From: Leucoraja ocellata
Lineage: Eukaryota
Reading direction: 5' to 3'
NCBI GenBank assembly: GCA_036785375.1
Contig: JAWMAR010000156.1
Location: 4,030,001 to 4,094,000 of the forward strand
Length of the DNA stretch: 64,000 bases
Positions 1 to 64,000 of the stretch are shown piece after piece (within the stretch, counting starts at the first letter, position 1; each line of letters opens with the position of its first letter). Both the position numbers and the translations under genes were made by a program. The notes beneath the pieces were generated by a model. It saw only the letters and a program-made list of their open reading frames with translations, made no database searches and had not been told where the DNA came from.

Positions 1-107
1 AGCAGAGGAGACAGGTAAGGTGGCGATATAGGGTACCATTTCTGCACAAATTTAAAAACAACGTAGACTGGAAGTGGTCAAGATGAGAGTTTTAGTAGTA
101 GTATAGA
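1..107 (-). mobile_element. 5' end of a non-autonomous Helitron-like element (continues left of window)
   Basis: + strand reads ggaagtggtcaagatgagagttttagtagtagtatagat, i.e. A|TCTATA... on the minus strand. The same terminus recurs at 10856 (+), 17855 (-) and ~48290 (-). Confidence 0.6.
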
Positions 108-108
108 T

Positions 109-164
109 AAATAGATAGATATTATGGAAAGACAAGAAATAGATAGATATTATGGAAAGACAAG
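109..164. repeat. 28-bp tandem duplication
   Basis: aaatagatagatattatggaaagacaag twice (109-136, 137-164). Confidence 0.9.
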
Positions 165-348
165 ACAAGATAGAAAGTACCTGAGGGTGATAATAGAATC
201 TTCTTAACATTGGCCCGAATTTTCCAGAGAATGAATGTCAACAATATTGGATTGGGTTGGTGGCATTTCTGGAGGAAACTGTCAGAAAGTTCAAAATACA
301 TGCGCAAGCTGTATGAACATGGAAGTCCTGAACTTGCTGACACTGCAG

Positions 349-486
349 TGGAGCAGCAAAGCTTGTAGATCTGGCAGTTCTCAATATAGGGTATTTGTCC
401 ACTGGACAAGCACCAGTGTGGACATACACAACAGAAACAGCAGTTCCATTTATTACAATAGAGAAGGATAGCTGCAAGGAACCAAG
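349..486 (+). CDS. weak candidate internal exon of an unidentified host gene
   Basis: ctgacactgcag| acceptor, AAG|gtcagc donor, 138 nt open in one frame (GAAKLVDLAVLNIGYLSTGQAPVWTYTTETAVPFITIEKDSCKEP). Poor pyrimidine tract; no homologue recognised. Confidence 0.2.
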
Positions 487-1080
487 GTCAGCATATGGTC
501 ATTTGTTTCTAAATTAATTGAGTATATACATTTTTTGAAGTATTTAATGCGGTCTAACTTAACAGTTATTTTTGTCATTATTGTTTTGGAATATTTTTGG
601 CTGAATTGGATTTATTGCTTGGTTATTTATCAAAAATTTTAAGACAATCCTATGACTTATTGTCTCCATTGTCTGATCCATGTGCTGTGAAGAGTGTCGC
701 TAATGATAGTTGGTACAGGTTGTGCAACAAAAATCTTGATAACTAGTTTCTATAAGCTCTGTGTGCACAGCAAATACATAGCTCTGCAGCTGGGAAGTCC
801 TGGATTGACTTGTTAAGTCTATATGAATTTACAATGGTGACAATAATTTTATACAAAATAAGGACATATGGTAATAAGGCACGTGCCTGGATAGAAATTG
901 GCCAAAGGACTAAAGAACAGAAAAATAAAATTATTATTATTTTCCTGAATAGCAGACGATCAATAATGATGATCCACAAGATCAATAATGATGATCAATA
1001 ATGATGATCCACAAATGCTAGATTCTCAGTTATTTAAAATCCAGGCATTGCAGTATAAAGGGATCTAGACTTAAGACTAT

Positions 1081-1430
1081 GTTTAAGAAGGAACTGCAGA
1101 TGCTGGACAATCGAAGGTAGACAAAAATGTTGGAGAAACTCAGCCAGTGTGGCAGCATCTATGGAGCAAAGGAAATAGGCGAAGTTTCGGGTTGAGACCC
1201 TTCTTCAGGCTCATGTGAGAGTGGGGGGGGGGGGGGGGGCAGGAAGAAGAAAGGAAGAGGCGGAAACAGTGGGCTGAGGAAGAGCTGCGAAGGGGAGGGG
1301 AAAGAAGGAGTAAGCAGGGACTACCTGAAATAGGAAAAGTCAATGTTCATACCTCTGGGGTGTAAACTACCCAAGCAAAATATAAGGTGCTTCTCCTCCA
1401 ATTCACGGTGGTCCTCACTCTGGCCATGGA
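1081..1430 (-). mobile_element. Penelope-like element (PLE) 3' fragment
   Basis: End of the GIY-YIG-region ORF (LGSLHPRGMNIDF) plus the terminal region shared with 6670-7555, 45832-46160 and 61985-62160. Confidence 0.75.
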
Positions 1431-1769
1431 GTATTCAGTCCAAAACATCAGCAATTCCTTTTTCCGCCCATCAATATGATTCTAGATCTGCTGATTTCCT
1501 CCGGCAAGTTGTTGCTCCAGATTCCAACATCTGCAGTCTCTTGTGTCTCTAATGAACGGGAGTAGTTTATCTATAGCTATCACAATTTTTAGTTGTTGAA
1601 ACTTCAGTCAATGCACCTTAATTTTCAAAGCTCCATGGAATATATGCCTAGATTATATAATCCTTCCTCATAATTTATTCCTGCCCAAGTAATTTAAAAA
1701 ACAATGAGAAACTGCTAATTATTATTCTGAGGGATTTGGATATTACAATAGACAAAATAACTTGACTTA

Positions 1770-2125
1770 AAGGTGCTGCAAGCAAGTAGGATGGCAAATG
1801 ACAAGATAGTTTGGGTACTTGAGGGAAGTCTCACAAAATACTGTGCAGGGCATTGGTGAGACCACACCTGGACTAATGCATGTGACTTTGGCTTCTCTAC
1901 TGAATGAAGAAACGCATGTCCCAGAGGATCTGTAATGAATGCTCACTGTCCGACATGGAGTTATTGATGATTTCAGGAGTTTAGAGCAATGTGACATGAT
2001 CTCATTAAAACTTGTATGTCTAGAAATCAAAAGATACTGCTTAGGCACTTTAAACAGTTTGTGGTCAATGTTACACTTGAGGGCCAGATGCTGGGAATTT
2101 GTAGCAAACAAGGCACACAGTTTTA
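1770..2125 (+). mobile_element. old degraded CR1 LINE fragment
   Basis: gcattggtgagaccacacctgga (ALVRPHL) motif, otherwise decayed. Confidence 0.5.
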
Positions 2126-3765
2126 AACTGCACTTAATTGATTTAATATAGTGAAAGGCCTTTCTTTTGCATGGTCTGCCATTATGAAGCACAGAAAAGG
2201 AGTCAGATGGGGTTGGATCTGAGGGTGGCAGAGATATGGAAAGGGAATGGAGGGAAGGGCTAAGAATATGAGGTGACAGAGGGTTGGTCAGTAGGTAGTA
2301 GAGTCAGGCCTAATTGGTGGTAAAGGTTTTGGAGCTGGGTTAAGTAATTAGTTGTGGCAGATGGTTGACAAAAGGATTGCGTTGAAGGTTGGCTGCTGAA
2401 GATTTTGGTTGTTGGGATGGTTTGGATAGTTAGGAGGGAATGAGAATCAGTGTTTGGAAGGTGGTGCTGATTTTGAGGGTGAGGCTGATATTCGAGTGAA
2501 GGTTGGTAATTCAGCATTTGGTGGTATGTGAGATAGCAGAACGTTGTTAGGTTTTTGGTGTCTGGTCAGCAGATTGATGGTGGGGGTGCAGCTTCCGACA
2601 GTTTCAGATAAGAGTTACCATCTCAGGAAGGGGTGTGGGTGGCAACTGGCAGACAAGCATCAAATCGTGAATGCCATTATGTTAATCCCTTTGTTCAGAT
2701 GGATGGAGATCCTGTAAGGAAAATCATGGATTGCTGCTTGATGTCCTGTTTTATTTTTCATTGTGATTGTGTCCAGTGTAACACGGAAACATGGCACAAC
2801 ACAGTTGAATTTCTAAGTAGTCAAATTCTAAGATAATTTCACGAGGAGGTGAGAAAGCTGTTTCTTCTGGCTCAAGACCAGAACAAAGATCTTCAGGAAT
2901 GGAAAATACATGCGTATAAATGTCTGAAAGCAGAAATTAGCCAAGGGAATCTTTTTGTTGTAATCCAGATGAATTATAGTGGAGTTCTGGAGAGAGTACT
3001 TTAGATGTGTTTCTGAAATTAATTATTTGAAATATGTATGACATCTGAACTAGCAATGTCTTCTTTAAATACAGTCAAGAAAATTATTATTGTCTCTATT
3101 TTATTAACGCAAGGATAATAGTCTGAAATAAATGTTGAATATGGGAAATACTATTGCTCACAATTTGTCATTTATTACATGTATAACTTTTCATAAAGGG
3201 TACAATGAATTTTGTTCATGTTGACAGGTTTATCACGAGCATTAAATGCCCCAAGCTGATGAGAATCAAAGCGTAAAATTAATTCTCTCTTTGAGTGAAG
3301 TTTGCCTCTGCCAGCAGAGATGTTTGTGGTTATTTAAGGTCCATCGTCAGCTTCAGGACGTTGCTGCTGAAGTTTCTCAAACCATTTGCTTAGCTCCAAC
3401 CACCTTCAAGTAGTTTGCTTTGTTCTGAATGCAGTTGTATCTGAGGATTATTGGAACTGCTCATATCCAACATGTGAAGGGTTTTCTGTCACACTTTCAT
3501 TTCCACAAATGAAACTTCTGGGTAAGCATGCTGAAAGTTCTGGATAATATTTAAGTAAGTGGCAGATAACATTCAATGAAAAGCAATGATCATCTCCTGA
3601 AAGGTGGAATGTGACGTTAGTATTAGTTGTCAAGGGCTTAATTGGCTGTCAAGGGCTTAATTGTGTTCCATCTATCAACATTAAGTGGGCTGCCACGAAT
3701 CTGTAACTTGGTTATACATGTATAAAAGTACCTGTATTGAGTAACTCAATTCCTGATTCCTCCAA

Positions 3766-3767
<2 letters not shown>

Positions 3768-3801
<34 letters not shown>
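3768..3801. repeat. (GA)n microsatellite
   Basis: direct reading. Confidence 0.95.
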
Positions 3802-3802
<1 letters not shown>

Positions 3803-3804
<2 letters not shown>

Positions 3805-4030
3805 TAGTCAGTGTGGAAACATGCCCTATGGTCCAACTTGCCCACACAGGCCAACATGTCCTAGCTACACTAGTCCCATCTGACTGCGTTTGGCCTGTAT
3901 CCCTCAAAACCTGTCCTATCCATGTACCTGTCTAAATTATTCTTAAATTTTGGGATAATCCCTGCCTCAACTTCCTCCTCTGGCAGCTTGTTCCATACTC
4001 CCACCACCCTCTGTGTGAAAATATTTCCAT
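3803..4030 (-). mobile_element. CR1 LINE 3' end
   Basis: FTQRVVGVWNKLPEEEVEAG...LDRYMD...WD* C-terminus plus 3' UTR. Confidence 0.85.
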
Positions 4031-4987
4031 TGTTTATTTCCAAGGCAAACCTGAGCTGTGACAGAATATGCTCCACTTGCTGAATAAGAGCAGTGCCAAT
4101 AACCCTCACATCCAACCGCTTTCAGAATAAGATAACATGTTTAATTCTCATTCTTCATATTAGTTTTGTAAAACACTTTGTTTGTAGATCTTCAGTTTAG
4201 TGCCAACCATTTGCCAAGGCTAGTGTATTAAGAACAACCGCATTGAAATGAATGAGGTCACCAACCTGAATGGGGAAAACAATTTTTTTTGCTCTATTTG
4301 TATTCATTGTAATGTTTTAAATTAATTCTGTCGGTTTAAAGTTATTTTTAAATTCATTTTTAATTATTTAATTCTATTTAATCTGTTTTTAATTGTCTCT
4401 GATAGCAGACATCTGGAAACATTTGAAAAGGCCTTTGACAGCATTAGCTGAGGCCTATTTGCAGCTAGTAGATTGTTTTTTTTTCTTTCAATTTTCTGCT
4501 TTTTTTCAGTTGTGTTTGTTGGTTAATCAACTAATTAACTATCTCACATTCACACAACTCACTATGGTTATTTTATTTTCTCTTGCTCTAAGCTGCATCA
4601 ATACCAATTTTGAGATTTGATGCTGAAGGAGGGCATGCTTGTTTTTCAGTTCAAATAATGGACTTTTATTTTAATTAATCTTTTCATCAGTTGGATGTGA
4701 ACATCTAACTTCTAGCATTTCTGTCCTGGTTTCATATGACCAACATTTGAATCAACTAAAATGTGTCCTGGATGTAGGAAATTATTTGAATGTGTTCTTT
4801 CTGACACTACAAGGAACAGTAACCTCAGGGCACCAAAACAAATGCAATGCATTTGCAGTATGAAATGTTAGAACCTCAGATTGGAGGGGAGGCAACGTGG
4901 TAGGTGGTGGATGTATATGAAGAATCTAAGTGGTAGTCAAAATACAACAAAATACAAGGCTGTGAATCAAGGTTTTCCTCTGCTATG

Positions 4988-6028
4988 GTAGGTATGTTAC
5001 AAAACCTACCTGAATCGCGTCTGAGCATCTGCCCTACCCAGTGTGCGCGATTTTGGCGCTGTTTAGAGGGGGCGGGTTTAAAACGCGATTTTTACTAGGC
5101 TGTTCCAATCGAAAATGTTCAGCCTAGTAAATCATTAACGGAAAATCGCTGAAAGACCCCGTCGCAAAAGGTATTATTAGTTTTTATGGCCTTGTATAAT
5201 ATTTATAGTAGTTTAAAAATCACTCTCTCAATCCGCAACCTCTCGCAGCCCCAGGGTATTATAAAGCAAACAATTAAAGGTATGTACCTTATTTTTACAT
5301 TAAATGGGGCTTGTATATAACCCTGTATATAAAGTTTTCTATAACGAGTAGTTCATTTTGGGCTCTTTATATCCCGCAGTATTTTTCTGGGCATTTGAGG
5401 GCACAAATCCAGCGCAATGTGAACGTTCTAAACCAGCGCGTTCACAGGAACCCACTAGAAAGCCGATTTAAATGGGCTTTAATTTGCAGCAATTGAACAC
5501 TAAATTCCTTCCATTTGGCCTATAAATTGATGTAAATGAGATTTAAAAATCATGTTTTATTGTGAATTATTTGTGAATATTATTTGGACACTTGGGCTAT
5601 TTAAAAATGTTAATCATTTATTAAGAAATGGATAGATGTTTAGATCTAATAATTGAAGTTTGAAATTAGCTACAATTGGGTAACTAACTAATTATATGCT
5701 TTAATTTCAGGTCATCCAAGTAAGATTATTTTATATTTGTTTCAGAATGCTTCAATCTATGATAACTGAAAATTTCATTCAGTTCTCTTAATTTTTAAGA
5801 AGGTTATGGGCTTTTGACTGTCCACGATCACAGCTTTTTTGTTATGTCCATAGAAAATCAATAGGGAACAAGATGCTAATTTCCGAGTATGAAAATGGCC
5901 ATAACTTTTTTATTACTTGAGATATGAAAGTGAATTAGGTGTCAAATTAAACTTATTGTTATGCTTTATCTGATGGGATAAATTGCAGACTTGATTTTTT
6001 AAATCTCAAAATTTTGTAACATTGCTAC
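4988..6028. mobile_element. non-autonomous TIR DNA transposon (1041 bp)
   Basis: TIRs GTAGGTATGTTACAAAA / GTAGCAATGTTACAAAA (15/17), flanked by TATG on both sides (4984-4987, 6029-6032). Superfamily uncertain because AT or TGC TSD readings are also possible. Confidence 0.8.
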
Positions 6029-6669
6029 TATGTGCTCTTTGGCCAAGAAGACAATGGATAGGTCAGGTATGTTTTCACATGACTTATGAAGTGTGATTTT
6101 TAGGAAATGTACAAGAGGAGCTACAATGGATTTTCCTCCAATTCATAACTCTCAATGTCATATTTCTACCTCCTATAGATAACTCAACTGAGAGCAGTTA
6201 GACTGATAATGCATCTGAAGTTTGATCGAATTTGTAGCTGTAAACAGATTTATAAAGTTCAGAAGTAATACATAATCTGCTTGAAAGCAAACTCCTTTAC
6301 TTTAGTTGATTACACAGTACATTAACTTCACTACATCGAGATATATTTTCAGTGTAACATTAAAATGCTCTACATTGGTTTTGTCTTTTATTTAGCCATA
6401 GAGCCATTGAGTTGTATAGCACAGGTGTGCCCTTCGTCCAGGCTGACCTTTTGCCATTCTACACTAATTTGCTGATATCCCGCCAGCCTTGCCTATTTGA
6501 ACGTCTATCGCAAGGTGCTTCACCAGCACCTCTGGCAGCATTTTTTATACCTCTCATATCACTCTTAAAAGTCCAAACAAAACTCTGCCCTCTTGTTTTC
6601 ATAGACTGAGCATTGGAAAAATATTTTGACTCTTTCCTAATACTTCTCTTTCCTTATACTTCTTTCACT

Positions 6670-7555
6670 TCGAAGGTAGACAAAAGTCCTGGAGAAACTC
6701 AGTGGGTGAGGCAGCATCGATGGAGCAAAGGAATAGGTGACTTTTGGGTCGAGACCCTTCTTCAGACTGATGTGGGGGTGGGGGGGAGGGAAGAGGAAAG
6801 GGAGAGGCGGAGACAGTGGGCTGTGGGAGAGCTGGGAAGGGGAGGAGAAAGAGGGAGAACGCAAAGACTACCTGAAATTGGAGAAGTCGATGTACATACC
6901 GCTGGGGTGTAAACTACCCAAGCGAAATATGAGGAGCTGCTCCTCCAATTTGCAGTGGGAGTCACTCTGGCCGTTGAGGAGACCCAGGACAGAAAGGTCG
7001 GATTCGGAATGGGAGGGGGAGTTGACGTGCTGAGCCACGGGGAGATCAGGTTGGTTATTGCAAACTGAGCGGAGGTGTTAGGCGAAGCGATAGCCAAGCC
7101 TACGCTTGGTCTCACTGATGTAGAGCAGCTGACACCTAGAGCAGTGGATGCAATAGATGAGGTTGGAGGAGGTGCAGGTGAACCTCTGCCGCACCTGGAA
7201 AGACTGCTTGGGTCCTTGGATGGAGTCAAGGGGGGAGGTAAAGCGACAAGTGTAGCATTTCCTGCGGTTGCAAGGGAAAGTACCAGGGGAGGGTGTGATT
7301 TGGGTGGGAAGGGGCGAATTGACCAGGGAGTTACTGATGGAGTAACTCTGCGGAAAGCCGAAAGGAGAGGAGATGGGAAGATGTGGCCAGAGGTGGGATC
7401 CCGTTGGATTATCTGTTGTATGTGATGGTTGGTAGGGTGGAAGGTGAGGACAAGGGGGACTCTGCCTTTGTTAGCCTCATCTACAGTCGAAGAGGTGAAC
7501 CCCTGTTCCCTAAAGAATGAGGACATCTGCGATGCCCTGGTTTGGAACACCTCAT
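6670..7555 (-). mobile_element. Penelope-like element, 5'-truncated (RT thumb/linker plus GIY-YIG endonuclease, frameshifted)
   Basis: FQTRASQMSSFFREQGF, RVPLVLTFHPT, then in another frame YISETKRRLG...PVAQH.NSPSHS...KLEEQLLIFRLGSLHPSGMYIDF. Confidence 0.85.
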
Positions 7556-7841
7556 CTCACCTAACAAAGAGACAGCCAGCTCCACAATGTTAAGGCCGCA
7601 GTGCGGATGGAGAAACGATACGGAAAAAGTTGCATCTCCGTCAAGGGAAGGGATAAAAACAGTTTGCTCAACCCTTCCACACCCCCACTGGGGCCCCACA
7701 TAATACAAAAATTAAAGATACACTAAAACATACAAGTAAAAACAGACTAAAACCAACAAAAGAGGAAAGGGACGAGATAGGCTGTGGAGAGGCTGCCTTA
7801 TAGTGGCATTCTAAGACATTGTTGCCTGTTAACCTCTCTGA

Positions 7842-7950
7842 TAATAGACAATAGGTGCAGGAGTAGGCCATTTGGCCCTTCGAGCCCCGGCTCTGCTATT
7901 TTTAAGAGCCCTATCTAGCTCTCTCTTGAAAGCATTCAGAGAACCTGCCT
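7842..7950 (-). mobile_element. CR1 3' tail fragment
   Basis: aatagacaataggtgcaggagtaggccatt tail shared with other CR1 copies. Confidence 0.7.
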
Positions 7951-7989
7951 TTTATGTGTGTAATTAGTGAGTAAAATTAGCGCACACTG

Positions 7990-9020
7990 TAATGGGGGTA
8001 TTGATACGGATAGAGAATTGGTTGGCACAGGAAACAAAGAGTAGGAATAAACTGGTCCTTGTCAGAATGCCAGGCAGTGGCGAGTGGAGTTCCGCAAGGT
8101 TCGGTGCTGGCGCCGCAACTATTTACAATATATATTAATGATTTATGAAGGAATTAAAAGTAACACTAGCAAATTTGCAGATGACACAAAGATGGGTGGC
8201 ATTGTGAACTGCAATGAGGATGCTAGGAGGTTGCAGGGTGACTTGGACAGGTTGGGTGAGTGGGCAGATGCAGTATAATGTAAATAAATGTGAGGCTATC
8301 CATTTTGGCGGAAAGAACAAGGAGGCAGATTATTATCTCAGTGGTGTCAGATTAGGAAAAAGGGAAATGCAACGGGACCTGAGTGTCCTTGTACACCAGT
8401 CACTGAAAGTAAACATGCAGGCACAGCAGGCAGTGAAGAAATCTAATGGCATGTTGGCCTTCATAACGAGAGGATTTGAGTATGGGAGTAAAGAGGTCCT
8501 TCTGCAGTTGTACAGGGCCCTGGTGAGACCATATCTGGAGTATTGTGTACAGTTTTGGTCTCCTAATTTGAGGAAGGACATCCTTACTATTGAGACAGTG
8601 TGGCGTAGGTTCATAGGGTCAATCCCTGGGATGGCGGGACTGTCACATGAGGAAAGATTGGGCTCGTATTCACTGGAATTTAGGATGAGAGGGGATCTTA
8701 TAGAAACGTGTAAAATTATAAAAGGACTGGATAAGCTGGATGCAGGAAAAATGTTATGAAGGGGAGGCCATTTAAAAGTGAGATGAGAACCCAGAGAGTT
8801 GTGAATTTGTGGAATTCTCTGCCACAGAAGGCATTAGAGGCCAATTCACTGGATGAATTTAAAAGAGAAAAGATGAATTTAGATAGAGCTCCAGGGGCTA
8901 GCTGAATCATGGGATATGGGGAGATGGCAGGCACTGGTTACTGATTGTGGATAATCAGCCATGATCACAATGATCTCGAAGGGCCAAATGGCCTCCTCCT
9001 ACACCTATTTCTCTATGTTT
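7990..9020 (+). mobile_element. CR1 LINE, 5'-truncated (RT C-half plus 3' UTR)
   Basis: SGVPQGSVL, SKFADDTK, LYRALVRPYLEYCVQFWSP, RGDLIET. Confidence 0.9.
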
Positions 9021-9185
9021 ATTGCATTTAGTTCATTTCAGTATAGTTTATTGTCACGTGTACCGGGGTACAGTAAAAAGCTTTTGTTGATAAAATGCAT
9101 AAAATTATTTAAATAACAACATTTAATGGTTAAAGCTATAAGGATTTAATTCTCTGAATAACTGCATCAAAATGATAGAAAATAA

Positions 9186-9305
9186 ACATAGAAACATAGA
9201 AAATAGGTGCAGGAGGAGGCCATTCGGTCCTTCGAGCCAGCACCACCATTCATTGTGATCAAGGCTGATCGTCCCCAATCAATAAATAGAAACATAAAAA
9301 ATAGG
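9186..9305 (-). mobile_element. CR1 3' tail
   Basis: (acatagaa)n followed by aataggtgcaggaggaggccattcgg. Confidence 0.75.
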
Positions 9306-9638
9306 AATGAAGCCAGTACTCAATGAGTTAATTTGGCTTTGTCTGGTGATAATCCTTGCTGAATTATCAGGTTATACGGGTGAAAGTGAAGGCTTTGATT
9401 TTTGTTGGTAGAAAGTATTAGATGGTGGTCCTAATGCAGAATCTCATTAAAGAACCTGTCAGGACTTGTCCACTTCGTCATCACCTGGGTTATCCTGCAA
9501 GAGGCAACTGTCGCTTCTTGTCAGTGCATTATAAAAGAGGCATTTACAAATAAATGAAAAATGTCACATTTGATATCAGTCTTTAAAGCTTATCGTATGT
9601 CAACTTTGCCACAAACTGCCCCTGTTGCTCTATTACAG

Positions 9639-9701
9639 GTTTTGCCGTCTTCAGCAGTCAATAGTTTTAGGATGGGTGGAGTCTCCTCCATTTTATTAGA
9701 G
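9639..9701 (+). CDS. candidate 63-nt exon, possibly carrying a start codon (MGGVSSILLE)
   Basis: ctgttgctctattacag|G acceptor and GAG|gtaagc donor. Only phase 0 is open (VLPSSAVNSFRMGGVSSILLE); aggATGG Kozak context. Confidence 0.35.
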
Positions 9702-10855
9702 GTAAGCACCATAAGAATTGACTATATTGAAATACCAGAATTGTTTGAATTGCTGCTTCTATTGCCAACAAAAAACAGTAGGAGCTTCGTGCGAATGGTA
9801 TGGTAATGCTAAAATCTGAAAGAAGTTACGGCAAAGATGTGTTTTTTTAAATGGATTCAATTCCAAAAAGTAATCTATAAAAGTAATTTATAAACAAGTA
9901 CAATGGTGGACTTGATTGCTTGTACAGTATTGTTCTACTTTAACATAGCTTTTCCTTTATATTCATCCCTTCCAAAAGCAGAGCTTCCAAAGGCACTTCA
10001 CTCATTTCTCTTTTCAAGTGCCTTATCTTAGACCGATATGTTTGAGATCTCACATGCCTATTAGTTACGCAGAAAATAACGGCTTTTAATGAATATGTTG
10101 ATCTGAAGAAGGGTTTAAATTCTCAGTCACAATATTTTCTGGCATGGTTAATTTGCACCAATTTCAGTAACTATTGATTTGCACATAGTGAGCTTTATGT
10201 ATATTTATACATGCGAGTACTATGCAGTGCGATGAGAGTAGGGCAACGTATCCAGTTTTTATTTGAAAATAATGTGGTTCATCCACTTGCATTTCTGTGG
10301 ACTGTGGAAATACCATTCTTGTAAATTGTACCTCAGTCTTCTGTAATAAATAAGGCAATATTCCAAATCATTGCAATTATCACAAACAATGATGCTTAAA
10401 TATTTGCTTTTCTTGAGTTGCATTCTTAAAATATTACTGTTTCCCAGGCTTAAGCATTATGTTTGCCTTGGCTCAGATTTGCTTGTGGTGTCCAATGAAA
10501 CATTATCTAAATTCAAATTGAATTCCAAAATGCCTTTAAATGGATTTTACTTGCAACACTAGAGAATTTAATTTTAAGGAGGTTCCAAAAATTGAGGGAT
10601 GACCAGCAGTTTGGTTGAATCATCTGTCTTCTCCAGAGATGATGCCTGAACTGTAGAGTTACTGCTGCGCGTAATGGCTTTTTTTGGTTGAATCGTTCGT
10701 TGGTATTGACCAAAGAACAATGATGAGCAGAACATGGTGCAATAAATAATACAGCAACATTTTGCAGGTACCTGTAATGATAAAATGGTTTAGAAAGTGT
10801 AGGCAATATGGACATTTTGGATACACATATTGTGCTGATAGTTGAAAAGTGACCA

Positions 10856-11330
10856 TCAAATATAATTAAAAGTCTCATCTTTACCACTTCCTATCTGCGC
10901 TGTATATTAATTTTAGAAAAATGCTACCATATATCGCTATGATTTTTGGCCATCTTACAGTCCTTCTCTGCTGAGCGGGTCCCGAGGATTTTTCCCATCG
11001 ATGAAAAATAAAAAAGTTATGAGTGTTTAAAAAATGTTGAGATCCTCTCGCCTGTCAATCACTGTAATGTAGGTAACGCCGCTTCCCGGGGCAGTGGGGG
11101 GGGGGGGGGGGAAGACTATAAAACCCCGGATGCCTGAACATGACTCAGTCACTCTGCAAGATCGCGATAGAAAGGCCACGACTCAATCTAGGCTGTGAAT
11201 CAACTGAACTGTGAGTCTGCAATGTACTTGCAATAAATGATTTGTCAGCCCTTAATGAAAATGAAATGAGTTGTTTGGCCTGCCTGTGCTTGAAACTGCA
11301 ATTGAATTGAAATGAAAATGCAATGACCTG
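10856..11330 (+). mobile_element. non-autonomous Helitron-like element, 5' portion
   Basis: Starts A|TC and is an inverted homologue of ~17390-17855 (shared SLRADKSFIA pseudo-ORFs). Confidence 0.7.
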
Positions 11331-11334
11331 TTGT

Positions 11335-12344
11335 ATAATATGCTGTAGTTCGTAACAGATAGGTAAATAAATTACAATTTCTAGCAATAGACCAAGTCTT
11401 TATGGAGAAGATCAGTTGCTAGCTGGTACATTGGCATATCATAATCAGAAGCATCATCATACTCCTCAGATTGTAACCAATAAGCAACTCTGTACACCTT
11501 GTTTTTCCTCAACGTTTCAATTTTGGCATTGTAAACTACACGTTTTTGCTCTTCAAACCACACATGACATGCCTTTCTGCCCCCTAATTTCCCATTAACA
11601 ATGTCCTGTAGATTCCATTTCTTAAGAAAAGGATTAAAAAAAAAAACTAGCCTAAGTATCCAAATAACAAACTAATCCCATTCACACAAGAATTCACAAT
11701 ATAACATGATTTTTAAATCTCACTGCCATGAATTTATATCCCAGGTGGAAGGAATTTAATGTTTAATTCCCAAAAATTAATCTAGAAACATCCACCCAAA
11801 ATATAATCAAATTATTGTTTTTTGCACAATACATGCGACTCAAACTGTTGTGAATATTTAGTTTAAAAATAATGATCATGGAGAGAGAGAATAAGACAAA
11901 ATATAGACTATTTGGATGGCTAATCTCCCCAAAAAATGGGCATTTTAATCATCTTGCTTCTGGAACGCGATCGATTGGAACGTTGCATTTGCGGTGAATT
12001 TGAACCCCATATCGGCAGGAAAAACACTGCTGGTTCGTATGGGGCTCAAATCACATTTTCGCAACGTAAAATTAGATTAAAGCCATCCCAAGAAGAGGAT
12101 TATATGTAAAATATCCGACTTGCACTTTGTTTCGTCCTGTTCTTGCGATCCATCACGTTGTAGGCGTTGAGGGCATTCAAAGTCACTTTTTATTTTAATC
12201 CAAATATTAAATTGTCCAGCGTTTAAAAAATGTATTTTTTAATATAGCGTGAACGGGAGGCGGATCGATTATTCTTCAGCAGCTAGCAGCCCGAGGAAGT
12301 CTGCCTCCGATGGGCAGTACAAAACGGCATTGTAGCATCGCTAC
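11335..12344 (-). mobile_element. TIR DNA transposon fragment related to 4988-6028, carrying a coding exon
   Basis: Right end tgtagcatcgctac resembles tgtaacattgctac of 4988-6028; no left TIR found. Confidence 0.55.
11381..11620 (-). CDS. terminal exon encoding a spindlin/Tudor-like domain (79 aa) inside a DNA transposon
   Basis: Acceptor ttttaatccttttcttaag|, phase 0, open to TAG: KWNLQDIVNGKLGGRKACHVWFEEQKRVVYNAKIETLRKNKVYRVAYWLQSEEYDDASDYDMPMYQLATDLLHKDLVYC. Confidence 0.5.
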   Translation of the reverse strand, partial: KWNLQDIVNGKLGGRKACHVWFEEQKRVVYNAKIETLRKNKVYRVAYWLQSEEYDDASDYDMPMYQLATDLLHKDLVYC

Positions 12345-12893
12345 TAATATTTGTAGGTTCTGATGGTCTTACTTACTTAGACTTCGTTCCTCCCACACTG
12401 TTGAGTGCATTGGGCAGCAAGCTTTCGCCATTCTGTTCGGTCATGTGCGACGTGATGGTCAGGGCACACAATTCACATACCTGATATCAGACCTTTGAAA
12501 CTGATACAATGCTGAGGTCTGCAATGAGAAGTGATCATAGGATGGACTAGGTTACAAAGTTAGAGAGACAAAATAAGTTGATAATATCATGTTGATAATT
12601 TAGAGTTGTGATGATTGGGATTTCTAATAGGCTGTGGGCCGAGCATCGAAAATGTGTCAAGAAATCAACTTTCGTGACCCATGTCTCGGAGCTACGTGAA
12701 ATTTTGCACAGATTTAGATCAAATATAATTGAGAAGGAAGTCATAACTCGTCAATGCCAAAAGCTGCACATTAATTAATTAAACTAATTAGAAAATGAGA
12801 TTGAAAAAGTGAACGCCATCTAGTGTCCAATGCCCATATTACACCATGGGGAGCCTATTTCTGTTGCCGTCTATTTAAACCAAATATTATTAT

Positions 12894-12895
<2 letters not shown>

Positions 12896-12939
<44 letters not shown>
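12896..12939. repeat. (TA)n microsatellite within the TIR element
   Basis: direct reading; equivalent TA-rich tract at ~30400-30530. Confidence 0.9.
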
Positions 12940-12942
<3 letters not shown>

Positions 12943-13018
12943 TGTATATGACTGTAATCATATATAATTATGTATAAATATATTATATAAAAATAATATA
13001 ATCAATATTAAAAAAAAT

Positions 13019-13876
13019 GTTTTAATTGTTTTTAGTGGAAGCGTAAACACATAATAGCATCACGGTTTGTTTATCAATTACATTCATACAAAGCTTCTGT
13101 TCTTTATAGAATTTTTTAAAAGATAGAACTGAAAAGAATGATCTATAAACCAATAGAAGGGAAGAGATAAAGAGAAAAAAAAGGAGAGAAAGAAAAAACA
13201 AAAAAAACAAACAAACAAAATTACCAATAACAGTTTTGGAGATATTGTGGCATCAGCCTATACATGAGCCACTTATGCTCGAACCCTCGACAGGAGGTAT
13301 GAGGGCAGGCACGTGACGTTATGGGCTAGAGGGAGTGTCCTGGTACTTAAGGTCATCTCACCTCGAGACCTTAAGGAGTCAACCGGTAGCTGAGTCTGAG
13401 TGAACAACCTCGCTCAGCTACAGCAACACTGTTATTATAGTTAGTGCACCAACCTAACGTGTCACCACTGAATAAACGACTGTTTGAACCGGCCTGACGT
13501 CTCACCTTTATTCACCACGTTTGGTGCCGCTACAATATGTCCATAGATTGTAAGACGTAGTTATTCATCCAATCCTGAGCTTGGGTTTCAGTCCAGCTTC
13601 TGTGTTGAACCAGTTTACCTCTTTAAAAAATCAATAAATGGAGACCATATTCTAACAAATAATTCTGGTTTGTCAATTAAAACAAATCTAATTTTTTCCA
13701 AGTGTAAAGTCTCAGACATTTCTGTAATCCACATTTTAATTGTGGGGGTTGTTGGATTTTTCTGAAATCTTAGTATTCATTTTTCCCCAGTAATTATACT
13801 GTAATTAAGAACATTTCTTTGATTTGTTGTAAGTTTTATACTTTGTTCTGATATTCCCAATATTATTAACTTTGGA
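13019..13876 (-). mobile_element. L1 LINE 3' fragment nested in the TIR element
   Basis: Minus strand gives PKLIILGI...PTIKMWITEMSETLHLEKIRF...IWSPFIDFL, homologous to the ORF2 end of the L1 at 33365-39579. Confidence 0.8.
13246..13534 (+). mobile_element. solo LTR (Gypsy-like), 289 bp
   Basis: TGT...ACA ends, ATAT TSD (13242-13245, 13535-13538), AATAAA at 13471. Confidence 0.85.
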
Positions 13877-14809
13877 TTGGAATCCAGTTGAATTGGTCAG
13901 GTGGCCAGAAGGCCCGACAGCCCGACCGATCCTCCACAGCGTCCATCGGCCTACCGACTAGCCCGAATGACAGACTGACCAACTGACCCTGACCTTGACC
14001 CTGACCCTAGCCCTAGCTCTACATTTGTTATATATCATTTTTATTTAACAGTACACATCATAAATTTATAAAGATAAATCAATTGAAAAACAAAATGATC
14101 AGCAAGGTTAGCATTACCTTTATTTCTTGGAAACCTTGCTATTGTTTTGATGTAATGTAGAGGCAGCCATGATCCCAGGGTCCTCGCTGCCTAGCGACCA
14201 TAAAACAAAATGCGGGATTGGTCAATTTGTGTCTGACCTCAATGTCAAACGTGCATTGATTGGACAATTACTACTCTGAAAATTGGAAGTTTTTGTCATA
14301 TTTTTAAAAAATGTGCAGGTTTTGTTCTTGACGAGTTTCAGGTATGATTTATATAATATGATTTATATAATATTTTCGAACGAATGAAAAAGCTCCTCGG
14401 CCCACAGCCTATAACAGAAAATAAATAGTAAACTTTGTTGCATCTGTACTTATGAAAAAAAGACTATCTTTTAATTGTAGTCAGTTGATGTGAAAGGCGG
14501 AATATTTATCTCTCATTCTGTAGTTTATACAATAATTAGTGGTGCAACTAAGATATGCAGATATGCATCATCATTAACTCCAGCCATTAAACATAAATAA
14601 TGAGATTAACACAATACAATTATATTGAAGCCCTATTGTTTCCAACCCATTCTGAGATGCTTTGTACAGAATTTGTTGATTTTTCTTTTCAACGCCTAAT
14701 TATATTTTAATTTAATGAAGATTTATTTTCAGTTTCAAACTAAGCAATAATTAGTACCACTGGCAAATCATCTCTGTAAATTAATTTATGCAGCCAAATT
14801 TTAATGGAA

Positions 14810-15095
14810 AATATTCAGGCTATTCTCTAAATGGGGAAAGGATTCAGAAATCTGAGGTGCAGAGGGACTTGGGAGTGCTGGTGCAAAATTCCCAAAAGTG
14901 TAATTTGCAGGTTGAATCGGTAGTAGGGAAGGCAAATGCAATGTTAGCATTCATTTTGAAAGAACTAGAATAAAAAAAACAGGGATGTAATGCTGAGGCT
15001 TAATAAAACACTGGTCAGACCACGTTTGGGGTATTGTGAGCAGTTTATGGGCCCCATATCTGAGGAGGGATGTGCTGGCATTGGAGAGGGTTCAG
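14810..15095 (+). mobile_element. CR1 internal fragment
   Basis: SEVQRDLGVLV...KANAMLAFI...LVRPRLGYC. Confidence 0.8.
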
Positions 15096-16524
15096 CTGAA
15101 TTGAAAATATCACTCCACCATAACCAAAATCATAATTGATTGGTATGTGGACTATATTTCTAGTGGCTGACATGATCTTCTAATCTGTGGTGGTCGTCTA
15201 AAACCATCTGAGTGGGAAGGCGGAGGTTTTAATAGTGCAGTAGTCCTTCAATATTTCAATGTTAGCTGAAATTTTGTGGTTAACTCGCAAGTTAACGGGC
15301 TTTGCATCACATTTTTAAAGATTAGAAGTGAAAATTAGCACGTAGCCATGACTAAGAGATGTTATGTTTTAATTACTGTTGCCATTGCATGTGACTGCAA
15401 TTGAGTCATTGTTCAAACAACTATCGTGTCAACTCAGTGGGACTTTCATACTTGCTGAAATTTAGTATTCAATTGAAAATATTCTGAGAGGTTTTACCAA
15501 AGTGACAAGATACGTTATACGTTCCCCCATTCTGTTTGTGGACTGTGTAGAAATAAATGATCCTAATTTAAAATTGTGATATTAATGCTGAAATTGGTCT
15601 AGGGTGAGCAACAAGTGTGATAGAGGAAGATTCGGGTAGGATTTCGGTTTTGTGTTATTATCCAGTGATATTGGTTGGAAGATGACTGTGTATAAAGTGA
15701 GAATGGAATGGGGATTGGCTAAGTTCTCCCTCCATTTAAATAACATACTATTGTTTTCTCTTTAATAATAAAAAATGGAAACTGATGTTTTGGGCCATTT
15801 TGATGGAGTTAGCAGAGCAAAGTAGTTGGTGCAGCAGTGGTCAGTGCCCATTATCAGCCCAGATTACATGGGCTTCCTTGCAGTTGCACAATTGGACAGT
15901 AAAATGATCTACCAAGTGGCAGTGCTTGTCCCTTTGATGCACCAGTGTGTTTGTTATGATGTACATGAATTTTGTCGGGCGAAGACTGCATTGGCGTTAG
16001 CTTTCCCCATATCTTGTAATCACACCTTATCTCGGGTGCTATTTCTTCTCCACAATATAGTTGTTCAGGAGGATCAATTTCTCTTACTTTAGTGATAGGG
16101 AGTAGAATTCAGTTTTCATTCTTGGCCTCGCCTAAAGTTTCTAGGGTTGGAATATATGCACTGATAACTGCAATGTTTTGATTCTGTTTACAATGAACCA
16201 AAGGTTTAGTTTTGTGGGAGAGTTGCTCATTTTGAGAAGGTGGAATTCTGATTCTGGTTTGCCTCACCTGGAGAAGGAGTTCTTTAAAACTGCTCTCTCC
16301 TGCCTATCATGTCTCGCTTATTATGGCGATGTTCTTGTTTGAAATCCTTACCCATGAGAAAAGAGCGTTCATGACTCGAGTTATTGGGATTGTTAAGGAT
16401 CCAGTTGAAGATCTAAAAGTGGTGAAGAGCTTCTGCAACTTTAGATACTTCATATGGATAGAGGGTGACGATCCAGACACCTTCTTCAAAAAAGTATTCA
16501 AAAGACTGACTCAAAGTTATGAGT

Positions 16525-16655
16525 AGAATACAAAGTACTGGATTAACTCAGTGGATCAGACTGCTTATCTAGGGGACATAGACAGGTGATGTTTCGAGTC
16601 GGGACAGTCGGATTGTAGATGCCTGACCCGCTAAGTTACTCAAGCAATTTGTGTT
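16525..16655. mobile_element. palindromic PLE-terminus-derived short element (degenerate)
   Basis: caaagtactggattaactcagtggatcag ... ctgacccgctaagttactcaagcaatttg inverted arms; related to 49865-50433. Confidence 0.55.
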
Positions 16656-16656
16656 A

Positions 16657-16944
16657 GAACATAGAATAAAAAACTTAGAACAGTACAGCACAAGAACAGG
16701 CCCTTTACTGTGAGAGAATGATGCCAAGACCAATTCTTATTTGCCTGAACATAATCTATATCCCTCCATTCACAACATGTTCATATGCCTATTGAAAGGT
16801 CTCTTAAATGCCACTATTGTGTCTGCCTCAGCCACCTTCCCCGATAGCGTGTTCCAGGCGCTCGCCACCCTCTGTAAAAAAAAAACTCGTCCCGCGCATC
16901 TCCTTTAAACTTTGCTCCTCTCACGTTAAAGCTATGTCCTCTAG
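16657..16944 (-). mobile_element. CR1 3' end
   Basis: RGHSFNVRGAKFKGDAR motif and 3' tail. Confidence 0.8.
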
Positions 16945-17855
16945 GATGGATGAATCCATCCTGCGAAAAAGGGTCTGACATCATGCCTATGTTCGGCACC
17001 TGCAGTTCCTTGTGTCTCAAAACTATGAGTACTGTTCTTTCCGCAATCAGCGTGACCTCTGCACTTACCGGAAATTATACAATCAGCGTGACCTCTGCAC
17101 TCACCGGAATTTACGCGATAATCGCGACCTGTCCACTAAGCGGAAGTCACAAAATGAGCGGAACTTTTGGACTAAACACAGTCGGACGTCATAAAGTATT
17201 TATTCCTTCCAAACACAGTCGGACCCAATAAAGCATTTATTACTTCCAAACACAGTCGGACCTATTAAAGCATTTATTCCTTCCAAACACAGTCGGACCT
17301 AATAAAACATTGCAGTTTCAAGCACAGGCAGGGCAGCAGGCCAAACAACACATGGCATTGTCATTTCATTTCATTTCCAATAAAACATTGCACTTTCAAG
17401 CACAGGCAGGGCAGCAGGCCAAACAACTCATGGCATTGTCATTAAGGGCTGACAAATCATTTATTGCAAATGCATTGTTGATTCGCTGCTTAGAATGACA
17501 GTCAGTTGATTCACAGCTTAGAATGACAGTCATGGCCTCTCCCTCGCGATTTTGCAGAGTGACCGACTCACATCCAGGCATCTGGGGTTTTATAGTCTTG
17601 TCCCCCCCGGAAGGGGCGTTACCTTCATCACGGTGATTGACAGGCGAGAGGACCAATCAGCTGATCTCAAGGTTTTTTAAACACTCATAACTTTTTTATT
17701 TTTCATCGATGGGAAAAATCCTCAAGGCTGGCTCAGCAGAGGTGGACTGTGAGTAAGATGGCCAAAAATCACAGGGATACAGGGTAGCGTTTTTTCTAAA
17801 ATCAATATACAGCGCAGACAGGAAGTGGTCAATATGAGACATTTAATTATATAGA
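16945..17855 (-). mobile_element. non-autonomous Helitron-like element with internal minisatellites
   Basis: A|TCTATA 5' end at 17855; homologous to 10856-11330 and 1-107; left boundary uncertain. Confidence 0.7.
17174..17306. repeat. 37-bp minisatellite (about 3.6 units)
   Basis: aaacacagtcggac... units start at 17174, 17211, 17248 and 17285. Confidence 0.9.
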
Positions 17856-17977
17856 TGATGAAATGACTAGTGGAACAAGAAAAATAATCAGGAGTGAGGT
17901 TTTAGGGCCATCCAGTTTCCTCCATCATTCAATAACATCATAGCCAATTTGGTTAATTCTAATAGATAAACTAATTA

Positions 17978-18260
17978 GTCGGAGTTTCGATCATCCCGGC
18001 GAGAGGGCCTGAACATTGGGCCGCCGTGGCATAGACTGCGGAGGGCTCGAGACCCCGACCACAGGTGAACAACGAGGAAGGAAGATGACTGAACTTTATT
18101 GCCTTCCCTCATAGTGGAAACGCTGATTCAGCTGTGTGGGGATGTTCATGTAAAATTCTATTGTGTGTTGTGTTCTTTTTATTCGTATGGCTGTATGGTA
18201 ACCCAAATTTCACTGTACCAATTGGTTAAGTGACAATAAATGAAAACTTGAACTTGAACT
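17978..18260 (+). mobile_element. 3' part of a short retroelement with a Rex1/Babar-type tail
   Basis: aatttcactgtacc...gtgacaataaa...(acttga)n ending. Confidence 0.5.
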
Positions 18261-20039
18261 AGTTGAAAACTAGTTAAATATCAAATGAATAGAGATTTTC
18301 AACGAATTGGATATATAAAACAAAAATGCTTAACGATGGCATGGCAAGTGATGTGTTATAATAGCTGCAGAGATGGCCGATGCTTCACTGTTGGAGAATG
18401 AATCAATCAAGAAATGAGATCTTAGCAAAGTTAATACAATCTTTTTAGAATCTTTCATCTTCAAATAGACTGGGCAAATCAAATTAGTGAAGATAATTTG
18501 AAGTATAAATTCATTCAGAATAGCTTCCTGGATCAGTACATTTATTGAAATAACAAGAGAGCAGGCAAGTTTGGACTTTGTTTTTTATGGTGAGACATGA
18601 TTAGTTAATAATCCCAAAGAAATGAATCTATTGCAGAAAAGTGAGCACATTTAGAGATGTTAATTGCCATTAAAGTATGTAATTAAAATTAATGTAAATG
18701 GAAAAAATCAATCAGGCACATTATTGGGAGCCAATTGTAACAATTACCAAAAAACCTTCCCCCCCCCACCTTGTGGACACACTGTCACTGTGGCAACTAG
18801 CATAAGATCCAGGAGTGAAACTGACAAAGTATCTCATCTCCTACCTGTCCGGCAGGTACTGAACTCCAGGTAATAGGTGATTGGGTCTTATTCCTGCTAC
18901 CGTAGAATCAATTGAGCATTAGGGATCTCTGTGTGATGGAAGGGTATGGAGAGATGAAGATGAGTTGGAGAGCATTGCGGCGGGGTGAGAATAATGGAAA
19001 GGTAATCCATGAGGCTCGCAAATGAGAAAGGACAACACTGGGTTCAATAGCAAATGTTGGAAGCAATTAAAGTTGCAGTCCCACACCCAAAATGATTATT
19101 TGAATTTGTAAAGGCAATCTGCAAGTATGCTTATTTTAACCTGTCTCCCAGGAATCGTGAAAGTTAAAATGTAATGATCGAGCAGACCAGGTAGATTTTA
19201 ATGTCTCACCACTTTGTAACAGTGATGTACCATTATATTTAATGTCTCTTAAGTTCTTAAAAATGTGAAATGACGATTCATGTGGAGCAATTCTTTATTT
19301 TATCCTTCATTAGTTAAGTCTGGGTATAAAACTTAATGTGGCAGATTTCTTAATTACTGTTTATGATAATTTAATTAGCAGTTTTTGATTTAATCAATTG
19401 ATATTTGTGTGTGTACAGGCAAGCTGTGATTCCAATCATTCAATCCAATATTTCTGAGTCTTGCTGTATGATTTCACAACACATCTGGTATTATGCTGTA
19501 TAATTGTACAAGATCCGGTTAGCTAGCCTAACATGACAAATAATTTGACAAATTCTGTCAAAGATGACAGCTAAGGTTTTTCCTTCAGTACCTTGATGTT
19601 GTCTGCATTAAATAGCTAGAGCATTGTGCTCCATTAAACTTTCCAACATGAACTGCCAGCCACTCGCTGTCTTAGTGGTACTGAATCGCATTTCCAGTTA
19701 ACATCAAAACGTGTGTTTCTTCTGAGCATGTACACTCAACAGGTGGTTACAAATTATTGATGTGAAGCTGAGTTTCTTTGGTCAGGCTAACATGTTCTGG
19801 AAAATTAAGCCTACCATTTATTGCTGGATTGTTTAAATATGTATGTAAATCAGCATCTGCAGTTCCATGTGTCGATGTTTAAATATGCTGTTTGACTGTG
19901 TTGAAAGAAATCTGCTGATAGGAATCACTGTTAATGATTGTGCTTTGGATCTGCACAATTTGTGTTGATGCACCTGACAAATTCTGCAGGAATTGATGTG
20001 ATAAACATGAAATTTCAATCCTGCAATTAATTCTGCACA

Positions 20040-23000
20040 TCATCATCAAAGCCCCCCGTCGGTCATGACACACCATGGGTGATGCATCCTAGTTGTTGGC
20101 ACCTCGGCTGGAGCAGCGTCGCTTGTGGCTAAAGAGACCAATGTGGGAGTGACAGTCTATGTCGCAAAGGTCACTTTCGTGTGTGATCTCTGGTTTGTTA
20201 AAGTTGCTGCGCACCTTCCTGTGTACCCGCTTGTCCGCCGCTGCGTTCAACAGTTTCTCTTCCCCCGTTTTGAGATGTTGGTTCAGGGTACCTCTCCACC
20301 TCGTGCGGTCGGCTGCAAGGCTCTCCCAGGATTCCACATCGATGTCGAGTGCCTTCATATCTTTCTTGCAGACATCCTTGTAACGTAGCTGGGGGCGGCC
20401 AATGGTTCTCCTCCCAGATGTTAGCTCCCCATAGAGGATGACTTTTGGAATACGGCCATCCTCCATGCGGTGGACATGGCCCAGCCACCGTAGGCTGTGC
20501 TGCCTGAGTAGAGTGTACATACTGGGAAGGCCAGCACGAGACAGGATCTCGGCGTTGACACTCTGTCTTGCCAGGATATGCCCAGGATATGGCGGATGCT
20601 TCTCAGTAGAAGGTGTTGAGTCTTCTCTCCTGCCTGGCATATGTAGTCCATGTCTCACAGCCGTACAGCAGCATGCTGTTGGTACAGGCGTTGTAGACTG
20701 CTATCTTTGTCTTCACTGTCAGCTTTGGGTTGGTTCACACTCAAGTTGTGAAGCGAGTGAGGGTTGTAGCTGCCTTCCCGATCCTCTTATCAATCTCTGT
20801 GTCCAAGGAATGGTTGTCGGTGATGGTGGAGCCGAGGTACGTGAACTGATGGACAGCATCAAATTTGTAGTAGTCTTCTTCAGGCTGATGGTCAGCCCGA
20901 AGTCCTTGCATGCCCTATAGAAGTGATCCATCAGTGTCTGTAGTTCCTGCTGGGTGTAGGACACAACTGCGGTGTCCTCGGCAAACAATATGTCTCTGAT
21001 GAGAGCTTTACGTACTTTTGTCTTTACTCTGAGGCGGGTGAGGTTGAAGAGCCTGCCATAGGTCTAGCACCCAGGTAGATCCCCTCTATTGCAGTGCCGA
21101 AGGCATGTTTCAGGAGCAGAGCGAAGAAAATCCCAAAGAGTGTGGGAGCGAGGACACAGCCTTGTTTGACGCCACTGCGGAAGGATTCTATCATGCTCTG
21201 CAGTTTTGGTGCGCAGCCGATCTTTGGCAGAGCCTTAAATAGGCCATCTCTGCTGAAGAGGTCGAACGCCTTGGTGACGTCAATGAAAGCAACATACAGG
21301 GGCATCCGCTGCTCTCTGCACTTCTCCTGGAGCTGGCGAAGGGAGAAGACCATGTCTACTGTTGACCTTCCAGCTCGGAAACTGCACTGTGACTCTGGGT
21401 AGACACGTTCTGCCAGCTTCTGCAGGCGGATCAAGATGACCCGAGCAAAGACCTTGCCGACGATTTTGAGGAGGGAGATGCCTCTGCAGTTGTTGCAGTC
21501 GCTTCTCTCGCCCGTGTTCTTGTATAGGGTAATGATCGTGGCATCCTTCACGTCCTGCAGCACAACTCCTTCCTGCCAGCTCTGGCAGAGGACTTAATAC
21601 AAACGAAGCAGTAAGGTAGTCTTGCAATGCTTGATCGGGTCAGGGGGAATCCCGTCGCTGCCTGGGGCCTTGCTTGGGGCCTTGCCTGGGGCCAGGCTGT
21701 CAATGGCCTTGCTGAGTTCTTCTACTGTCGGCTCTGCGTTTGATTCATCCGTGGTTGGCAGGCACTCGATGGCATCAAGGGCTGAGGGGGACACAATGTT
21801 CTATCTCGAATAGAGGTCGGAGTAGTGTTCCACCCATTTCTCCATCTGCTGACATTCGTCTGTGATTACTTCCCCAGTGAATGATTTGAGGGGGCTGTCT
21901 TGCTATGGACTGGTCCTAATGCCTTCTTAATGCCATCGTACATTCTCCTGATGTACCCTGTTATGGCCGTCTGGATATCCTCACTAAGCTGTGTCCAGTA
22001 GTCGTTGCGCAACGCCTGGCAGTCTGCTGAACCTTGCTCCTGGTAGCCCTGAGAATCTGCAGGTTCTTCTCGTTAGCTGACCACTTGTACTCTGCTAGGG
22101 CGCAGCGCTTGGCTTCGATGACGGGAATCATCGCGGTCGACGTCCTCAAACCAGTCATACGTCTTTGAGGTCTTCTTCCCAAAGCTAGCCAAGGCTGTGC
22201 GGTGCATGGTGTCCTGCAGAATTTCCCAGTTCTCGGTTGCAGAGTCTCCAGGACACGAGGTGCCGAGTTCTCTCTCAAACGCCTCTGCAAACTGTTGCAC
22301 GAAATCCGAACTGGGCATCTTGCTGACATCGATGCGGGGGTTCCCCTGCTTCTTGGTACAGTAAAACCTCTTTGGCTGCAGCCTGATCTTGCAACACACC
22401 AAGGAGTGGTCTGTGTCGCAGTCCGCACTGTGGTAGGAGCGTGTGTGGAGAACGTTCTTGATGGCGGCACGTCTGACTAGGATCAGATCCAGTTGATGCC
22501 AATGCTTTGAGCTTGGGTGTCTCCAAGAAACCTTGTGCTGGAGCTTTGTCTGGAAATACGAGTTAGCGATGCAGAGGTCATGGTTAGTGCACAGCTCAAG
22601 CAGTCACTGTCCGTTCTCATTCATTTTGCCCACACCAAATTGCCCAAGGCAGGAAGACCCACTCTGGCTTTGAAGTCGCCCAGGAGTACAAGTTCTTCCT
22701 TGCTGGGGATGCTGCTGATGATGAATGCGAGGTTCTCATAAAACCCATCCTTTGTGTGTGATGTGGAGGACAGTGGCGGGGCATACACGCTGACAAGAGT
22801 GACTGGGCCTGCGGTGGTGTTCAGGCAGAGAGTCGGGAGTCGCTCTGAGCCATTACTGCCTGGTTCCACCGTATTCAACAGGCTGTTCCTTACTGTGAAG
22901 GCTACTCCGTGCTCTCTGGGCTTCTCAGGAGTCATTCCCCTGCCAGTAAAACGTGTACTCCTTCTTCAGTGTGCCCCAGTCTGCCAGCCTTGTTTCCTGA

Positions 23001-23834
23001 AGGGTGGCTATGTCTACGTTGAATCTCTCGAGCTCGTCGTTTATGACAGATGTTTTCCTGCAATCGCTGATGTCCTGTAGGTTTTCAGAGAGGCCGGACA
23101 TTCCAAGTTCCCAGTTTTAGAGCTGGTCTCTTTTGACGTGTTCTTTTGTTGTTAGGTGCGAAGGTTGCGATCTGCTGTTCGGATGGTTCCTAATCCCCGT
23201 GCACCCAGTGAGGATAGCAGACCATGGCGGGACAGCACCTTATTGGCTGGGGGCTGGCCAGCTTGAGGCGGGCGGTAGCTGTCCAGTGAGATCCGAAAAT
23301 GCCTCCCACCGCCGGGAGCATCCCCTGGCGCCTCACTTTACGCCAATCTAGCGATGACTTATAACCGGTAACTGTTGCTCCCCGTGTTGTGTCGATCCTG
23401 CAGGCGAAGCTGGAGTGTCCTCTCCAGATTGTAGGTGTAGATTTGCAGGTGATGTATGGTCGGATGCAAGCCTGGGCGATGTCATATGGAGGATAGGCTG
23501 TTGCCCAAGCAGCACGTCCCCCCTCTCCACGTTGCTGATCGATCCAAAGGAACAGCAGGGCCGTTACAGTTTGGCACCAGCGCCGTCGCCAGAGCGAGGT
23601 TGTGGCCAATGACAAACTGCCTTAGGGACTCCGACTCCGGATTTTCTTGAGGTTTACTCCCCAGCCTTTTCCATGACTAGATATAGCCACAAGACAGTGG
23701 AGGTTTTAAATCAGAGTTTTCCCTCTCCTAGATGGACTGCCTTTCCCTTGGCTGACGAGCCCCATCTGCCCGAGACTAATGGGGGTGGGAGCGTCTACCT
23801 TCCTGTGCAGGCCTATAGCACCTGCCCACTGCCC
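20040..23834 (-). mobile_element. full-length decayed RTE-clade LINE (RTE/BovB-like)
   Basis: 12-bp TSD TAATTCTGCACA (20028-20039, 23835-23846) and (GAT)n tail. EN motifs VSVYAP, LLGDFKARVG; RT motifs KAPGSDGIP, RGISLL, AFIDVTKAFD, GVKQGCVLAPTLF; C-terminal CDIDCHSHIGLFSHKRRC. Many frameshifts. Confidence 0.93.
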
Positions 23835-24151
23835 TAATTCTGCACAACTGTGGTGTAAATTGGGGTAGATTCTACCTGACTGACAAGTTCATACTCTTGA
23901 ATTTTTAACCAGAAATTGCCTTTCCTTTTATTGCTACTAAGGATCTCTTGTGGCTTTGCTCACACTGTTTTGGAGGCCATGCTGTAACAAGAAAGAAGGG
24001 CTGGATTAGAGAGGGTTACTCTTGTGAATTAAAGATGAAGGTAAAATTGTGTGGAACATTTAATAGACAAAAAAAGCAGTTGTTTTTCATTGTTTCCTAA
24101 AACAAATATACCCTGTTGCTCATTTATCAAAGTTGCATTGAATAAATCTAT

Positions 24152-24262
24152 GTTTAGTATAGTTTAGTTTAGTTTAGAGATGCAGCGCGGAAACAGGCTC
24201 TTCGGCTCACCGGGTCTGCGCCGACCAGCGATCCCAGCACATTAAAACTGCGCCACCGTGAC
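24152..24262 (-). mobile_element. internally deleted HE1-like V-SINE
   Basis: (ctaaa)n tail and CR1-type 3' end joined directly to the head ggtcacggtggcgcag. Confidence 0.7.
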
Positions 24263-24929
24263 CATATGATGGATGAGAAACTTCCACACACAAAACAAGA
24301 CTGTCTTCATCCTGCCTCACTTGCAATAATCTAGTTTATTTATTTTCAGTTTTTAACATGTAGTATTCAGTGATTGGAATTGGCCTGTGGTTTCTCAATT
24401 TTGCTATTTTTATTCAGCCTCAAAGGTGGTTTCATCTCTGCCAGCTGGATTAGCAAATGGGCCATTGCCCAGAAAATTAGCATTTTTTCATAAAAGCCTA
24501 AAGTCACATGTATATCTATTTCACGGTTTCAGATTCTTCCTTTCTCAGCCAAAAAGACCAATCTATCCAGTATTTCCTCAAAACCAAGGTAGCTGACATT
24601 CTTTCTGCAATGCCTGAAAATATCTGTAATGTAGACCTACATATCATTGCACTGTTTGAAATGCTGGTTTTGGATGAAATATTAACTGAAGCTCCAATCT
24701 GCTCTAGATTGTCATTTGAAATTCCATGAAACAATTTGAAGAATAGGGTATCCTTCAGCCTGGGCAACATTTATCTCTCAACCAACAATATAAAAAAATG
24801 ACATTTTTCTTTATCCTTTCTTGTTATCTCATTATAGGAACATTATCCACTTACTCTTCACTGTAATATATACCACATTTCAACATGTACAATTGGCTGG
24901 GATGTGCTTTGGTGTATTCAGTGATAGTG

Positions 24930-25590
24930 TACCTGGCCACCTTCTTAAAACCTGCACAGACTAACTGGCTGATGTTTTTGTGGATATCTTCAACCTATCA
25001 CTATGGTCCGAGGTCCTCACCTGCTTTAAAAGTCTATTTGTGATACCAATACCCAAAAAGAGCAAGGTGGCATGCCTGAACAACAGCTGATCGGTGACAA
25101 TCGAATCCATTGTGATCAATAGACAATAGGTGCAGGAGTAGGCCATTCGGCCCTTCGAGCCATCACGGCCATTCAATGTGATCATGGTTGATCGTCCACA
25201 ATCAGTACCCCGTTCCTGCCTTCTTCCCATATCCCCTGACTCTGCTATCTTTAAGAGCCCTATGTGTTTCCTCATCTACATTCTAAATGCCTTACCCCAT
25301 TTTCTTAAACTGTGGCCCCTGGTTCTGGACTCCCGCAACATCGGGAACATGTTTCCTGCCTCTAGCATGTCCAAACCCTTAATAATCTTATATGTTTCAA
25401 TAAGATCCCCGCTCATGAAGTCCTCCATGAGGCTGGATGAAGTCCTCCGAGGCTGGTTATGATGCATATCAGCTCCTGCCTTAGTAGGGATCTGGAGCCA
25501 ATTCAATTCATCTTCCGTCACAACAGATTGACAATGGACGTAACCTCGCTAGCTCTTCTTTCTGATCTGGACCACTTGGCAATAGCAACA
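24930..25590 (+). mobile_element. Rex1/Babar LINE RT fragment interrupted by a CR1
   Basis: LADVFVDIFNLSL, IPIPKKSKVACLN, then MHISSCLSRDLEPIQFIFRHNRLT. Confidence 0.7.
25117..25410 (-). mobile_element. CR1 3' end
   Basis: GDLIETYKIIKGLDMLEAGNMFPML.ESRTRGHSL. Confidence 0.85.
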
Positions 25591-25641
25591 TGTGCAGCGG
25601 CCAATGGGCCCCAGCTCCGGGAGTCGGGAGAAATTAATCAG

Positions 25642-25962
25642 CATAGAAACATAGAAAATAGGTGCAGGAGTAGGCCATTCGGCCCTTCGAGCCTGCACCG
25701 CCATTCAATATGATCATGGCTGATCATCCAACTCAGTATCCTGTACCTGCCTTCTCTCCATACCCCCTGATCCCTTTAGCCACAAGGGCCACATCTAACT
25801 CCCTCTTAAATATAGTCAATGAACTGGCCTCAACTACCTTCTGTGGCAGAGAATTCCAGAGATTCACCACTCTCTGTGTGAAAAATGTTTTTCTTATCTC
25901 GGTCCTAAAAGATTTCCCCCTTATCCTTAAGCTGTGACCCCTAGTTCTGGACTTCCCCAACA
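25642..25962 (-). mobile_element. young CR1 3' end
   Basis: SRTRGHSLRIRGKSFRTE...NLWNSLPQKVVEA; near-identical to copies at 45103, 46586 and 50046. Confidence 0.9.
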
Positions 25963-25965
25963 TCT

Positions 25966-27320
25966 ACAGGGGACGGAGAAGGCGTTGTGCCCAGAAAAGG
26001 GTGGAACAAGGACGGTCCCTCTGACAACAACTCCAGCGACACCAGAGGAGATCCTCCTTCTTGAGGATGCCGGCACCCAGTACCTGAGCCCCGAAACGGT
26101 GCTGCAATTCACCAAAGCGGTGGGCATGAGAGGACAAGATGACGGTCAGTGACATTTTAAGGACAATGGAGCTAAAACTGGTATCGCTAAACTTGCGCAG
26201 TGAAGAACACTGCACGATGTGTAAACGCCTTGCAGTACTTGGCCAAGGTCAAGGCGGATTTGACTTTTCTGCAGGTGTGCGAGCTGCCACACCTCCGCGG
26301 CTATCGGAGGTGGGCGCGATGGTGGCCCCTTCGGACTGTCACATCAAATCAAATCAAATTTATTTATAAAGCACATTTAAAAACAATCCACGTTGACCAA
26401 AGTGCTGTACAGACCAGAGCAGGTAGCTAAAATCACAAAAAGAAACGGACATACACAGGAATGCGCACAGCACATAGGTACAAATAATCAGCTCAAAGAC
26501 CCAAAACAAAGATCAGCCTGTTGGTTTGGTCTGGGGGCAATAACTGTCGCTCCTTCCAGTCTTGCTGCGTGGAAGGAGCTTCGCCATCACTGAGGGTGAA
26601 CCGGGGGAGAAGCGAGGCCATGTTCTTTGGCTACTGGCCCGACTGATCTTCCGTCCCCTTCACCATCAAGCCTGACTCCTTGAAGGTACTGAGGATCTGG
26701 TTCAGGGGGGCTGAGGCGTGTGACAAGAATTGGCTGGAGCGGATAGCCAAGGTGGGGAAGAAACTGGAGCTGTGGAAGCAGTGTTCCCTCTCTATAGCAG
26801 AAAATAAATTGGTCATCAGGTGTGAGGTGCTCTTGGGGCTGCTGTACTTGGCGCAAGTGTGGCCTGTCCCTCCCTCCTATGCTACAGGGATCACCTGGGC
26901 CGACTTCCAGTTCATCTGGGGGTCGAGGATGGACCGGGTGCGACAGGCCACAATGCACAAGTCGGCAGACAACGGGGGTAAAAGCGTCCCCAACATCGCC
27001 CTCACCATGATGGCCACCTTCGTGTGTGGCTGCATCAGGCGGAGCGTAGGGCCAAGGCACGTGGGCACCAAGTGTCACTACCTGCTGCGGTTCTACCTGT
27101 CCCCGATGTTGCGAAGGATGGGCCTGGTGCAGATGCCACGCAATGCGCCAGTCAGCTGGACATTGCCGTATCACCTGTCATTCGTGGAAAGGTTCTTCTG
27201 GCCCGACACCTTTGACCACGTACATTGGGGAGTGATCAGCACGGAACGTCCTGCAGGCACTGCAGGGAAAGGACTCGATGGATTCGGTGGCATGGCTCCC
27301 AGAGCAGACTGCCTAGCTTG
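25966..27320 (+). mobile_element. Tx1-like (L1 clade) LINE remnant with a large internal deletion
   Basis: ORF2 start MELKLVSLNLR...KVKADLTFLQ, then post-RT NWLERIAKVGKKLELWK.CSLS...FQFIWGSRMDRV...GGKSVPNI. Confidence 0.8.
26343..26515 (-). mobile_element. L2-type 3' tail inserted in the Tx1 remnant
   Basis: Minus strand reads gtacagcactttggtcaac...tgtgctttataaataaa(tttga)n. Confidence 0.6.
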
Positions 27321-27329
27321 TCTAACTCA

Positions 27330-27465
27330 GGCCCTCGAATCCTGGCAACATCCTCATGAATCCACTATGCATCCTTTCCAGCTTAATAACATCTTTCCTA
27401 TAACAGGATGACCAAAACTGAACCCAATAGTCCAAATATGCCCTCACCATTGTTTTGTTCAAGCC
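27330..27465 (-). mobile_element. CR1 internal fragment
   Basis: Degenerate VQFWSSCYRKDVIKLER region. Confidence 0.6.
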
Positions 27466-28449
27466 TAACCATCTTCACGCATCTGCAAGATGCAAGTAAT
27501 TCTGAACAGTTTTAAGTATTTTGCATTAAGTATTGCTTCATATAACTTTCTTTTGTCATCATTTTGATTAATATTTTTTATGTAAACACTTGCATTACAA
27601 CATAAATGATTACCTATACTCCGTCCATCATCAGGGGTGTGGTGAAACCCCTCAATTTATATTTATGAATTCCATCCCTTTTTGCCTCAATTTTGGACCC
27701 TGTTCCGTGGCCTAATGTTCTGGTCACAACTCTGCTTTTCTGCACTACACTTTTTCGACATGGTGTTGGACATCTGGGTGTAGGTCCAATACAGATCATC
27801 AGAGAAGCACAACCAAAATCTTGAAGTTGTTGAATATAATTATAATTCGTAAGGCTCAAAAAAAAAGTAACAACTTGAAAGTTCATCAATTTAAATTTTA
27901 AATTGCCTCCCTTTATATTGTAATGATTTTTTTACAAAGATATGTTTTGGATATCCCATACCCTGTATTTGGTTTATGACAGCATGATTTAATGATATAA
28001 ATAGCTTTACAAATTAGTAGGGAGCTTTTTAATTTTCTTTCCTATCACAGTCGAGTCTTCTGCCTGATTATTCCAGTGAAGCTCTCTTTACCAGAAAATC
28101 TTACAGTTAATGTACAATGTGCAGAGTAGATTAACAGGATTCAAATTAACCTCTTTACTGAGCGATCATTTGGAATTGAGCATCTTGGACAGTTCCATTT
28201 TGGATCATTTGTACAACACAGCATGGCTGCAATCGCAGCCTTGTTAATGATTTTTAAGCAAATTTTTGTGGAAAAGCTGGGAGTAATGGATGTTTTAATT
28301 AAAATATCTGGGAGAATAGGCAGTCAATCTTTGGCAAATAGGTTGTTTAAACAAAACACTTTCCATTCGCGTTCGTTAAACTCATTCTGTCCATTTGCGT
28401 ACTTGCTTGAGGATATTTTTGTTTGGATCAATTTTTTTTAAATTTCAAA

Positions 28450-28545
28450 TGTTTAAGAAAGAACTGCAGATGCTGGAAAAATCAAAGTAGACAAAAATGC
28501 TGGAGAAACTCAGCGGGTAAGGCAGCATCTATGGAGCGAAGGAAT
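28450..28545 (-). mobile_element. PLE terminal fragment
   Basis: gtttaagaa.gaactgcagatgctgga..., as at 1081. Confidence 0.7.
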
Positions 28546-29759
28546 TTTTAAAATTTCAGCTAAATTTAGGCAGGAGGCTGTGTTAAGTAATGGGAGTGAA
28601 TGAGCAGAAATTCTGCAAATCACTTTAAAACAGCATGCCTTTGAGCAATTGGAATTGATGCTTCTTTAACTTCTTTGGGGATTGATGTCCTTGAAATGTC
28701 CTTGTTTTGATTCTGTTATGGATCAAATGATTGAAGGTAAGGAACAATATTGTCATGTGAGATATATTGGAAAGTTAATAAGAAAATGCAGATATTACTT
28801 TCAATTCCTATACTGAAATCGTAGAAAAGAATTGGAGGTGAATACTCCTATTTTACTATTTTATGGCCCTTGGCAAGTGTTATTCATTGATGGTCCCTTG
28901 AGTTTAAGCATAACGTGTTTCCATTTGATTTTTATGGGTTCTGAAGGTGCCCTATGAACAGAGCTAAAGAGTGTTCCATAGCAAGGGCATGAGGTGCGTG
29001 GGACGATGAACTGTGAAATGATTTAAACGACTCAATATTGCTTCATTGTTTCTGTTTGGTTTCTGTGCAGTTTCATTGAAGCAGTCTCAGTGCTCAAATA
29101 TATCTCTCCTAGTTTGAGTAGTTTTTGGCATGGGTCCTGCGTGGATTTGTGTTGATGATGTACTTTTCAGAGGTTCTCTGAACTTCTTTGAAGCATTCTG
29201 AAGATTACTTGCTGTGGTAGAATTCTGATGAAGTATCTGACCTGAAACAAAAACTCTTGTGCCATTTTCTTGAGATGCTGCCTGACATATTGAATGTTGC
29301 CAGCTTTTTCCATTTTGATTTTGAATAGAATGTTTGCTTCACAGTCTAGTATCATGTGTATGGACAACGTGGCCTGCTCAACAGAGGTGTTTAATCACGG
29401 CCTCCTTGTGTGCATTGTCTGTTTAAGGGAGGAAATTGTGAGTTTGGCTATAGTTTGAGGTCTTGGTCTTTGAACATTGTCTGACATCAGATAGCTGAAA
29501 GCTACCCCAGCTCACTGGAAGCTAGCAATTTTCACCAGTGTCATCATCAGCATCGTCCATGCTGAGGAATGGCTTCTGAGATTTGGAAACTGCTCTTCAT
29601 TTTCCAAAGATTTGTCATGGATCTTTATTAACAGAGGTGCGGGTTTGATGTGAGGTGGTCAGTGAAGGACTTTTGTCTTCTGGGTGATTTGTGTGTGACA
29701 CTTCAGTAAAGATGCAGACAATGCCGACGAGACTGGCTGAATGTGCGCACTAATTCACA

Positions 29760-29862
29760 ATTTCGTTGTCTCTTAATGCATTTCGTTGTCTCTAATGCAT
29801 TTCGTTGTCTCTGTACTGTACACTGACAATGACAATTAAAATTGAATCTGAATCTGAATCTA
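29760..29862 (+). mobile_element. Rex1/Babar 3' tail with local tandem duplications
   Basis: gcatttcgttgtctctgtactgtacactgacaatgacaattaaa(tgaatc)n; same tail at 44283-44355 (-) and 53576 (-). Confidence 0.75.
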
Positions 29863-30123
29863 ATGTCATTTGGGTAATCTTGGCTCTGGAGAGGTGGTAA
29901 TGGAAGTTGAAGAGTCTTCTGTTTAATCTCAGGATCAACTCTTCTCCAGAAAGAAGCTTGTTGATGGTGATATGAAGTGTTGTGGCAATGAACATTAGAA
30001 AAAGATTCATGCAATAACACTGGCTTGCTCTACCCTAGTCTTAAAAGGCATTATGTCTTTGGGGGGAGTCACTGGCCTTATGAAGAATAAAAATGAATTT
30101 TTGATCATCTTGATAATACACAA

Positions 30124-31112
30124 TAGGCTGTGGGCTAAGCATCAAAAATGTGTCTAGAAATCAACTTTCGTGACCCATGTCTCAGAACTACACAAAATTT
30201 TGCACAGATTTAGATAAAATATAATTGAGAAGGAAGTCATAACTCGTCAGTGCCAAAAGTTGCACATTAATTAATTAAACTAATTAGAAAATGGGATTGA
30301 AAAAGTAAGCGCCATCTAGTGTCCAATGCCCATATTACACTATGGGGAGCGTATTTCCGTATTGCAGTCTCTTTAAACCATATATCATTATACCATCTAT
30401 ATGTGTATATATATATATATATACATGACTTGTGAATATGACTGTAATATATAATTATGTATAATTAATATACATTATATATATATATATATATAATTAT
30501 ATATAATTATGTATAATGATATTATATAAAAATAATATAATGAATATAATTGTGAGGTTTTTTTTTAATGAGACTGCCGCAGAGGTCCTCTTGAACCAGC
30601 CTGATTAATGGGTGAGTGCAGTTCCTGTGGGTTCCCCTGTTTACTGAACCCACTGACTGCCAGTGTACAAAGTGGGTGACATGACCATAGTGGGACTGGG
30701 GCAGTGCCAGGCTGGGGGAAGGCTAAGGCAGGAAAATGCCTAACCTTAACTCGCCCCCCATCCAGAGCTGCCCAAGGCTGGAGCTGGAGCCGTTTTGGGA
30801 CCGGCTGTGGGGTCCGTACGTGCGGCCCCCCAGCTCGTCCACCTCGGCCAGCATGCCCTTCTGGATCATCATGATGATGGTGGGGAGCAGCACTGCCCTG
30901 CACGCCGCGCTGGCCGCCTTCAGCACCCCATAGCGCCAGCTCCGTCAGATCGCCCGCTCGCTTGCTGCAACACCGGTAGCCTGACAGCCCGACTGACCGC
31001 TCGCCGCACCCACTGGAGGCCCGGCCAGACCCTCACCAACCCAACGGAGGCCCGGCCAGATGCTCACCAACCCGACGGAGGCCTGGCCAGACGCTCACCA
31101 ACCCGGCGGAGT
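30124..31112. mobile_element. second, right-truncated copy of the 12628-14411 TIR element with a GC-rich internal segment
   Basis: 30124-30560 aligns with 12628-13020; ~31-bp tandem repeats ggaggcccggccaga..ctcaccaacc at 31015-31110. Confidence 0.75.
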
Positions 31113-31319
31113 TGATTCCAAAGAATTCCAAAGATTCACCACCCTCTGACTGAAGAAATGTCTCCTCATCTCCTTCGTAAAAAAATGTCCTTTATTTCTG
31201 AGACTATGACCATCTCTGTCTAGACTCTTCCACTCATGGAAAGGTCCCACTAATGGAAGCATTTTCATACTCCATGGATTAAATTTGTTCCAAAGGTTTG
31301 GGAGTATGGAGGGAGAGTT

Positions 31320-31625
31320 TTGAGAGACACAATATGGAAACAGCCTCTTAAGGCCACTTAATCTACATCAACCACCAACCTTTCACTGTAAACTAATTCT
31401 ACCCAAACCCTTTTTATTCTCTCAAAATGTACCTAACTCTCCCCAGAATCTGTCATTAGCCTACTCACTGGGGGCAATTTACAGTGACCAATTAATCAAC
31501 CAGTCCACAAACCATTTGGGACATGGGGAACCAAAGCACCTGGTGGGAACCCATGTGGCTACGATTGAGCCCAGGCATCTTCAGCTGTGAGGCACTGGTT
31601 TTACCACAGCACCACTGTGCTACCC
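31320..31625 (-). mobile_element. old HE1-like V-SINE
   Basis: Degenerate tRNA-like head (gggtagcacagtggtgc), V-domain and CR1-type tail. Confidence 0.65.
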
Positions 31626-32726
31626 TTTGTTGACTTTTAGTTTTTGAGAGATGAGTTGAGAGCACAGATCAGTACCTTACAGCAAATGCTCAACCAACAG
31701 CACTTGTCCACAATATCAGTTCTGTCTTGAAGTCCATCATAATCAACACTTGTGAAGAAATGCTTGTTTCTCCACCAGAGCATGCGGAGGGTTATTTGGT
31801 GGAAACAACCAGAATATCCAGCAACTAATAAATTGTAAATGCAAGGCTATCGTGAAGCACCGTTATTAATCAAGGACCGACCCTGCTTAGAGCCAAAAAT
31901 GGAAGGAAGTTCATCTGTCCTGAAGCAGTCACTGCACGCTGGCAGGAGCCTCCAAAAGTAAGACTGATAAAAACATTACATTTGTTTTAGCAACACGCCA
32001 ACTATTGTGTAAAATTGATGGGCTATAATTTCAACGACAAGGAAGATTAAAAATCAGCAGAGACTTATTTTTCACCACCTGCTTTTTTCAGTCATCCAAT
32101 ACCACAGAAGGGGTTAATAATGTCCTGATATACATTTGAGAATTCTAATTTATTGTAACTGAAAATCAGATGCTGCTTGCTGCATCTGTAAATTGCATAA
32201 TTCCTGTACAGCTCAGATAATTTATTGAGAATCCCTCTGCTTTTTAAATCATATTGTAATAAACCATGTGGATGCCAATCTTTTGTCATGAAGCACTCGT
32301 TTAAAAGCATGTAGATTTGCCGAGAGACAGTAGGCTCTTTGCTCTTTGACAGGGACATCATTCCTTTCTCCATTTTATTTTCATATGATTTGATGTAAAT
32401 GTAAATATTCAAACAAAAATGTAATTAGTCTGTGTTTTAAAAAAATGTAGTTTGAAAGTTCTAAGGTGATAGTTTTAACAGAGCATTTTGTTTGCAATTA
32501 TTGTACTTACATTTGTAAAAGGTCAAGTCGGGGGGAGTTCCCCTCGCCACGGGTATGATGTAATCCCATGCTACCAGCTCCATGGTTGGATAGTCGGCGA
32601 CTAAACCGTCTTCCTCTCCTGGTTTGCCAGGTGAGGAGGGGCCTATGGACCCCAGCAGGACCAAAAACAAGACCTGTCAAAGGGCGGATGAGCTTCCAGC
32701 GAGCCAACGGCCACCCACACTTCAGT

Positions 32727-33035
32727 AGAACATAGAAACATAAAAAATAGGTGCAGGAGGAGGCCATTCGCCCCCTCGAGCCAGCACCGCTATTCATTGT
32801 GATCATGGCTGATCGTCCCCAATCAATAACCCATGCCTGCCTTCTCCCCATATCCCTTAATTCCACTAGCCAATCTAACTCTCTCTTAAATCCATCCAGT
32901 GACTTGGCCTCCACTACCCTCTGTGGCAGGGAATTCCACAAATTCACAACTCTTTGGTTGAAAACGTTTTTTTCTCACCTCAGTCTTAAATGGCTTCCCC
33001 TTTATTCTAAGACTGTGGCCCCTGGTTCTGGACTC
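32727..33035 (-). mobile_element. CR1 3' end, inserted into a possible LINE 5' UTR remnant (32515-32730)
   Basis: ESRTRGHSLRIKGKPFKTE, NLWNSLPQRVVEA and the CR1 tail. Confidence 0.85.
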
Positions 33036-33703
33036 TGAAGTTGCGATTACTGTTGTACATAGCATTGCAGGTAATGATGATAAAACACACACGCCAAAAT
33101 ACTATACTTCTAGCGGCGGAAGTCCGCAGGAGCTAGAGGACAGAGATGTGTGGTGCGTCCATCACCGTTCCTGTCGGAAGTCAGCACTATTGTGCTGCTA
33201 ATGTTTTCAACGATGATAAATTTGTAAAAGGTTTGTTTGCTGCTCTAGCTATTTCTTGGCTACAATCACTCCTCAGTGAAACAGAGTAAAAGGGCAAAAC
33301 ACCTGGTTTGGTATAAGACACAAAACTAAGAAAGATGATTAGTGGCAGTCAGAAACAATTTGGAGACTTCCGGTGGCGTCATGGAGAATTAAGGCGCGGC
33401 ATTGAGCTTCTCCCCTGTAAAATAATTGTGAAAGCCGTTTTAAGTCAGCACCGATTTTTAAAAAAACTCACCGAAGTCGCCTGGTGTTGTATAAGGGTGA
33501 TATCATCAGAAGGTGACGTGAAAATCGGGGAGATTAATGGTGAAATCAGGTGTTTAAATTAGTTTAAATGAGCAGAGATAATCGTTCAAGGGCGCCAGAG
33601 AAAAATACTATCAGTCTTCAGCTCGAGAAAGTATTGGATACTCTGCAAACGAGAAGAAGGTTCAGAAGAAGAAGAATCTTACAGCCAAGGGTCTCTGCTT
33701 GAA

Positions 33704-34671
33704 ATGGCAACAAAAGGAGACAAGAAGGAGAAAGAGATAAAGCAAATGCTTTTAGATATGACTGCTACAATCAACATTACACTGGAGAAGATGCAAAGTA
33801 TGGAGTCTCGTATGGAGAGTAACAAGCAGAGTATGGAGACTAGCATGGAGAGTAACAAGCAGAGTATGGAGACTAGCATGGAGAGAATTTCTCAAAAAAT
33901 TGATAATACTTGCAGTGAGTTAAAAGAACTGAAAAAGCAGTATAAGGAATTTGATAAGAGATTAAAATCAGAGTGTGTCAGAATTGAAAATGATTACAAC
34001 AAGAAATTTAAAGGTGTAAAGGATGATATCGGAAAGCTGGATGAGATAATGGAAGAGATGGAGAATGAGATAAAAGAGATTGTCTTGGAAATAAAGAGTT
34101 TGAAACAATCACTGAAAACTGAAGAGGCAAAACTTGGAAGAATGACTGATAAATGTCTGAACCTGGAATCAAGAACTCGGAGATATAACCTGAGGATTCT
34201 CGGAGTAAAGGAAGGACGAGAGGGACATGAATCTCAAGCATGTACTTTCGTTACTGATTTACTCAAAGATGTCTTTGAACTCTCGGAAGAACCAAGAATA
34301 GATGTCGCTCACCGAGTTGGGTATGTTGCAAGCGGAACAAATTATTCAAGACAGATAATTGTGAAATTCTGTGACATCTCTTCAGTGGAATTTATATTGA
34401 AAAAGATAACTCATGGGAAGAAGCTGACATACCGTGGGGATAATGTGCGAATATTTCGCGATTACTCTCCTGAAGTAGTCCAGAAAATGAGATTGTTTAC
34501 ACTTTCAGGGATGTCCCAGGAGTAAGAAATGGAATTTACTTTCCCGGAAAAATGAAGGTATCTTATAACGGCGTTGAACGCTCATTTGCAGATCCCGGAA
34601 AAGCTTTAAAGTATGCAGAGGATATCGTTAAGAAAACATCGGGGCAAGCTGCCGACAAGGAAGAAGATTGA
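33704..34671 (+). pseudogene. L1 ORF1p (coiled coil, RRM, CTD), frameshifted near 34510
   Basis: LESRTRRYNLRILGVKE, IDVAHRVG, RQIIVKF, VRIFRDYS; continues in another frame as YFPGKMKVSYNG...F.DP..AL to TGA at 34671. Confidence 0.85.
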
Positions 34672-35453
34672 ACTTTTTACAGAGTTTTGAACTGATTAAA
34701 ATGGCCGAGCTACCCAGACAATTAAAAAGCTTATCTCGTTGGAATGTGTTATTCAGAGAGCTTGGTTATATTCAACCTTGGATGAAAAGCTCAAAGTTTA
34801 ACCCCTTGGCACCTGCTTGGACGGTAGTTAACCCTTTGGTACCGGCTTGTATGATGTATGGTAGTTATAGAATGGGATATTATGTAAGAATCCTGGGTGG
34901 ATATATATTGGAAAGTTTAGATTAGATTAAGATTGGATAAATTGGAAGGACATATATACTTATATAATCGTGTATATGTTGTGTTCTATATTTGTTTTTG
35001 TTTTTTTACTCCTTATGTCTCTTCCTGATAATTTTTTATTTTTATTTTTTCTCTCGGCTGTCACTGGCGCTGGTTTGATAAACTCATAAGAAAAGACAAA
35101 ATATGAAACGGTATGTAACTTTTTATGAGGATTCACCAAGGGGGAGGAGCTCAATGTATAACAACATTACGGTGGTCTATACATTTTTTGCCATCATTGA
35201 TGGCTATTCGGCCTTAAGGTATCTTCCCTTAGATACCTTAATAGCACCTTTTTTTTAAAAGCACAATCAAGATTTTTATCTGTTTAATTTTTTTGAAAGT
35301 AATTGTATATCACATTCTTTCTTTCTTTTTCTAAGGCACTTTACAAGAAGGAGATGCAATATAAATCTAATAAACCGGGATGACCACCCAAGTCCTAAAA
35401 TTCTGAGGTATTTGGTTGCACCATATGATTCAGGAATATTACCTTGATTTACA

Positions 35454-38400
35454 ATGCAAGACGATAGACAAATAAAGAATGGAGGAATTACATTTTGTAG
35501 CTGGAATATAAGGGGTGCCAACGAACCAATTAAGAGGGGTAAAATTTTTGCCCAACTAAAATCGTTGAAAAGCGACATAATGTTTTTGCAGGAGACACAC
35601 ATGAAACAACAAACACAAATAAGATTAAAGGCGAATTGGATAGGCCAAACATACTACTCCTCATTTACTTCTAAATCTAGGGGTACAGCTATTCTTATTA
35701 GGAAAGGTATTCCTTTTAAATTAAAGAATACTATATCAGATAAAGAGGGAAGGTATATTATAGTTTCGGGTGAAATTTATGCAACCCCACTAACTTTGAT
35801 AAATATTTATGCTCCGAATTTTGATAACCCCCAATTTTTTGATAAAATTATTGACATCATATCAGAGTTTAATTACCAAAATGTGATAATAGGGGGGGAC
35901 TTTAACTGTGTTTTAGATTCATATCTAGATAAATCAGCAAAACAAAAGAAGAGTAATTTATAATCTAAGACTAGCGAATTTCTAAATACATATATATAAA
36001 AATACTAATATAATTGATGTATGGAGATCTGCTAATCCAGTTGGAAGGGAATACTCGTTTTAATCTTCGGTGCATAAAACTTATTCAAGAATTGATTATT
36101 TTTTAGTGGATATGAAATTAATGCCATATACAAACAACCCAACATACCACATTAGTAGTATCTCAGATCACTCTCCGTTGACATTTTCAGTAAAATTTGA
36201 GGGAATGCCGAGTAAAAAATTTTTTTGGAGGTTTAATACACATATTTTAAATGACGCGCAAGGCTATCAATATTTAAAACAACAAATGAAACTTTTTTTC
36301 GATACAAATGATATACCAGGTACTTTGCCTTCTTTATTATGGGAAACTTTTAAGGCATTTATGAGAGGAATTATAATTTCATATCAAAGTTTTCAAAATA
36401 AAAAGAATAAGACAGAACAATTGTTGTTAGAACAAGAAATCAGACAGTTAGAGTCGGATAATGCCAAAGATTCCACGACAGATAAACACAATAAGATAAT
36501 ATTACTGAAATTTAAACTTAATCGAATTTTATCGGCAAGAGTAATAAGACTATTCCAAATTACAAAACAGGAACATTTTGAGTTTGGTGACAAACCACAT
36601 AAGCTTTTAGCTCGCCAATTGAAAAAACAAGAAAAGGAAAATACTATAACCAAAATTAAATCAGAGAAAGGTGAATTACTAATACTACCTAAAGATATTA
36701 ATAATAGATTTGCCCAATTTTACCAAAACTTACATACATCTAAAATTAAAAAAGAAGATAGCAAAATAAAAACATTTCTAGATAACTGTAATCTTCCAAT
36801 ACTGGACCTTTTGGAACAAGAGGAACTAGGAGCTCAAATTACAATCAAAGAAATAGGTGAAACAATAAAATCGCTGAAAAATGGTAAGACACCGGGACCA
36901 GATGGTTTTAATAATGAATTTTATAAAAAATTTCATGAGATAACGACCCCTTATTTATTTAATTTATACTCCCATGCTTTTAAAGAAAACAAACTACCTG
37001 AAACACTAACAGAATCAACTATTACGCTTATTCCAAAAAAAGATAAAGATTTAGAAGATCCGGGCTCGTACAGAGCTATATCACTTTTAAATACAGATCA
37101 GAAAATTTTAGCAAAGATTTTAGCAAGAAGATTAAGCAAATATATTAGTAAATTGATAAACCCTGATCAAACGGGGTTTATACCTAAAAGATACTCATTT
37201 AATAATCTGAGACGCCTGTTTAATATAATGTACTCGCATAAAGTAGAGGAAGAAGATATATCAATTATTTCTTTGGATGCAGAGAAAGCATTTGATCAGG
37301 TAGAGTGGCAATACTTATATAAAGTACTACAAAAATTTAATATGGGAGAGAATTTTATAAAATGGGTAAAATTATTATATGATAAACCGATGGCAAGAAT
37401 TTTAACTAATAACATGTTATCTCAAAAATTTCAACTATCAAGGGGTAATAGGCAGGGATGTGCACTATCACCCCTGCTATTTGCCCTTATGATAGAACCC
37501 CTGGCTGAAAGTATAAGAATTCATCCGAATATTCAGGGCTATAATACCAGGGACTCAAAGAATAAAATCTCATTATATGCAGACGATATACTTTTATATA
37601 TTACAAAGTCACAAACGAGCATACCAAATTTATTAAACTTAATAGAGGAATTTGGGTATTTTTCTGGATATAGAATAAACTGGAATAAAAGCGAAATCAT
37701 GACATTAAAACCTCAAGAACCTACACACTTATTGAAGTTCCCCTTTAAAATCGCAACAGAAAAATTTAAATATTTGGGTATTCAGATTACTAGAAAATAT
37801 AAAACATTATTCAATGCTAATTTCATACCTTTATTAAATAAACAATACGCTGATTAAATTTTGGAAAACACTTCCCTTATCATTATTAGGTGGAATAAAT
37901 GCAATAAAAATGATCTTTCTACCACAATTACTATACCTATTTCAGTCTATACTGGTATATATACCAAAATATATATTTTTTAAATTAGACTCTAATATTA
38001 CTAATTATATTTGGGACTATAGATCACATAGAATCACAAAAAAACACTTATGTAAAACAAAAGAGGTTGGGGCACTTTCACTTCCAAATTTTATGTATTA
38101 TTACTGGGCAGTGCATATTAAGAATATGATTTATTGGTTGGATAGTTCTACCCAACAGACAGAATGGATAAAAATGGAGAAGGAGGATTGCCATCCTTGT
38201 AATATAGGAACGATCCCCTTCTCCCCAAAAAAACTGAATAACACAATATATAAGAAGAACCCAATTATATATGGTACAATAAGAATTTGGAAACAAATAA
38301 AATTATCTTTAAAATTAAGAAATCTATCACTGTTAATGCCAATAGCGAATAACTCTTTATTTAAACCATCTCTTATTGATAAGACATATAACCAATGGGA

Positions 38401-39250
38401 AAGTCTTGGAATTAGAAAGATCGGAGATATGTACGAAATGGGAAACCTACTATCATTCCAACAACTACAATTAAAATTTAAATTGAAAAACAATCAATAT
38501 TTTAAATATCTTCAGATTTGCGATTTCGTGAAAAAATATATACAAGGATATCAAAAAGTAACTCCTGACTTATTGGAAGAAGCAATGAATATTGAAGCTG
38601 ACTCACAAAAATTAATATCATATTTATATAATAGTATTCTAAATATAGACCTACCATCGACAGAGGTACTTAGAGAAGAGTGGGAACGGGAACTAATGAT
38701 AAAAATTACGAAGGTTAAATGGGAAAAATACCTGTTATATATTCACAAATGTTCAATTAATGTAAGACATAATCTAATTCAATTTAAAATTGTACATAGA
38801 TTATATTATTCAAAAACAAGATTGAACAAATTTTATCCAAATATATCCGCCACTTGTGATATCCGCCACTTGCCCAAAAGGCAACTATAACACACTCCTT
38901 AGTTTCCTGCATATAACTTTGTAGATTTTGGAATTATATTTTTGAAATATTTACAAAATTATTCAAGACAAGAATGGAACCTAATACTGAAATGATTATA
39001 TTTGGTGTAATGGAAGATGGGAATTAATTGAACACATCTCAAAATCTATTCCTTAACTATGGTTTAATAATAGCAAAAAAATTAATACTTAAATTTTGGA
39101 AGGGTACATCAATACCAACTCTTAAAATGTGGATTGCAAGTATGTTGGACACCGCTCATCTTGAGGAAATGCGATTCCTCCTAATGGATAAATCAGACCA
39201 ATTCATAATGAGTTGGTCTCCATTCGTCGTTTTTTTTGGAATCTTATGGT
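35454..39250 (+). pseudogene. L1 ORF2p (APE endonuclease plus reverse transcriptase), with stops and frameshifts
   Basis: SWNIRG, FLQETH, NIYAPN, GGDFN, SRIDYF, SDHSPL, PGPDGF, SLDAEKAFD, QGCALSPLLF, YADD; split over ORFs starting at 35454, 36070, 37910 and 39028. Confidence 0.93.
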
Positions 39251-40490
39251 GCAACACAATTGTAAAAAATAGCTGTTTCAGGACAGGACGAGGGTTGGTC
39301 AAGATTATAAATAATGATCTCCTTTTCTTTTTTATTTTCTTTTCTTTTCTCTATTTTCTCTCTCAACTTTCTTCATTTACTCGTTTTCTTTCTTCACACA
39401 CTATATATTTCACATCTTTCTATCCTTTACTATCTAACTTCTTTTTCTTATTCTAATCTTTTTTCAATGTAGCAAAAATAAAGTTGTACATAAAATGTAT
39501 TATGAAAATATATATTAGGCACTTTGATGCCATATGACTACTTACTTCTAATAAAATAAAATATTAAAAAATAAAAAAAAGAAACAATTTGGAACAGAAG
39601 ATCAGAGCTCGAAAACAATTTATCATCTGCACTAAACTCAATTTTCAGCATTTTTTGTACAATAAGCATACTTGGCATAAAATCAACTTCAAGAAAGCAT
39701 AAAATAGAGGGTAACAGATGGGCTGCCTATTTTATACACTTGTCAAATCCATTGGGATTTTCTTTCCATTCATTTAAATAGTTAACTAGGCATAATTTTC
39801 ACCAGTCTCTCATCTTCATCATATTCATCTTTGACTCAAATTCTCCTTCATTCCGATTCTGTTGATGGGTCTTATGCGTTAATTTAATGCAACTCCCGCA
39901 AGCACCTAAATCATTCCCCTCCAGATCATTGTTCACTCGTAGCTGCAGTCCTTCTGTTTCTGAATGACAAATGCCGTAAGAAAATGGAAGTTTCCGTCCA
40001 TCATGGTTAAAAGAACACAGTTTCAGCAGTTTAATTTTAGCTTTTTGTACATCTTGGGAAAGACTTCTAAGATTTTACCATGTTTCGAAGGTCAGGAGAA
40101 AATGATGCAACCGAGTAGAGATTCACGGAGACTCCATTCAGGGGAAAACAATTATGTTAGAAATAAGATTTAAGGGTCAAAGATATGAGTTGGGGCAAGC
40201 TAGATTTTTCTTCTGAGAACAAAGAATGAGAATCAAATAAAATTATACTTGGGTCATGCATTTCAAGATTAAAGAAATTATTAGAGGCTCTTCAGCTTGA
40301 AAATGTTGAATTTGTTGAACATGCTTGGTAGCATATTGTTTAATGATTTATGAATAATGTGCTGATTGGATGTGTGTTTGGGAAGTATGTGCAAGAAGTA
40401 GCAAATTTCCAGAGTAAGTGGTCTTTAACACTGAAAATATAGATCCGTCCAGACGATCATAAAGTAATATAACAGAGGTCATTCAGCCAT

Positions 40491-42807
40491 TATAACCATA
40501 TAACAATTACAGCACGGAAACAGGCCATCTCGACCCTTCTAGTCCGTGCCAAACACGTATTCTCCCCTAGTCCCATATACCTGCGCTCAGACCATAACCC
40601 TTCATTCCTTTCCCGTCCATATAACTATCCAATTTATTTTTAAATGATAAAAACGAACCTGCCTCCACCACCTTCACTGGAAGCTCATTCCACACAGCCA
40701 CCACTCTCTGAGTAAAGAAGTTCCCCCTCATGTTACCCCTGAACTTCTGTCCCTTAATTCTCAAGTCAAGTCATGTTTGAATCTTCCCTACTCTCAGTTG
40801 GAAAAGCTTATCCACGTCAACTCTTGTCTATCCTTCTCATCATTTTAAAGACCTCTATCAAGTCCCCCCTTAACCTTCTGCGCTCCAAAGAATAAAGCCC
40901 TAACTTGTTCAACCTTTCTCTGTAACTTAGTTGCTGAAACCCAGGCAACATTGTAGTAAATCTCCTCTGTACTCTCTCTATTGTGTTGACATAATTAGGT
41001 GACCAAAATTGTACACCATACTCCAGAATTGGCCTCGCCAATGCCTTGTACAATTTTAACATTACATCCCAACTTCTATACTCAATGCTCTGATTTATAA
41101 AGGTGAGCACACCAAAAGCTTTCTTTACCACCCTATCTACACGAGATTCCACTTTCAGGGAACTGTGCACAGTTATTCCCAGATCCCTCTGTTCACCTGC
41201 ATTCTTCAATTCCCTACCATTTACCATGTACGTCCTATTTTGATTTGTCCTGCCAAGATGTAGCACCTCACACTTATCAGCATTGAACTCCATCGGCCAT
41301 CTTTCAGCCCACTCTTCCAACTGGCATAAATCTCTCTGTAGACTTTGAAAATCTACTTCATCATCCACAACCCCACCTATCTTAGTATCATCTGCATACT
41401 TACTAATCCAATTTACCACACCATCATCCAGATCATTGATGTACATGACAAACAACAGTGGAACCAACACAGATCCCTGTGGCACCCCACTAGTCACTGG
41501 CCTCCAACCTGACAAACAACCATCCACCATTACTCTCTGGCATCTCCCATTCAGCCACTGTTGAATCCATCTTGCTACTCCACCATTAATACCCAACAAT
41601 TGAACCTTCTTAACCAACCTTCCGTGAGGAACCTTGTCAAAGGCCTTACTGAAGTCCATATATACAACATCCACTGCTTTACCCTCATCAATTTCCAGAG
41701 TAACCTCTTCAAAAAATTCAAGAACATTAGTCAAACATGACCTTCCAGGCACAAATTCACGTTGACTGTTCCTACTCAGACCCTATTTATCCAGATGCTT
41801 ATATATATTATCTCTAAGTATCCTTTCCATTAATTTGCCCACCACTGACGTCAAACTAACAGGTCTATAATTGCTAGGTTTACTCTTAGACCTCTTTTTA
41901 AACAATGGAACAACATGCGCAGTACGCCAATCCTGCGGCACTATTCCCGTTTCTAATAACATTTGAAATATTTCTGTCATTGCCCCTGCTTTTTCTACAC
42001 TAACTTCCCTCAATGTCCTAGGGAATATCCTGTCCGGACCTGGAGACTTATCCACTTTTATATTTCTCAAAAGTATCAGTACTTCCTCTTCTTTGAATCT
42101 CATATTTTCCATAGCTGCTCTACTTGTTTCCCTTACCTCACATAATTCAATATCCTTCTCCTTGGTGAATACCGAAGAAAATAAATTGTTCAATATCTCC
42201 CCCATCTCTTTTGGCTCTGCAGATAGCTGTCCACTCTGACTCTCTAATGGACCAATTTTATCCCTTGTTATCCTTTTGCTATTAATATAGCTGTAGAAAC
42301 CCTTTGGATTTACTTTCACCTTACTTGCCAAAGCAACCTCATATCTTCTTTTAGCTTTTCTAATTTCTTTCTTAAGATTCTTTTAACATTCTTTATACTC
42401 CTCAAGCACCTCATTTACTCCATGCTGCCTATAATTATTGTAGATCTCTCTCTTTTTCTGAACCAAGTGTCCAATTTCCCTTGAAAACCATGGCTCTTTC
42501 CAATTTTTACTATTTCCTTTCAACCGAACAGGGACATAAAGATTCTCTTAAAATTTCACCTTTAAATGTCCTCCATTTCTCTTCCACATCTTTCCCATAA
42601 AACAAACTGTCCCAATTTACTCCTTTTAAATCCTTTCGCATCTCCTCAAAGTTAGCCTTTCTCCAATCAAAAATCTCAACCCTAGGTCCAGTTCTGACCC
42701 TCTCCATAATTATATTGAAACTAATGGTATTGTGATCACTGGTCCCGAACTGTTCCCCAACGCTTACCTCTGCCACCTGACCCGTCTCATTTCCTAACAG
42801 GAGGTCC
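40491..42807 (-). mobile_element. long CR1 LINE (end of endonuclease through RT to 3' UTR)
   Basis: GTSDHNTI, KSPGPDRI, NYRPVSLTSVVGK, MDFSKAFDKVPH, GVPQGSVL, KYADDTK; (ttatatgg)n tail. Confidence 0.93.
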
Positions 42808-44689
42808 TGTTAGGAGGATTGATGTTATGCCTAACATCAATCTCTTTGTAAGGCTCCTGCTCCCTGCTCTTGCCCTGTACATGTGTATACGTTTTTTATA
42901 CTTTCAATAATTTACCTGCTTCTGACTGGAAAGGTATACTAAATCTGCTTCTACCAATAACCTACTTGGGGTGTTGCAAATCATATAAATTCATCGTTGT
43001 TCAAAAAGACATCTGGTTCTTTTGCTATTCCTCTTAATTCTCTGTAGCCATCTGCCACTGGAGAGTTCCTCCTCATTTACTTTATCAAAAACATATTTGT
43101 TTTTGAAAATTTCCATAACATTTCTTAATTGTCTCTCAACAAATATTCCATGCACCTGAATAATTTTTATGCGCATAAATCTCCAAGTATCACTGTACCT
43201 CCACCATTTTAAAAATGGAACCACTTAGTTCGTGTTTCAGCATCCTTATTAAATGAATCTCTTCTTGATCATGTGGTAAATTTTATCTGCTGTTTGTCAT
43301 TCTTTTTCATTAATCTGTCTGTGGGCTCCTGAAGTTCTTGACTATACTTCCTCAAAACTTTGAAGAAATTTGGCATGTCACCGAATATTTCATCTAAGTT
43401 CTTCATGTGCCACTGCATCACATCAATGTTCTTCATGTGCCACTGCATCCTGACCATGCTTTCTTCTCAATGTCTCCATTGAGAAGGAAGCATAGGAGTC
43501 TTTGAGTACCTTTACCTCCAGGTTCAAGGACAACTTCCTCCAACTACAGACCCTACACCACTATGTGTTTGCACTTCAGTTTTTGCATTATCATGATCTC
43601 ATTTACTTAAAATATTTGTTAATTTATTGTATATTTCAAGATTCAATTTAATTGTCACATGTACCAATTAAGGTACAGTGAAATTTGATGTATTTGAAAT
43701 ATTCATTTTTGTTGCTGCATCAAATGTTTTTGTAAAGTTACAGCAAGTGAGAATTTCATTGTTCTCGTTCACATCTGGTGCAAGTGACAAATGGACACTC
43801 TGGGCTCTTGACTATTCACTTCACTGTTTATTAGTTTGTTGTGATCTGATCACATTGAAATTATATCTGTATGCTCAAACCGAGATCAGTGTGGTTAATA
43901 TATTTCTATATTTTCTTCAAGCTTTAATGTGAACCTCGGGGGATATCACTGCATACTTTCTTGAAATCTGAAACCAACTGTTCTATACTTGTTATTTCCC
44001 CGAGCTAATCTTTCCATGCAGCCACTGCATGGGGACAATCAATTTTGATACCGATAATGTAACATTTTAGCAACTGCAATTAGAAAGTCAATGCATATAA
44101 CTTTAACCACTAAACCGCAACAAAAGTCTCTATAATTTTTGTTGTTGCATTATTAATGAAAAATAGCCACCAAATCAAAGAGGAGCCTTAGTTTCTTGAT
44201 AGCTAAAGTTATTCGTACTTGGGCATCTTACTGCCCTAACCTCCACATTATGTATAAAATAAACCATGCATCCTTTAAATTTGATTCAGATTCAGATTCA
44301 GATTCAATTTTAATTGTCATTGTCAGTGTACAGTACAGAGACAACGAAATGCATTCATACGGATTAGTGTTCAGTGTCCTTATTTCCGATTTCCCTGATT
44401 AAACTTGTATTAATCATATGAATATTGAAAATCTGAATTAAAACCAGATGCTTTAAACACACCAACGGGGAAACCAATCGAGTTAATGTGTCAAGTTGAT
44501 GACCTGGGAAAAGTTAAGCTGATCCTCAACTCCGTGGCATATGACTCACCCCCTGTATTAAGCTTCCAACCATATGAGATTTACAAAATAGAAATAAGCT
44601 ATTTGGCCCATTGATTCTATACCACCTCTTACGTAGAGCAATATAATCAGTTCCATTATCCTGCTTATTTCTTCTTGACCTACAAACTG

Positions 44690-44885
44690 GAAGAACTAGG
44701 GGGCGGTGGTTGAGGCAGATGTGATAGTAGCAATTAGGGAGACTTTTGGATAGGCATATAGATATGCAGTGAATGGAGGGATCTGAATTATGAGCAGGCA
44801 GTTAAGAGTTGGTCTCAGCATCATGTTTGGCACAGACATTGTGGGCCGAGGGACTTGTAGTTGTGCTAGACTTATCTATATTCTA
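44690..44885 (+). mobile_element. CR1 3' end, degenerate
   Basis: VVEAD...LLDRHIDMQ-like C-terminus and tail. Confidence 0.6.
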
Positions 44886-45102
44886 TTTCCCCTTAATTGC
44901 CTACCAGTTACTTTATAAAAGGCCTGTTATGACTGTGTCCTTCCTCCTTATTAGCAGTACGCTCCATGTCATTGGCTTTCTGCTCCCCAAAATGTTTTTA
45001 CTAATTTCCAACTCTGCCCTGTATCTATAGCTCATCAGTTATTATTCTGTGTCTCATGTTCCTATTAAATATTCATTAATTAGAAGAAATTCTATCCATC
45101 CC

Positions 45103-45288
45103 ATCGCTATATTTAAGAGGGAGTTAGATGTGGCCCTTGTGGCTAAGGGGATCGGGGGGTATGGAGAGAAGGCAGGTACGGGATACTGAGTTGGATGATC
45201 AGCCATGATCATGTTGAATGGCGGTGCAGGCTTGAAGGGCCGAATGGCCTACTCCTGCACCTAATTTCTATGTTTCTATGTTTCTATG
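45103..45288 (+). mobile_element. young CR1 3' end
   Basis: FKRELDVALVAKGIGGYGEKAGTGY* followed by (tttctatg)n. Confidence 0.9.
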
Positions 45289-45831
45289 AACCAACACTAT
45301 CAAAGCTTCTTTGAAATTTTTTGCTTAATGGAAAACAACTCGAGCTTCTCCAGTTAAACCTTGTAGTTAAAAATTCCAGTAATCCTTCTCTGTGCACTTT
45401 AGGATTCCCACACTCCTCCTAGTGTGGCGTACAGAATGGGACACTGTTTTCAAGCTGTAGCCTAACTTGTATTGAATCAAAGTTCAACATAACAAACCTT
45501 TTGTTCTCTTGCCTATGTAAAGCCCATGATTCCCTTTGTGTTAACATTGAGACAAAAGGAACGGCAGATGCTAGAATTTGTGTAGAGTAGAGGTGCAAAA
45601 GTTTATCAAGCATGCACTTATCTAAATCATCAACATAAACAAAAAAATATCTTGGTTTGGGTTCACCATAGTCCACCATTCATATACCATTTCTGATGGC
45701 ACTCCCTGATTTTTGTCCATATTCCAGTGATCATTTTATTCTATGGACTCAATTTTGCTATTGCACATTCTTTCTCCTCAGCTAGGTGCCAGTGCAGACT
45801 CATTGAGAAGAAGTAATCTCCATCCATGCCG

Positions 45832-46160
45832 TAGGTAGACAAAAATGCTGGAGAAACTCCGGGTGAGGCAGCATCTATGAAGAGAAGGAATAGACAACGT
45901 TTAGGGTCGAGATCCTTCTTCAGACTGATGTCAGGGGAGGGGGGCGGGAAAATGAAAGGAAAAGGCAGAGCCAGTAGGCTTGTGGGAGAGCTGGGAAGGG
46001 GAGGGGAAGGAGGGAGAAAGCAAGGACTACCTGAAATTGGAGAAGTCAATGTTCATACTGCTGGAGTGTAAATTACCCAAGCAAAATATGAGGTGCTGTT
46101 CCTCCAATTTGCGCTGTGCCTCACTCTGGCAATGGAGGAGGCCCAGGACAGAAAGGTCGT
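45832..46160 (-). mobile_element. PLE 3' fragment
   Basis: DLSVLGLLHCQSEAQRKLEEQHLIFCLGNLHSSSMNIDFSNFR. Confidence 0.85.
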
Positions 46161-46211
46161 AATGGTTTTGAAATTCTGTATTTCTTTCCATTGTGATGAG
46201 ATAATATCCCC

Positions 46212-46265
46212 GGGGTGGAGGATTGCAACCTTCACGTGGTCCGCCCTGTTTCGACAAATGCAATC
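46212..46265 (+). ncRNA. minimal HDV-like self-cleaving ribozyme (predicted)
   Basis: P1 GGGGUGG/CCGCCCU, P2 GAUUGCA/UGCAAUC, P3 ACC/GGU, L3 UUCACGU, J1/4 GU, vestigial P4 with UUCG, J4/2 C-A-A-A. Confidence 0.78.
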
Positions 46266-46356
46266 AACCCGGCGTGCACAATCAAATAAGATCAAATAGA
46301 ACAAGTTGTTCAACAACTTTAGGCTGTACACGCCGTTCGCAAGAAGAAGAAGAAGA
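46212..46356 (+). mobile_element. 145-bp non-autonomous retroposon (Vingi/Ingi-like) with an (AAG)n tail
   Basis: TSD AGATAATAT(A)CCCC (46199-46211, 46357-46370, one indel); second copy at 58777-58907. Confidence 0.8.
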
Positions 46357-46585
46357 AGATAATATACCCCATTTCCTCAACTTCCATGCCAAGAACCACC
46401 ATTTTAAACAAATCATTTATTGAACAGCACTCTGATAATCCGATAGCCTCAGAACTTTCCTGGTGCCAAATAGTTTTTTTAGATTACTGAATATTACTTC
46501 TATTAATAGCTGCAATACACTTTTAAGTCACCTTTTTTGCATATTACACTTTAGTGTGCAAATTTTCCAGTGAACCGTGAGTTTA

Positions 46586-46840
46586 CATAGAAACATAGAA
46601 AATAGGTGCATGAGTAGGCCATTCGGCCCTTTGAGCCTGCACCGCCATTCAATATGATCATGGTTGATCATCCAACTCAGTATCCTGTACCTGCCTTCTC
46701 TCCATACCCCCTGATCCCTTTAGCTACAAGGGCCACATCTACCTCCCTCTTATAGTCAATGAACTGGCCTCAACTACCTTCTGTGGCAGAGAATTCCACA
46801 GATTCACCACTCTCTGTGTAAAAAATGTTTTTCTCATCTC
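46586..46840 (-). mobile_element. young CR1 3' end
   Basis: Near-identical to 25642-25900. Confidence 0.88.
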
Positions 46841-47124
46841 TTAGATTTAGTCTAGAGAAGCAGCGTGGAAACAGGCCCTTCGGCCCACCGAGTCCAGGCC
46901 GACCACCGATCCCCGCAAACAAACATTAGGGTCAATTTTACATTTTTATACCAAGCCAATTAACAGACAAACCTGTACGTCTTTGGAGTGTGGGAGGAAA
47001 CCGGAGCAACCGGGGAAAACCCACACGCTCACAGGGACTCCGTACAGTCAGCACCCATGGTCAGGATCGAACCTGCGTCCCTGGCGCTATGAGGCAGTGA
47101 CTCTACCGCTGCGCCACCGTGCCG
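46841..47124 (-). mobile_element. full-length HE1-like V-SINE
   Basis: Head ggcacggtggcgcagcggtagag (A box) and ggttcgatcc (B box), V-domain ccggtttcctcccacactccaaagac, CR1-type tail. Confidence 0.88.
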
Positions 47125-47672
47125 GTAATGGGAATGGAGCCCCTATGAGCATGGGGAAAAAATGATGCAGTGAATTTCTGATTTGCTTGGGATTAACTTT
47201 CTTCATCAGATGAGCACTTGTTTTAAAAAAATTGAAGCGCTCTTGCATGCGAGTTTTACCTGTCTTTTTCGATTGTGGTCATTATTTTAATGTATAACTG
47301 GGTACTAATCTCCTGGATGCTGATGTTGGAGATGTTCGTGTGAAGAAAATCAGGTAAAGCTCTGTGCTTGGGCATAGGTAATGAATTTTGCAGCCATTAA
47401 ATAAAATTAATTCAGACAAGTTGTTTAATATAGATGGCCCTACTGGTTGGCCAAGGCGCATTGGGACAATGGGCCTGTTTCTAGGCTGTGCAAGTGTAAT
47501 TCGAACCATCTGGCAATGGCTTGTTGAAGTGCGAAGTTTTCACCAATACTGGTGGTGAGCGACTCCAGGAGGTCTCCAAAGGTCTCCAGGCTGGTGACTC
47601 TCCTGAACCTGAAATAAATTCATAATTTGAATAATGAAAGACATGTGAATTTTTGCACTGTTTTATTATCAA

Positions 47673-49600
47673 CTAGACCAAGTGTGACCCGTTGGGTCGC
47701 TAGTCACACGGGAGGCCTGATCCCCCAACGCAACCCTTTCCCCCAACGCAATATTCCACCACTCACACATAGCCTCCACGGGAGTCGTGGTCCCCCAACG
47801 CAGCCCATTCCCCAACACAATATTCCACCACTCACCCGTACCCCAACGTAACCCGTTCCCTCAACACAATATTCCACCACTCACCCATAGCTCAGGGGCA
47901 GCTCATATCCCCTCATCTCCCAGCACTCCCTCTCCTCCTCTTAAAAATCCAATTGCACTTGCTGCCCTTGCCCTTTACAAAGTTACAAATGACAGGACTC
48001 GGTGTCCTGTAATTTGCAACATTGTGATGGGCAGGGGCAGCAATTGGATTTGGCTTTTTGACAGTGAGAAGTTAAGTGAAAAGTTAAATTTGTAAAGTTT
48101 AAAATGAGAATAACTTGTAAAATATACCATCAATCTGAATGAAACTTGATGCACCACACACAGATCAATGGTGAGTAAGGTGGTCCAAAAATTGTAGTGC
48201 TATCGTGTACCATTTTGGCGTAATTCAGGGCATGGCTCACAGACAGACACACAGACACTCACAAACAAACAAGATGAGAGTTTTAGTAATATCTATTAGA
48301 CGAAGTGGGAACCATTGGGTCCCTGTCACATGGGAGGCCTGGTCCCCCAACGCAATCTGTTCCCCCAATGCAATATTCGACCACTCACCCATAGCCCCTT
48401 GGGAGGCCTGGTCCCCCATTGCAACCTGTTCCCCAACGCAATATTCCACCACTCACCCGTTCCGCCAACGCAATATTCCACCACTCACCCGTTCCCCCAA
48501 CGCAACCCTTTTCCCCAAAGCAATATTCCACCACTCATCCATAGCCCCCAACTGCGCAGGGGTGGCTCATTTCCCCCACGGGAGTCGGTGCGGAAATGTG
48601 AAATTTTCAGATAAGGTGTTTTTGGACTCGATGGGAAAAATGTCAATCGGAATATGTAAATATTTTATCGTTACCGCATAGNNNNNNNNNNNNNNNNNNN
48701 NNNNNNNNNNNNNNNNNNNNNNNNNNNNNNNNNNNNNNNNNNNNNNNNNNNNNNNNNNNNNNNNNNNNNNNNNNNNNNNNNNNNNNNNNNNNNNNNNNNN
48801 NNNNNNNNNNNNNACTAGACCCTCCTCCAATGCACCCGTCCCCTACACGTAACCCCCACGGGAGGCGTGGTCCTCCAACTCAACCCGTTGCTGAAAGTAA
48901 GATTCGAGCACTCCTCAACAAAGATCATAGCTCTTGAGCCTCCACCAGCACTGGAGTTGACAAAAAAAATCCCAATTGCACTTCCCCAATTGCAATACCA
49001 ATTGACCCTCCCCCTCTTGTCCTGCCAGGAACTATGATGGCAACATTGTTGCAAATGTCGGGTGCATTTGCTGTGAGATGCCATTGAGCTGAAAAGTTCA
49101 GAGGTTTTCCTGCCAGTGTTCCTGTCTTGCAACTTTGTATTGAAGTGTGTTGGAAGCTGTGAGGAATGATTGTAACAGTAAAAACCATTTTAAATTCAAA
49201 GTATTTTTAAACATTTTCAGTAATAAGTTGAGAAATAAAGCATGACATTTTTAGATAAGGAGTTTGGATATGACGGAAAAAATGTCAACCGGATATGTAA
49301 ATATTTTATCGTTACCACATANNNNNNNNNNNNNNNNNNNNNNNNNNNNNNNNNNNNNNNNNNNNNNNNNNNNNNNNNNNNNNNNNNNNNNNNNNNNNNN
49401 NNNNNNNNNNNNNNNNNNNNNNNNNNNNNNNNNNNNNNNNNNNNNNNNNNNNNNNNNNNNNNNNNNNNNNNTAGTTACTGGACCAAGTGGGACCCGTTGG
49501 ATCCCATCCCCTCGGGTTGCAGGGTGAAGGGGGGGGGGGGCTGCTGCGTCACTCCCCACACACACACACACACTAACCACGCCCCTTGATATTATATCAA
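47673..49600 (-). mobile_element. head-to-tail array of non-autonomous Helitrons with a minisatellite, spanning two gaps
   Basis: Units begin on the + strand with a(c/t)tRgac at 47672, 48295, 48814 and 49476 (minus-strand CTAG|T at 47672 and 48814; degenerate in the other two). Three units carry an adjacent gggacc-c-gtt-gggtccc-type hairpin. 5' terminus aagatgagagttttagta at ~48271; repeats of cccaacgcaatattccaccactcac. Confidence 0.7.
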
Positions 49601-49864
49601 TATTATTCCATTGCACCTTTTACCCCATCCCCTGCCCTGTCCCCAGACTGGAAGAACATGTATTAAATTTGGTCTGGGTTTATGATTGCATTCATTCATT
49701 TGGTGATAGTTAATTTAACAGCTGTGCTGACCTTAAGCCATAATATCGCGAGTGCAGGTGGCTTCCTTAAGAGAAATTTAAAGAGGAAAAATAATCATAA
49801 AGAAAGAGTGCAACAAATATTTCAAATGGCTCAGTGTTAATTTAATCTTTTACATGTTTTTATA

Positions 49865-50433
49865 GACACAAAAAGAAACAAAAAGCTGGAGTATCTGAGC
49901 GGGACAGGCAGCATCTCTGGAGAGTAGCAATGGGTGATGTTTCGGGCCGAGGCCCTTAGAAGGGTCTCGACCCAAAATGTCACACATTCTTCTTCAGAAG
50001 AATGGGCTCGACCCGAAATGTCACCCAGCCCTACTGCTGCCTGTCATAGACATAGAAACATAGAAATTAGGTGCAGGAGTAGGCTATTCGGCCCTTCGAG
50101 CCTGCACCGCCATTCAATATGATCATGGCTGATCATCCAACTCAGTATCCCGTACCTGCCTTCACTCGATACCCTCTGATCCCCTTAGCTACAAGGGCCA
50201 CATCTAACTCCCTCTTAAATATAGCCAATGAACTGGCCTCGACTACCTTCTGTGGCAGAGAGTTCCAGAGATTCACCACTCTCTGTGTGAAAAAAGTTCT
50301 TCTCATCTCAGTTTTAAAGGAATTCCCCCTTATCCTTAAGCTGTGACCCATAGATGCTGCCTGTTCCGATGAGTTACTCCAGTATTATGTGTCTATCTTT
50401 GGTTTAAGCCAGCATCTGCAGTTCCTTCCTACA
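49865..50433. mobile_element. palindromic PLE-terminus-derived element interrupted by a CR1 (50046-50349, -)
   Basis: gctggagta.ctgagcgggacaggcagcatct ... agatgctgcctgttccgatgagttactccag inverted arms. Confidence 0.7.
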
Positions 50434-50989
50434 CATGTTTTAATTATATTGGTTGGTTTTGTTCTACAATGTTGTTGTCTTCACAAAAGCTTTTTTAGAC
50501 TGACGCTGTTAGCCATAGTTACAGTCACATCATCAGAGCTGGCAGAATTTTGTATAATTTACAAGTTGTCGCCTTTAGGCACACAGAAGACTGATGAACC
50601 GCTGCTGATCTTGTGTTCTGTGTGAAATGCAAAAATGGATGTGAGTTTGCCAAGTAATTTTAAGTTTCTCCCATCTTAGTAGCAGCAGGAGTGCAGCCAT
50701 TTGATCATATCCCCTTGGATTTTCATAATTTTAATAAACCTTTAGTGACTAACTGCTTTTAGCCCCTCTTTTGCAAGTTGCTCCAAAAGGGAAAACTATG
50801 TTGACCATGTCAAATAGTTTAGGAACTATCAGATCACCTCACAGCATTCATGTTATTCAAAGAGACCCAGCCTATTCAACTTTCTGTGAAAGGAAATATC
50901 TGTCTGGTATTGCTTTGGAAAATCTTATTTATTTTTTCTACTGCTTACATATCTTTTTTGTATTGTTGGAAGCATAAATATATGAGCCA

Positions 50990-51780
50990 TATGAGCTGAA
51001 GTAAATTGAGTCTACTCTGCCATTCAATCATGGCTGTTCTATCTTTCCATCTCAACCCCAATCTCCTGCTTTCTTCCCATAACCCTTGAAACCGTGGCCA
51101 ATAAAATATGTGTCAATCTCTGCTTTAAAAATACCCGATGACATTGTCACCACAGCCATTTGTGGCAATGAATTCCACAAATTCACCACCTCCTGATTAA
51201 AGAAATTCCTTCTCATCTCCTTTCTAAAGGTGTGTCCATTTATTCTATGGCTTCTGGTCCTAGACTCTCCCACTAGTGAAAACATCCTCTCCACATCCAC
51301 TCTATCCAGACCTCTCACTATCAGGTAAGCTACAATGAGGTCCCCCCTGATCATTGCCGAATGGCCTACTCCTGCACTTATTTTTCTATGTTTCTATTTG
51401 TTTTCCTTACTACCGATTTAGCTTGCAAATTAACCTTTTGGGAATCCTGCACCAGCACTCCCAAGCCCATTTGCACCTCCAATTTCTGAATCCCCTCCCT
51501 ATTTAGAAAATAGTCTATGCCTTTATTCCTAACACCGAAAATGCATGACAGCACATTTTTCTATATTCCATCTTCTACTTCTTTGCCCATTCTCCCAACT
51601 TGTCCAAGTCCTTCTGCAGAGTCCCTGCATTCTCCACAGTAACTGCCCCTCCAACTATCTTCATATCATCCGGAAACATGGCCACAAAACCTTCAATTCC
51701 CGCATCCAAATCATTGATACACAATGTGAAGAGTAACGGCCCCAGCACCGACCTTTGCGGGACACCGATAGTCACTGGAA
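50990..51780 (-). mobile_element. cluster of CR1 fragments
   Basis: RGDLIVAY...NLWNSLPQ; GVPQRSVLGPLLF...MFPDDMKI. Confidence 0.8.
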
Positions 51781-52784
51781 GCCCCGACCCTTGCAGTACA
51801 CTCCTAGTCACTCGCAGCCAACCAGAAAAAACATAGAAAATAGGTGCAGGCGTAGGCCACTTGGCCCTTCGAGCCAGCATCGCCATTCAATATCATGGCT
51901 GATCATCCAAAATCAGTACCCCGTTCCTGCTTTTTCCCCAATATCCCTTGATTCCATTAGCCCTAAGAGCTAAATGTAACATTCTCTTGAAAACATCCAG
52001 TGAATTGGCCTCCACTACCTTTTGTGGCAGAGAATCCCACAGATCCACAACTCTCTGTGTGAAAAAGTTTTTTCACATCTCAGTCCTAAACGGCTTACCC
52101 CTTATTCTTAAACTGTGACCCCTGGTTCTGGACTCTTCCAACATCGGGGAACATTTTTCCTGCATCTAGCCTGACCAATCCCTTAAGAATTTTATATTTC
52201 TATAAGATAACCTCTCATCCTAAATTCCTGCGAATACGAGCCTAGTTGACCCATTCTTTCATCATATGTCAGTCCCGCCATCCTGGGAATTAACCTGGTG
52301 AACCAACGCTGCACTCCCTCAATGACAGGAATGTCCTTCCTCAAATTAGAAGAGCAAAACTGCACAACTGTGTGGTCTCACCAGAGCCCTGTACAACTGC
52401 AGTAGGACCTCCTTGCTCTGTTACTCAAATCCTCTCGCTATGAAGGTCAACATGCCATTTGCTTTCTTCTCTGCCTGCTGTACCTGCATGCATAATTGCA
52501 GTGACTGATGTACAAGGACACCCAGGTCTCTCCCCCCCCCCCTTTTCCTAATCTGACACAATTCAGATAATAATCTGCCTTCTTGTTCTTGCCACCAAAG
52601 TGGATAACCTCACATGTATCCACATTATACTGCATCTGCCATGCATCTGCCCATTCACCCAAACTATCCAAGTCATCCTGCAGCCTCATAGCATCCTCCT
52701 CACAGCTCACACTGCCACCCAGCTTTGTGCCATCCGCAAACTTGGAGGTGTTACATTTAATTCATATAAGTGTATAAGAAAGAC

Positions 52785-54382
52785 ATATAAGTGTGAGGTG
52801 CTACATCTTGGCAGGACAACTCAAAATAGGATGTACATGGTAAATGGTAGTGAGTTGAGGAATGCAGTTGATCAGAGGGATCTAGGAATAACTGCACAGT
52901 TCCCTGAAGGTAGAATCTCATGTAGATAGGGTGGTAAAGAAAGCTTTTGGTGTGCTGGCCTTTATAAATCAGAGCATTGAGTATAGAAGTTGGGATGTAA
53001 TGTTAAAATTGTACAAGGCATTGGTGATGCCATTTCTGGAGTATGGTGTACAATTTTGGTTGCCTAATTATAGGAAGGATGTCAACAAAATAGAGAGAGT
53101 ACAGATGAGATTTACTAGAATGTTGCCTGGGTTTCAGCCACTAAGTTACAGAGAAAGGTTGAACAAGTTAGGTCTTTATTCTTTGGAGCGCAGAAGGTTA
53201 AGGGGGGACTTGATAGAGGTCTTTAAAATGATGAGAGGGATAGACAGAGTTGACGTGGATAAGCTTTTCCCACTGAGAGCGGGGAAGATTCAAACAAGAG
53301 GACATAACTTGAGAATTAAGGGACAGAAGTTTAGGGGTAACATGAGGGGGAACTTCTTTACTCAGAGAGTGGTAGCTGTGTGGAATGAGCTTCCAGTGGA
53401 AGTGGTGGAGGCAGGTTCGATTTTATCATTTAAAAATAAATTGGATAGGTATATGGACTGGAAAGGAATGGAGGGTTATGGTCTGAGTGTAGGTCAATGG
53501 GACTAGGGAAGAATAAGTGTTCGACACGGACTAGAAGGGCCGAGTTGGCCTGTTTCCGTGCTGTAATTGTTATATTCAGATTTAGATTCAACTTTAATTG
53601 TCATTGTCAGTGTACAGTACAAAGACAACGAAATGCAGTTAGCATCTCCCTGGAAGAGCGACATAGAATATGATTTCAATAAATAAATCTATTTACATGT
53701 ATACAGACATAGTGTTTTTCCCGTGGGAGGAGTGGCCGGGGGGGGGGGGGGGATTGGCAGTCACCGAGGTACATTGTTGAGTAGTGTGACAGCCGCAGGG
53801 AAGAAGCTGTTCCTGGACCTGCTGGTCCGGCAACAGAGAGACCTGTAGCGCCTCCCGGATGGTAGGAGGGTAAACAGTCCATGGTTGGGGTGAGAGCAGT
53901 TCTTGGCGATGTTGAGCGCCCTCCGCAGACAACGCTTGCTTTGGACAGACTCAATGGAGGGGAGCGAGGAACCGGTGATGCGTTGGGCAATTTTCACCAC
54001 CCTCTGCAGTGCTTTCCGGTCGGAGACAGAGCAGTTGCCATACCATACTGTGATACTCTCGATTGTGCAGCGGTAGAAGTTCACCAGGATCTGAGGAGAC
54101 AGATGGACCTTCTTCAGTCTCCTCAGGAAGAAGAGATGCTGGTGAGCCTTCTTGACCAGAGTTGATGTATTGTGGGTCCAAGAGAGGTCATCGGAGATGT
54201 TGACCCCCAGGAACCTGAAGCTGGAAACACGTTCCACCTCCGTCCCGTTGATGTGGATGGGGGTGTGCGTGCCGCCCCTAGACTTCCTGAAGTCTACAAT
54301 GAGCTCCTTGGTCTTCTTGGAGTTAAGGGCCAGGTTGTTGTCAGCGCACCATGCTGCTAGGAGCTGGACCTTATATGGTTAT
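52785..54382 (+). mobile_element. CR1 3' portion (same subfamily as 40491-42807), tail interrupted by Rex1/Babar
   Basis: ORF 52931-53506 VKKAFGVLAFINQSIEYRSWD...; ttatat|...|ttatatggttat tail. Confidence 0.9.
53576..54370 (-). mobile_element. Rex1/Babar LINE 3' portion
   Basis: ERVSSFRFLGVNISDDLSW...FYRCTIESI...RSRNSFFPAAV; TTATAT duplicated at 53570-53575 and 54371-54376. Confidence 0.92.
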
Positions 54383-56312
54383 TTCCCTCATCTAAATCTT
54401 TAATATATATTGTAAATAACTGGGGACCCAGCACTGAATCTTGCGGCACTCCACTAGTCACTGCCTGCCATTCTGAAAATAACCCGTTAATTCCTACTCT
54501 TTGCTTCCTGTCTCTCAATCTGTTCTCTATCCATGTCAATACCCTACCCCCAATACCATGTGCTCTAACCTTGCACACTAATCTCTTGTGTGGGACCTTG
54601 CCAAAGGCTTTTTGAAAGTCCAGATACACCACATCCACTGGGTCTCCCTTATCCATTCTACTTGTTACATCGTCAAAAAATTCCAGAAGATTAGTCAAGC
54701 ATGATTTCCTCTTCATAAATCCATGCTGACTTTGACCGATCCTGTCATTGCTTTCCAAATGCGCTGCTATTATATTTTAATAATCGATTCAAGCATCTTC
54801 CCCATTACCGATGTAAGGCTAACTGGTCTTTTATTCCCCGTTTTTTCTCTCCCTCTCTTACATTAGCTACCCTCCAGTCCACAGGAACTGATGCAGAGTC
54901 GAGAGAACATTGGAAAATGATCACCAATGCATCCACGATTTCTAGGGACACCTCCTTGAGTACTCTGGGATGCAGAACATCAGGCCCAGGGGATTTATCT
55001 GTCTTCAGTCCCAACAATTTACCTAACACCATTTCTTGACTAATGTGGATACCCTTCAGTTCCTCCCTCTCACTAGAACCTCAGTCCCCGAGTATTTCTG
55101 GGAGATTGTTTGTGTCTCCCTTAGTGAAGCCAGAACCAAAATACTGTCTTCATTTCCTTGTTTCCCATTATGAATTCACCTGTTTCCGACAGTAAGGAAC
55201 CAACATTTGTCTTCACTGATCTTTCCCTCTTCACATATCTAAAGAAGCTTTTACAGTTAGTTTTAATATTCCCTGCAAGCTTTATTTCATGCTCTATTTT
55301 CCATCCTTTAATTAACCCCTTTGTCCTCCTCTGTTGAATTCAAAATTTCTCCCAACCCTCCAGTTTGCTGCATCCTCTGGCCAATTTATTTGCCTCTTCT
55401 TGGAATTAACACTATCCTTAATTTCCCTCATTAGCCACGGTTGAATCGCCTTCCCCGTTTTATTTTATAGTCCAGACGGGGATGAACAATTGTAGTTCAT
55501 CCATGCGATCTTTAAATCTCTGCCATTGCATCTCCACCGTCAACCGTTTATGTATCATTTGCCAGTCTATCCTAGACAATTCCCGTCATACCATCAAAGT
55601 CTTCTTTCTTTAAGTTCACGATCCTTGTTTCTGAATTAATCGTGTCACTGCATCTTAATGTAGAATTCCACTATATTATGGTCACTGTTGCCCAAGGGGC
55701 TTTGCACAACAAGATTGCTATCTAATCCTTTCTCATTACACAATACACAGGATGGCCTGCCCTCTAGTCGGTTCCTTTACATATTGGCTTAGAAAACCAT
55801 CCCATATTCACTGCAGGAAATCCTCCTTAGCGTTGTTACCAATTTGGTTAGCCCAATCTATACGTAGATTAAAGTCACTCATGATAACTGCTGTACCTTT
55901 GCTACACACATCCCTAATTTCCTATTTGATGCTATCCCCAACCTCCTTGCTGCTGTTTGGTGGCCTGTACTCAACCTTGCGGTAATCTATCCATTCTTGT
56001 ATTTGTTGCTGATTCCATGTGCTTTGAAAGTTACATGCATAGTTTTATGTGGGGGAGGGGGGGGGTGCATTTTCAACCAGACTCAAGTAATTTGGGAAAT
56101 CCACTGGCCTGATGTTTCACATCCTGCCTAATATGCTTTCTGTTCATTTCAATGGAGAATGAATCGACCAGGCAGTACAAACAGCACCATAACCCTTCAT
56201 TTTTCTGCCGAGTGAGGCGGAGAAACATTTTGCCCAAATCAATATAAATCTTTAGGCAGATGAAAATGCAACTGTTCAAAAAGTGAACGGACTGTCTTAA
56301 AACATAGGGCAT

Positions 56313-57117
56313 ATGGATAGCAGTAAAAGGATTAGTCCAAGTCAACATGGATTTATGAAAGGGAAATCATGTTTGACTAATCTTCTGGAATTTTTTGAGG
56401 ATGTGACAAGTAAAATGGATGAAGCGGTGCCAGTGGATGTTGTGTATCTAGACTTTCATAAAGCCTTTGATAAGGTCACGCACGGGAGACTGGTGAGTAA
56501 AATGAGAGCACATGGTATTGGGGGTAGGGTGTTGACATGGATAGAAAATTGGTTGGCAGACCGGAAGCAAAGAGTAGGAGTGAACAGGTCCTTTTCAGTG
56601 GCGAGTGGAGTGCCGCAAGGCTCGGTGTTGGGGCCGCAACAATTTACCATATATATTAATGATTTGGAAGAGGGAATTAGGAGCAACACTAGCAAGTTTG
56701 CGGATGACACAAAGCTGGGTGGCAGTGTGAACTGTGAAGAGGATGTTAGGAGGTTGCAGGGTGACCTGGACAGGTTGAGTGAGTGGGCAGATGCGTGGCA
56801 GATGCAGTATAATATAGATAAATGTGAGGTTATCCACTTTGGCGGCAAAAACAAGGTGGCAGATTATTATCTCAATGGGGTTAGGTTAGGTAAGGGGGAG
56901 GTGCAGCGAGACCTGGGTGTCCTTGTACACCGGTCACTGAAAGTTGGCGTGCAGGTACAGCAGGGAGTGAAGAAAGCTAATGGAATGTTGGCCTTCATAA
57001 CAAGAGGATTTCAGTATAGGAGTAAAGAGGTTCTTCTGCAGTTGTATAAGGCTCTGGTGAGACCACATCTGGAGTATTGTGTACAGTTTTGGTCTCCCAA
57101 TTTGAGGAAGGACATTT
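56313..57117 (+). mobile_element. CR1 RT fragment with an open frame
   Basis: SQHGFMKGKSCLTNLL, DFHKAFDKV, SGVPQGSVLGP, KFADDTK, LVRPHLEYCVQFWSP. Confidence 0.92.
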
Positions 57118-57748
57118 TGTTCAGTTTTAGTCCATACTGCTTGGCCCTTCATCACTTGCCTATGGGAATATTAAATAAAACTGAAAATATTGAGAATACT
57201 CAATCGGTCAAGTAACATGTGTAACACATGCAGAAGTCACTTACATTAGTGCTGCCCAATCTGACATCCAGTAACACTTGCCAATTTAGTTCCTTTCATT
57301 TCAAGTTTCTTTCCTCTTTCCTCCTTCTGACATTTTCCACAACTTTGAACAGCTGAAAGCAGGCAGTAGTTGTTATCAACTTAGGTTAAGGTAGAGGAAT
57401 GGATTTGGAGGGAAGGGCTATGGAAGAATGTATAAGGAATGTGTGTTACCTTGTTTGTGTGTGTGCGCACCTGTACAGATCGGGTGCATCAGTGTGTAGA
57501 AAATGTGTGTCATATCTGTATGCTCATGTACGTGTAACACTACAACAGAACATGAAGTCCAATCATCTTGGACTTCCTTGACAATGGACCATCCTTTGCA
57601 ATGACTAGAGCGAATAAAAAATTCATGCTCTAGCTTGTTACACTCTGGCTTAAGTGTCTTTTATTTGTGTGTGGAACAACATTCCTGGAGTTTAATGTTT
57701 GTATGTCATTGGGTAAGTCCTTTGTCGTTGTATGTCGTTTGTTAGAGT

Positions 57749-57791
57749 TACTCTTAAACGACATACAATGTTTGTATGTCGTTTAAGAGTA
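57749..57791. repeat. perfect 20-bp inverted repeat with a 3-nt loop
   Basis: TACTCTTAAACGACATACAA-TGT-TTGTATGTCGTTTAAGAGTA. Confidence 0.95.
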
Positions 57792-58776
57792 TATTTTGTT
57801 GTTGAATCCTCCTTCACCCTACATTTGCAAGAGTTTGTAATGCCATTTTTATATTAAGTGCTTGGAGCACGTTTTTCTGTTTGGATTATTTTCAGAGGAT
57901 GGAAGATGTCAGCTTTTTTTGCAGCCTTTCTTGTTATGAATGCCATTCAAGTGGTATGCTGGAGATGAAACATCAAGTAAAGATATTCTGGTCAAGAGAG
58001 CAACTTGCTTCAATATGGTGCCATATGAGCATCTTTCTGCTGCTTATTATCTTCATAAGATATTCGCACATGACATATTGGAAGTTATAAATGGTACAAT
58101 AGATGAAGGAATGAAAGTAGCAGCAGAATTCTATCTTTGGGCCCACCAGCCTGTGACTTTTCTGTCTTTTAAAATGAATGGGTGAAAAATCATGGCTGGT
58201 GATCCCAGAAGTGAAAAAACCTAACCAATGCCTTCAAGAGAAAAGAGGAAATTCCATTTGCAATAAATTAACCTGAAAGAATTCAGATCAGTGCCTTTCT
58301 CTGCAAGTTCCATTAACGTATGTCTTGATCCATGACCAGTAGTTATTGTAGATCTCTGTAGATGGAACAGGTATATGAAGAAATGATGCAGTGCATTGGA
58401 GATAATTTATATTTCTCAATGCCAAGGCCAACCTGGAGTTCAATTTGAAATGTAATTTGATGGCTATGGCCTTTAACCTGCCGGTAGTTGGTTATGTGGA
58501 TAGTCAATGAATACTTCTCCAACCACTGACTTTTCTCTACGCTCATTTTTATTTTTCTAATTTCAACTTTCTGTTTTTTCTTTTTGTTCTTTTACTGATT
58601 TTTTTTTCCTCCACAATTTCTCCATGTATGTGTCTCTTTCTCATATTTATTTGCTTTCTTCCCTCTCACCATTCCTTATTTCCTGTCATCTCGTGCCCTC
58701 TGCACTTATTTCCTCTCCATCTCTTTTTCTCCTTTGTTTACTGCTCCTTTTTCCAAATGGTTTCATTTGTTTATTC

Positions 58777-58907
58777 TTCTTCTTCTTGCGTATGGCGTGC
58801 ACAGCCGAAGGTTGTTGGACAACTTGTTTTATTTGATCTTATTTGATTGTGCATGCCGGGTTGATTGAAACAGGGCGGACCACGTGAAGGTTGCAATCTC
58901 CCACGCC
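58777..58907 (-). mobile_element. second copy of the ribozyme-headed short retroposon (ribozyme decayed)
   Basis: TSD ATTTGTTTATTC (58765-58776, 58908-58919), (AAG)n tail, 9-nt deletion in J4/2-P2. Confidence 0.82.
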
Positions 58908-59399
58908 ATTTGTTTATTCAAAGTCCTCAAACTTGTGGCTCTTTATGTGCAAGTTTTGAAGGAGTAATATTGCTCCATCATAGGTTGCTGGTTACTTTGA
59001 CATCAGTGCTTTTGTACTGTATGTCATGAAACAAAAACAATTATTTGATTTATTTAATAAGCCATTTGTTTTTTTTCCTGTAACCACTGGTGCTTTTGAG
59101 TCATTACTTACTGAGATGCCAGGCATTCCCAATAGTGTTATAAATGTCATGGGTTTAACATTTTTCAGTGATGCAAAGAATTATTATTTTCTTCTTATGG
59201 ATTTTCATTGAAGGAAGAATAAGTTATGGTTTTTGTACTAATCTCATTCAGACTGAGTTTAATTATTTTCTGAGCATTCTGATTATCAGATTTTGTATGA
59301 GTTTTTTTTAATTTTGTGTCGAGTTTGCATGCAATGTCTGCTAGCATTTATTCCTTTTAAATAGATATGTGGTGAAATATTTATTGAATATCCCATTCT

Positions 59400-59572
59400 C
59401 AACACCGGTTCCCCGCAAAAATGCATTCTCAGTCTTCTACTATATCCCCTATACACTCATGACTGTGCAGCCAAATTCAACCCCAATTCCAACTATAAGT
59501 TTGTAGACAGCAACAGTGAGGTGGGTCGAATCATAAACATTGACGAGGAGTACGGGAAGGAGGTAGAGAACT
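59400..59572 (+). mobile_element. old Rex1/Babar RT fragment
   Basis: PQKCILS.LLY.LYTHDCAAK...YKFVD...EEYGKEVE. Confidence 0.65.
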
Positions 59573-60294
59573 TTGAACTTAAAACTCACTGCCATACTAA
59601 GAATGCGATGAGTGTAAACACACTTAGGAATGCTACTTCAGGGACAGAGTATGACAGAAAATGTTCATCTTAAATTCCTCAATCGATTGATTTTCTGTGG
59701 AAAATATGATATTGGTACTACATTTGAAGGTCATAATGCTCTCATTTATTATCTATTAACTGGAAGCATATTGGACTTAATATGCATCACTGAATCATTA
59801 CAATTCAAGGCACCTGAAAAAATTTCCATGAATGTAATATGTTTTTGGATATGATGAGAATTTCAACAATCCAGCATGGACTTATAAAATGTGAACTGTT
59901 GATGCAAATTTGCATTCTAGACTCATGTTTATGGCATGTAATGAATTCATTCAGCCCTGAAGTTGATATCATAGATTGATAAAGTAATGAATTTATTTTT
60001 GAATTTTCATTGAAGGAGGAAAGTTCGATAACTAAAGTAATGAACTGCATAGATTTAATATTTTATACCTGGGGAAATGTTATTGTTAAAACTAGACCTT
60101 AAAGCTCAGTGCAGTTCTGTGATATATTTGACAATCATTTTGCTATCCATGTTTCTCTTAAAAGTTGTCAGAAGCTTAATTTTTACAATACATTCTAGGA
60201 AGCTAGATTATTGTTTTAGTTTAGTTTAGAGGTACATGCCCTTAGAGGACCTGTTATATAGGTGCAGTCCTGGGGAATAGTCTCTCATTCCTAT

Positions 60295-60710
60295 GGGCCA
60301 TTCTTTAGAAAGTGAACCAAAATGTCACACACGTTACCTTGTGTCACATAAAGTAATACATAAAAAAAATTTGTGTAAGAGATTAATCTTATTCATTGGT
60401 ATTTTCCTACCTACAGAACTATAATGCATGTCTGCTAAAGATATGAACATTCTAGCTTTTTTAAAAATTCGCAAGTTTGTAAGATAAAACTATTATGAAA
60501 GATGTCACACACGTGACCAGTCATATTTGACCTCTGACCATTAAACAAACATTGTCAGCATAACATAAATATTCCACTTGATGAAACTTAAAAAAAATAT
60601 GAATCATATATACAGTACGAATCAATATACATGTAATGCTTTCAGAATTGGAAGAGATGTATTCCACAACTTTTCATATGTTTGGTCACACACATGACTA
60701 AGAATGGTGT
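60295..60710. mobile_element. possible MITE / non-autonomous DNA transposon
   Basis: ccattctt ... aagaatgg inverted ends and three gtcacacac(g/a)t.ac motifs; no TSD found. Confidence 0.35.
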
Positions 60711-61984
60711 GGGGGGGGGGGGGGGCTGTTGTGCTGTCATAGTGAACAGGATAATTGTGCTGTACTGGCAGCTTTTGCCACAAATCTGGCAATTTATTTT
60801 ATGAAGGCATAATTGAAAATACTTTCAGCAAACATTTTTTTATTTGTAAGCATTTAATATGCTAATGTCTAAAAAGAGCACAAAAAATCTAGTTTTTTAA
60901 TCATTGCAGACAATAAACTTGATTATCAAACTACGATAATGCTAAAGTAGTATTGCCATTTTTGAATCAGCGCAAAATCATTTTGGGAAGTATCAGCTCA
61001 AATATAATGGGAATATGTGGTTATTGATTTGTTATGAAACTGCACTTAAGTGGGTGGTAAGACTGATTCCAGATACTCATCATATATATTTGGTTGATAC
61101 CAAGCACATTACAAACAATATAAAACTGCTAGGTGAATTTGTTAGAGGACCTGAATATTTAAAAAATGTGTAGGATCATTTCATTGCTGACAGAAGACCA
61201 AAATATCCAACTTCCTTTTTTAAACAGTAATTAGTTAACCGAGGAACAACGCTGTGCAAATATATGTAACTGTACAAATGTAGGGCTCCTTTGTGGTTAT
61301 CATTCTTGTGGCTTTCAGTCAGGTGCAGTTAGCTGTCTAAGTCATTTCTATCTTTTCAACACTTGATTGGAAGCTGAAGTATAATTGGAGCTTTAAAGTT
61401 GAGACCACCAAATGTAATCTTACCAAATCCCCTCTGCTTAATCCATTTATTCCTACTGAACGGATCTCAGAGAATACGAGGCATGAATGCATTTTCATCA
61501 TTAAATGTTCACTGTGATGGCATGTACTACAATTATATGCATAAAAATAACTTGCTTTAATCCTAGTGATTGCACTTATTTATTTGAGGATTTTGTTCAA
61601 GCAAGTATGAATTTTTATCATTTATATTTTATTAAGGGTCTACAAACATTTTTTTAATCCTTATCGGGGTAATTAATATTCCATGATTGTTGAATGAGTT
61701 GAGAGAGTGTGCCATTTCAGTCCTATTTCAATATTCTCTCTATAGTAAAGAAGGCAGTTACTTTCAAGGTTTTATTCATTCCTTCTTTGGAAAATTAAAT
61801 TTTAAATCATTACTGACATTTGTTATATGTTTCTATTTGGAATCTTCAAATTGATGGAAGTTTTTCATGAAACATAGTGTTTAGCTTGCATGATGTAAGA
61901 AATCTTAATAGTGATCAAGAGGTTAAAGGGAAATTCAGATAAAACTTCTTTACCTAAAGAATGATCAACAATATCAATTGCTTC

Positions 61985-62160
61985 AGAAGGAACTGCAGAT
62001 GCTGGAAAATCGAAGGTAGACGAAAATGCTGGAGAAACTCGGCGGGTGAGGCAGCATCAATGGAGCGAAGGAAATAGGCAACGTTTTGGGTGGAGACCCT
62101 TCTTCAGATTGATGTGGGGGTGAGGGGGGGGGGGGGGAGGGGTGGGTGGAGGGAATGTAG
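61985..62160 (-). mobile_element. PLE terminal fragment
   Basis: Matches 1085-1240. Confidence 0.75.
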
Positions 62161-62838
62161 AGTTATGGTTATAAAGTTCAGAAAAAAATGATGGGAGGAG
62201 GCTCAAATTTGGTGTAAATGTCAACCTGGATTAGTTGGGCAGAATGATCCATTTTACTTTGAAAAGTAAATACTGGAGTAAGTCAGCGGATCTGGCAGCA
62301 TCTCTGGAGGAAATAGATTGGTGACATTTTGGTTTGTTTCAGGCTACTACATTTTGTATTTCTAATTGGTCACCTTCTGAACTCAGCACCCACTGTAGGA
62401 GGAAACACATTTCCGATTAACCTTCATAACCGATTAACTTCATAATTGGCAAACTTATGGTTACATTGGTATATTTTGTTTGCCATCAGTTGAAAGTTTG
62501 GGCTGATAACCATACCAAATAACTTGGATGGTCTGTGTGGAGGCACTACATCAGGATTTAAGTCCCCCAAACTATGTTGATACATTGTTGTAATGCAACG
62601 ACAATAGTTTATAGAAGAAATACTGAACAGAGAATCAGCTTTGCTTGCTCAATTGAATTGCATGATGTATAACATCACTTGAGATGAGCAGAGATGTTCC
62701 TTTACTATAATCAAAATTCACACTTTGGCCAAAAACTACTTATGGTCAATGTACTCCTTGGACTGTTTCTAAGATTTGGTTGCAGGAGAGCAAGTGGAAG
62801 GTGTGATTGTCACTGCTATTATAGACAATAGGTGCAGG

Positions 62839-63388
62839 TGTTAAACTGAGTTATTTTGTCAATCTAAATTCAAGAAAACTTGAATCAAACACTTGTTGCT
62901 GTCGAAACCGATTCTTTATTCAGCGCTGAGACATTTCTTTGAACCTTCCAACACAGAGCGGAAAGCTCCGGGGTAGGTCCAAAGAATTAGTGACTTTGGT
63001 ACAAACTCTATAAGGCATTATATAGGCATTAGACATTTCTGATACAGAGGGTATGACAAACTAGTAACCAAATACGAGTCCTTCTGGTGATTTACAACAG
63101 CAGTCACATGACACCCCTTCTCTGGCCTCATTTTACAACCTTCATTTGCCTGTGGTTTAACTTTGTTTAGAATTATTTTATTTCAACAAAGCAAACCCCT
63201 CCATTATCGAAGACCACTCCTCAAAATATAAGATACACATACAATACAATGATCACACAAGTCATACAAACAAAACACATTTTCCATACCAAGAAGAAAG
63301 ATATCTTTATAAATCTAAACAAGGTCTAATGTTTACAATCTTACTTAGACACAATACATTTCATAAGTGGTTTCACTACAATTTCACA
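62839..63388 (-). mobile_element. probable solo LTR (ERV-like)
   Basis: Minus strand TGTGAAAT...TTTAACA, with TATATAA then AATAAA in the expected order; flanks CAGG/CAGT match only 3/4. Confidence 0.45.
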
Positions 63389-63425
63389 CAGTTTAAAATA
63401 CTATTACCTATGTATTACAAACATT

Positions 63426-64000
63426 AATAGTAAGATTAAACGAGTACTTACCAGTGCGAAGTTTGATCTGTATTTGATGAGGAGTTACGATGAGGGATTA
63501 CGTGAAGAACCCGCTCAGTGCGCGGCATTACTTCCAAGCAGCGGTGTGGAATCACAGATAGACACAATATATGAAGTAAACATAGCAAAGATTAAGGAGA
63601 CATCAGTTTACTAGTTTGATCTATATAATGAGGGTGGGAGCGGAGGGCACGTAACCCTCATCGTAACTCCTCATAAAATACAGATCAAACTTCGCACTGG
63701 TAAGTACTCGTTTAATCTTACTATTTTACTTCGGAGTCACGTGAGTGACTACATGAAGACTTCAAAGGTCTGTGATTTCAAACCGTGTAACAGTTTTTAT
63801 TTCACTCACTGCCGAAGTTCTTGAGGGAGGAAGTGTTATCGTAATCAACCAATGGATCTGCTTTCTCAAGAAACAGAAAGGTATTTATTAACAATAACAA
63901 CATAAATAGCTCCCCTGAGTTTAAATTAAATATTTGCAGTTTGTAATATTCTGTCTGCAATTAAGTCAGGCTTTATCAGCGGTTTATAATAAAAAACATT
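63426..64000 (-). mobile_element. 3' end of a DIRS tyrosine-recombinase retrotransposon (terminal repeat plus ICR)
   Basis: ~78-bp inverted arms at 63426-63504 and 63648-63725 with the ggtaagta...aatctt motif; window end on the minus strand encodes a YR-like C-terminus FYYKPLIKPDLIADRILQ. Confidence 0.75.

Follow-up and report, generated by a model that had tools for sequence, protein, structure and literature searches.

A predicted P4-less HDV-like ribozyme fold at the head of an internally deleted LINE derivative in Leucoraja ocellata, and a likely LINE origin of the mammalian CPEB3 ribozyme

The window analyzed here comprises 64,000 nucleotides of Leucoraja ocellata DNA (assembly GCA_036785375.1, contig JAWMAR010000156.1, positions 4,030,001 to 4,094,000 of the forward strand). 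It contains at 46212..46358 (+) a non-coding element of 147 bases. We hold with considerable confidence that this element is an internally deleted copy of a single-ORF LINE, likely of the Vingi clade, that it has been copied thousands of times, likely by the reverse transcriptase (RT) of that LINE, and that its head is an HDV-like fold devoid of P4 and predicted to cut before G1. The element is a P4-less variant of the bipartite, ribozyme-headed LINE derivatives that are already known. A wider reading, toward which we lean with less assurance, is that an ancient Vingi-type LINE, inserted in the sense orientation in intron 2 of CPEB3, left a 5′ end that was domesticated as the mammalian CPEB3 ribozyme, that Vingi-type LINEs generally carry HDV-like heads together with a covarying helix between the 5′ and 3′ UTRs, and that thousands of P4-less versions in the present genome are active and can cut host transcripts.

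The element starts exactly at G1 (46212) and is flanked by target-site duplications (TSDs). The left copy, ATAATATCCCC at 46201..46211 (+), abuts G1, and the right copy, ATAATATACCCC at 46359..46370 (+), has one A more. The first 54 nt (46212..46265, +), which align to the 5′ end of the partner LINE described below, can adopt a minimal HDV-like fold with P1, P2, P3, and a one-pair P1.1. On the plus strand, P1 pairs 46212-18 with 46241-47 (with the wobbles G1-U and U5-G), J1/2 is AG in the window copy, P2 pairs 46221-27 with 46259-65 (seven Watson–Crick pairs out of seven), and P3 pairs 46228-30 with 46238-40 and carries the loop L3 UUCACGU. P1.1 is the single pair C46233-G46248, likewise one pair in the Rfam model of CPEB3. 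After P1 come GU at 46248-49, UUCGA, C46255, and AAA; with only GU-UUCGA between P1 and C46255 there is no P4 stem, and the element fits the minimal P4-less subclass of HDV-like ribozymes (PMC10879173). The head has the features expected of an HDV-like ribozyme: a nested double pseudoknot P1/P2/P3/P1.1 with G1-Y, an L3 of the form U..CG, and a C at the catalytic position preceding a purine-rich J4/2, for which the signature in HDV-like ribozymes is given as CRRA (PMC6326823). By its position in the fold as first base of J4/2, C46255 (+) is the predicted catalytic base, by analogy with the ribozymes described in PMC6326823 and PMC10879173.

A preliminary description of the locus had already placed P1, P2, P3, L3, and the candidate C at these positions, and had noted the flanking TSDs, the (AAG)n tail, and the start at G1; all are present in the window copy when the sequence is re-read and parsed. 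Some details differ. The bases of J1/4 and of U-UUCG-A had been read correctly, with U46249 counted in both. The AAA following C46255 is true of the window copy and is a minority state in the family, in which C-GAA is the norm among 66 copies. The end had been set at 46356, and the (AAG)n tail runs 2 nt further unless the AG is assigned to the TSD.

Downstream from the fold, the rest of the LINE-derived 5′ UTR (46266..46292, +; local alignments to the LINE 5′ ends L140, L145, and L157) contains the 5′ arm of a predicted end-to-end helix (46271-46280, +). A linker of about 13 nt (46293..46305, +) lies outside the alignments to both LINE ends and, by eye, looks like a local duplication. The LINE-derived 3′ end (46306..46340, +; aligned to L078 and L080) consists of the last ORF codons, ending with the TAG stop of the ORF remnant at 46320-22 (+), followed by a short 3′ UTR with the 3′ arm of the predicted helix (46325-46334, +; one G>A change in the window copy). 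The tail is (AAG)6 at 46341..46358 (+), of the same type as in the partner LINE. An AUG made up of the final A of J4/2 and the first bases of the P2 3′ strand (46258-46260 in the window; also in the 5′ ends of L128 and L137) is in frame with the LINE ORF, and a second in-frame AUG occurs about 20 codons downstream. Another copy of the family is present in the window on the minus strand (58770..58907, end coordinate approximate); it is flanked by TSDs, and a deletion takes out the catalytic C and J4/2.

A strict descriptor for the double pseudoknot, written for this analysis, matches once in the two strands of the window, at the fold starting at 46212, and has no match in 2.56 Mb of window sequence after local shuffling. 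With Rfam, the 2.5 kb around the element give no ribozyme match. On a slice of 96 nt, CPEB3 (RF00622) is the best model, at 20.2 bits and below the gathering cut-off of 35; on the element, HDV-F-prausnitzii scores 13 bits for a cut-off of 44. ViennaRNA is unable to fold pseudoknots, and minimum free energy folding is uninformative for such a head: P1 alone is recovered, with no stability signal (z -0.10; z 0.51 and 1.02).

The window element belongs to a large family, here called family A. In the 3.44-Gb genome there are at least 5,021 exact matches to its 22-nt 3′ motif and 3,462 to a 35-nt core spanning P2 to the candidate catalytic C (none for either reversed control); the assembly has duplicated regions, and independent insertions are somewhat fewer than motif matches. 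We sampled the first 90, in order of position, of 100 matches listed for the 3′ motif: 75 are full-length, 12 are truncated at the 5′ end, and three are LINE 3′ ends, with an exact start at G1 in 65 of the 90. Removal of duplicated flanks leaves 66 independent full-length insertions. A TSD (at least 8 nt, at most one mismatch) abuts G1 in 55 of these, with lengths of 8-16 nt, while mismatched flanks give a mean of 2.0 and a maximum of 5. A high copy number and uniform 5′ ends at G1 had been anticipated, and both are found.

Among the 66 insertions, the base at the catalytic position is C in 60, T in five, and a gap in one. The base that follows is G in 40, A in 14, T in eight, C in three, and a gap in one, so that J4/2 occurs as C-GAA (40, the family norm), C-AAA (14), or C-UAA (8). 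J1/2 is mostly GA, and the AG of the window is a minority state. Each helix pair is kept in 57-63 copies, and every pair and core base together in just 20. Variants of high frequency fall in J1/2, at position 2 of J4/2, at CpG sites, and at the U5-G/U5-A pair. With a divergence of 3.9% for the head and 3.6% for the body, the two drift at the same pace, and the family A copies drift neutrally. There is no covariation within these 66 copies; in view of the equal drift of head and body, covariation comes from other families. In two clusters (G000:C1:19261560-19274616 and 19413133-19428672), family-A heads recur every ~2 kb, apparently through tandem duplications.

Three sampled loci extend upstream into a coding end with a CCHC knuckle. 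By walking upstream we reached L128, a TSD-flanked LINE with a family-A head and a family-A 3′ end, that is, the autonomous Vingi/Ingi-like partner sharing both ends that the preliminary description had proposed to look for. The partner has a single ORF with APE, RT, and CCHC, measures about 3.1 kb once later insertions are discounted, and has C-UAA as J4/2. Pfam identifies APE and RT domains in the pieces of the partner. The closest intact homologue, P0001 (1,019 aa), is 77% identical over a 230-aa RT query and has APE, RT, and a weak zinc-finger match in Pfam. Pfam detects no RNase H in P0001 or in five partner pieces, the last ~200 aa of the partner having been read by eye. A compact single ORF with APE and RT and without RNase H is the Vingi layout (PMC13708176), and the partner is likely a Vingi-clade LINE, a name given by domain layout and not by a tree with labelled Repbase elements.

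Nucleotides 1-81 of the element align to the 5′ end of the LINE (the alignments of L140, L145, and L157 reach nt 76-81) and nt 95-142 to its 3′ end with the tail (the last ~35 nt of the LINE, plus tail). Since both ends of the element are the ends of one LINE, the element is an internal-deletion derivative. The proposal of a SINE that borrows a Vingi/Ingi-like RT holds as to the Vingi-like partner and fails as to the origin, the element being an internal deletion of that LINE rather than an independently built unit. Where a LINE copy retains part of the head, its 5′ end is more ragged than in the short copies: of about 11 independent cases judged by eye, 1-2 begin at G1 and the others are missing 2-13 nt. 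Heads without a body were also followed as a route to the partner and led to interrupted copies only. No relative was found in viral contigs. The window also contains an old piece of a partner-family LINE (4989-6028), with 81% identity to L128.

A segment of the 5′ UTR is complementary to a segment just before the terminal motif and tail, with a sequence that differs in each family. An ungapped score of at least 7.5 is reached by 7/9 cognate pairs (two being family A, for which the complementarity rests partly on a shared palindromic hexamer) against 9/70 non-cognate pairs, and duplex energies average -16.2 kcal/mol for cognate and -8.0 kcal/mol for non-cognate pairs. The helix is not significant in L213 by duplex energy (63 of 500 shuffles) nor in family E and L174 by ungapped score (5 and 6). 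Such a 5′-3′ helix, with its putative function, would explain the retention of both LINE ends.

As far as sequences can tell, the HDV-like head design runs through the LINE clade. In a set of 75 metagenome loci encoding relatives (559 kb), the strict descriptor gives four matches, all just upstream of related ORFs, against none in 2.8 Mb of shuffles of these loci; a looser descriptor matches 7 of the 29 upstream regions scanned. Twelve of 21 candidate heads, mostly mutated copies, failed to parse. In the heads that do parse, the 100% pairing is circular, because the descriptor demands pairing. In nine heads of different families, 11 of 15 pairs have changed on both sides (compensatory), and strands swapped between families pair to 64% only. 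The covariation sought at the outset is found at this level and, as said, not within family A. All nine parsed families keep G1-Y, the U..CG of L3, the P1.1 pair, the C, and the AA of J4/2.

Several oddities were seen among these heads. L168 (about 420-545) has a Vingi-like head with, by eye, an apparent long hairpin inserted in L3. The head at L178:2722 is nearly the same as those at L169:303 and in L165, on elements of two RT sub-lineages; this may reflect either head swapping or a retained ancestral head. In one 5′ UTR subgroup (L174, L182, L183, L204, L208, L220, and L230), a motif …GACCGAATCC…GGATCCCGGTC… occurs downstream from the ribozyme and may be a second RNA structure. Several independent insertions in families A, C, and D have the head, with 20-30 nt of the UTR that follows it, inverted and joined at or near G1 to a 5′-truncated LINE body: L361 (=L279), L362 (=L271), L360 (=L275), L363 (=L287), L365 (=L270), L295, and L101:1247-1314. 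This arrangement suggests a second priming just behind the head with run-off at G1, which could be how isolated heads arise.

Self-cleavage before G1 by the head of the element is likely on the model of its fold. Transcription of a source copy would come from host read-through or start at a promoter within the head itself, and the head would then fold and cut 5′ of G1, as HDV-like ribozymes do, to yield a unit-length RNA. The precise genomic 5′ ends are observed, and cleavage is the step extrapolated from HDV-like ribozymes. The LINE protein would recognize the 3′ end, likely through the helix between the 5′ UTR and the sub-terminal 3′ UTR (the complementarity is observed, the role putative), and target-primed reverse transcription would insert the copy, leaving the observed duplications of 8-16 bp. 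Once inserted, copies drift as described above.

For RNA evidence we read about 6% of a single polyA RNA-seq run, X24, from a related organism. Depth over the element is about 500, and 239 reads run on 5′ of G1 into unrelated flanks; by these reads, family members are carried within host transcripts and mostly left uncut. X24 gives no reported pile-up of molecule starts, a weak test (polyA RNA, another species), because most copies are mutated and 5′-OH products are possibly lost. Self-cutting, release from read-through RNA, and cutting of host pre-mRNA, as proposed in the preliminary description, find no support in X24. About 63% of first mates in this run are on the plus strand, a bias that was set aside as evidence, as the library strandedness is not given and the neighboring repeat is also skewed.

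These data bear on an alternative that we consider unlikely, in which the head is mainly an internal Pol II promoter (or a fold that binds the RT or protects the 5′ end), with transcription starting at G1 and cleavage slow or dispensable. In L1Tc and NARTc the head (Pr77) acts as a promoter as well as a ribozyme, and the start has been mapped to +1 (PMC3383444); uniform 5′ ends are compatible with either route. The lack of a start pile-up in X24, the loss of P4, and the ability of position 8 to mispair with P3 point the same way. So does family F, a TSD-flanked (AAG)n element of about 170 nt (L285: about 1880-2052, minus strand; L289:580-750; TSD flanks seen for L285). Its CPEB3-like head ends after J1/4 and lacks the catalytic C and the 3′ strand of P2, which suggests that copies may transpose without an intact ribozyme. 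However, a DNA promoter has no need for a catalytic C or for compensatory pairing in a pseudoknot, and the nine parsed families keep the five core features listed above while their helices covary. The promoter and ribozyme roles are also not exclusive. A head likely to cleave before G1 remains our preferred reading.

Likeness to CPEB3 is partial in family A and close in its sisters. The window element has in common with RF00622 the L3 UUCACGU, the G1-U wobble, a P1 ending in CCCU, and the GU after P1, as well as C-GAA in most family A copies, but its P2 and P3 sequences differ, P4 is missing, and the score stays under the cut-off. In L213, a complete TSD-flanked LINE on a metagenome contig, the head scores 55.6 bits on RF00622 and is identical to the Rfam consensus at 35/38 positions through J1/4 and 10/11 at J4/2-P2, with a different P4. 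A search of the genome with RF00622 reduced 181,149 rough candidates to 59 that were scored; 56 of these pass the cut-off of 35, reaching up to 64.7 bits, and the 50 inspected fall in five further families, B-F. The Leucoraja ocellata genome has four to five LINE families above the cut-off, sisters of family A, and the best copies of families B-E and L213 score 48-65 bits. Families B (L357) and E (L358) are full-length LINEs, and in family C the head leads into an ORF start of that type (L245 and L282). Family D, old and decayed, keeps unchanged the 7-bp P4 stem of the CPEB3 consensus. By manual count, its member L259 is identical to that consensus at 55/62 positions, with three of the seven differences in L4, and L266 at 43 of the first 46. 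Six of seven independent family D heads adjoin Vingi-like coding sequence (E 4e-5 to 3e-41), and L266/L276 is a TSD-flanked internal-deletion element of this family.

In the RT tree, B, C, D, E, and L213 form one group, together with proteins of lancelet, echinoderm, tubeworm, and teleost (support 0.88), and family A belongs to another sub-lineage (support 0.87). Loci with fewer than 90 aligned residues were to be dropped and none fell under this threshold; the row L145_CR1like (a caught family-A fragment) and L356_other (a long branch) were disregarded. The suggestion that the element is a mobile relative of CPEB3 holds at the level of the clade only. Family A itself has the core in common with CPEB3, but a head without the CPEB3 sequence in P2, P3, and P4 and below the Rfam cut-off, and an RT sub-lineage apart from that of the near-identical heads.

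Convergence on an optimal HDV-like sequence, instead of descent, could also account for the likeness of the sister heads to CPEB3, and is in our estimate quite unlikely. R2 and HDV ribozymes have 21/27 core nucleotides in common (PMC8256844), L3, GGGG, and GCG/CGC recur in several families of the set, and the heads retained by the RF00622 search are by design the most similar of all the rough candidates. However, the identity extends to helices that are free to vary (the distal pairs of P1, P2, and the 7-bp stem of P4) and that do differ among other heads of the clade, and P4 is dispensable and absent from minimal ribozymes (PMC10879173); convergence thus explains the identity with CPEB3 poorly. 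The near-identical heads also cluster in the one RT sub-lineage with support 0.88. The mammalian ribozyme is single-copy, intronic, and conserved (PMC8233481) and traces of Vingi exist in the human genome (PMC5753468), so that domestication of a Vingi head is the simplest reading. Descent is preferred from sequence likeness, and the mammalian CPEB3 ribozyme is likely a domesticated head of a Vingi-type LINE.

The genome has seven CPEB ZZ-domain loci, and two of the 59 scored RF00622 matches share a contig with one of them: C211, a truncated family-B head in antisense 286 kb from the CPEB locus, and C50, 2.9 Mb away. No family D head lies at a CPEB locus among the 59 scored candidates. Domestication of intronic ribozymes in general has already been suggested (PMC7761336), and "CPEB3 related sequences" have been found by structure in non-mammals (PMC8256844). 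The literature consulted names neither a LINE ancestor of the CPEB3 ribozyme nor a Vingi ribozyme; papers on sea urchin and lancelet ribozymes could hold part of this. LINE heads that match CPEB3 even in the dispensable P4 stem would provide a concrete and testable ancestor, and a case of ribozyme domestication.

An ordinary Pol III SINE derived from tRNA, 5S, or 7SL with a LINE tail and a coincidental pseudoknot, as a short, non-coding, TSD-flanked element with a microsatellite tail and four B-box-like words with one mismatch might suggest, is ruled out as an identity by the alignment of the first ~81 nt to the LINE's own 5′ end and has a negligible probability, there being no exact match to the A or the B box, no A box even when one mismatch is allowed, no tRNA or 5S match in Rfam, and no descriptor match in shuffles. 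The preliminary description of a multi-copy non-coding retroposon without Pol III boxes is borne out to this extent.

LINEs headed by ribozymes have been described, as have bipartite derivatives of them (PMC6765202, PMC5786205). The closest parallel is with NARTc and RIME, the SIDEs of the trypanosomatid L1Tc/ingi clade, which likewise join a LINE 5′ end, with an HDV-like ribozyme cutting before +1, to the last ~30 nt of the LINE (PMC3383444, PMC4035085). The present element differs in its animal host, a partner without RNase H, a length of about 130 nt instead of 263 nt, a head without P4, its thousands of copies, and a cleavage that is predicted. The Vingi-1_EE derivatives and RTESINE, bipartite elements of Vingi, RTE, and R2, are also internal deletions that keep both LINE ends, and Kojima (2018) ties the bipartite design to 5′ ribozymes (PMC5786205); the fold and the 5′-3′ helix described here do not figure in the part of that paper available to us. 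The drz-Mtgn-1 and theta ribozymes also have no P4 and have the catalytic C first in J4/2, and are almost confined to phages, the eukaryotic search of that study covering human, mouse, and protists (PMC10879173); in contrast, the fold described here heads a vertebrate-type retroposon and has a one-pair P1.1.

If the predicted cleavage holds, P4-less HDV-like ribozymes would extend from phages to a vertebrate-type genome with thousands of copies, and 5′ ribozymes would extend to Vingi-like LINEs. For gene insertion, the Vingi clade has been engineered with a donor RNA that carries both UTRs (PMC13708176), and a natural minimal template of 130 nt with a predicted end-to-end helix hints at what a Vingi-like RT needs.

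As to the surroundings, the window ORFs of at least 130 aa resemble, by eye, pieces of transposons, and no host gene context was found in the window. The element adjoins on its 5′ side what we take, by eye, to be the end of a Penelope-like GIY-YIG repeat (about 46020-46158, minus strand). Also by eye, a near-complete L1-like element with ORF1, APE, and RT occupies 33572-39456 (+), and an RTE-like element and CR1-like pieces are seen at 20089-22603 (-) and 40817-42382 (-).
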